From Catajapyx aquilonaris (lineage: Eukaryota), in contig JYFJ02000337.1 in NCBI GenBank assembly GCA_000934665.2, positions 1 to 64,000 on the forward strand: DNA of 64,000 nucleotides, in the 5' to 3' direction. The translations under genes were made by a program, and so were the position numbers. Below, in pieces: positions 1 through 64,000 of this stretch; the stretch's first letter is position 1; every line of letters starts with the position of its first letter. The notes under the pieces were generated by a model. The model had not been told where the DNA came from and did no database searches. It worked only from the letters and a program-made list of their open reading frames with translations.

Positions 1-2031
1 CACCCTATTTATGTGCAATTAATTTATATTTCGTCATTTCCATATTCTCAACTGGGAAATATCAGGGTGAGCGAATTATTCTGGGTTTGGGCAAGTAAGT
101 TCAGCATTTTGTAGATTTGATTTTTGCAGCATGTTTATGCCAACCACTGCAGTGGCAACAAATAATTGGAAAATGGGCATGGCCACATACTTTAGAGATA
201 ATGCTACATCATGCCATCATCCTGCCCACCACTTGCATTTGCCCTGCATCCTCTTGTACAATTGAAGGCAAAGTTGCCCTAGTTGAAACTTGTCAGTTCA
301 CAGACTCATCTAAGATGCTGCTTTTTGAGTGTCTTCCACAACCGGGGAAGCAACCAATCGTTTTACAGTCGTGTGTGACATGTGGCTTAACTGGAATTTT
401 TAGAAGGTGGTAGTTGGGGGGAGCTGTTAGGTTTCCTAATATCAAAACATCTTGAGTTTTTGAAAATGTGACTGAATCACTGAATGTAAGCATCAGGCTT
501 GCCCATTTATACTGTTACTGTAGAGAGGGAAGTATAGAAATAGCCCAGAAGGAACAGTTGCTCTTTATTTGCTTGGTAGCTGATAAATCAGTTTATCCCT
601 CTGAGGTAATGATGCGTACATTGTGGGCTTCCCTTGTGCACATGGTATCCACTACTCAGATGCAGCCCATATTTTACTATGTAGCAAAAACCGGACCTAT
701 ATTGGGAAGTGTTCTCACTGAATGTTGCATTTAAAAATAAACTTCTAACAAGACATGTGGAGGCAAGGATTACCCCGTGTAGATCCAAAAGGACATACCT
801 TGTGGTTAGTAAATGGAAAGACATAACCGTCTGTGCCAACAAGATGCAGATTTTATTCATACTAACTAGATCAGGGTCAATTAGTCACTAACGTAAGCAG
901 ATCAAGGATAATGCCCTGAACTTCATTTACATATATTAACCCCTGTCATTGTAGCACTTATCTTAATCTAAGTGCTGAGCTACGTTTGCTGTGGTTCACC
1001 ACACATTGCGGCTTCTAGATACATTTGCTCAGGGTTTACACAAAGGAGGGAAAAAAACTGCAACTTTCCAAGAAACACGCACTTCCCCCCCCCNCCCCCC
1101 TGTTTATTTATGCCTTGTTGACCCCCTTTTCGAGAGGTCATGTTTACCCTTCTGGCCTCACCCCCGCAATTTTGGCACAGCCCGCTGACATTTAAAGGCC
1201 AACACATCCTCCAACAAAAGGGCAGTCAGCGCCTAGGCAAATTTGCATACGGAAGATCTTTTAGTGGGTGTGCAACTGGTCCGTGACCTTAGCCATAAAT
1301 TGAGACGACCTTCACTGCAATGTTTGGCGAATTGCAGACGTCCACTTTGGCCAATTGTCCCAACTCCCCTCAGCTCCCTCAACCACCCCTGTCCGGAAAT
1401 GCAGTGAGGATTTTTTGGCGAGTCTGATTGCGCAGTCTGCCTAGAGGAGTGCCAGGGTGTGGTTTTTGACACGTACAGTGAGTGGAATAAGACATAGTGA
1501 CAATGATGGACTGGGAGATGGAAAGAAGGATTAATCTAGAGAGATGGAAGAGGAAGAAGGTGGCAGGGCAGATGAAGGTTTTTAGTGAGTACTTGCCAAA
1601 TTGCGCCAATTAGTTCAACAAATAAGCAATGTGTTAACAACGAAGATGTTACTGTCATACTTCTGATGCAGTGTTCGTGAAGACAGCTTATAAGTTGAGA
1701 ATGTCCGCATGGCCATTTCGTACATAAGCGCTCTTAATATTTTGAGCAGATTTATGGCTGTGCTAACGGCAATGCGGCAATGATATTGCACGCGATGTCT
1801 TCGATCGTTCTATCTTTGCTAATCTTGGATTTTGGGTGCTGCTGATATGGCCGTTTTGTACCCGGCATATTTGAAGTTCTTGTACCGAAATGCAAAGTGT
1901 GGCCTCTGTAGTGTTTGGCCCTTTCTCAAATGTTCTGTTTTTAGGCAGAGTGATGCAACCGGGTTCATTTACCCTGAGGGAAACCCCTCTTCCTGACCGC
2001 GAATTCTGATCCGGTACATGTCTGTTTTTAG

Positions 2032-5000
2032 GCGTGTCTGCCAGTGCGGCTGGTGGCGAAGAGGAAGAGGACCTGCCTCCACCCCCGCCTCCAGAGCCCT
2101 CGGAGTACCCCCCGGGCAACTCTTTTGAACCTCCTCCGCCGGAAGAGCTGCCTCCGCCCCCGTCTCCAGTCAGCTCCAGCTATTCGGAACTGCGCAGGGC
2201 CACTAATCGCGGTTTGCCCTACGGAAACTCGGGGTATCCGCCGGAATATGGGCAGCAGTATGCCACATACGGACCCTCCTCGCAGGTACGTTTCTTTTCG
2301 ATGTTGCTCGAGAGAAAATTTTGTGGGGTTATTCTCTCGGAGAAATTGTTGCAGATTGTTTACTCTAGCAATCACTTTGAATTGAAGCGACGTTTGCTTC
2401 TGTAATTTTATACATATGGCCATGAAGTTCCCTAGCTTGATAAGGCTACTTATAAATCTGGTGTCGACCCATGGTTATGTTGCGATAGTAACATGACACG
2501 CTGGAGTGACGTAGGTTGATAAACACACACCCGGTCGTAATCCCAAGGCCCGTTATGCAATAGACATGTGAGTGTCCACAGTGTGACCTTACAGCATGAG
2601 GTCATTACGTAACAACAATTTTAATTGAATTTAATAATGTCAATATTTACATGGGGTCACACTTGTGGACATAATAAATTGGTTAGGAACAAAGCAACAT
2701 TGAAAAATGGCATGTGAGGGGGGCCACTTAAAATGTGCGAAACTTAATCGCGAAAATGCAAAACGGCGAAAGTATTTGGCAGCTGGCCCCCCGTAATATT
2801 GGTGCGATTTTAATGATATACACAAACCCTCGTCCTCGTGGCATTTAAAGGGGTAAAACCGGTTTGGGGCTTAGCTGTATGGCCTATCAAAAGGCGCCGC
2901 CTCCACCCGATTTGCAAGGAGATGCGAAATTTAACATCACGTGGACCCGGGTGGGTGGCAGGTGGGGGGGTTGCATTCCAAAGGTCCTCAAGGCCGCCGG
3001 GCTCTTCATATGGGCGGACCTACGAATTCCTACGCGTGCACGAATTTTTTTTGTGTGTGTGAATAAACCCCCCACCTCCTCCTCCACTACCCTGAGCTCT
3101 TCTTGAGTACATGGCATCAGAAAATGGTGAATTGGGGAGACAGCCAGTGGGCAACTGACCTTGCGCTCGATCCAAGAGGCTGCCAAATAAGGAGCCTGTT
3201 GCCTTGAGGCTTGTGGTCTTTTACTAACAGTGGCAGAAGGGAGAGTGAGTTGGGTGCGTACTCATTTTCACAGAGTTCCACGTACGAGTCCATCTACGAG
3301 CCCATCAACCCCAGGCCCCCGAGCGAGATGTCGTCCCGTTCCAACTACTCGTTGTACAACCCGTATGTGTCTCCAAAGGCAAAGGGCCTGGCACCAGCAC
3401 CTACCAACCAGCCACTGGCCAACCCGGACAAGTATGGGAAGGAGGCAGAGGTGGACGCTCTCACCAACTTGCTGGTGCAGTCCATGGAGAACTCCAGTGA
3501 TCCAGAGTTCTTTGGTAAGGAGGTTTTGGTTGATGTAGTTAGCATTGCACTGTTTTGGGTCACACGAGAGAAGATTTTTCTTAATTACATTATGGACTCC
3601 TCCAGCTAATTGTCTCGGACTTAAAATTTTTTGACGGATGGGTGGAATTTACTGTAATTGTTGTTGGGATGCAAACATAGTGTTTTAAGATTGTCCAAGT
3701 CATATTCTGTTAAATTCAGAGTTCCCTCCCTCTACATCCTGAGAATGGAATTGCCTTGGAGCAATGTAAGCTTGTCTGTAAGGTAATATGATGCCTCAAT
3801 GTGATATGAAAGTGTGGGATTGTGCTATAAAAAGATCCTGAGCACAAACACTGGTGTATGTCTCAAGGTCCATGCTGTGGACGCTTTAAAAGCAAGACTA
3901 CACATTTTGTGGGATCTGGAAAGTACCAGTACAATGAGTTAAAAATAGATTCTGGCAAATATCTGGAGGCAGAAGTCATTGAGGAAGTGTGTGTTTTTTT
4001 ATGTTATTGAGATGCACAAGGCTGATGCTCGTTTGCGGACAGGTATCTGCAGCAAATGCGGGGAGAAAGTGGTTGGTGAAGGAAATGACTGTACCGCCAT
4101 GGATCAGGTGTACCACATCCATTGCTTCACATGCCATGTATGCCAAATACAACTGCAAGGAAAGCCCTTCTATGCCATGGATGGAAAGCCATACTGCGAA
4201 GAGGACTACTTGGTACGACCTACTGTCCATAGCCTTACTGGCTAAAGTGATGCTAATTTCCTTTTTTTTTCTTGAATACAGAACAGCCTAGAGAAGTGCA
4301 GTGTGTGCACCAAGCCAATCCTGGATCGCATCCTGCGTGCCACTGGCAAGCCATACCACCCACAGTGTTTCACATGCATCGTGTGCGGGAAGAGCTTGGA
4401 TGGCATTCCTTTCACAGTGGATGCCACCAATCAGATCCACTGCATTGACGACTTCCACAAGTAAGTATGCGCAATTTGAATCCTGCAGAAAAACTGTATA
4501 CTAACAGGACGATTGATTTGCAGGAAATTTGCACCACGTTGCTGTGTCTGTAAGGACCCCATAATGCCTGAGCCTGGACAAGAGGAGACTGTGAGGGTGG
4601 TGGCACTGGACCGAAGCTTCCATGTCAATTGCTACAAGTGTGAGGTACAGCAAACAATGTGTCTTTTTTTTTCAACGTTAGAAAACACAATGGCGCACAA
4701 CCTGCATTGCTAGATTCAGTATACGCTTCAAGATTCTCTCACACATTTAGAAGGATTAGCACTACGACACTTCTTGGCTATTCTCGGAGTAAATGTCCAG
4801 GGAGTGCAGTATTTTAACTGCTTACGATTGAGCAGTGCTTTGAAAGATTCTTGGCAGCTGCTACCAGAAAATTTAGCAGGAGCATTTCCTAGTATTCTCA
4901 GAATTAACTTGGCTGTTGGTGTAGTGGAAAGAATGCAGAATGCAAATATACTCGCTTCTTAATTCTGTACTTTTCTTCTGCAGGATTGTGGCTTGATCTT

Positions 5001-5115
5001 GTCCTCTGAAGCAGAAGGTCGAGGGTGTTACCCATTGGATGACCATGTGTTGTGCAAGAGCTGCAATGCCAAGAGGGTTCAAGCCCTAACTTCCAGGATG
5101 ACAACCGAGCTCTAA
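2032..5115 (+). CDS. Zyxin/LPP/TRIP6-family LIM-domain protein (lipoma-preferred partner homologue), 5'-partial
   Basis: Six exons with GT-AG sites and consistent phase: 2032-2285, 3274-3514, 4043-4212, 4282-4460, 4524-4644, 4984-5115 (TAA). The product has Pro-rich ActA-like repeats ([22 protein letters not shown]), a Leu-rich segment ([13 protein letters not shown]), three C-terminal LIM domains ([46 protein letters not shown]) and the C-terminus TTEL. LIM3 ([32 protein letters not shown]) closely resembles vertebrate LPP. The start exon was not found and probably lies upstream. Confidence 0.93.
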
Positions 5116-7305
5116 AGCGAATGCAGGCGATTTCCAAGTGTTGTGATGGGTGGGTGGCTGCAAGTCATATAATTATTATACTGTGGGGGATAAGATTATT
5201 TGTTATGAAACCATTTGATAGGTCTCTTTACCTTGGCATACACGCTTTGAAGACCACATTTTGTAGTGTAACACTGCATTTTCCTGCTCCTTTCTGAACA
5301 TACCTCCCAATCACAGCCTACATCAGCTGCTTTTCATACAACCAGTCTCTTACAACAACAGTAACAAATCATTGTTGGAAACTTTACACCAGTTTGTAAG
5401 AACCATTTTGTACCACTTTTGGCTACATCTGTTTACATATGACTGGCTTCATGTTGTCTCTTTTTCCGGATGTGTCATATTTCTGGGTAGGTAAAGTCAT
5501 CATGGAAAAGTAATAGTGGAGCAGGCTTAGGTGTTTGCTTGTTCTGTGTCTATATAAAGAGCTTTTTTTCTTTTTTTTTACCTTTGGAGGGAACTTTGTT
5601 GCTTCTTGTGCAATTTCCAGGAACATGTATGTAAACTACAACAGCAATGTCCCAAATTCCACTGTTCTTGGAAGCTTAACTACAATGAACATTCCATAAT
5701 GGCACTGAATACCTGTCTCTGTGTAGATGTTAAAGTGTTGAATCCCAATTTGATAATTTCGTGTATCCAAAGTAGCACAACATGCATGAATCAGGTTGCA
5801 TCTGAAAGACTGTGATTAACGCGGATAATAACGGAGATGGTTGAGGAATGATTGACTGCTAGGCAAGCATCATGTAGGTCCCTTTTTTTGTCTGATCATT
5901 TACTGTGATAATGCTGGCCAATTCACTTTCGGTGTGTAAAGCACTTGTTATTGGGGATCATGGTTCTGAATTTAAAATGTACCGTAATATCACAGTGAAC
6001 TTCCCAACAATTAAATGAAGTGAGTATTGTTTAATGTAATGTAATGTAAAAGTGTATTGATATAAATTATTTTATAATGTAAATGTTGTTATTATTTCAC
6101 TGTTTACTGACATTGAGTGAATGAGACACCATCTGCCTCACATCTAAACGGTAGGTTAAAATCTCCACAGGTTGCAAGGCAAACTCTAATTTTTTTTCCT
6201 CTATTAACCCTATGCCAATGTATGATGAATTTATGCTATGCTATGAGGCCTTGCTCAGATCTTTCCTGATGAAGAACATTTACTAATTAGGCTAGTCCTT
6301 ATTAGTAGTTATTCTGGCAATTTTCCATACAGGGCAGGTTCCAAATTGCTGAGATAAAACACTCATAAATGTCAAGCCTTCGAATCAACCTGACCCACTT
6401 GCATCAATGCTGTGGCACCAAAATGTCAACACTGAAGTTCCCCTTAAATTATGACATTGTTTCAGTAGATAGCATGTTGTTTTCCTCTCGTAAATCTGGA
6501 TTTTTTAACCTTCTAATGTTCAATGTAACCTCGCACTCACTTGGGCATCTCTGTAGTGCCTAGTACTGTAGGCCATGTGGCCCATTAGGTCATCATCATC
6601 AGGGTCATATTAGGTCAAAGGGCATTATTGGAGGTGATAATAAATTGAAAATGGGGTCATCGGGGTCATGTTAAATCGAAGGGCAGCATTGAGGGTGAGA
6701 GAAAATGGGGAATAACATTGCATACGAGCAAAGGTAGGCATTAGCGCCTCTAATCAGCAAACAGCTAATAGCTGAACTAACTTAAAGCAGCTTGAGTATG
6801 ACCAACATCACTATTCAAATACACGTAATAGTAATAAAACGGCAGATTTGACCTTCATCGAGTTAACGACCCAATAAGTACGCACAGCGAAAAAAAAGTG
6901 AAAATTGGCAGATTAACACCCTGTAGTTTTGCACTAATTACACGTCGTACATATAAACACTGTTACGGAATACGGACTACAACTACGACGCACTTAAATT
7001 TTGCCAAAATCGGAAAATGCTGGTTATTATCACGTCAAGAGTCTTTTCCTAATTAATCACTGTTCACTAATTACCTGGCGATACGTTGATGGGGCCACGC
7101 TTTGATACTGTTTGACACCGATGTAACGAAGAGGTCCTGCACTGTCCACTCACAATCGCACCATCACGAAAAACTGACCTATCAACTGAGCATCTCACCT
7201 GTTGTATCTATTATAAAGGGTCGGTTCAACCTTCACCGGCTCATTTCAATAAGTCAAATAGGGTCACAGACTAACCACATTTTAATAAACAGTAAACACA
7301 CATAG

Positions 7306-7672
7306 GGGAGGTGTGGTGGCCGAGATGGTTACGTCTCGGCTTGCTGAGTGAAAGGCCCCAGGTTCGATCCCCGCCTGGGGAACTTCCTTTCACCTGCGTC
7401 GGGAGGGTCTCTGACCTGCACCAAGGAGGTGTCTGGCAACCTAACCTCCTGGGGGACTGCACATGGCCCAAAAGCCATGTACGACAATGCACATGCACAA
7501 GTGTCCCCTCCCCAACAAATCCCTTTCCCTGCCCTATATCCTGAACAAGTCCTTGCACGGAGATTGAAGAAATACGGAAAACTGATGGTGGTATGCCACC
7601 CCCCTATAGCTCCCGTAAGGGACATCATGGGGTAATAAAAATAAATAGAAAATAAAAAAATAAAAAATAAAC
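7306..7672 (+). mobile_element. tRNA-derived SINE with A-rich tail and target-site duplication
   Basis: Pol III A box (TGGCCGAGATGG, about 7317-7328) and B box (GGTTCGATCCC, 7361-7371) without a proper cloverleaf acceptor stem. Body of about 250 bp, a 3' stem-loop (TCCC-GTAA-GGGA) and a (TAAAAA)-type tail at 7633-7670. Flanked by the direct repeat ACACACATAG at 7296-7305 and 7673-7682. Confidence 0.8.
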
Positions 7673-8468
7673 ACACACATAGAATCACCCTCTGACACGA
7701 CTTTTAATTATTAGTCTTCCACTTTCTGCATTGTTGGCCCTATTGTCGCTCTTGACCTGCACCAGGTACAGTAGCCTACTCGTGACCTAGGGTCATCCGG
7801 GGGGAAGGACAGAGCAATCCCATCACTAATTCCCGCACGCATCAATGTAATAAGTTAATTGCAATTTGCACCTTGCATCACCGGTACTTGCGTGATACCC
7901 CGGGAAGCTTTACCTCAAAGTTATGCACGATTACAGCGGAATGTGGGTGCCACCATGAAAACTCGCTGTTTCAACCAGTCATGACTCATGAAGAATTACA
8001 ATTACAATGAGTTAGCCTAGTAACGCTCAAATTAAGTGCATGAAGCACATGAATAACCTGTAAACATCTCTAAAGAGAGAAAAATCCACGGAAAAATTCC
8101 CGCTCTTAGTCACGTGATTGACCGATGATGTCACGGCACGCCATTGGCTGGTAAATCGGCGGGATAGTGGTCGAGAATAAAAATTTATATTAATTTTATA
8201 CAAAATTTATGTCATAAAATGATAATAAATTACAAATACAAATAAAATCATTTATGGCGGGATTGTGGCCTAGGTAGGATCGAATCGAACGCGGTTTGAC
8301 CTCAGTTGACCCCAGCGTTCGGAGAGAGGGGAGAGAGTCGAACGCGTCTGGTCTCAATCCGCTGGAATCCGTCTTACGTGACCTGACCCTTGACCTGTCA
8401 AGGTAGGACTACTCCACAGTGGGTGCAAGGATCCGTCCCACTCACACTGAATATACTTTGCAGTGATA

Positions 8469-9362
8469 ATGGCTGATGGAATGAAGCCTGAACCACAGGG
8501 GCTCATGGAGATGGTTCCAGAGCAGCAGGGAAGAGAGGCCATAGGAGTTCGACCTATTAAGGAGCATCGGAGGTCGGTCAAAGTGGAGTGTCCCAGGGAG
8601 CAGTGGGAACAGGAGATGGCACTACCAGGGCAGCATCCCAGGCAGAGCAAGGGCACGGGCCAGAACTACCAGAACGCCAGGTAAGTCACTCGAGTCGCTG
8701 CAGGCATAAAAGGAATGGGTGGAAGGATTGAAAGTGTTCTATTGCACTCTCACCTTTATGCTCATGTAGTAGCATGTGGCTATGAAACCTGATTAGTCCT
8801 TCCTTCTGCTAATCAGAAGCTTGTGTGGTTCATTCTGTGTGCTTATACCGTGTAATTGCTCAGAAGGCACAAGAGGATCTATACAGGGATGCGTCTTCCA
8901 CATGGTGGAAAGAAGGAGCAGCGTACCCACCCTGGGGAATGGCAGCGACAGCAACGTCAGATGGCAATGAAGCAGCAAGGACGTCCTAACAAGCAGCCAA
9001 TGATGATGCGGGGTGGTGATCTTCCGTATGAACCAGCTCTGGGTGATGGCGAAGGCCAGTACTCATCACTTCAGGACGATGGCAGTGGCCAACACATGCC
9101 ACCTCAAGAAGGCCAGGAGTCTGCTTCCAGTCTTGCCCCAGACCCATTTGCTCACTTGCTCGAGATCTTTCCAGCCATGTGCAATGAGTGGAATGCCCTT
9201 GTAGATGAGAGTCACACCACAGTGCAGACTGCCATTCATGAGGTTAGCAATATTAATCTCCAGCTGGAAGAGCTTAGGGATCAGGCAAAGGCTAAGCACA
9301 ATCACAACAACCAACAGCTACAGGCCTTTTTGACCAATGCTGGTCCCCATGCCCAACAGTAA
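8469..9362 (+). CDS. Uncharacterised two-exon protein (about 236 aa) with a Gln/Gly/Arg-rich N-half and a predicted C-terminal helical/coiled-coil region
   Basis: Exon 1 8469-8680 (ATG in ATAATGG context; perfect donor AG|GTAAGT) and exon 2 8864-9362 (acceptor CTCAG) join in frame through a phase-2 intron. An upstream acceptor TTTGCAG at 8463 suggests a 5'UTR intron. No family recognised. Confidence 0.7.
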
Positions 9363-11143
9363 GGAAGATGGGACAAGCTTAGCCAGCCAGTGAGTTGTTC
9401 CAGTTACGTACTGGCTTCATATGTTGATGTTATGTTAAATCTCTTAGGGTTTTTTTTTCTTTCTTCTTTTTCTGGTGCACACTGAAGTGTCCCCACAGGT
9501 AGTTTTAGCACTAGTTTTACCCTTTCAGTTATTTATTATTTTTCCATTATATTATTTAAGTATCAGCCAATCAGCGCAGGCCACTCTGTCCTTCGTCCAA
9601 TCAAACATAAGGATGGTCCGTGCTTATTGGCAGCTCCTTGATAGTGAAACATCATATGAAAACACTAAAACTAGGGCTATAACTGCCCCTGTGGACACAG
9701 CTTAAGCCAGATGTGACTGGCTCAGAATCTCCAGATTTGTTTCATGTTGATTCAGTTAATAACTTTCTTTTAATGTCTCAGTTGGTGTTGCTCCCTAGAA
9801 TTTGAGTAATTCATTTTTGTGCATACATTGGGCACACTGCCATCAACAGCATTGATTTGAAAATGTATCCACAGTTGTTGTCAAGTAAAAGCATTTATTT
9901 ATGCTCACACTTGTCATTTTTCTTGGAGTATCCACTAATGTTCTCTCCCCATCTCTTTTCCAATTCCCACCGTGATCAACCTCGCCCCACGAATGTTCCG
10001 ACAAAACACTGAGACAATCACGTGGCCAATATAGAGAAGTAAACAATCCTGGTCCCAAAATCTGTGACACACAGAATTTGTGTATCATAATGTATTGCTG
10101 GACCAGGATATGACTGCATGACTAGGTCGTCCCTTCATCACAGGCCTTTGATCTGTGAGGTTGTGTGTTTAATTCCTGTGTTGAGCCAAGATTTTCTCAT
10201 GTGAAAAGAGGTTTGAACATTCCTCATGCGTTGATGTGGATTTTCTTGGGGTTCTCTAATGTCATCGGCATTCAAAAATCAGTTAAACTAGACTTCACTT
10301 TCATAATGCCTCATAATGCCTGACATTTTGACAGTGAATTTTGTACACACCTCACTACTCTGGTTGCATATTTGAAGCGATGTGTTAAGAGGGTTTTTAT
10401 ACCAGATATAGAGGGCCATACAAGGACGGATTGCCAGAAAAACCAGCCAATGAGAAAGTGGAACTGCAATCCATGAACCATGCTATTTGAAGTCTGCAAA
10501 ATCAATGCACTATTCCTCCAGAGTCCAGATCAATGGAAATTTAACAAGTCAAAATTTACTCCCATTTCATTTTGCCAGATACAAGATGGCTCAATTAAAC
10601 TGCATTTCACAGTGTAGTTGCCGCACCTTTTCCATCCACTCTACCGAATGGTGTTTTAGAAAGTTTATTGGTTTTTTTTTGTCTTACAATATTTACACAA
10701 GCATTACAATTCTGCAACAGAACCTACCAATAAATGAATGAACCCAACTCAACTTGCACTGTAATGTTATCATTCTTCAACTTGTAATACTACAAACCAA
10801 AATATTGCAAATTGCATGAAAATTACAATGTTTAAAAAATCCCTTTCAACTCACGGATTTAGATAAAAAAGACAAAAAAAAAGATATACATGCCAGTGTA
10901 CTGAAATTCACATTTTCGAATCTTGCTGTGTGTTAAAGTGCTTTTGGAGCATTAGGGAAGCCGTCACCTGATGAAAAAGAGTCGAAACTAATTGCCAATG
11001 GGCACCTATTGTTTGGATATACCTTTTCATGCTGCAAATCTTGTGGGCATAATTTTTTTCCTTGTATGGGGGAGGGGGGGACAGGATGGGCTGGGGGCAA
11101 TAAATCCACATTTGGAATGCCAGGGGAGACTCCAATCTAGCTC

Positions 11144-14620
<3,477 letters not shown>

Positions 14621-15549
14621 ATGCCTCTGGCCAGCATAGCCAATGCACCGCTAAAGGTCCTCTTCTTCGTGCATCTCGTCCTGTCCGCATGGTAAGCTCC
14701 TGTGACATCGCAGGACATGTCATGCCTGCAGATTTGTACTTCAAGTGCCTCTGTGTCTGTGCGTAGCTTTAAGCGGACTACAAGACATGTACCATGAAAC
14801 ATGCCGTTAAGCGCAAAAATCTCAATTGCAATCGGCAGAAATTGATTATAAGGCCTGCAGAGCCAAATGTTAATTTATTTTCAGGGGAGCTCAGGGGGCA
14901 TGGAGCCCCGATTCGTACATGCTGTACAACCTCATCTTCCTCGGCACCGTAATATGGACCATGCATCACAAGGAGTCGGAAGAGCCAGTCATAATGGTAA
15001 CTAATCCACAACAAATTGAATGACGTGCTCATTAAAGTTGTATGTATTTCAGGCCGCTTGTACTGATTGCATCTGCCTGATGCTTGATGTCATAACCATT
15101 GCAGTGTACTTCCCTGCAAGCCAATGTGAGATTTTAGTGTACTTATGCTACTTACACATTCACTGATTCATGTTCATCTCCAGTCCCATCAGAGCGATTC
15201 AGTGTGGCCATGGCAATAATTAATATGCTTGGAAGAGCGGTCAGCATCCTGGTGCTGTACAAGATGTTTCAAGAGCGGGATGGAAACCTTGCTGCTATGG
15301 GATTGGGTGGAAACTTTGGAGACATCCTCGGTGAGTGCGAGTTGGTTGAAGCAACAGCTCTCGGTGCTAACATCCATCTTCCTCTGTTTCATGTAAGGAT
15401 CGAGTGGCCGCAGCCCATATGAAGATATAGACCGACCTGTGGCGCCTCAGGGGTTGGCTCAAGACACTGGAAGTCCCACCCACTTCTTTGATGGGAGTGG
15501 TGCTTTACCTGAGAACAAGTCTCCTCCACCTTACCAAGGCTTGAGCTAA
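14621..15549 (+). CDS. AGTRAP: AGTRAP/ATRAP-like membrane protein, copy 1 (184 aa, most ancestral-looking)
   Basis: Exons 14621-14691, 14885-14996, 15053-15125, 15184-15330, 15398-15549. Translation MPLASIANAPLKVLFFVHLVLSAWGAQGAWSPDSYMLYNLIFLGTVIWTMHHKESEEPVIM..LDVITIAVYFP..RFSVAMAIINMLGR..YKMFQERDG..SPYEDID..PPPYQGLS follows the AGTRAP pattern (LKV..H..L..WG, SY...N, LD....I..++P, RF...MAI, ERGG, Y..ID). Confidence 0.88.
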
Positions 15550-16814
15550 AAGCAAGAAACCCAAGTAACCACAATAGAGCAGACTTAGACAGAAACAGGA
15601 AATGAAGACTTGGAAATGGAAGACTATCTTGTCCACACCTCAAATGCCTTACAATAAATGGGGGGATAACTTTTAAACCACTTACAAGGTGAATCACGGC
15701 TTCGGACCTTTGAGCAGCTTACATACCAGTTTCCATAATAAGCAGGGTGTGCGTGTAATGTAAGTGCTTCAAGGTCCATTACAGATTCACCGCTGATGGC
15801 AAATTTGTTGCTGTGAAAAAAAATCCATGACTTGCTTACAATGTGTTGTTTCATACATTCCGTCGTATGTGAACCACTTAAAAGAAAGAAATCATATAAT
15901 ATATTCTAGTCAGAGTACAATTCTCCAAAGATATTGGGCATAAATGTGTAAAGACTTATATGCATATGTTAATTTTCATTGTTGTGCCAATAATTGTTGT
16001 GTGGACATGTTTTTTCTCTTTATGCTGATGTAACATTGCGCTGTGCATGGGACACAAATGTTACTATGCATTCCAGTGCATAAGGCACATTAAGCAATGC
16101 GTAACATAATAATTATGCAGCACAATAATACGTTGTGATGACTGCCATAAGATGTGTGATTTTTCAAATGGTTCCATGTACTAACCGTGTGCTTGAGGAG
16201 AAAATAAGTAAATACACACGTGGTGATGTGGTATGATGGAACCTCCTCTGAAATAATAAGACATGTTACTTGTACGCTCTTTAATCCAATTAAAGCCAAG
16301 TGCAGCATGGTTAGATTTTGTACATTTTGCTGCTTTTCATTCTCCGTTCTTCCCCAGAATGTTCGGCGATACCTGACTGTAGGAGAGAGACGTTCAGGAT
16401 AATCTGTCAGTCATTTTTCCCAATGTTAATGGATCTATCTAGATTGTTGTTAATCAATGGATAATTATTATTAGTCAAATTCACATGGGAGAATATGTTG
16501 CTTATTTCCTCGTGACCTTTCCATAAGAGTTTATACCCTGTGCCTAAGAATTCGTTAAATATGACCTAAGTCAGAGGGTTTACGAGGCGACTACAGGCCA
16601 TTGGCCCCTGCATCCCGGGCCCCACATTAAATATGACAGTAATGGAAGCGTTGGAAATATCCTAGTGACGAATATTTCTAGGCCTGTTGCAATTAATCTA
16701 ATATGATATCCATTTGGCTGATTAGATTTGACCACCTGTCCAACAGTCTATTGTCTGTATTTCGTTCTCTACGGCATTTGGTTTGTGTCCATTGGAATCT
16801 TTTTGTACAGCAAA

Positions 16815-18009
16815 ATGCCTCGAACCAGCATGACCAACGGAGGGGTGAAGATTTTGTTTTTCTTGCAACTCATCCTGTCTGCATGGTACTTGCTTGGTGA
16901 CACATAAATCTTGAAATACTAGTAGATATCAAATATTAACTAAGCCAAAACCACATCTACTTTGTCATTTTGATTATTTTATTTGTAGGGGAGCTCAAGG
17001 GCTATGGAGCCCCAATTCCTACATGTTGTACAGCCTTGTCTTCCTGTTCACTTTGCTATGGATTGTACATGATAAGGAGTCTACAGAGCCCATCGTATTG
17101 GTAACTACAAAATAATGCTACATACTTGTAATGCATAAGTGCTTTAAATTTTTACCTAAACTTCAAGTTTTAACATTATTGTTGATTTCAGGCCTTTTAC
17201 ACTGGTGGCATTTGTATCCTGCTTGATATTGTAGTGCTGTCAATGTATTACCCTTCAGGTCAAGGTGAGTTCAATTGTTGCATTGAAGTCCCCCTCATGT
17301 ATCTCAATCTAACACTAGGAAAAAATTAACATCAAGTGATCACTTTGAAAGTGTTGTAAACCTTCTCTAGAAAGAGCTGGGCTCTGACCAGTCTTATCCC
17401 CATCTTTTCTAGCTGCAATCATACATGCACCTCAAATAGACAGTAAAATGAAACCAAATATAATTTGGTGCCTTTTAAAGAACTAATTCAAATTCATATT
17501 CAGGCTTCACAGAGCAATTCAGCGCCATTACGGCAATATTCAACATGTTTATGAGAGGAGGCACCATCATGACACTGAGCAAAGTGATTCGTGAGCAGGA
17601 TGGAAATCTAGCAGCTCTGGGATTAGATGGAATTTGTGTGGACACTCCAGGTGAGTTTGAAATTGTTTGGAATGACAAATCTTTGCACAGTAAAATTTGG
17701 CTGCATATTACAATCGATCAACTTGTCAGTTACGGAATTTTCCTTCCGTCCTGGTGGATTTTCATTGCATTTTTGTTGCGATTTATGGGAAAGAGAACTG
17801 AACATTTTGTGACCTTTTCTAAACTGTGCACCAGTCACCATGATTTTTTTTCTTTGACAGTATCAAGTGCTTCAACCCCATATGAGAACAGAAGAGGCCC
17901 ACCTGTGCCACCACAGCCTCCGGCCACAGGACTCCCTGCCTACTCTTTTGATGCTGGCGGTCCCACACCTGACAGCAAACTGCCACCATCCTACCCTGGC
18001 TTCAACTAA
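16815..18009 (+). CDS. AGTRAP/ATRAP-like membrane protein, copy 2 (183 aa)
   Basis: Exons 16815-16885, 16989-17100, 17192-17264, 17504-17650, 17861-18009. The first four exon sizes (71/112/73/147 nt) are identical to copy 1. The frame is open and ends LPPSYPGFN*. Confidence 0.87.
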
Positions 18010-19023
18010 ATGAGAAAATAACTTAGCACTTTTCCTAAAAATTGAGTGACAAGCTGCAAAATCCATGGGACTTGAAAACTATATTTTTCAAGCGCTTGTA
18101 CTTACCACATGCTGCAAGTTGGAAGTAGTTGTCTGCAGATATTTTGATATTGGTAATTGCCTCTGAAATAATAAGGCAGATGGTGTTTTGTGACCACTTA
18201 TTACATAAAGTTCAATATATATTACACATTTGAAAATATTGATTATTGTCTTCATTTAATATACGTACAACTACCCCACTCTGGTCCCTACTGATCATTC
18301 AATTTTAAAAATTGCAACAGGCACATCCATGATCCATGTGTAACTTGATAATTATGCAGCACAATAATATGTTGTGATGACTGCCATAAGAGGTGTGATT
18401 TTTCAAACGGTTCCATGTACTTACCGTGTGGTTGAGGAGAAAGAGGTGAATGCACATGTGATGATGTGGTATGATGGAACCGCCTCTGAAATAATAAGAT
18501 ATGTTACTTATATTTTAACCCAATTAAAGCCAAGTGCAGCTCGGTTAGATTTTGTAAATTTCGCTTCTTTTCATTATCTGTACTTTCCCTGAATTTTCTG
18601 CGATATACCTGAGTTTGGGCAAGGCTGACTGTTAGCTAGAGAAGTTCTAGGTAATTGGTTAGTAATTTTTTCCCAGTGTTATATGGATCAGCCATTGGTC
18701 ATCAATGGAAAATTATTACAAGTCCAATGCACCCGAAAGAATGTGTTGCATATACTTCTTCATGAGCTGGCCATATGAATTTATAGGTCTACACTGTGCC
18801 TAAGAATTCATTAAAGATTGCAGTAATAGAAGAGTTGGAAATATTCAAGCGATGCATACCTGCATTATTACTAGGCCTGTTCTATTTAATCTTGCATCTC
18901 GATAAACATACACTGATTAGATTTGACAACTCGCTGAGTTTATTTTGTGCCTGTCATTGTATGCAATACGTTTGTTTTGTATTGCTTGCCATATTTTTGT
19001 GCAGCGGAATTGCTCAAGCCATC

Positions 19024-20279
19024 ATGGCCAACGGAGAACTGAAGATCATATTTTTCTTGCAACTCATCCTGTCTGCATGGTCTGTTTAGCGACACATATT
19101 TTTGCTGCATTAATCTGTCCATAGTCCATATTCTGTCAATCCATTTGGCACGTTACTTTTGGCCTGATTCATAAGTCTTATCAATAAAATACACATAGAT
19201 ATACCGTAAAATACTGATTAAGCCACATCCGCTTCATCAATTTGATTTATTTGTAGGGGTGCTCAAGGGCTATGGAGCCCAAATTCGTACATGTTCTACA
19301 GCCTCATCTTCCTCTTCACTCTGCTATGGATCATACATGAGAAGGAGTCTCAAGAGCCGCTTGCAATGGTAATGACAAACCATCAAATTCACTAACATCC
19401 TTGAAATGCACAATTGCTTTAAATTTTCACCTAATCACCATGTTGGTATACTTTTTTGTCAATTTCAGGGCATTTACACCGGTGGCATCTGCATCCTGCT
19501 TGATATCATAGTGCTGTCGATGTATTACCCATCAGGTCAAAGTGAGGCGTATAGTTCAATTATTGCCACAATCAAGTCCTCTTTTTGCTCTCTTATATTA
19601 GTGGAAAAAAATTTAGCATTTCTCTGAAAGTGATATCTTTTGCTCCACTTTCCCCCCTATAATACTACATTCACCACAAAATGACAGTAAAATGTAACAA
19701 TATTTAATTTGATGCCTTTAAAAAAATCCTTTAATGAATAAAGAACATTTACTAATTCACATTCATGTTCAGGCTTCACAGAGCAATTCAGTGCTATTAT
19801 GGCAATATTCAACATGTTTGTGAGAGGAGGCGCCATCATGAAGCTGAGCAAAGTGATTCGCGAGAAGTATGGAAACCTAGCAGCTCTGGGATTAGATGGC
19901 ACTTCAGCAGACACTCCGGGTGAGTTTGTTTCTCATGTTGGGTCATACTTGTTAGTACAGTAAAACCTGGCTGCATCTGACTTATCCGTTACGAAATTTG
20001 GCTTCCGTCCTGGTGGATAAATTTCATTGCACCTTGCACATTATGGAAAACAAAATATGGAATGTTTTGTCTGCTTTTCCTACACTGTGCACTTAATTGT
20101 TACCATGATTTTTCTATGCAGCAGGTTCAAATACTTCCGCTGGGTATGACAACACAGGCGGCCCAACTGCAGAAAGTGAGGTGCCGCCTCAGGCCACCGG
20201 CCTCCCTGCCTATCCTTTTGATGCTGGCGGTCCCACACCCACCAACAAACTGCCACCATCCTACCCTGGCTTCAACTAA
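19024..20279 (+). CDS. AGTRAP/ATRAP-like membrane protein, copy 3 (about 180 aa)
   Basis: Exons 19024-19079, 19257-19368, 19469-19541, 19773-19919, 20125(or 20122)-20279. Internal exons are again 112/73/147 nt. The frame is open, very similar to copy 2, and ends LPPSYPGFN*. Confidence 0.85.
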
Positions 20280-20621
20280 ATGAGAATAAGGCGAATCGCA
20301 ATTTTCACAAAGATTAAAAGACTAATCCAGCTATAGCAACAAAATAATTTGTGCAAGCTATATATTTATCAAGGTTGTAATAATATAATTTAAATTAATT
20401 AAAGTTAAACGATACGTCACATGACTTGTGTTATATATGAGACCCAATTATAAATTGCAACCAATGAAATGAAAATAAATATTTAAAAAAGTTAACTTGT
20501 AATATTGTGAATTGCGGAGATTACAATTTAAAAATGTATGAAGTTTAAACTTGCAATATAACAGCCCCCCAACAGTTACCAATGATTCAGGCTTATAAAA
20601 TTAGAAAAAAAAAGTAAAAAG

Positions 20622-20694
20622 TGTTTCCGCCCGGGATCGAACCGGGGACCTTGCGCGTGTGAGGCGCACGTGATAACCACTACACTACGGAAAC
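20622..20694 (-). tRNA. tRNA-Val, anticodon CAC
   Basis: Reverse complement GTTTCCGTAGTGTAGTGGTTATCACGTGCGCCTCACACGCGCAAGGTCCCCGGTTCGATCCCGGGCGGAAACA (73 nt) folds as a canonical cloverleaf. A downstream T-run Pol III terminator corresponds to the + strand A-run at 20616-20620. Confidence 0.97.
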
Positions 20695-21046
20695 CTTTCA
20701 TGTTGAGAAGCCGGTTTATTTAGTCCTTTATGCCACCCAGTCTCTCCCCCCATGCGCAACAGAGTTTGTGCAAAATAAACAGCTGGATTTTATCGCATTC
20801 AATGCACACTGATAGTCCTCATTAAGACTTGTGCACTAATTGCGTTTAATTACCTCCTGATGAATGTACGCCGTGAGTCCGTGACCAATTTTCCAATCAG
20901 ACCTGATGATGCCGGATAATAAGCCGTCCGGGTCGGTCCGGGTGTAAAATAATAATTCGGCTCATTAGCCCAGCTGGTCCATCGCACCAGCATCACACAG
21001 AGATGTTACAATAATAAGAAGAAAAAATATTGGAAAGAAAAAAGCT

Positions 21047-21120
21047 TGGCCCGCATGGGGTTCGAACCCACGACCTTCGCGTTATCAGCACGACGCTCTA
21101 GCCAACTGAGCTAACGGGCC
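21047..21120 (-). tRNA. tRNA-Ile, anticodon GAT (atypical for eukaryotes)
   Basis: Reverse complement GGCCCGTTAGCTCAGTTGGCTAGAGCGTCGTGCTGATAACGCGAAGGTCGTGGGTTCGAACCCCATGCGGGCCA (74 nt). All stems pair, the anticodon loop is CT-GAT-AA, the A and B boxes are intact, and a T6 terminator lies 3 nt downstream (21038-21043). Confidence 0.95.
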
Positions 21121-21409
21121 ACGCGATTAAATGGGGAGGAAAATGACCCACTAGTTGTACAGGAGGACACGTGCTCCTCTGTGTACGAAGGTCTTGTTGT
21201 GTAGTTCACACATATGTTCAGAAAGTAATCATTGCAAAATGTTGCCGTGAAAACCATGAGCATGCAGGATGCAGCAGTACTGTACAAATCCTGTGTAAAA
21301 CATGTACATTCCAGAAGCTGAAATTAATATGGGATAACTACAATGCAACATTGTTACAATTCCACATTTATTCACATACAATTCAGTACAAAATCTCCAC
21401 GTCCCTATT

Positions 21410-22623
21410 TCACACCACTTTGGCCACCCAGTTCTTGAGCGAGTCAATGTCCAGTTCCTTCCCAGCACTCCCCTCTTCAAACTCCACCTTTATTGGCAGC
21501 ACGTGCGCAAATTCAAAGTCCTTTCCACGCTTGCCCAGGAATGTGTTGTTGTTGGCAGACTCACCCATGCTCTGGAGCTGGCTTGCCTTTGTCACACGAA
21601 GCATGTTTCTGAAATGCGCAAGAATGGGTATCAAATGAATGTGAAACATCCAATGAGTGATATGGACTACGAAGTGGTTCACATTTGATAGCACTCACAA
21701 TAGCAATTATCATATTCTGTTGTTCCACATTGCCCAAGGTATTATACACTCGTAATAAAATGAATTGCAGATTGATTGGGAAAATACTTTTCATCAGCAA
21801 CTTTTGCACACATTTACATTTTGCATCAATAACTCATAACGTAACAGCATAACCCATAACGAGTGTGATTCCATTCCAAATGAAGCTACACCTTACATTT
21901 CTTTCTCCAGCATGCTCTTGATGACTTGGCAACCTTTGGCCATAGTCAGATCCTGCTTGTTGCAGAACACCAGCACAGGAATACTGTTGGAGGCGACATC
22001 CGAATCGGTCAAGATGGTGTACAGGAGTTCAGCCACATCCTTCACCTTCTTCTGGAAGGTCACGCTGTCCACAACAAACACCAATCCACGGCAGGTGGCC
22101 TTGAACTGGTTGAAGAAGCGAGATGCCAACCGCTCATTGCCCGGGATGTCATGCACAGTCAACGTGCCCTGTTGAGAGGGATAAGTGTGCATTACTGTTC
22201 ACTGAAATGAGCTGAAGTTTATCAACGCACACTGCGCACCTTCTTATGACAAGTGTAGAATCCGGTGTTTTCCTTCATGGAGGTGAAGCTGTCCACATGC
22301 TTCTCGTGTGTCAGCTGTGAGAATAGAAGAGTCTTCCCCGACTCGCTCATGCCCACAAGAAGCAAAGCCTGTCTCTTGATCCTTCTCCTGATGGCCAATA
22401 TTACAACTGGAATGGGATTTTGCAACACATGTTAATATGTGCAATGTACCAAAGCATATGTTGTACGGACAAGGCCGGATTCCTCACATGTGGTGATGAG
22501 TATGACGATGATGGCGACCAGGAGACCGATCAGCTGTGGGTCGATCTCCTTCAGCCATCCCCAAACCGAGTCGGCCTCTTGGGTCGTCCTCTTCAATATT
22601 TTCTTCGCTGTTTTTTCCGCCAT
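21410..22623 (-). CDS. SRPRB: Signal recognition particle receptor beta subunit (257 aa)
   Basis: Exons 22623-22488, 22406-22240, 22168-21897, 21608-21410 with consistent phase. N-terminal TM anchor (LIGLLVAIIVILITTFVILAI), P-loop GMSESGKT, DIPG switch, VFVVDS, NKQD, and the SR-beta-typical LEKEI/N.LRVTK segment. AATAAA on the minus strand at 21367-21372. Confidence 0.95.
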
Positions 22624-23058
22624 GTTGGCAGTGATGGAAGCAGTGTGGACAGATCGTCACGATAACAATTAAAAACAGGACTACCAATCGGGTACTTAAT
22701 ATTTACACACATTTTAACTAAATACAAGTACATATTTTAATCATAATATTTAAACATTTTAGTGAAAAATATTATTAGTGGTTTGGTATGTCGCCGGCAG
22801 GTGGCATGAGCGAGGTTGTGCACTCTAGTGACATCTGGCGAGAATTTGTCAAACTTTGCTCAGCACCCGGGATAATTGGAAAGTCCTCAAAACAATAAAT
22901 TAGCTACAATTACACTATGATTGTTTCTCATACATTTTTGACCATCTAAGGAGAAACAAAAGGCCTACGGCTCCCCAAAAATTAATTACCTCGCCAATGA
23001 AAGGCCACTGAATTTTTAATTAGCTCGCGGCCAAGATGAAGTGCGGACACATACTGTG

Positions 23059-23060
<2 letters not shown>

Positions 23061-23094
<34 letters not shown>

Positions 23095-23107
23095 ATGTTG
23101 TCGCAGC

Positions 23108-23184
<77 letters not shown>
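23061..23184. repeat. Compound microsatellite (CTA)11 plus (TAT)~25
   Basis: Directly visible. It explains the poly-I/poly-L/poly-Y ORFs in the track. Confidence 0.97.
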
Positions 23185-24358
23185 GGGTGTTTGTACAGCC
23201 TTCACCTGCTGAGGGTAGCATCGCAGTCATCGCCAATGGGTTGAACCGGTCATTACTCAGCCTCCTACAACCTGGCATTAAAAGCATATGCCACAAAGGC
23301 GGCGTCTTCATGCTTCCATTAGGAGACCCGTCCAATGTTTTATTTTCTTCCTCCTCAAAAATTGAGAACGTGCCAGAACCCACCCCGCCCACTACCGCTT
23401 AACCATTAATCACCCCTTTTGCTCCTGATTTAAAAATAACTATAATAATCGCGCCGCCTCTAAACTCCCTCGGTTTTTAATCGCACCCCCAAGTTTGACC
23501 TGCAACAACCTGTACATACAAAAAAATTTGCCCTTTAGCTCACGGCTCCCCCATCATTTATCAACATCACCTCACAAAAATGGCTACCTTCGATTTTGCA
23601 TATAATTAAGCAGCGAGGATAATTGGATTTAAACCAGTAATTAGCCGAATCCGTTGGGTGCAAGTGAAAGAGAGAGATCTGCATGTGCTTATGCAAATTG
23701 GTAAGATTACAGCCAGAAATGAGGATTTAATCACTTAGGGAGTCTTTCTTTGTCCAACATTTTTTTGTATGTTGGGACGGTTAGGGCGTGCATGCTTCGG
23801 GATTTTTATACCCGCAAAAATGCCGTGCATAGGTGGAAAAAGGTGGGGTGGGTTACGCCATCAGTTAGGGTCAAAAAGCGTGACAAATTTCCTGGGTCAT
23901 CCATGTGTCAAGTCTCTCTTTCCCCCTCTCTCAGTTCTCTGGTGCATTCCACGCCTTTTTTATAGGCTTATGTTACTTTTTTTTCTCTCTCAGGCCACAA
24001 ATCTCCATCTGAATCTGCTCGGCAGTGCATCTATGCGTGCAGCGTCGGGGGGAAAATAAAAAAATAGCTGGCAGGTTACATAAAAAATATATATACAAAA
24101 GGACAAAAGTGGGTGGAGGACAGAGGGGGGCAGGGAGAGACAATTCGTTCCACTTTATGACAACTAACGAGCCAACCCTTTGATTCAAAAATAACATTTT
24201 ATATACAACTGGCTCTGATTGAAATGCTAACCGATTTTTGGCACCAACAAGCTGCTTATTAGCACTAACATTATAGTGATTATAACAATTATAACGGATA
24301 TATCATATAATTATGTAACCTATATAACGAATATTAATAAGTTATGAATGGTATCCAT

Positions 24359-24525
24359 TGGTATGATATATTAGTGACAAATTGGTATGATATATTAGTG
24401 ACAAAATGGTATGATATATTAGTGACAAAATGGTATGATATATTAGTGACAAAATGGTATGATATATTAGTGACAAAATGGTATGATATATTAGTGACAA
24501 AATGGTATGATATATTAGTGACAAA
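24359..24525. repeat. Minisatellite, 24-bp unit x7 (TGGTATGATATATTAGTGACAAAA)
   Basis: Units start at 24359, 24383, 24407, 24431, 24455, 24479 and 24503. They are nearly identical and have no spacers. Confidence 0.97.
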
Positions 24526-24611
24526 TGTTATAATTATATGTTATAAACGCTACATATTGTCTAATTAATGCAATATTAGTTTATTATTGTTGTGATATAG
24601 TTTGTTATAAA

Positions 24612-24858
24612 TTATAATAGTTAAGCGTAATATTTGTTATAAATGTTATGAATAATATTTGTTATAATAGTTAAGCGTAATATTTGTTATAAATGTTATG
24701 AATAATATTTGTTATAATAGTTAAGCGTAATATTTGTTATAAATGTTATGAATAATATTTGTTATAATAGTTAAGCGTAATATTTGTTATAAATGTTATG
24801 AATAATATTTGGTATAATAGTTAAGCGTAATATTTGTTATAAATGTTATTAATAATAT
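24612..24858. repeat. Minisatellite, 50-bp unit x~4.8 (TTAAGCGTAATATTTGTTATAAATGTTATGAATAATATTTGTTATAATAG)
   Basis: The unit recurs at 24621, 24671, 24721, 24771 and 24821. Confidence 0.96.
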
Positions 24859-27800
24859 TAATTATTATTAGTATTAATATATTACAACCAATGCACTACG
24901 GTATGTCATAGGCCTACCATTTATCATAGGCCTATTAGTTTATCGATGTTATGATACAGGCCTATCCTACAGTTGTAGGCCTATTAGGTAATTGCTTATA
25001 TACCGTAAATTATTAGTTAATTGCAAGATGTTTATCCATCTTGGTTAATTGTTATGATACACTGCAACTTATTTGTTAGAATTGTTGTGACACATATTAG
25101 TTATAATAACTATAATTGATATTAGTATACTGTAATAAGCAGCTTGTTAATGCCAAAAATCCGTTTCAGTTAGACAACCTCTCTGAATTGTGTATAAGCT
25201 TTTGGCACTCTGATTGCGTGGGGATGACCAGAGGGTACCGAGGGCGGACACCGTGTGTTCTGGGCTACTACCTGCGACGCTACCGCATCTCTTTTGCGTA
25301 TTCATGAATATACCTGCCAGCCGCTTTTTTTTAACGGTTTCCTGCCAGGGGGTCATCAGGCGTGAGGGCAGCACGAGGAGGAGTAGGCTACATGGTTATA
25401 ATAATGGCCCCTACTCTCCTTTTTTGGGTCACTCGAAGTTGGGGCCTCACCTTGCCTAATGGCTACCTTATGACCCAGATTGACCGTTGATTATATGCCT
25501 ACGACCTGTATACGTGGGATGTCCAATTGCTGAGGGGGGGAGGACCGGATCAGGGTTCAAAGGTAGTTCAATCTCATTTCGAGACCCTCCCATAGTTTAG
25601 GGCTTGGCGAAACTAATGGGTGAAGCCCCTCCTATATAGGGTTTGCTTTTTTATCTGGTGGTGTTCAATTTGTTACAGCACATCCTGAGGCTCGGTTGGT
25701 TTTTGCGTTGGACTTTTAACAACCTGATGCCTATTTTGCAGGAGGACAATATTGCTTGCATGTAACTTCTTCACTACAAAATATGACCCAAAGATTCTGA
25801 TCCAGCACGCGCCAGCATCTATACGCATCTAAACGGCCATCTTTGGCAAGCCCCCAGCATCCAGCACCATATGAGGACATGCGACATACCTTCGACCCCC
25901 CGCAGACTCCAACAGGTGGACCTTCAAGGCTCCGAATCAATCCCTCTGACCACCTGGTGATGACAGAGCAACTGGTTATAAGTTTATAAATGATCAAAGA
26001 GTGAGTAAATACCATGATGGCCATTTGTCCTCTACTATAAAACAAATGGAGGCCGCCATCTTTGCAGCATGTATACCGGGCCATCAATTGAAACTGTACG
26101 ATTAGAAAAAGGGCAATAAAAATCACCGCAGGAGCTGTTTGTACTTTTGTTGTCTTTCTGGAATTACAAGAGTGTCTAGGTAGTAAACTTGGATGTAAGT
26201 AGCTTTGCCGATTGATATGGTCCATTGGGAAAGCGGTGCTGATTGTTTCTCAACCTAACATGGGATAAATATTGATGAGAAGTTGCCGCTTACACCCCTC
26301 CGAGAAAAACAGGCCATATGCATGTAATTACCTGGATGGTAACGGGAACTATCAATGTTACACACGATTTAGGCGGTCAAGTTTTTACCAGAAAAATATA
26401 AAAGTTGTACCGCTATGTGCCGAAAAACGGTCTTAAATTGAGACTACCCAGTATGTAAATTGGGAAAAACTAATTGGTCTATCACTTGTCAGATAGCTCC
26501 GTTTATTTCCTATGCAATCAGTCGATTCCATATGTTTTTTGGTCGTTTTTTTTCTCAAGGCTGCGCACAAATGATTACCATCAAATCTTGTGATTGGGGT
26601 CACGATATTTGTCAGCCTTGAAGAATTTCCTTCACGGGTTGGGGGATGTCGGTTGAAAGCTGATGAATCAATCACAGCCTTGCCAGGTATGACCCTCAAA
26701 AGTATAGCCGACGCATGCCCCAAGATGGCGGCTAAACATCAGAAGAAAGCAAAGTGGAAGTGAGGATGTTTGACTACACTTTTATGGACTTTTGGAGTCT
26801 CGGTTCCAAGAGCTAACAGAGGGCCAGAAAAGGCCTTAGAAGAGAGGGCAAATATGCCCAGCAAATGAAACGCGATTTGCTCCGACATGATCTCTAAATA
26901 GGCTCGTAATCACAGTTCAAACAAAGCCATCGCGGAGGTTCCTTCTGCCACTTGGCCAAATAGGTGATAGTGCAAGCTAAAACCTTGTTCAAATAAGACG
27001 GATCTATTCACTAAAAGAATATACAAGGCAGTAGTGTGCAGATAGGGAGGATGCGCCATCTAGGTGGCACAATGGGCAATTCTGGCTGAAATTCTAGATA
27101 TGTAATAGGATTATCAACCTTCAGAGTTCATGACACGTCATGACATCACTAGGAGCAGGACAATAAGCATTTCTTAGTTGAAAAGGGAGCCTACCACCCA
27201 TCGAGAAGCTCTTTCTAATGAAGGTGGCCAATTTCTGGTCCCGCGCCAAAAAGCGCATTATTCCATATTTCCTAAGAAAAGGTCAGAAAAGGGGGCCGTG
27301 TGGGCCTTGAGGGGGTTTTTATAAAAGGGGACAGAGGACAGGTTGACAGGGCAGTACTAGAGGGGAGGACATTCAGAAGCACGAGATGCTGACGACTGCC
27401 TGATGAAAGAGGAGAAAACTTTTGGAGAGAGAGAGAGAAAAAAAAGAAGGAACAGCTGGCTAAAGGATCACTTTTGAGGTTACCCAAATAACCAAAAGGT
27501 TAATCGATTCCAAAATCAGCTCAAATTTCACAAAAACCGTACACAACCACCAAGGACCTTTGAGGTGCTGAGCAATCTATTGTTGATGACCTTCTCTCAG
27601 TAGGCTGGCACAATGATTGAATTTAACAATATTTGCAGGTAGTTCAAGGTGGCAGTCCGACCAAGGTACAAAATATTATTAAATTTTCAGTTACACATAC
27701 AGTGAACTATATTTCCCAGTCACACAAAGGACTGTTGACAGTGACAGGCGCATCTAAAGTAAACGAAATGTCTTAGGAATTGGGCTCAGGAAATCCCTTC

Positions 27801-28781
27801 AGACAGATTGCTGTAGTTTTTTCCTATTTTCTACCCAATTCCTCACCCCAAAAAAATCGGGGCTGGCACACAAAAAAAATGCCTGACCCTTGTTTGCCGA
27901 TGCGACAAGATTAAGCCATTCTGGAAATGGTGGAGATTTCTTTCGAAATAAAAAAAAGATCCTTTAAAAAATCTCCTGCCGGTTGGCTTCCTCCTTAAGA
28001 GTTGTCCCGTGTCAAAGACCTGGAGGGCAACCTTACAAAAGCGACCTTTTCAACCCAAAAAAATTCCACCTGCATCTTACCCCCAAATTTTTGGTAGAAA
28101 CCGACCAGTTATGCCACCAGAAAAAGAGGTTGGGTCGCACGACCCCCACCCACAAACCTTTCCACAAAATCGAAGGAGAAAAAAAACTAGTGGTATAATA
28201 ATCGAGGCTTTTCTATTCAACGTGAGTTTTTCAGGCGCCGAAAACGTGTCTATCAAATTTCATCAAAGCCTGGTTTTGTAAGGGTGAATTTTGGAACCAA
28301 GCTCGATTGCGCTACCAAAATATCCCTCCAGAATGGCCCATGGGGGATGAGTAAGCAGCTGGGGTTGGACTAAATTGAGCGACTTTTTTGTTGGAAAAAA
28401 AAAATTGGGAACCTAGAAAAAAAAAGAAGAGATAAAGGAAGAAGTCTCTTTCTTGACCCGCCTCAATGCGGCGATTGACAGTCATCCTGTTTCTTGGTTT
28501 TGGGGGAAAATACATGGAAACCTTGCACCCTTGGTTTATAAAAAGGAGGAACAAGCAAAACCACTTTACAGCCCTGCAGAAGAAGCCTGGAAATGTAAAA
28601 GAAGGGAGGGTTTTAATTGCGTGTGTCAGGACTGAGTAATGTCATGGAGTAAAGTGGGTCGTGTGATGTAATCAAAATTTAAACCAGTGTTGTCAAGTTC
28701 GTATGCAAACGCAGATGAATGCTTCTGAATTGTTGCTTATGAATAAATGTTAATTTTACATACGACCAGTAACATCATGTC

Positions 28782-28871
28782 TGTTTGTCCGACCTGATAG
28801 TGTCGCTATCTCTTGCACGACCTGAAGGTGGCAGGAGTGTGCAGAGGGATTATGCGTCATCTATGCATGAA
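28782..28871 (+). repeat. Dispersed ~90-bp imperfect-hairpin repeat, copy B
   Basis: Aligns with 33345-33434 (TGTTTGTCC..CTGATAGT..GCACG.CCTGA..GTGGCAGGAG.GTGCAGAG..GGA..TGCG..ATCT.TGCATGAA). A partial copy lies at about 27027-27062. Confidence 0.75.
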
Positions 28872-31800
28872 AATTAGTACTAAGTGGCAAATCGGCAGGC
28901 AATCTCATCAAAGTTGTTTGATTGTCACTGTCATACTGTTTTGCCAAATTTTGGCAACAGGTTCACTAGTTTAAGGTTACACTCTATGCCCGTCGTAGTT
29001 CCCACGCAATTTGTAATTCTCAACTTTTATTACACCTAAGGTCCAGTTCAGCAGGACTGTTTCGTGTTTTGTGTAAATAAGGGCAGGCAAGAGTCCACTT
29101 TGAGACCCATTCAGAGCACAGGTGTTGTATCCTCGGTACCTAACATGGCCAAGTCAAAGGTCGGCGTGACAGACATGAATGGCCTTAGCGGAAGTGGCCC
29201 ATAAAACTGTGGAAAAGTACCTGCTAGGACAGCTGCAAAGCCCAGTTTGGCTGATTGAGCCCACCTAATCTCCTCTTCTCCACTGATTTTCCCTCGTTTT
29301 TTTCGGTTTCTTTTTAAAGGTTCTTCTTGGAACGGGGAGGTGGAGAGAATCGAGGCTTGTTTCCTGCTTCTATTGCCCCCTTCGCCTTTATTCTTACGCC
29401 TCGTTACGTCGCCTGATGGTTCTTTAAAAACGGGTACGGCGTATAGTATACCAGACCCCCCTCCAAACCACCAGTCAAAGGACATGGGTCATGTCGTCTT
29501 GCCACACGCTTCATTTCACCCCTGCAGATTCCACGTCCATCATTGGAGGGGATAACTGTACCTTTATTGTTGGGGATCCAATCTAACGGGATTGTGTAGA
29601 TATTAGATAAGTGTGTGGATTCATAACGATTTCCTTCCAAGGAAAAATTCCATAATGATGATAGCACCCACACCAGCTGTGTCGCAAAAATATCCGCACA
29701 TGAATAACACGCATGTCAAAATTATACCAGCACATGAAACATGTGGGCCGAACCTTTTCACACTGAAATCCTACAAACATGCGATTTCGCACGCATGAAT
29801 CAACGCATTAGCACTGCAACCTTGAGGTCCTTTGGCAACGTGAGTCTGAAGCCCAGCACAAATTATGAGACGGCCCATACCAACGCGTCTACACCTGGCT
29901 AATAAATTAATAAGTGCTGAGAAAACATTCTAGAAAATGGAAGGACATTTGAGCATCAGGAAAAGTAAACGTCGTAATAAATTACTGACTCTTCTCTACT
30001 GGAGCCACAACAAACAAGTCCTTGAGGATGACCCATCCATCCAGATCATGGATCCCCATGTGGTCTGAGGTTGGTTTGACCAAAAGGCATCTATTACACT
30101 CCTCTACGACTATTTATTGCCCACCCAAAAAGAGGACCGGCTTAATTGGGGCTGGGTACAAGATTTGGAGGCCATGTTTAGGCACGTACCGGTTGTCATA
30201 AGGTGGCGACGACGACTAATGTAGACATCTATGATGGTTAATTATTCCATCTAGCCTAGCAGGAGTCTTCGAGAGACGTGGTGTCACGCGAGGGCCATAT
30301 TTTGAGGATGAGCTGTTTGGCTATTAATTGCTGCCGCTTTACACTTGCTTAAAGAATGGGCCAGATTGTTAATAAAATTGTAGTAATTGCACACTTTACA
30401 TGGACGTCGCCATGTTTGGTCCAACTTTTCCGTCTGTCTACCGTAATTAGTAGGCTCGAACAAACTTGAAATATAGTGCACCATCGCTGTGACTTGAGTC
30501 CGGAATGTGAGTAATCAATGACAGACACATCTAGTCACGTCTTCAGTCACGTCAACGCCAGAAAATGTTCGGGTCTTCCCCCTACCTCCATCTTGGATTT
30601 CTCCCAAAGGTGATTAATGGCTGGTCCCCATAGCCCAGCTGCCTGGTAAAGCCCCTCTGGGATAATTAAAGACACCCAAAGCAACAAGATCCGTCAACTG
30701 CAGATCTCCCTTCTCCCAACAACGGGGGACCACTAGCTGCCTTCTAAGACACACGCATTCTTCTTCCTACTCACCCGACCGTGAGACCCTTCCTCTTGAA
30801 ATCCTCAGAAGTGCGCTTGGTGGTCAGAAGGCCAACATTAAAAAGCAGACACCCGGCCCCAAAAATGGCTGCTGAGGAGATGAATAGGTCATAGACAGCT
30901 GGAAAAGGGAACACGACGAGAAAACCAGACCATTCCTCTCTTTTTTTCCGGGAATATGTTTACACACACCGGTAGGGGCTTCTGACTATTTATTTTCCTG
31001 GAAACCTCTGGAGGCGATACAGGAGTAGTGTAGTTCCTGCGAATGTCTGCAAACTTGACCTTGCAACTAGGGGTAAGATGAGAGGACCCCCGACACTTTT
31101 GGAGCGCTTGAGTGAAACCAGGAGAACCTTTTGCCGGCGGATGGGTTGGGTCCAAAGGAAGGGTGTCATGAAACTCAATGGCTTCTTTGTCTCGCCGCAC
31201 TGGAGGACGACTTCCAATTGGGAACCCCCCTAATTGGCCTGAGGGGCGGGTTGCCGCCAAAAACCCGAAGGGTGCTTTGGTAGGAGAAATGAAAAAAGGA
31301 AATAAGTACACCCCAGGGGTCGCCTTTGGGAGTACTCAGCCGCCGGATTTACACCGGAAGTGTTTGGCTTAGAAATGTCAGAAGGTTGAGTCACACTTTG
31401 GAGTCAATGGAGTCTTGGAAAACGATGTTGTCATCAGTAAACAATGCTGTGGTGCCACTGTTGGCAATGGCTTCAAAAGTGCGAATATTTGAAAGATATC
31501 CATCATGGAATGCACTAACAAGCCATATAAACAGTAGGTGGACAGCATACTAAAGGGTAGCCAATCATGCATGTTCTGGTGAAATCACATCCCATTTTTT
31601 TATTCACTAGCCAGAAGCAGACGCCGAACAAAGTATATTGCCTTGCAAACTCATCGATCAACCTTTCCACATCTGCATAATCACACACCTTGTGGGCTGC
31701 ACTTCGTCACTGGCCACCCTCAAAAAAAGTCCATAACCATCCACCCCATCAGTCATTGAAGCGAATTAATTGTCTCTGGCTTGTCGTGTACCTGTGATAA

Positions 31801-33344
31801 GGTAGCCCCCATATCAGGTGTGACTTCCTCGCTCATCCAGACACCTCCTTTAAATCAAAGCCTACATGCTGGAAGATTGATATGGCAGTCACTCATATTT
31901 TTATCCGCATGCGCGCATCCTATTAACACCCCCCCTAACAACTGACACGTGTAAAGTTGACGCATAATCTTCAGTGACAAATCCTTAAGGCTTCGGGCTT
32001 ATCTCGCAACCTGGGCAGCATGTTTTACAATGCAGGGGATATACACCCTTATCAGAAACTAGTAAATAAACAGGAAAAAGTGGTATTGGCACAGGTTTTC
32101 TCCCCAGTTCTACCTTTCAATACATGCCAATTAGTTGGTCGAATATAAATGTCCCTGCTTGTTAGAGTCCTCTTGTTTGGCTCACTTTATGGCCGTAATG
32201 GTCCAGAGCATTTCGGAGGCAACGCAAAATTAATCCATTCGGGGTCCATGCCAGGTTTGAGTTATTCCCAAATAGTCTTAACTGGCAAACAAAAAAAAAT
32301 GGTTAAGAAATGCCTGAATGCTCAATTCTCTTTTTGCGTGCTTAACGGCAGTTTGCGTCCACTTGTCTGTTTCTTTTGTCTGGAAGCAACGGGATAATAT
32401 CCTTGGATGCTCAGATGATCACGAAAACTCCACAAAGAGATTAGTTGCAAATCAGATGGTCAACTCGTGCGCGTAATTCGAATTGTTGTTGATTTTTATA
32501 GTTTCCCTTATTTTTTTATGCTCAGTTTCAGAATGACAGTGATTTCATCATCCACGCACCTGGCTGGTCGTCTCCAGGTGTGAGCTTCCATTAAAGAAAG
32601 TTTTTTTCTCAACATTTCGTTTGAGGTTACTTTCCCCTCCCAATGCTAATTGCGGGGCAGGTAGCTTAGGCGTAGGATTATTTGAGTGCATAACTCTACT
32701 TGGCATATTAGGACTGGAGTTTCTAAGGTGTCAAGGATTCTCATTCCGAAAGCCTATTTTCACACAAAAAAAACACAAGTTGACGTTTTATGGCCCCAGA
32801 TTAACTAGGAGGTGCCTAATTCGAGCTGGAGACTATTTATCTAATGGTTCTAAGGAGCAATGATGTCAAAACTGATTACTATATCCGTCCTGTCCAAAAT
32901 AAAAACTTGTTTTTATACCTTTTCGAAACTTGCACGAACGCAATTTGTGTCCCTCCAAAATTTCGTGATCCAGCGTCACGAAATGTTTGTTACCGGCTCG
33001 CAATATAAATGAAGATGACACTCGCCTTAAACTATGATAAACAGGCGTTTTTCCTAACCCTCATCAATTTGAAGGCGCAATTGAGCAATTCAATTGTCTG
33101 CTGGACGACCGCAAGTTCCTGCTGCACACCTGTGCCTTACAGTTACTTATGTATTTGACAAAAGGAGGACTTTGACCATGATTCAGCCGAATATCCGGCA
33201 TTTCCACGAGTCATTTACCGGGACAAGTCCGGACATTCCTAGCCAGTTAGGTAGTCCCGGTAGTCCAACCAGCCTGATTATGGTACATTCAGCCATAATT
33301 ATTTTATTGCCATACACAAAATCGGCTTTGTCTCTCTTTCCATT

Positions 33345-33434
33345 TGTTTGTCCAAGCTGATAGTACCACTACCTGTCGCACGGCCTGAGTGGCAGGAGCG
33401 TGCAGAGAGGGACGTTGCGCTATCTCTGCATGAA
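33345..33434 (+). repeat. Dispersed ~90-bp imperfect-hairpin repeat, copy C
   Basis: Aligns with 28782-28871. Internal inverted pairs GATAG/CTATC, GCACG/CGTGC and CCTG/CAGG. Confidence 0.75.
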
Positions 33435-36400
33435 GTATGCTATTACATGGACAGTCGGCGCCTTGGGGAAAGTTTTTTCCCTATAATATTATTACTATAA
33501 AAATTATTTCGATGGTTGGTACTCTCTTCTGACAGCATACATGTGTGAAGTACAATCCCAAACTTCATGAAGCTGTAAGGATCGACAAGTGATACAACAT
33601 CCAGCACGTATAATCGACCCCTAATTGAAAGTGACTTCAAGGCCCGCATAATTTGGCCTCCCTTATGCATCCAAGACACGCCTCTGCGACGATGTACACA
33701 CCTGTTTGTGAAGCTGGTCAAGCATCCCAATTTCACCCACCCTTACCTTCTTGTTTCGAATTCATCCCCCTCCTTTCCTCCATCCCCCTCCATCTCCCTA
33801 TGGCAACCATCCAAGTGCGGCAATTTGCACCTTCAAAAACCCCATCAGGCCCTTTCCGCTTCCAGCCATGAAAATGAGTATTGCCACACACCTCAATATC
33901 CTCTTCTCGATAAATCTTGCAGCCCTTTTGGAGGCAACGCCCATCACCATTTTTGAAATACGAACATGGCATCGTACTGGTGGTCCACTGGTTCCACGCC
34001 CCAACAGCCAGCAGAAGAGGAAGAGAGAGGGGGGACCACCAGCAACGCCTTTTTGGTCCTTGTAATTAGCGGGCTTGTGGCGACAAAGGCTGACAAATCG
34101 GTGATGAGCTCACCGAAGAGAGTTGGCCAAAGGGAAGAAAACCTAGCTAGGCTTAGGTGTGTTTTCTTCGGCATGCTAACGAGATCTTGATGGATCGCCC
34201 CAGGGGGGTGTTGCACATAAAGAAAAATTCCGTTGCTAAGAGAAATATTGAGGAGTCGAACGACGAACATTCCAGGAATGTCAACTTGTGAGATTTTCAA
34301 TGGATGTTGCCAATCTGATATCAAAAACATGAGCACAATTACAATTTTATTACCGTGTTGTCGAATGCATGATTTTTTGATTGCTACATGACAGTGTTAC
34401 AAATTGATGCAAAATTATGTGACGAGTGCCCCCCATCGTTCGCACCACCACCAGAAGGCATGGACATTAAAATGAAGGTCACTTCTCCGCTAAGTGTACC
34501 CAGCAAGGTGTAGTGCAAATAAGTTGCGCCTTATACGGTGCTGGAAGGAAATTGCTAATTGCTGCAAAAATTGCTTCAAAGTGTTCGCTCGTTCCAGTAG
34601 CAGGTGCTGTGGCGCAAAATAGCTCGCATTTAGAGGCTTGGCTGCTCGTGCGACAGGTTTCTTAGCTGTTTTTTTTTGTACATTCATGAAGTTCATTATA
34701 TAAGGTGTGCATGGCAAGTAGATGCCTACTTTCAAGTCACAATCGGTATTTCCCTAACGATTTCCAAGCATGCTCACCGATGGACGAAATACATTCTGCG
34801 GTAATGAGAACGCTTGTTTTCTTTTGTATGCAATCAGGATAAAAAACGATGTTTATGCTAATTTGGCCAGTTTTGACTGCCAGCATGAAGTACGACATGC
34901 ATCTAAAACATTCTGACTGGCACAATTCGTTAGGGCATCTCCCGATTTCTCTTCGGACCAGGATCCTTTTTTTGTGGCTGCAAATTTCACCATGAGCATC
35001 AATATGTTGATTTGAATTAGTAACACAGGCTCTCAAATTTTACTGGTTTTTAAGTGATAGATTTATTAATACATTATTTTATTTTGAATTTTTCTTCTGG
35101 AATCTTTCGTTCGTACGAACACCTTGTCTATACGTTTTTATACCACAGAATGCACATATTTGCACAAACCTCATCTTATTCTGACTTTAAGTACCAAGCA
35201 CACAGCTCCTCCACTTCTCTCACTCCTCCAACACACAACCTCGCTTCATCACCCTTCAATCCTTAGAATAGAGCTCCACTCATTATTTACTTTGAAAGCT
35301 GGCTTTATCACTCTTTCTCCACCTGTGATGAGAACACCCATGCTGTTGGATGCTCCTTCAGCTGAGTAAATTTTACGTCAATTTGATTAATAGTCTGCTG
35401 AACTCTGTATGGAAAAATATTATAAAAGCTAGCTGATCTATTGACTTACTCAAAATAAGTGGACACTTCATTAGACATAATGAAAATCATTGAAATAGAG
35501 CACCCTTGAGCAGATGATTATTCAGCAGGATTAAGCATCAGTTTTAATCCTAGATAAATTGATAACTTGGCATGAAAAGCGCAGGTAGAAAAATTCCAAA
35601 GTCCTTATCAAACATGACCATCTATTAGAAGCAGCGAGTCGGATGACGCTAATGGGAAATGGGCATAATATACGGCATAATAAGGCGGAGATGGCCTCTC
35701 TGGAAAAGACAAACGAGAGGATGGTCTCCCTCCTCGCACGTGTGCATCGCTATGGATGGACCGCTGCTTTTGGGACCTGTTCCCTCAGCATGTGATACAT
35801 GCTGTAGCCAGCTCTCACCCAACGTGTTTCTGTGGTGCCGACGGCACATGTGGCCACACATGATGGATGACGCACCCTTTGCGGTCCACGTACCAAACCA
35901 CGTGCACCCAACCACCTGATGCAATGCTCCTTACATTAGATCTTCTTCCGGAATCAAGTTCGGTAAACGGTAATATTAACGTCATCATTATGTTCCGCCA
36001 GGACATTTTTTGCGTCATGTCCACAAGTCGCCCACAAATATTGTGGTCCTGTGCACATGCGACCCAACAAAGAAGCATCCCCAGGAACTTCCTGACAGAC
36101 AAAACAGCGGTCCCCTTTCTGCCTTCTTGACACCCCTCGTATATACCCTACAAAATGAAAGCCAACTCTGGTGATGACCGGAGACAAATGTCCACAGGAT
36201 CCCCTTTTGGAAGAAGGACCCACAGTCGAAAAGTCTCCACTTTCCCCCCCTTTCTCTCCTCACAACAATGACTCTCTTGGGTGAAAAGAGATAAGAAGAG
36301 GGTTTGAACACTCCTGGCTGTACCATTAGGCCACTGGGGTCCTTCCTATATAATTTTTTTTACCCCCCTCTCAAAAATTACACAGTGCTCGAAACGTGGA

Positions 36401-39400
36401 AAAGCCGCCCTTTTGTTTACCCTGCCCCAGGAATGCCCCACCTCCACACCTCAACCCAAAATATTGCCCCATAACAAGGCGAGGTGTCTGAGGTGGAGTG
36501 ATAAAACACACCCCAAGCACACCTTGCATTTGATGGTAGTCTGAAACCGCGGCTCGCTAATCAAACAACACTCTTTAAAGAGACGTCGGACTTTTTCTAG
36601 CTGGCCTTCTAATCAAAGCCTCGTGTTTTCAAAGACGCCTACAATTTTTACCCTCACAACCTCTGAGAAAAACATCGTGATTCCGGCCTTACCTGGCAAC
36701 AAAAAAAAAATGTTTTGTCAAGGAGTCATTATGGACCTTGTCAGTGTTTGGAGGGATGCTAACATGGAATTCTAGGGGCTGTCACAAACGTTGTTATTTT
36801 CAGGGTCTGGAAGCTGCACTGGGAGGAATGTATATTTCCAAGCTGTCGTCGATTTGTTGAAGCTAACACCTGTTTTTTGGGTATGGACAAATTGGTGTCG
36901 GGTATGGCCTAGGAGCTGATTTTTACGCCGTCAATTTAGGAACAAGATTTATTCCCCTTTGTGTACAATAGGGACTTGTTAGGGGTCTTCAATTGACTTT
37001 GAAATATTTCGATGCACGTGGCCGGGTGCATGCGGGTTCAACAATTTACTACCCATGCGTGTGTTGCGAATTAGGAAGAAAGATGCTATACTATCCAATC
37101 AGAAACGGTATGTAAATTTTTATATTCTGATTGGACCGGATTTTTTTTTCCTGTTGGCACCTTGTTGCCAAGTTTTTTCCCTTGTAGGCGACTGAACAGT
37201 GCACTGTCGATTTGTCGTGAAGGATCAATTTTATTTACTTACTTATCCTATTGGCATATTTTCACCTCCCATTCATTACAATGTGAGGAATTGGTGTTGA
37301 TTGGTGCATCCCAACCAAAACGACCTGAACGACAACGACTCCCGTGTGAACCCACGCATGTCGGCACCTTACAACCTGACGATGCAACACACTTGTCATT
37401 CATCAGTTATTTAGGCCTTGAGGAGCATCGGATAAACTCAACCGAACGTGACATAAGTTACGCCCTGTGTTTCTTTTTTTTACTCCACGAGTCGTCGAGG
37501 CCTCCGTTTGACCCGTTCATAAAGACCCAGGGAGCGGAAAAGAGGAGACAAATGACACGGAGGAAGTTCCCTCGGCACGTTGTCTATTGCTGGAAAATTG
37601 TTTCGCCATGCCGTTAAGACTCCTAAGACTCGCTCAAGCCTTACTAATGACTCAGAAAAGGAAGCTGATCTGATCCATTCTTCTCTCTAATAGACGTACC
37701 GGTATAAACATCAACCGGACGAGAAATAAACGGCAACGTCGCGTGTAATTTGGGCCGAAAACAACTTTGGCTGATACTGTACTTATCAGAAAGGGCAAGA
37801 TATGCATTTTATAGACTTCATATTTTGTCGACCTTGAATGTTATCGGGCAAAGAATTGGCGTGATGTTGTCAGGTGGATTGCAGGTCTGAAAATAAGATT
37901 GCCAATCATGGAGGTAATGGGATAAAATTATTTGATGATGGTAAAAACTAAGTTATTCAGATCCTGCCTACAATTTTGAAGGCGCTGTAGCTGGAGGAAC
38001 AGGTAATTCTTATGAGCAACCGGACTGAGCCTGTCCAATGAGTTAAACAACTCCGAAGCGAAATTAATATATTTGCTAAAATAACCATTGACATAAAAAT
38101 TTAGAGAACACATTGGAGCTCACTTGATCATGTTGCAACAGTGCCAACTGGACCTGTATATGGTATGGCAGCCGGCTAACCCTATTAGTTTGCAATTTAA
38201 ATGCGATTTTATCAGTCCCTTTAGCTGCGATAACGGCTCTTATATAATGGGCTAAACGGCGCTTAACAAATCACTTCAAATTAAGCCAAGCAGAAAAAGG
38301 CGCTAAGGACTAATAACTTCCATCCGGCAAAAGGGTTGCACCTAATTCCTTGGCCATACCCGCCTCCATATAAATCCATGTCTCTTGTAAAAAGCATGTA
38401 GACAAATGGGAAGTCACATTCTCGCCATTTTTTCTCCCTCCCTTCCTCTCTTCCCCACAAGAGTACCAGAAACTATCCATCTGTCCCCCCACAATAGTGG
38501 ATGGTGACAAGACCCTCTGGGGCCTCCATCGCCCCCAAAAGAGGCGGAACGTCCATCGTGTCCAACAAAATTTAATGACCAAAACCTCCCCCATCCCTCA
38601 CCCCTCTCTAAAAGAGGAAGCCCTCTGGACCATTGTTGCAGTGGTCTGGCCTCGAACCCACCGTGGACAAGAGGCTATACCGGTACCATAATTATGACTC
38701 CCCTACCTCAGAGGGTGACCAAAAAAAGAGGGAAGGGGGACATGTTTCCGTGGGTTTGTACGGGTTCACCGCCCCGGAAATATTAGAATAACACCTTCCC
38801 CCCCCCCCCTCCTTTTGGGTGAAATCAGTGACTCGTGCCAATTTGGGTGGGCTATATGGAGGGACTAGGACTATAAATCTTGCTGTTAAACAGTGTAGTG
38901 TATCAATGTTGTGGGCATTTTCCCACGAGCCAGGTGAAGTTGTAAAAAAAAATGTGCACATGTTGGTTAAGTAACAAGTAATATAACTATTTTGAAGGAT
39001 GAGTGTGCAAGTAGCCTATTTTTTCAAGGGAGATAACCAGTGGTGACATATGAATCATGAGCTGTATGAAATATGGTGGACAGATGTGAAACAGCGGCTG
39101 CAAGTTTATCCTTGACCAACTAACAGCTATATCTATACGTAACATCAAAAAATAGAAATGTGTGCTAATTAGATGATGGTTAGTATTACACAAATTGATA
39201 TACGAAGGTACGCACACGTGTAAACCTTGATGGTTGCAACAACAAATAGGCCAATTTATGTAATGACCCAATAGCAGATAGCGCCAAGGCCAGTAATTGA
39301 ATGTAAACACCCTGTAATTAGCAGTTCGGAACAATCGCTCCATATCACAAACACGCCTGTAAAAAAAAAGTTTGCTCAAAGTGCTTCAAACCGTTTTTTT

Positions 39401-42400
39401 TTATATAACCCATCAAATGATCGCAAAAGCTGAGGAAAAAGTGTCAAATCACTGCTTAACCTTGTGCCGTTAAGTAGCTGCTTTTTCTCACTTGGTAATT
39501 GCACGATACGCATCAGCAAAAGCATTACGGACCAAAAAAGTTAATTGCAACATTGTTAGAAAAATAAACAACCGCTTTTTGGATGGAATGCCGTAGGGTG
39601 TTCATCATTATTTTTCAGAGCTTATGACCTAAAAAAATATTGGAACACACACGAAGGACCTTGGACATTTAATTTATAACCGACATCAAAAGTAATGGGT
39701 GTTATTAGCGCATAAATAGCTTCCCCGCCGATTCTGCTTGCGAATATTCACGACTTAGGTCCCAAAACAATTAGTAAGTTTTTACATGCTTAGGACAGCA
39801 GAAGCTGCTCTGTGACGGCCGGTAATGAGTGTAATTAATATGTGGCATTAATTATAACGCGATCTACATCCAAGATAAGAAGGGAATCTGGGTTAATTTC
39901 GGATGTAGCAACGTCAAATACACACTGGCCCCGCTTCTGGCGCCAATTAAAACCGGGAACATGGGTAAAAAAAATTGTTGTAAGAGCACAAAAAAGGCCA
40001 GAAGCAAGGCCGACAGTTCAGTCAAAAAGAAAAGAAAAGCCTACTTTCCTACATACAGAAGCGCACATGTGATGTTCCACATGAAACGTCACATGCACAC
40101 TCTAGGGGATGGTGGAAATTGGTGCAATTAACTTACTTTCTCTAGGTTATATGGAATTAAACAATTCATATCTAACGTCCCTGGAGGATATATGCAACGT
40201 ATAAGTGCTAATTATCACACCTCTCGTTCGATCAATCAGAAGGTTCTGGTCGTACAAGTTTGACGCTTCGGACGTGTAGAATTTACCTAAAAAATTGACT
40301 TCAAAATATGAAAATCTCATAAAATTATCTGTAATGATAAAGTGATCTCACAACATAGAATCGCTCCAAAAAATATTGTCTCACACCTTCTGCACGGTAT
40401 GTGACAAGTCACGTTCATCAATCACCAAAAACCGAGCTTCACAGGGTTCCAGCCCCTCTCAGACCTGATCTCGATCAGTACCCAGAATGTTCCTAGAAAA
40501 TAGACTTTGAACCACAGGAAACTTGACAAATGGTGTGAATGTCGTCACCTGGACGTTCCCTCGGTATTGGAAATGACCATCCCTTCCTGTCGTGTACAAA
40601 AAAGAAGGCAGAAGTTTTGCCCTATTCCGACTTGTGGCCAACGTGTGTGTGTCGGATGTGGGGACCCGCCTTCCAAAAAGGGCCTTCTTGAGAAAAGGGG
40701 CCGTCTTGGACCCACCAGGGGGCGGCCCCGGTTCAAAACAGTTGTCAAGAAGAGGGGGCTCGAACAAGGACTTTTTCAACCCAAAAGGTTGTGCGAAAAT
40801 GTACAGTTTTTCTACCCCTCTTTGGCCTGGATACAAACCGCATCGTGGGCTTGCTTCTGGTCACTTCTTGTCCATTGTTGTGCCCGGAAGCCAGGTGGGC
40901 AGGTTACACCAATCCGGGCAGTTGACTCCTCAAGAATGCTGCTTCCTTTGTTGTCGGTGCAGAGTCACGCAGCCGTGACCGATTAGGTTAGTGATGTATT
41001 GCAACAAACCATTCGTTCCGTCGACGGTCATCGGTCCATTACTCTACTCTGATCGGATCATGAGGCGGCTCGAATCATCCAGGGTTTTTGCAAAGTGGTG
41101 GTTCAAAATTGGCCATTTTTGGGGAGAAAGAAAATTGGGGTGGGACGCACCTTTTTTGTGAAATTGTTAAGCCTAACAAGGCGGTTCTTACATTCTGGTA
41201 AATCCATTTAATTTTATTCCACTAGAACCTGCTGCAATTTGGATTATGGCACTAATTATTATTTCCGAAGACTTTACTATAGCCCATACAGTTCGGAAAA
41301 TAAGTACGGTACCGGATATGTGACAATGGTGTTTATCACAAAAAATATCTTGCCTCAAATTCTAATGAAATGTACAGGAATCTAGATATAATAAACTTAA
41401 GGACACAACAGTGCAATTAATGCGATGATTGCAAAATTACACAAGCCACTTTTAGTCCAAGTCAAGATGTTGCAGGGGGTTTTGAAAAACTATATAATCA
41501 GCATGCGGCCATACGTCCGTGAATCCAAGCCCTTGACGCCAAAAATTACATAGTATTCGAGATAAGTGCAGAATTCGCAGCATGTATGTCAAAATGCTGC
41601 AAATAACTGCCTTTTTTATAGAAATGCCGCCTGTGTACTATTTCGTTCCAGGCATAAACATACAGTGAGGTTAATAATTACAGTCTGCCGTACGTGCAAC
41701 CCTTCGCAGATACATCAACACCGCGCCATACCGCGACGATTGTAAACAAAAGGTACTTTTTAGCGCTAATAGGCAAACAGCCTGACACAAAAACAGGCGC
41801 ATAAAATATGTGGCATAAAAGCAGCCAGCAAAGTGAGGTATTTCGTGCCTACGTTTAGTATTTATCAAAACTTTTCTGTTTTCTCCCAGGTAGCTACTAA
41901 TCACGCTGTCCTCTACAAATAATAAATCGTCTTAAATCGGCCGCTAATAAGCCATTAAACATTATCATGCGGATCAGGAGACTCATAAATCGCTTTTCAA
42001 CACCGAGGCGCAGCCCCCTTCCCTTGAAGAATCTTGATAAGGAAAATAAGAAACGCAGCGCTACTCACTGAATAGCAATTAACCGTCTTCTAAAATATCC
42101 ACATTACGTAAACCCCCAACTGCATTTGCCCTGTTATAAACGCTTCTCAAAAGAAAAGGAGGCCGCGTAATCTAAACTCACCCTTATCGAGTTATAGCAA
42201 CAGCCTTTCGGACCAGACACGTAATTATTAAGGCCGCGTAACAACCATCAGAAGTTAATTCATAATTATTAATATTAAGAGGGAAAGTAAATAAGTTACA
42301 TCACCAAGGCCTCATAACTGGGTAAATAAATAAATAAACTGAATAACATAAAAGCAACCATGCTGCAAACAAATTATACACAGCAATGCAATAAAACAAA

Positions 42401-45400
42401 TTCATAAAAGCATATGCATGCTGATGTGTAACAAGATGTTCACAAATAATTCATAAATAATCAATAATAAAAACATGCGGGTAATGGCTTATCCTTTATG
42501 TAGGGCTATTATCTATGTTTATTATTTGTAACGCTATACGTATGTAAGTGGTTCCTCTTACATTTTATTTTCGTATTTGTGAATAAGTTTATTTACATCC
42601 GTGCATTATTTCTTGGTACTTTTGTGTACACATAATAATCAAATAAACATGTGTTTGTGCATAAATAATAATCAAATAAATAAACATGCACGCACCATCG
42701 CGATTCAAAGGTATGCCCATCAAAGTTATGGCCACACAATGGCGGCCCCCATGTGCGTCGCTATGCTCGTATACCTTTTGTGCTCACTACGGTATACAAC
42801 CAACCCTATCTGAATAATATTTTTCCCCAGCATTTATTCGACTCCCTCATGATACCCAGGGGAGAGTATGGTAACGGTACCCAACAGCGCCTGCATTATT
42901 AGAGAACCAGCGATCCTGACATCCTCCTGCAAAGACACCTGGCCACTCTTTTTATACACATCAAACCCATTCCCTCCTCTTTGATTCCGACGGATGCCAC
43001 ACCCGTCGAGACGCTTCCCGTGACATGATGTCAGCAGTTTGACCCCCCTACATCCAAAAAACCCCAGCATAAAGGACTTTTTCTGGCTAATCACGTCCCC
43101 TATAGGACCGGAAGGGTAATCCAAAGTTGCTTCATCACCGGACCTGATCGTCCTAATCCAAACAAATTAGGCGGGCCCCATTTGTAATGATACGCAAGGG
43201 CTTTAAAAGGTTGCACCCCACAATAGAAAAGCCACCTGCCTCATGCAAATGAATGAAGACGTCAATTGTTCCCGATGGGGTCAATTCACCCCTAAAATGG
43301 GCCTCCGATCACCTGCATCGGTTAACGGATCCGATTAGTCATGTTGAAGTAAATGGACCCTGATGAGGAGCGTATGTCAACTTGGGGATTTTTTTTTTGA
43401 GGGAACGTTTGTACTGACGTGGGGCGTGCGGGGCTTCATGTCAGAAAGTGCTGACGCATCTAGGGTCAAAGGAGGAGATTCTGCGACCCTTCAGTCCTCC
43501 CTGTTGAAGCATCTGAAACTGATTCCAGTAGCCGATGGGTATCTCAAGATTGATGACAGAACCGAACCCTATCCACCCCACAAGACGCTTCATTGGAAGG
43601 GGAAAAAAGGGTAGGGTGATACATAGACCCCGTTTTTCTAATGACTGTTATGGTGAGGGCATCGGAGCAGAAACGGTTTTCAGATCAGGGGCCAAAAATG
43701 TGACTTTTATGGATAGGGAGACAGTGATACAGCGACGAAAGTATAAATAGTGTGAGACTTTTTGCTTGATTTACCTCGTATCAGTGTGCTGTGATGCTGA
43801 ATTTCACAATCGGTACAAAGAGTGTAATATATGGTATAAATTCGGCTTATTATACAACTGACAAAATATTGTAAAAATATTTACAGTCAGCATTTTTCCG
43901 TCAGATGGTGGCACACATAGGATCGAATGATCCAAAGAAAGGTGAGTCTGCACGGTTGACAAGCACGCAAAGTCCTTTACCTGCAAATTGTTCAAGCATT
44001 ACGAACATTTAGCGAATGGTAGATAAAGGTTGTTGATTTTTTCGTGCGTGAAAAAGCTGCATTGAATCGTCTTTTGTTGTGTCAGACGGAAGTAAAACTG
44101 CTGGGCCACCTGTAAAGCGCCAATTAGATAAGGCAGGAGAGCCGTATAGGTTAGCTAACTTCCAGGATGAACTTAGCCTAAATACAATATAAAAAGCTCA
44201 ATTTGTTCAATCGGCCGGATATTAGCCCAAGAAGGTTGTCTCGAAGGGCATTGTGCTCATAGAATACTAACTTACACCTTTAATTTTGTGCCAGTCACTT
44301 ACAGATGTCAAGCATAAGTGCACCCCACCTATACCAAAAGCCAGAATTCACTAGGCAGGATTGATAGCCATGAAAATTGATAATTCTGAAGCAAGGTGTT
44401 ATTTTTAACACACTGCACACGTAATTCATATGCATAAATACCTGGAGGCGCGTATTTTTCAGGAACGATAATTAATTCTGACGAGACGGATTATGTACAC
44501 AGGCTTAGCAGGTACAAAGCACCCAACACAATGGCTAGTCATGATGGCGTGAATACATAATAGCAAAGTATATGCGACTATGGGCATGGGGATGAAGCGG
44601 TCACGACGTCCGCATGTCGGTGGTGAGCCATGTGGTTAGCATCTCAAACGACCTCCGTTTCTGTTCATCATCACCCCTCTCAGCTAAATGGGGCCTGAGT
44701 GTGTCGGTCTGTCGACAAACAGTGACCAGGGGTTCCGGTACGCCACGAAAAGGAAACTCTAAGCAGCTTCTGGACTCCCAAACTGACATGTGATGCTTTA
44801 TACGAGACACATTCAGGTAGGTTCACACATGCGTCGTTGGGTTGCTCATATCCACCAAAAGACAGGAACGGCCATGTGAACCCACACTTGTCCCTGGATC
44901 CGTTCTTCCAAAAAGGGGGTTGGACGCACCTTACTCTCTCTCTGTTCATATCTCACGGCATCTTAATTTGTCAAACTGGCCTCCTATCTATCCCATCCCG
45001 GCTGATTAAAGCGCCATCAAGAAGAGGCGGCGCCCTTGACATTCCATAAAAGCTGGAAAAAGAAGAGCGCGCCCCCTATAGCTCTGTCCTTATCCAGGGC
45101 GGCCATCTTCACAACCCCTCGAACCAGCATATATACACAGAAGAAGCAGCTGCCAAAAAGTAGAGAGAGAGGACCCTAGATAGGGATCTTGAGGTCTCCA
45201 GAAAGGACTGGGGCAGATGCGGAATCTGGAGGACCATTGATGTCTTTTCTCCCCCAGCCCCCCCTCTAGTCAGCGGTCCCCCTTATATTCTGTATGGTCC
45301 AGATCGTAATCTGTGTCTTGGTCACCTCATGATTCCTCAGCTGGGTTATCTGCTCAGCTTGCTTTACCAAAGACCCGCAAAAGTGTGAACTCAATATCCG

Positions 45401-46554
45401 CTCTTGATAATCTGCGATGAAACATCGATATTTTTTGAGTCCATTACTAGGCCTACTGTACTAACGTCTACTGCTACTGTTACGACTACAGCATTAGTGA
45501 ATTTCAGAGGATTTCCCGAGGGCAGATATAGATATTCGATGTGATAATGTCTTTCAGTGATTTGATCCGCATATGAAGGTAGTTACCTCCTTTGTCATAA
45601 CACCGGTCCGACTTGTCGCTTGTCACAATCTGGCACGTCCCATGCGATCGTTCAGGCCTGACAGCGCCGCCCTTGACAGGTGTCTGTCACTTTGAACCTA
45701 CGATCCGATGTTGGTTGCAAGCCAGATGAGCCGCTTAGGAATTTTTCGAAGCTGGTCCTCCATCCTTCATTAGAATTTGGCACCTGAGTGTGGATGACCG
45801 CACACGTATGGCCTAACAGTCGGCAAGCGATGGGAACGTGTGCACATGTCCCCCAATATTTGCCTTGGCTCGTCCCAAGTGTACGGTGTGAATATGGGAT
45901 GACTTCCGGGCACGCTCGCAGCAGACGACGACGACGTGCCCTATCCCTGTATATTACGAAGGATTTTGGGGTTGTTTACGGTGCCTGAGGGTCAACTTTC
46001 CATATGCCACGCGGTACCGTATATGGGAATTACGGAATCTCGGCCTGGCGTACGTGTAAAGGGATGTAAGTATGGAGGTGGTACCAAGACGTCTGCTTCA
46101 CCGCATATTAATTTTTTGCTTTTTTGTTTTATGGCATACAGGTGCTGGCAGGTACTGATCACGCAGGTTGTAAATACTGCTGTTTGAATAAAAATACTGA
46201 AACTAGTAGGTTGCTAAATAAACAGCGTAAAAATGATTTCATGCCTATGAAAAAAAGTAAAAAGTGATTTATCAAACGCTCCTATCGCTAATTGCAGGAA
46301 AAGTCAGTCTTGGGCAACTCCAGGCCAAAAACACCGTCCCACAATCGGGCAACGCATAAAATTAAGCCCTGTTACAGCACGCCATGAGGCCATAAAGTAC
46401 ACGGCAAGATACGTGCAAACAACTACAAGAAACCTGTGACGCCAAGTACACGCGTAATGCGACTGATAGCCCCATGGCATCATAAAGTTCAATCGTGACT
46501 TTCCTGCTGCATCTGACCAAAAAATGTTTAGTCCAAACCGTGAATCTGGCTACT

Positions 46555-46556
46555 GT

Positions 46557-46587
<31 letters not shown>

Positions 46588-46588
46588 T
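46555..46588. repeat. (TTTA)~8 microsatellite
   Basis: Directly visible. Confidence 0.93.
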
Positions 46589-49500
46589 CTGGTAGAGTGC
46601 TCATAGTTCCTGACTTTCATGACTGGTCAGAACTTCTACACCATCATGCTTCCACCTCAGACTCTGTACAAAACAGCCGGATTTGGAGGCCGCATCTCAA
46701 GTGGAGTGTACCGTACGGTAAATGTGGGGGTGTAGTCCTCTCTTTTCATAGACAGTGATGGAGACTGAGATAAGATGAAGGGGGCGATGTGGAGCGAGAA
46801 GTGGCCTCTCTCGCAAAAAGGCCCCCCCTTTTCTTTGTGATGAGTGGACGGAGGATTCGAACTGAATAGCTCTCAGCGAAGATGGGATACGGCGATAACT
46901 GCTGAGGACTCTCCTTTGTTCTCACCTGATGGAAAAGGGAAACTTTTACGGGGGAGGGTTTCTTCGGAGGTGGGATCAGGAGTTATCACCTGCTGCACTG
47001 AAAATTGGCCTCCCCCGTGAGGTTCGCCCCGTGTCCAGAAAACGCCATAAACGCAACCCCACGCTGATTTTTACGCTCGTCATTATAAGCCGGCCTCCGA
47101 TAAGCCCCACATAAAAATTCTCCAATAGAAAAAAAGGGGTCGTGCAGGTCATTACCTCATAACGAATTACTTTACCGTAACTCCGTTATTTTAAAGTATC
47201 GGATAACGTACATAACTGTGACACGAGCCAGAGGGAGGTCGCCAGAAATGGTGGCCTTTCCTTGGTAAGACGGACACGTAGGTGCCAAGTTTTCCTTCAA
47301 GTTTCAGGTATGACAAGTCGTGATAAGAGCTTAATTGGCACAGTCTAGTATACACAAAACTGTCCAAGTTGACACCTTCAACAAAATTTAATGCAATAGC
47401 ACATCAGTACCTCTTTGGGTGTCCCTCACATGTCACACTGATTCTGCGTCTCCGGAATGCCAAATCCGTATAAATCTGTCACGGTTCTCGCAACCGTACA
47501 ATTTCTTCAAATGCAACAACAGGATGAATGTCATAAATCTGTCTTCGCTCGTGCAAGATGAAGGTAGGCCTGGTTGTAAATCACGGGATAAATTGAGTCC
47601 TTACAATTTTTGCCGCGGCCCCCTGATCTCACTTACGCCCTGCTTTCTGGCCTTAGTAAACACTGTTTTTGTTTACACGGCGACGCCACCTAAGATTTGT
47701 GCCCCCGGTTATAATTTCTAGGCTTACAGTCCCTGCAATGAATCAACCCCACACTAAAAATATAACGCCTTCTGATTACCACTAACGGTACACTGCTGTG
47801 CATCAAGATTTTTGGGGGCTCTGTCTTTAACACTGTGTGAATAGGTTGGATAAATTATGGAAATGTAATCCCATATACGAGACCAGCATTTACCATCCAC
47901 TTTGTGCTTGTTTTCTGCTTACAGGTGCGGGCTATCTCTTTTAATCTGGGCTTTACATGCCCTGGACCATAATGTTCCCTTTAGGAAAACGTGAACAGGG
48001 TTGGATGGGGATGTGGGGAAAGAACCGGTTTTATCAACAGTAAAAGATTCATCTGATTTTTTTCTTCTTCTTCTCTCCTGTCTCGTTCCTTCCTTGCTGG
48101 CTCCTTGGATGAGAAGGACAAGGTTTGCTCAGGAGCTTAGGTTATTCTGGCGTACAGCTGTAACTTGGTGATTAAAAGAGCAGGGTTCTGGGCCTTGGAA
48201 GTGGAGACCGGTTGTTGTGGGGGTCCTCTTTGTTGTAGGTCGTTTTTCAGGTGACTGAGAGTGGTGCAAGTGGACTGTCAAGTTCAATGTTTGAATCATC
48301 GCTATTTTCAAACAGTCCGACTGAAGGTTAAACTAGCAAACTTTGTAACAATATTTATATAGCCCATTTATGTAACGTTGGTATTACATAGGCCCACTGC
48401 AATGAAGTCGATGGCTGTTGGGTGTGCTGGGAGGAAGAAAATAGAGGATATTAATTTTAGCAATGTCAAATAACAATAAAAATTAATAACAATATATAGC
48501 TAAGTTTATCATCATAAAGAGAATTGATTTACAAAATCATTCACTTTAAATGCAACTTTATATGTAGACACAGCATAGGCACGTTAAATATTGGACGGAC
48601 ATATACAAATATTGCTTGCTTGTACAAATACATGAAAGTTTACTAGCTGCTAACAGTTAGTAGATTCTACATGCTGCAGTATACCTATATTCATCGTTTC
48701 ACAAGGTTGCTCTTGACAATGAAAAATGAGACTCCAGGAGTATTAAATGCCAACTTTATGGACCCTGGCCTCTTAGAATACATGCCTACAATCAAGGTAC
48801 ATCAATTAATGGCATTGTTTGGCACCTCAACGAGAATGCTGCTAAATTAAGGCTTGGTCTGCTATAAGAATAGCATTGCTGTAAATTCAAGGTTGCTGGT
48901 TCCAATAATTTAAGAGAAAGACATGCTGAATTACTGCAGATTAGTCACCTGCTGGGTTTACCCAATGGATATCAAGGAAAACAGTACATAGGCAAATCAA
49001 CAATTCTGAGCAATAACTTACAAAATAAATGAACACTTTGAATTGCCTTCTAGGCATGCTATAGCATGTCCAGAAGGTAATTGAAAGTGTTCATTTATTT
49101 CTCGTTATTTTTAGTCGTAAAATAACTAAGAAAACCTTCAAATTGGTAAAACAGAACCAAACCTCTCTTACACCTACTATAACTGTGGCGTAAGTTAATG
49201 GGAAAACCTTGCGGCCAATTATCTCGTATATACAACAGCACAGGCAGGCAATTTTTGTGCCCCATACCACCACATTATTACATTGTGTTGTGGAAAAGCA
49301 TGGATAATATTCCATTCCCGACGTTATAGTAATTTTGTTTCTTTTTATGTCCCATGTCCTTATAGTCACCTTAGTTCCTCTAGTCTTTGTTTCCTGCAAG
49401 GTCAGCGTGGCTATTATAGAAATGCATGTAATTTAGCATATTGTAGTAGCTATGCAAGTAAGCTGTTACATTACGTTGCGAGCCATTCAGTTTCTATGGC

Positions 49501-49739
49501 GTATGTGGCCATATTGGATACTGTGCATTCAGTGAGCACTATGAATATTAACACATTTAATGTTTCTCTATATTTGAAGATGGCAATCCAAATGCAAATA
49601 TTAATACACATATATGCGTATTGATATTTCCATTCTTTGCATACATGGACATACGTGTGTTAATATGTAGGACAATAAACAATTGATATCCCATCATCTC
49701 ATCCACATCTGACCGCATGCCATTTAAAATCCTGGCAAA

Positions 49740-50395
49740 TTCGCAATTCTTCCTGACGCTGACGTAAGATCAGGAAAAATGGCCGCGTCTGGAGGACAAC
49801 CTGAACACTTCCCCTTATCCTTGATCTGGAACAAAATACACCCCACTCCTTCTTATCAAAAAACCCCCCCACACCTCAAGGAGTCCATGCCAAATAGAGA
49901 AAGTCCACCCCCTATCCCCCCTCCCCCACCTCAAAAACACAACCTTGATCGACAGTCCCAGCAAAAGAGGTGGAGTTTTCCCACACTCGTTTCACCCGGC
50001 CACCACACACACATACCCAACCCCCTATCGCCTTTAAAGAAAAGCAGTGGCACGTGCACTCAAAAGCATCGCAAGAAGTCGTCATGGCCAGGCGGGGCGG
50101 ATAATTCTTTCCAACAATTTTTTTTTTTTCTATCCACAAACGGAATGCGGGGCCCTACTCAGCTGACCAATAGTAACTCGGGTGGCGCATGCCGGGAATC
50201 TACTGCGTCAGAGCCTTGCGATTGGCTGGATGGAAGGGCAGTTGAGTTTTAAAAAATAAAAAATAAAAAAGGTACTCAGAGTCTCAGTGGTCTCAGTCGT
50301 AGCACCGTGTACAATTTTCTGGTGCTTGGATGAGTAAGGACTGATGTACTGGTTATGGGCGCGTATTGAGAGTGTTTAGTGTGGACAGTTTTCGA
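49740..50395 (+). promoter_or_regulatory. hairy proximal promoter and 5'UTR
   Basis: TGACG half-CREs (about 49754-49766), YY1/Pho-like AAAATGGCCG (49776-49785), Su(H) site TTCCCACA (49978-49985), class-B E-box TGGCACGTGC (50048-50057), GC box, CCAAT boxes (about 50167 and 50221), an AT-rich TATA-like stretch at about 50248 and an arthropod Inr-like TCAGTC (50293-50298). Confidence 0.6.
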
Positions 50396-51736
50396 ATGTG
50401 TACCGGTGATACCATGGGGCCGGAGAATGTTGCGAGGAAGTCTAGCGAGACTAGGAGGGTGAGTTGACAATTCTTATAGAGCATTTAAAAAGAAACTGCA
50501 AGCCGTTTCGTAGTTAAATGACATCAGCTGAATACATTATTTTCATACAAATTTGTTCGAATTGTTAGGTGCTTCTGAAGTCTATATGAAATTTTTCTAC
50601 TATTTCAGAGCAACAAGCCGATTATGGAGAAGCGGCGAAGGGCGCGGATTAACAACTGCTTGAACGAGCTAAAAAATCTGATCCTGGATGCTCTCAAGAA
50701 GGACGTAAGTACAGTTTTTGTGGTGTACGCAGCAGGTATTTTTATGATGGGAACAAAAAGCGCGCTTCAAGGTCTCCTTAGAAAACGCTTTGCTTAAAAA
50801 AACAATTTCGCAGTTTGGCGCTAATACTCCCCCAGCTTTAATTAAATTACATGCGCTATTAGCGTGTCACTGACGTTGCCGGTGGTCAAAACGGAAGACC
50901 ATACCATGCGACAGCATCTTAGAACAGGTGTCGCATTCCAGATGATATCGCGACTCCAGCGATGCCATCTGAGTCTTGAAGGACTTGGGTAATGACAGGA
51001 TTGTATTCCCCAAAGTAGTCACGTGTGTCATTGAAGATTTATGGGGTGCGCCCTTATTGAAGGTGGTGCTCAGGTACTCACGATTTTCGTCACGCCTACT
51101 TGTTGCTGTTGCTCGAAGAAAAAAACAATGTATCGCGTGCAAAACCTAACCCTTTTTGTACCATTCCAGCCAGCGCGACACTCCAAGCTGGAGAAGGCGG
51201 ACATCCTGGAGATGACCGTCAAGCACCTAGAGAACATCCAGAGGCAGACGATGGCCATGGCTATTGCGGCTGACCCCAACGTGGTCAACAAGTACAGGGC
51301 CGGATTCAACGAGTGCGTCAACGAGGTGGCCCGATTCCTGGGCAAAGTGGACAACCTGAACCCGCAGGTCAAGCAGCGACTTCTGGGTCATCTGGCCAAC
51401 TGCATCAACGGCGCTTCTTCGCCTCCCGAACCAGTCCAGGTACAGCTACCGACCATCAACGTGGTGTCCGAACCGACCGGAGTCATCGGGAGCCTCCAGC
51501 TGGTACCGACCCAGTTGGCCAACGGTGACATCGCGTATGTGGTGCCAGCGCCGAAGGAACCAGAGCCCAAACCGGTGCCACCAACAGCCGTGGTGGCTCC
51601 GGTGGTGCATACCCCAAAACCCGAACCATGCGGGTTGGACCTACGTACCGAGGCCACCAAAGAAGCGGCGGGGTTGAAGGTGGAACCCGAGCCAGAAGAG
51701 GAGGACGGACAGGATAAGATGTGGAGGCCGTGGTGA
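50396..51736 (+). CDS. h: Hairy (HES-family bHLH-Orange repressor with WRPW), about 241 aa
   Basis: Exons 50396-50458 ([21 protein letters not shown]; alternative ATG at 50414), 50609-50704 ([32 protein letters not shown]) and 51170-51736 ([20 protein letters not shown]..Orange domain [40 protein letters not shown]). Both introns are phase 0. The residues RRSNK, INNC, LILDA, RHSK, AADP and CVNEV.RF match hairy better than deadpan. Confidence 0.93.
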
Positions 51737-51765
51737 CCTCTCAGCAAGGTCGCCGCTTGATACAC

Positions 51766-52395
51766 CGTGGGAATGAAGGTCCATCTGGTGCTACCCGTGG
51801 GACTCAGTGTGTAGAGTGGGTGACCAGACGGGGCCAGACTCCCACGTCCTTTAATTGAGACCTTCTGGCGGGACCAATGGACTTCTTAGTCACACCATTA
51901 TCATGTTACTTATTACAGCCCTGTGTGAGGGCTGATGGACCCCAATGTTTTCCAACAGATTTGTATTTATTTTTATAAAGACCTTATTTTGAAACATGTG
52001 TGCTTATTTAATATAAGGCGGTGCCCATTTTCTGGATGAGAAAATCCTGTCCATTTGAGGAGGGCAGGTGCAAAGGATTTTTTGGAAGTCCAAAAAAACC
52101 CCCACGCCCCACGTCAAGTTGAGAGAAACACCCGAGTCATAAGACCCGCTCAGCTCGGGCCTTATTTGCTCGAGACTTTTAACTAAGCAGGATAAACATC
52201 GCTGGCAGGCGAGGCCGGATTCCAAGACCTCACAAGATAAAATAAGAGAAGAGGTCGGGCAGACGGCTGGTGGAGAAATAGATGACTAGTTTATAAGGTG
52301 GAGCTCTATATTTCTAAATTGGCTATGCTATGACTCGACACATACAGATGATTAGGGGTCAGCCCAGAAATGGAATTCTCACTGATTTATATGTT

Positions 52396-52428
<33 letters not shown>

Positions 52429-55400
52429 TAGTGGATAACATCTAGCAATTTATTGCCCGTCCAGTACCTGACAGCAACTAGTGGTCAGAGCGGGTCAGAG
52501 GTCATCTTGATAGATATCCCCAAAATAAACTGTCTGGGTGTCGCCATCTCACCTTTCCCCACAAATCACCCCAAAATGACCCAGAAAATTCCTCCATGTC
52601 CCTCGGAATGCATTTCACCTGCACCGTAGTGCGACTTTCTGCTGATGAAAGCTGATAAGCGGGGCATATGTCGGCGGCGTCAGCGCTCAGGCTCTCGTGG
52701 GGTGGAGGCCTCATTTCTACCCCCCCTCTCTCAACCTCCCTCTCTCCATCATCCCTCTCTTTCTCTCTCTCTCTCTGAAGTGCCCTTCGTCCTGGGTGGA
52801 GGTCACTCCGAGCGTGGGAACGCCGCGCGCCTACGGACAAGCCTCGCTCGTGCCGCTGCGTTGCCACTTCCTATCCCCCTGCCTCTTTACCACCACACCC
52901 ACCATCCATCCCCATCCCACGCCCTCATCATCACCACTGGTCTCTCCCACTAAACACCAGACAGCTGGGATTATTATCACCCTAGCTCCCTATCGGACGT
53001 GCTGTTCAAACTTGTTGAATGGTACAGGGTGCATCGTATGTCCGGACCTAATTCGGATTACATCCATTAAAAAATCAGAAAAAAACATAAACGAAAACGA
53101 AAACACAAACAAAAACGTAAAACAATATGCTGAGATTTCACATTTTGCTCAAATTTTTTTTGCAGGAAACTCATAGATCCTTGGATGAGGTCAATCAAGC
53201 GTCTTCCGGCCATATGGAGGGTTTTGGTTGAAAGTCTTCCTGATCAGGGGGGTCATAAAAGGGGGGAAGGCCACATTTTCTTTTGTCATGATATGGGAAT
53301 ATCAGAAGTGATCGTGAGAAACTTGCCTATTGAAGGAGGCCGCGCGAAAAAGTTCGTCACAAAAGAAGTTCTTGGGAAAACTGCAGGTTTTAGGCAGGAT
53401 TTCCTCGGCCGATTGTCATGGGGACAATATACCGGACTTTTCACCTCCAGTTTTCTCAGATTCGCAAGACCGTGGTGAAAAGGTTATCCAAGCATAGTAT
53501 AGTGCCCCCGCAGGAAGTTGTTTTAAAATATATTTAAAAAAAAAATCAAAGTTCGATTTCTGGTTCGGTTCAATAATGTTCAACTGACAGATTAAAATAA
53601 TATGCAAATATACACAATAAATTATATTTGATATCTGGTTCCGAATAATTCAACAATTAAATATAGGCTATAAAAATATTTCAAAATTCGCTTTTTTTGA
53701 AAACTTGGGGGTGGGGTCCCCGGATTCCAGCAAAGGTCGGGGATATGAAACCCATCCCAAAAACACGGGTGCAATCCCCATACTACCGGGGCGTATCATT
53801 CATCTGAGATACCGCCTCAGATAGCACCCCGCACCTGCCCACCTTCGTGACTCACGTGGACGGCCCCGGATCACGAACTTTTTCTAAATATTTTTTCATC
53901 ACAAACTCTGTCTCTCTTTTCTCTAAATTGGAGATGAGATTTATTATGAGCGGCATAAATTTACAACGCCCCTGAATGAGATAATCCCGGCTTTTAAAAT
54001 CACTTAAGATTGGTCCAGACCCGGATGCAGATTTGCACTATTTTGCGTCTATTGATGGACAGATGCCGGGTTTGAATATTCACATACACATTTCTAGGTG
54101 TTGTGACAGGTAGGCCCTGTTATTTTTGTTGTCTGGGAGTTATGGTGGATCACGCCCCGACTGCTTTCACTGAATGGTAAATATTTGTGTTGCGTGGACA
54201 GTAACGAATCCGAGCCGATAACAAGTTGGCTTATTAGTTTGGACTTGTGGCTGCTTTTCGATGCGTATCACGCATAGATAGCAAAAGGCACGGTTCAGAA
54301 AACGCTATCGGTATGTCCTGGCTGATAAGGGTCGGGGTAAGTTTATCGGCTCGAAAAACCAGACACCAAATCTCTTATGACGTCGCTCAGATCACTTTAT
54401 GGGCGTGAGAAAAACAAATAAGCGAGTGCTTGAATTCGTTATCGGCACGAGGCTTGGGAGGCTGACAGTTTCCTTGAGAATGACCTTATCTGTGAGTGGC
54501 CTCTTCTACGATGCCCCCGCCGGCCATCCCCCACCATTCCTTGACTCAGCTGCTGAGCACACATACTTATCTGTCCAAACAAATTATACTCCGGGTCGGA
54601 CCGCCCTTCAATAACAGTCACACACTTATGAGGGGGGGACACTGGGAATTATGGAGGTTCCGGTTACGTTTTAGCTTAAAGTATGCGCAGAAAGGAATAT
54701 TCCTGGCAGTTCTGCGCAGCAACGTCGTGATTGGCTACAGCGATCTGTCATTCACGTTGATTGGTCCAAAATTAGAAAAAAAACCTGCGCAGTAGGCCAT
54801 GTTCATCACAGTTCTGCGCAGTCAATGGCTACAGAAATGTCCTTCACACTGATTGGTGTCCGGCTCGTCTCAACCAATTACTCCCGAAAAATTCCGATGT
54901 TAAGTTATTACAACAGGTGGTGGCTCCCCTTTCAAAACAGAGAATTCCCTCGGGATGACATGGTTCGTGCCGGTTCGTTCGCCCATAACAAATAACGGGC
55001 AGATTCCCCATGCGGCCGTCTGGTGCTCCAGGAGAATTCCTATCCCATGTGGCGGATATAAATCCTTCTATCCATGATTCCCCCCAATGTAGGTCACATT
55101 GAGGCCCTCCCCATCCCCCACTATTCGAAAAACTGACCAGGAGCGGAATCCCTGCTGGTTACGCCCGTTATCCGCCCAGATTTTGACCTCAGGTGGTCCT
55201 ATCTTCCAGCAACTAGTAACCACACCCATGGCCTGCTGCATATGATATTTTACTGACTCATCATAAGTGCTAACGTGTGGGTCGCCACATGTTGCCATGT
55301 TGGCCTTAAAATAGGTATATTTCCATCACAGATTCTGTTTTTTTTTTGTTCAAGTGTTGACGCCCACTCTGTTGGCTGGCAGGCGACAACAAGGAATTAG

Positions 55401-56291
55401 AACGTCCTAATATATTATTCTTTCACCCTGTAGTGATTTATATCCATACTTATTTTAGATTACTAAGTCCCGTTAATGCCCCCTGAATTTTTACGAGAAC
55501 ATTCCGATTCTGAGACTACTTCAGGGGACAACCATCAGGCAACGGGCCAGTAATCGTCGCGGCGTGTATAGTGACCTCTATCAATTAAGGCTCGTTATCA
55601 CCCCCCTTGACAGTTGGCTTAAGTGCCGGCAATTTGAGAAGAAAAGAACGGGGGATGTGTCCGGACGGGAGATAAATTCTGGACATGATCCATAATGCAA
55701 TGGGTCGTGTCGAAATCGTGGCACTTGCCGTGGGAAAGCAGAGGGTATGACTCAAGACTGAATATGATGTTTTTTTATAGCTGATTTTGAACTTTGGTCA
55801 CGTCGTGGTGTCAACTTGTGTATTGTGGCGTTGCGACTTGCGACACTACTTTGCGGTATTTGCAGACCGGAAAATATAGGCTGTACTGTACTTCCCATTA
55901 CGCCTATCTTATATCGGAAGTCGGACCACATCCTTTGATCAAGGCTTTGAGATTTGATAGCATGAAAGGAAAAACTTTCATAAACAACCGCCCGATGCCT
56001 GGTCTTATGCCTATACACACAGGATATTATGATATAAATTCAGAACCAGACCTATCACCACCTTACTCCAGAAAATTTAGTGGACATTCCAAACCCAGCT
56101 TAAGTCATCAAGCTTCCCCCATTTTTGAAACTACCTAAAAGTATGGGTGTAATATTTCACCAGCCAACTGCTGTAAAACCGATTTCGGACACTTGGCCCA
56201 CGTGTACAGAAGCCATCGTGGGGAGAGAAAATGGAGGACAAGGTGTCGATTGATCGGGAAGGCCATTACTGTCCAATTAGTTTTTCCCACG
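51766..56291. promoter_or_regulatory. Cluster of Su(H)/CSL consensus sites (CGTGRGAA) 3' of hairy
   Basis: Exact matches at 51766, 52813, 53313, 54404, 55729 (+) and 56284 (-). Confidence 0.55.
52396..52428. repeat. (CTA)11 microsatellite
   Basis: Directly visible. Confidence 0.95.
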
Positions 56292-58758
56292 TCTGAGAAG
56301 AACCCACTCCTTTTCCTGCTTGCTGTCAGCAGATATGCCCACCATGTATTTTTTTCCTCAAGAAAACTTTAGAAGAAAAAAAAATGTTGAGAGTGAGAGG
56401 GGGTCGGCACGAAACTTCACACCGGCTCGATTTTCCAGATGCTGGGAAGGAAGAAGTTAGGGGTAATTTTCTTCTTTTCCCTCGCGTGTTCCTTCTACTT
56501 CTGGCTGTTCCATGGCTGCTGACAAACCCCATGAGGAGGGCAACCGGGGGCAACAATCCAACAAGGAGGATAGTAGGGGGGCCTCATGGGGGAATAAGCA
56601 ATGCACTTCCAGCACCACAGGGGGTGCTGAAAAAGGTGGGGTTTTCAAACCCCTGGGCGTGTCTTAGGACCTTCTTTTTCGGCGGGTAATCGGCTTTCAA
56701 CAGCATTCTCACACGAGTCGATTTTTTCTTCTTCTTCTTCAGTGTTGTTTGCAGGCTGTTTGAGCATTCCCTTTCACAAGCAACCCAATTTAACGATAAT
56801 TAAGAAGGATGATTGAACTATGTTTATCCCATAACTACCTCCACTAGGTAGTTGACAGGTATTGGCCACCAATTACTACCTAATTAATAACAATTTTAAT
56901 TCGAATCAGGAACTATATGTCCTTGCTGCTCAAGACTTGCTTATTATGTAAAAGGACGCCGTAATGGCAGACTCTCTCCTTCTGAATGAGAAGGTGAGGA
57001 GTGCCGCATTCAAATGAGATTTTATCCCACTTTCGAGCCTGGCTAACTCTGCGTGTGAAATGCTGAGGGCCACTTTGCTTTCGACTCTTTTCAGATAAAA
57101 CTCTCCGGAAGTCCTCTGTACTTTTCTTCGAAGGTTGTGTGTGTGTACGCAGAATGGCACATTACTCAACAAGAGGTACGCAGGTGGACCTTGAATCTCG
57201 TAAAACCCGCTTCCAAATAGCGGCTGCCCCTCTCTCAATAAATTACCCCGAACCATCAGTCAATCTGTCAGCAGGTAACATTCCACCAGTTGAAGGGGCA
57301 ATCATAATATGCCAAATGAGCCAACTTCTTCATCAACCAATCAATTGATCCGGGCGTGCCGGCCGAGAATAAACAATTGGCCTGCAATTATAAATTAGTG
57401 CGGTTTTTTTCCCGCCCAATTATTCATACAATAAAAAATAGTAAAGTCCAGCACTTTTGAAGAGGACGCAACCACCACAAGAGACAGTCATCTTTCTTCC
57501 TCTTTTATCTCCGGCCCATCGTTTGAAGAAGCTGAGGATGGTGTAGCACCCCCTTTTCTTAAGTCGTCTTCTCTTGTGGTCTCCTCCCAGCAGCCACCTG
57601 CTCGCCCCTTCCAGCGACCTCCAGCACAGGGTTGCCACACTAGGAATTTAACGGATTGTTGGCTGATTGTTGGCAAATGGAGGAACAGTCGTCCATGTTA
57701 AGTCGTAGGTGCTATCTGGTGAGATTAGTCTCTCAGGGTCGAGTGATATGTACTAATGGACCACCAGCTCATGCAAGACGTGATTCTAGTGCAAACACTC
57801 ACAGTGTTTGTGTAGCTTTGTTTCGGTACTGCGTTTTCATTGAGGGTGTAAAAACTTATCGGGGTGTCATAATGAGTTAATGGCGGAAAATGAGTGATTT
57901 TTTTTACTCCAGAGTTATCTTCACTGGTACGTGCCTGTTGCCATGTTTGATTCACTGTGGGAGGTAAAATATGGGCAGAACTTCCGAGTGCTTTTTCCCC
58001 CCTTCTAAGGGGCTGGTAATATCTTCCAGGAAAGCCTAGCCCTTCCTCCGCATTCATTCTCAGAATCTTTTGTCCATGTCCTTTTCTAGATAATGTTAGT
58101 TTCCGCTACTAACTATCTCGGGAATGTTCATTCTGAGCCTTTCATTACGCACTGCGGCTGTAGCCAAGTGACATTATGACAAACTGCGTCCAACACGCAC
58201 TGGATCCATTGCGTGTTACAGTCGAATAAACAGGTATCACTGAAGGTGACAATTTCCTTTCTGCCATAAAAGTCTCCGCCTCAAATCTGTAATTTTGGTG
58301 AAGCCATATCTCACCAATCTTCTGTTACCAAGCTGCCAACTGTGTGGAGGGGCATACATATCTTTCTGAAATAAAATTAATAGCAGATCTGAACACTAAT
58401 CGCAATAATTTAGATACTAATAAATACACAATATAATATTTAAAGAATATAAATCAATGAGTGTGACCATCTATGGGCAAAATTTTCTATGTAACAAGAA
58501 CTGGCTTTCGCGACATGTGGCAGGTCTGACACAAATCCTTACAACAATATTACAATATCCTGTCTGCTACCTGCCCATGGACCTGGCAACAGTGGTGCAA
58601 TGGCGGCTCTGGCGGCGGTCATCCGCCTCCGTTGGGGCGATTGATTCTCAGCAGGAGCCTGGGAAAAACAATGGCCGTCTAGCAGTCAGAGAACAAAAGA
58701 CTCCGTGGAGGTGGCGCGAATCAAGCAAGATGCATGGTCTCCTCAACTTCTACTTCGG

Positions 58759-58782
58759 GTGTGTGTGTGTGTGTGTGTGTGT
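58759..58782. repeat. (GT)~12 microsatellite
   Basis: Directly visible. Confidence 0.95.
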
Positions 58783-61700
58783 AGAGAAAGCACTACCCAT
58801 ACAGCAGCGGCAACCCCGAGCTGACACCCCCGGCCCTTACAAATCCTGCTCTCGTAGGGGGTCAAAAGGTGCTCCGGAGTTCTCTAGTGTTACACCTAGG
58901 GGGTCTTATCAGAGAACCCCCACGAGATTGAATTTCTGGAGATGTGGTTGTGGCCAGGCACCCCCCTATACACAAATCAAGTCTTATAACGAGCGGAGGG
59001 AACGGGGTGGAAACAAATTGCGGGTGCATGGGATACGTTCGGACCTGTCCAGCACATCCCCCACCCACAGAGACGTATGCATCAAACCCTGGAGATACAG
59101 TCGTGTACTCTAGGGGAATTATCTCGAAAAGTGGAGTAAGGCTTTTGATATGGGCACAAATCAAATCCCAACTCATGGTGGGGGGATGCTCATTGCGTCT
59201 TTATTTACCATGAGCTTGTGGCAGCTGAACAAGCAAGACTATTACTAACGGCCCAAACTGGTATTACTGCATGTGTCAATGTCGTGCAAGGAAGCGTTGT
59301 AATAAATCCGGAATTACTGGACGGTGTTGTACTGTACATATTTCTTGCGAAGACCCAAGATGTTATTACTTTATAAGTTCAGAAGTTATCCCGCCAAGAG
59401 TAAGCTAACATAGTAAAAATACAATAGGTCTATTTAATTAATTTTTAAAATAAATAAATCTTTAATTAAATTTGCTTAAATTAGTCCATCTGTACATAAT
59501 AACAAATCACCTGTCGCATTCTTTTCCCACCGATCGAGCCATTCTGGGTTTCACAATCATCCAGGACCTTCCGGTATGCCAGGGGGAAAAAATCACTTAC
59601 AATTCCGTTCCGGATTCTTCAGAATAAATCAGACCCTTTTTTCCTTCTTCCTTCAACAAACAGGTAGGGATAAAAAAAAATCTTTAGATATTTCCACACT
59701 AGAGTAAACCCGGTTCGCACCTGCTCGTGTCACCGCATATTTCCATAAAATTGGATCATCATCGTTAATCCCCCTCTCAGTTTTTCTCTTCCCATGGCCA
59801 CTACATTTAATAACCCCCGCTTTCGTGAGCAATTACACATTTATCCTCTAACAAAAAAAAGGAGATTAACAATGGGTGCAAAAAAATGGAAGGTGCGCAG
59901 AGATTCTTTCTTGACACACTGGAACAATTAGCCGCAATTAAGCGATGGCCAAATCATGCCTGCAAATGTCTGGTGGGTTTAAAATTTATGAATATGCCTC
60001 CCCTGTGAAAGTTTTTGGAAGTGACGTCACGTTTTGTATACACATTTCAGGACACGCCCGCCTGCAGTGCGATGACTTTCCCGTGCGTCCGGTCCGCAGG
60101 AGGCGACTTTATACTTTAAAAAATATTTTACAAATATAACTCCAGGATCTGGTGCAGTTTCCGGCTATGGACCGTACCCCTTCTGAGAGACAAGCAAAAA
60201 AAAGGCAAGGTTACGCTTTGAAGGTCACTTGTGAAGTTATACGGCCTGCAAATTACTCCGGACAAAATAATGACGCATTGTGCTTCGTACCTAATTTCCA
60301 ATAAAAACAGGAGCGTCTTTTCTTTCTAGAGTGATTACAGGTCGTATTTTTATAGTCGCAGTAACTGTGAGGTGACAGCAGGGACTATAAAACTGCTCAA
60401 GGACGTCGACATTTCCAGTCACTTTCACTTTTTGGCCAGCATAGTTCAAGAACAATGATTTCATGATTATGTTTACACCAGCTACTCGCTGCTTATCGCC
60501 ATGCACGACCTGAATTATTAATTGCTCATACATTGGGGTTTAAGTAGCTTTAATCACATACTATGCTGTATTAGTAGCTTATTAACGAGGGACATTAACA
60601 GGAAGTATTGGCTTAATTGCAGGTGGTGAAATATTACACCATATGTGCTGCTGATGGTGATTAGGGATTACTATCGCGTAACAAGAAGCATGTGTACTTG
60701 TACAGTATTACAGTCATGAATATTCCTTTAAGATTACCATACCATTGACGCTTACTAATAAATTGGCTGGAGTAATTAGGCATTATCTGCAATGCAGAGC
60801 GTATATGAATGACCGATGTCTCAAAAATGCATAATAGTCCTTGACGTGTGCTTTCAGGCGGTTAAGTCAATTTTCTGCTCGGGAAATTTCAGTTTCCCTA
60901 TAGAAAATTGCGTGCACAAACATAAGGAATAATCTTGAAACTTCATCCACTCATTGTTCCCAACTCAAAATTGTAGTCTTGAATTTGTTGAAAATATAAT
61001 TTTGTACCAAAATTTATCGCCTCTATAGAATTTTTTGGTGTGTTCGACACGTGCCTTCACACGTATAATAAAACAACCAGGCTTTTAGAAATTATTTTGG
61101 CCTCGAAAATAATCCTATAAAATGACAGGTATCGCCTCAAAAACACTTCAGGGCGTTTCACCACTTACACCATACACTTCCCCTCTCTAAATATCACTTA
61201 TTAGAAAAAAGACTCAGTCAATTTAAACGCGATAACGTGACGCAACATCTCCAATCGCCCCCATCACAAAAACTTCAATTCCGAGCAAATTGTTGCTGCA
61301 GTGTTAATTAGTTTACTTCCCAATCTGGCTATACCATAGACAAACCCGCAGACAAGCGTCATAATGGCAGGGAACGAGGTGACGGGAATAACAGGTTTAA
61401 CTCCTCTCATCGCCGGCTATATTGAACAAAATTATGGGCCGTAAAGGCGGTTTAATCAGATCCAAGATTTTGGTTAAACCCAAACGTAGCCCACACATAT
61501 ACGAAAGCAAAACCTGCGCAAAATTGCTCAGCCACCTGCTTCTTTTTCTTGGGCGGGTAAAAAGGGGGCCATTGCACGTCTCCTTAGAAGGCCACGTGGT
61601 GGGATTGGTAAGTCCCACACATGGCATATGCAAGTGTGCAGAGGTCTTATAACGAGGCGTGAGAAATCTGGGAAAGCTTCTTCGTAAAACTGCAGAGGCC

Positions 61701-64000
61701 GAGCCAACCCCCCCTTCTCTTGATTCACGCCCTTTCCAAGAGGGACATGCGCCCTTTTCTCCATCCGATAGGGGCATTTAACGACCGGGAGTGTTCCCAA
61801 TTCCACGCATTCCGGAGATGAGAAAGTGCCCATCGGCTGTTGGTAAGTCACGCCAACACTTAATGTTCGTAATGGACATTTCCTGAAAAAAATTATGTGG
61901 ATGGTGTGGCAGAAATTTGGAAATTTGATATCATAATGTTGACATCAAATATCACAATTAATATCTAATCAAAAAATCAATATCAAATATCAAACGTGAC
62001 TTTGCTGGTTGTATCATGATGGTAATTGAAAGTGTGTTTGTACAAACTAAATCTTGAATCTGCGTATATTAAACAGTGTATTCGGACAGTCTGTGTTCAA
62101 TGTAAATTACGATATAAATTATTTAGTGTAGGATATAAATGGGCTATTTTTCTTCTGGATTTTTTACAGAAATTATATAGTGCAACTAAGGTCGTGCATT
62201 TCGTAACTTCATTTGTTACCCCAATGTGACCGCGACAGATTGTGAGAGATGGGAAGATAATTGACACAAAAATACTGCAGAAACTCATGTAAAAATAGCA
62301 CGATCTTGCACAGCGTTTGTATAATTATATTCCCTGCACGATGTGGGATTTTCCCTCGGAGGTCATCACTCAGCTGTTTATATATTTACATATAATATAT
62401 GTAATAATACGTCGTATATGTCAGACGAGACTTTTGCAAGGCTCTAATAATTTAATTGTGTCTAATAAAAACACACTTGTTCTTTAAATAGAAAAAAAGG
62501 TGTATGGATAATCTACGTCTTACTCAAGGCATGGTGGGTCAGTATAAGTCTGAAAGCCGTATTTTGTACAGTATGAGACAGCATCACAGTGACTCAAAGC
62601 AATAGCCGATACACACAACACATGAGGATCATAATAAAAGATTAGACTACATCTGTTACATTGCAGTAATGAGTCTACAAATGGCTTCATGCATCAGATG
62701 TAGCTATCAGAACATTAGGCGATGAAATCGTAAATCGGTACGGCAAATAGGTTCTGGATTGTATATACAGACCCATGTATAGCTGATCTTAGTAGATTGT
62801 GTATGTTCACACATATGTAGGGTCTGCTATTTTATAGAGTGGGTGGCCTATGCAGCTGTCCATTTATGACAGCAATATTCTTAGCGATATAGGTTTGCCA
62901 TTGAGATATATCGTAACAAACACTGACAATGTATATATGGTGAACGGGTAATACCGGTTAACAGGGCCAGATGCAAGCTACTTCCCTATATATACATGCA
63001 GTATATTTATTGCCCCATATAAGAATATCAGTGTATATATCTCTATTATTCTTAATCAAGTACCGCTGTACATTTATCAAAGATCATTGGCAAAACGTCA
63101 ATTGAAAATTTTACTACAATATGCCGGCAGAATTGTATATATACTCTGCATCCGTTGTACAGAGTACACTTTTGAGATAATAGCGATTAGAGAGAAATGT
63201 GGAGGTTTGTTGCCAAGGAAACTTACTAAAATAGCATTGCACACGGCCATATGTAACCGCACCAAAGTCCAGGAATATATTGATGACATATTGGAACAGG
63301 ATGCACGACGACACCGCTTATAGGCCGTCTATTAATCAAACGGCCCCGCCATAAGTGACCAATCTGCCATTATAACAAGTTGTAATGAGCAAGTCAGCGT
63401 ATGGAAGCTGATTGGAAATCGGCCCCGAGTGAAGGGTTTCGGGTTACAAGGTTTGCATACAGAAGAGGGTAATTGATTGTTACCCCGACGATGATGGTAA
63501 AAATCCCCCCTCACCACTTTGGTGGCAACTTCCAGAATACGCCTCGTGGACAGCAGCTTCTTTACGGAACGTAATTGAAAACGTGACGGAAAGGTTACGA
63601 CCTGAATTACAAAGAAGCAGTTCAACTGCGATTGGGAAATCGGGTATGCGTACTTATTACAGCGTAATCAAAGTATGTGGAGGATTTTCGGGATAGCTAT
63701 TTCACGTGCTGATGAATTAGCCCGGATATACACGCCGGACAAGTTTTTTCGTTGGTAATTATTTCGTGAACGTGGTTTAAAACTTTTAGTAAGCTGTTCA
63801 TTATACGTGGTACAGACTCAAATGTTACAGCCTCGAAAGCCGTATAGCAAATGAAAACTATTTCTCACACTTTGTGACAAGGACAACCCGTTACTCCCTG
63901 ACATATTCACATGGTAGGCCGCTGAATATATTCCCCTCACATATATAGCAGGCTTTCGTTGACCAATCCCGCATTCAAAGGCCATAACCAGGACTAACTT

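Follow-up and report, generated by a model that had tools for sequence, protein, structure and literature searches.

An intact tRNA-Ile gene with a GAU anticodon in an invertebrate nuclear sequence, a rare exception to the eukaryotic rule with known precedents

We found an intact tRNA-Ile gene with the anticodon GAU in a contiguous stretch of 64,000 nucleotides of assembled animal DNA (hereafter the window), and the presence of this gene in the assembled sequence is confirmed. Eukaryotes as a rule do without this anticodon; an invertebrate nuclear tRNA-Ile(GAU) departs from the rule in a way that is rare but has precedents. We consider it fairly probable that the gene is genuine and probably working, a nuclear Pol III gene for a minor isoacceptor that would bypass ADAT editing and read AUC and AUU. 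The features of the locus are collected in Table 1.

Table 1. Coordinates of the tRNA-Ile(GAU) gene and of the features that surround it in the window.
Feature	Position	Strand	Basis or remark
tRNA-Ile(GAU) gene, 74 nt, canonical cloverleaf	21047..21120	minus	Rfam RF00005, ARAGORN and stem parse
Anticodon G34 A35 U36	21084..21086	minus (plus strand ATC)	direct reading; G34 is the complement of C at 21086
T6 run, putative Pol III terminator, starting 3 nt past discriminator A73, with a second T run after it	21038..21043	minus	sequence
tRNA-Val(CAC) gene	20622..20694	minus	Rfam, 64.8 bits, E = 8.5e-12; ARAGORN, Val cac
T5 and T9 runs terminating tRNA-Val	20605..20620	minus	downstream in RNA sense: C, TTTTT, AC, TTTTTTTTT
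Frame with last SRPRB coding exon	21410..21694	minus	ends ...NWVAKVV, then stop
SRPRB GTPase-core exon	21893..22198	minus	Pfam PF09439, E = 3.5e-28, 98.6 bits; PDB SR-beta 2fh5_B, E = 1.8e-24
C-terminal frame of third AGTRAP-like copy	20109..20279	plus	ends ...PPSYPGFN, then stop, as does the copy at 17479-18009

The Rfam tRNA model RF00005 matched 21047-21120 on the minus strand with 63.0 bits (gathering score 29, E = 2.7e-11), covering model positions 1-71 of 71, and no non-standard pair was flagged in the alignment. This score is close to the 64.8 bits that the same model gave to the ordinary tRNA-Val neighbour. ARAGORN, run on the whole 64 kb, predicted two minus-strand tRNA genes, Val(cac) at 20621-20694 and Ile(gat) at 21046-21121. 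Parsing of the gene as a class I tRNA gave 21 stem pairs, every one of them standard: 18 are Watson-Crick and three G-U. The anticodon loop reads CTGATAA, which places C32, U33, G34, A35, U36, A37 and A38; G18 and G19 fall in the D loop, the T loop has the canonical sequence TTCGAAC, and A73 serves as the discriminator. The free-energy fold came near the cloverleaf with the D arm slipped, a modest gain over shuffled sequence (z = -2.10; 4 of 200 shuffles folded as well), and the covariance score is the stronger evidence for the gene.

The A-box region (positions 8-19) is TAGCTCAGTTGG and the B-box region (positions 52-62) is GGTTCGAACCC, both judged against the standard consensus sequences of the two boxes. 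Pol III terminates at runs of at least four T. Such runs are absent from within the gene, and on its 3' side, in RNA sense, the sequence continues AGC, TTTTTT, C, TTT. Both boxes, the T run on the 3' side and the lack of any internal T4 give the gene the make-up of a Pol III type-2 gene.

The gene ends were also inspected for the marks of a retro-copy. Neither a CCA nor an A tail is encoded at the gene end, and no direct repeats hug the gene; the only bracketing pair is a 10-mer lying ~300 nt off on each side, which is at chance level. A 28-mer of the gene, searched through the 64 kb with up to 3 mismatches, matched only itself. A permissive RF00005 scan of both strands of the 64 kb (E up to 1) matched only tRNA-Val and tRNA-Ile, so the window holds no decayed copies and no tRNA-like or tRNA-derived repeats. 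A retro-copied tRNA pseudogene or a tRNA-derived SINE was ruled out, because CCA, A tail, hugging target-site duplication and multiple copies are all missing. These results agree with an earlier sequence-only reading, which had placed a tRNA-Ile with a GAT anticodon at plus-strand positions 21084-21086, had described four paired stems, intact A and B boxes and an oligo-T terminator with no encoded CCA and no poly-A, and had concluded that the gene does not look like a decayed pseudogene; the sequence bears no mark of decay. A scan for bacterial-type promoters and terminators, which is not applicable to a eukaryote, gave zero terminator-like sites. An 11-nt stretch at 21186-21196, located 66-76 nt upstream, shows 91% complementarity with 21069-21079 (variable loop and T stem of the gene), about chance level by a rough count.

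A single wrong base would produce the entire finding. Position 34 might have been misassembled or miscalled, or might be heterozygous, the true or common allele being AAT; we hold this account to be very improbable. Errors of a single base are uncommon in sequence that is non-repetitive and ~60% GC. Independent contigs from four runs of one sample contained 0.96 of the 31-mers sampled from 20400-21500, which argues weakly in the same direction, since the assembly may itself derive from that sample and the value does not single out 21086. Nineteen runs of other organisms, one biofilm metagenome included, contained 0.04-0.05 of the words of this interval and carry no evidential weight.

The isotype was judged from the body of the tRNA by comparison with human tRNA-Ile(GAU), whose sequence was taken from the capture probes given in bioRxiv 10.1101/2021.04.22.440519 and aligned by eye, with no tool. 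By this alignment 60 of 72 aligned positions are identical. The agreement is concentrated in the 5' half, with 32 of 34 positions identical and one additional base in the D loop of the window tRNA; the 3' half agrees at 28 of 38 positions, and the window tRNA has one additional base in the variable loop. All six of the six stem pairs that differ from the human tRNA are still paired, three through a double change (5-68, 28-42 and 50-64) and three as G-U (7-66, 30-40 and 49-65), a pattern that suggests a tRNA under structural constraint. The match to the human tRNA, with its stem pairs kept, therefore establishes isoleucine as the isotype: in this by-eye comparison the body resembles that of a known tRNA-Ile and not that of another isotype mutated to GAT. 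The more specific proposal of the sequence-only reading, that the body is that of an animal tRNA-Ile(AAT), is supported indirectly, through the likeness of the two human tRNAs, which are described as too similar for a northern probe specific to tRNA-Ile(GAU) (bioRxiv 10.1101/2021.04.22.440519).

The human gene (GtRNAdb tRNA-Ile-GAT) is the nearest counterpart, in that both are nuclear, eukaryote-type tRNA-Ile genes with G34, and the human one coexists with Ile(AAU) and Ile(UAU). The human gene is expressed and belongs to a vertebrate, whereas the window gene is known from sequence alone and belongs to an invertebrate. The T loops also differ, CTCGACT in the human probe-derived sequence and the canonical TTCGAAC in the window, as do the T stems. 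Because T loop and T stem are clearly unlike the human ones, the two are not called orthologues, and with 28 of 38 positions shared in the 3' half no orthologue of the human tRNA-Ile-GAT genes was assigned. The window gene may have arisen independently of the human gene or may have diverged deeply from it; either fits. Bacterial and organellar tRNA-Ile(GAU) share the anticodon and the expected codons with it. In contrast to these, the window tRNA has a body of eukaryote-cytosolic type, near that of human Ile(GAU), and its gene sits between intron-containing nuclear animal genes. The 28-mer of the gene, which stops short of position 34, had zero exact matches in 185,579 prokaryotic genomes and zero in viral contigs, a weak test since it counts exact matches only.

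How unusual such a gene is depends on the eukaryotic rule and its exceptions. One review lists the anticodon GAU as "missing" in eukaryotes (PMC8007984, 2021), and tRNAs with I34 are described as essential because genes for G34 isoacceptors are lacking (PMC8266599; PMC8072771), the reason for the replacement of G34 being called "unexplained" (PMC8266599). Exceptions are nevertheless in print. Section 10 of PMC5372738 catalogues predicted G34 genes that break the rule of G34 sparing in large animal tRNA gene sets (cat, zebrafish, cow and others), gives their significance as unknown and calls for expression assays; tRNA-Ile-GAT in particular has been predicted in a tunicate, Didemnum vexillum (PMC5006418), and also in Schistosoma mansoni (PMC2770079). 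The sequence-only reading had held that G34 is avoided in eukaryotic nuclear genomes. As a textbook rule this stands (PMC8007984, PMC8266599), but the rarity was overstated, for exceptions are catalogued in these sources and the human gene is expressed. With exceptions in print and a functional human gene, the window gene joins a class that is small but already known. Like the catalogued cases, it is a predicted, high-scoring G34 tRNA in a codon box served by A34/I34. Many of those cases lie in very large, repeat-derived tRNA sets, whereas the window gene is one of an isolated pair in unique intergenic sequence, with no tRNA-like repeats in the 64 kb.

Several reports that mention similar tRNAs were set aside as not comparable: the Ile-GAT of PMC13534245 and of PMC10763252 is a mitochondrial tRNA, that of PMC13376629 belongs to what is apparently a bacterial tRNA set, and bioRxiv 10.64898/2026.05.15.725136 deals with bacterial A34 tRNAs. 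The literature searched yielded no report on Ile-GAT in the host organism.

Work on the yeast isoleucyl-tRNA synthetase (IleRS) bears on how a tRNA-Ile with G34 would be charged. In that enzyme one conserved arginine is described as recognising G34, I34, U34 and pseudouridine-34, with A34 poorly accommodated; the arginine contacts the 6-carbonyl common to G and I, and the enzyme reportedly charges a GAU tRNA with roughly the efficiency seen for its native IAU tRNA (PMC11685878). It further contacts C32, U33, A35, U36 and U20 and needs G18-U55 and G19-C56 (PMC11685878). The window tRNA carries C32, U33, G34, A35, U36, G18, G19, T55 and C56, which match the yeast determinants as reported. At the remaining contact, U20, the window tRNA has C and then T behind G19; its D loop of 9 nt can be numbered in more than one way, and the presence of U20 hinges on that choice. 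According to an independent review table, I34 alone raised kcat 12-fold over the unmodified transcript (PMC11301382). Since yeast IleRS reads G34 like I34, a gene-encoded G34 would supply what ADAT must otherwise create.

The following route from gene to codon would be consistent with these data. The A and B boxes would recruit TFIIIC and Pol III, and T6 would end transcription. After end processing and CCA addition, the tRNA would be charged by the cytosolic isoleucyl-tRNA synthetase, as the yeast data suggest, the enzyme reading the 6-carbonyl common to G34 and I34 together with A35/U36 and C32/U33. On the ribosome, G34 would pair with C by Watson-Crick pairing and with U by wobble, so that the tRNA would read AUC and AUU, not AUA. 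No deamination by ADAT2/3 would be needed for tRNA-Ile(GAU), and a role as ADAT2/ADAT3 substrate is ruled out for this tRNA by its position 34, which is G and not A. Ordinary Ile(AAU to IAU) and Ile(UAU) genes are presumably present at other sites of the genome, and the tRNA would work alongside them. The canonical tRNA-Ile(AAU), which becomes IAU through ADAT2/ADAT3, is of the same isotype and, as far as this can be judged, has the same kind of body; it would share the synthetase determinants, I34 and G34 being read alike by yeast IleRS as reported. Isoleucine codons in the three securely coding stretches of the window (322 codons) comprise 9 ATC, 3 ATT and 1 ATA, which fits such decoding but is anecdotal.

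Data from human cells show that a tRNA of this kind can take part in translation. Human tRNA-Ile(GAU) has been measured, overexpressed and depleted (bioRxiv 10.1101/2021.04.22.440519), and after its depletion AUC-rich genes are reported to be translated less efficiently (bioRxiv 10.64898/2026.10.08.757597). G34 tRNAs reconstructed for four-codon boxes miscoded and were toxic in human cells, except where positions 32 and 38 could form a Watson-Crick pair (PMC7293025); C32 and A38 of the window tRNA cannot form such a pair. That study did not include isoleucine ("Ile" occurs zero times in its text), and its argument concerns G/C-rich codon-anticodon pairs, whereas the GAU anticodon is AU-rich.

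The sequence-only reading had offered three accounts of G34, a tolerated A34G allele, a hard-wiring of the edited state in the genome and lineage-specific decoding, each of which would fit the present data. As to its age, G34 may be old and conserved in the lineage, or may be recent, derived by an A34G change from a copy of Ile(AAU). If it is recent, the gene could be a neutral variant of one Ile(AAU) copy, silent, poorly expressed or inconsequential, possibly a polymorphism, and intact because it is too young to have decayed. We regard this as rather unlikely. The change from AAT to GAT takes a single transition, multi-copy tRNA families tolerate variants, and the significance of the catalogued exceptions is given as "unknown" (PMC5372738). 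The 3' half, identical to human Ile(GAU) at only 28 of 38 positions by eye, argues against a single shared ancient GAU lineage and allows a local origin. The flanks, however, are those of a working gene, with a clean T6 run and an intact tRNA gene next door, and the sequence shows no sign of decay. Judging from the yeast enzyme, moreover, charging of a tRNA with G34 should be no worse than that of one with I34 (PMC11685878); once transcribed it would join translation, so a variant of no consequence would have to be silent.

The tRNA-Val(CAC) gene lies 352 nt downstream of tRNA-Ile on the same strand, in line with the ordinary tRNA-Val that had been noted 350 bp away, and the adjacent gene, which had been taken for SRPRB, was identified as such by its Pfam match (E = 3.5e-28). 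SRPRB is a housekeeping gene, and its stop codon (21410-21412) lies 290 nt upstream of the 5' end of tRNA-Ile. An AATAAA read directly on the minus strand at 21372-21367, past this stop, may be the SRPRB poly(A) signal, in which case the tRNA-Ile gene probably lies beyond the SRPRB poly(A) site. The third AGTRAP-like copy, with its stop at 20277-20279, is convergent with SRPRB, and both tRNA genes lie in the ~1.1 kb between the two stops. This AGTRAP-like gene occurs three times in tandem on the plus strand (15138-20283), with a Pfam AGTRAP match on the first copy and similar exons at ~17479-18009 and 19742-20283; the C termini that end in PPSYPGFN form a PPxY-type motif.

tRNA genes can act as chromatin boundaries. 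As both tRNA genes fill the interval between two convergent stops, the pair might serve mainly outside translation, as a boundary or roadblock bound by Pol III/TFIIIC or as a source of tRNA fragments, and its anticodon would then be free to drift. We find this extremely improbable; a boundary role neither requires nor predicts a perfect cloverleaf of 21 pairs together with an anticodon loop of isoleucine type.

By the coding sequences of the window, the host belongs to the bilaterian invertebrates, and none of the SRPRB and HES matches comes from a close relative. Pfam matches were found in three of the 48 frames scanned: AGTRAP (15138-15422), SRPRB (21893-22198) and Hairy-Orange/bHLH (51035-51736). 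Among the eight matches to the SRPRB exon from 80 candidates, the best full-length relatives were those of a brachiopod (60% identity), a mantis (59%), a fly (52%) and a gastropod (51%), and mouse SR-beta is identical to the window SRPRB at ~45 of 92 positions by eye. Relatives of the HES-like exon, among the best 120 of 541, came from insects, amphioxus, a brachiopod and fish, with ~40-56% identity over most of the alignment. On these two exons and the comparison with mouse SR-beta a vertebrate origin was rejected. The compactness of the SRPRB gene is one further cue against a vertebrate host. In the frame at 21893-22198 (minus), residues 10-101, the 92 amino acids that align to mouse SR-beta, are uninterrupted, and the other SRPRB frames are no more than a few hundred bases away.

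On the widest reading, tRNA-Ile(GAU) would be no sporadic accident but an old, conserved minor isoacceptor of metazoans, retained from invertebrates to humans for the ADAT-independent reading of AUC and AUU that it gives particular mRNAs, with the SRPRB-adjacent gene a fixed and expressed locus in its lineage. We consider this improbable. If it were true, the textbook absence of GAU from eukaryotes would not hold for animals generally. Metagenome contigs contained zero exact matches to the 28-mer of the gene, which stops short of position 34. They also yielded no orthologous locus when searched via the SRPRB exon: five of 259 pattern matches encode a relative, at 39-54% identity, too distant for synteny.

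As a single case known from its sequence only, the window gene adds one more entry to the catalogue and no new principle. Each intact G34 gene is nonetheless a natural test of whether G34 is harmful in eukaryotic translation, and isoleucine is the sole box in which human cells have been shown to use a G34 isoacceptor, as described in bioRxiv 10.1101/2021.04.22.440519 and 10.64898/2026.10.08.757597. An invertebrate copy that proved conserved and expressed would place the origin of this isoacceptor deep within the animals and would offer a second system in which to ask what purpose an ADAT-independent reader of AUC serves.

Other features of the window were noted in passing. A Hairy/HES-type bHLH-Orange repressor is represented by its last exon (51170-51736, plus strand), whose frame ends in WRPW, with a Hairy_orange match at E = 8.3e-17; the HLH match at this gene fell just below the cut-off (20.2 against 20.7 bits) because an intron splits the domain. 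A stretch of many overlapping frames of 100-170 amino acids on both strands with no Pfam match (25700-31400) is possibly degraded repeat or mobile-element sequence. Nearer to SRPRB, a long trinucleotide microsatellite at ~23040-23250 reads as poly-Ile, poly-Leu or poly-Tyr depending on the frame, and a minisatellite with a 21-nt unit at ~24334-24568 gives 7-residue peptide repeats in several frames.
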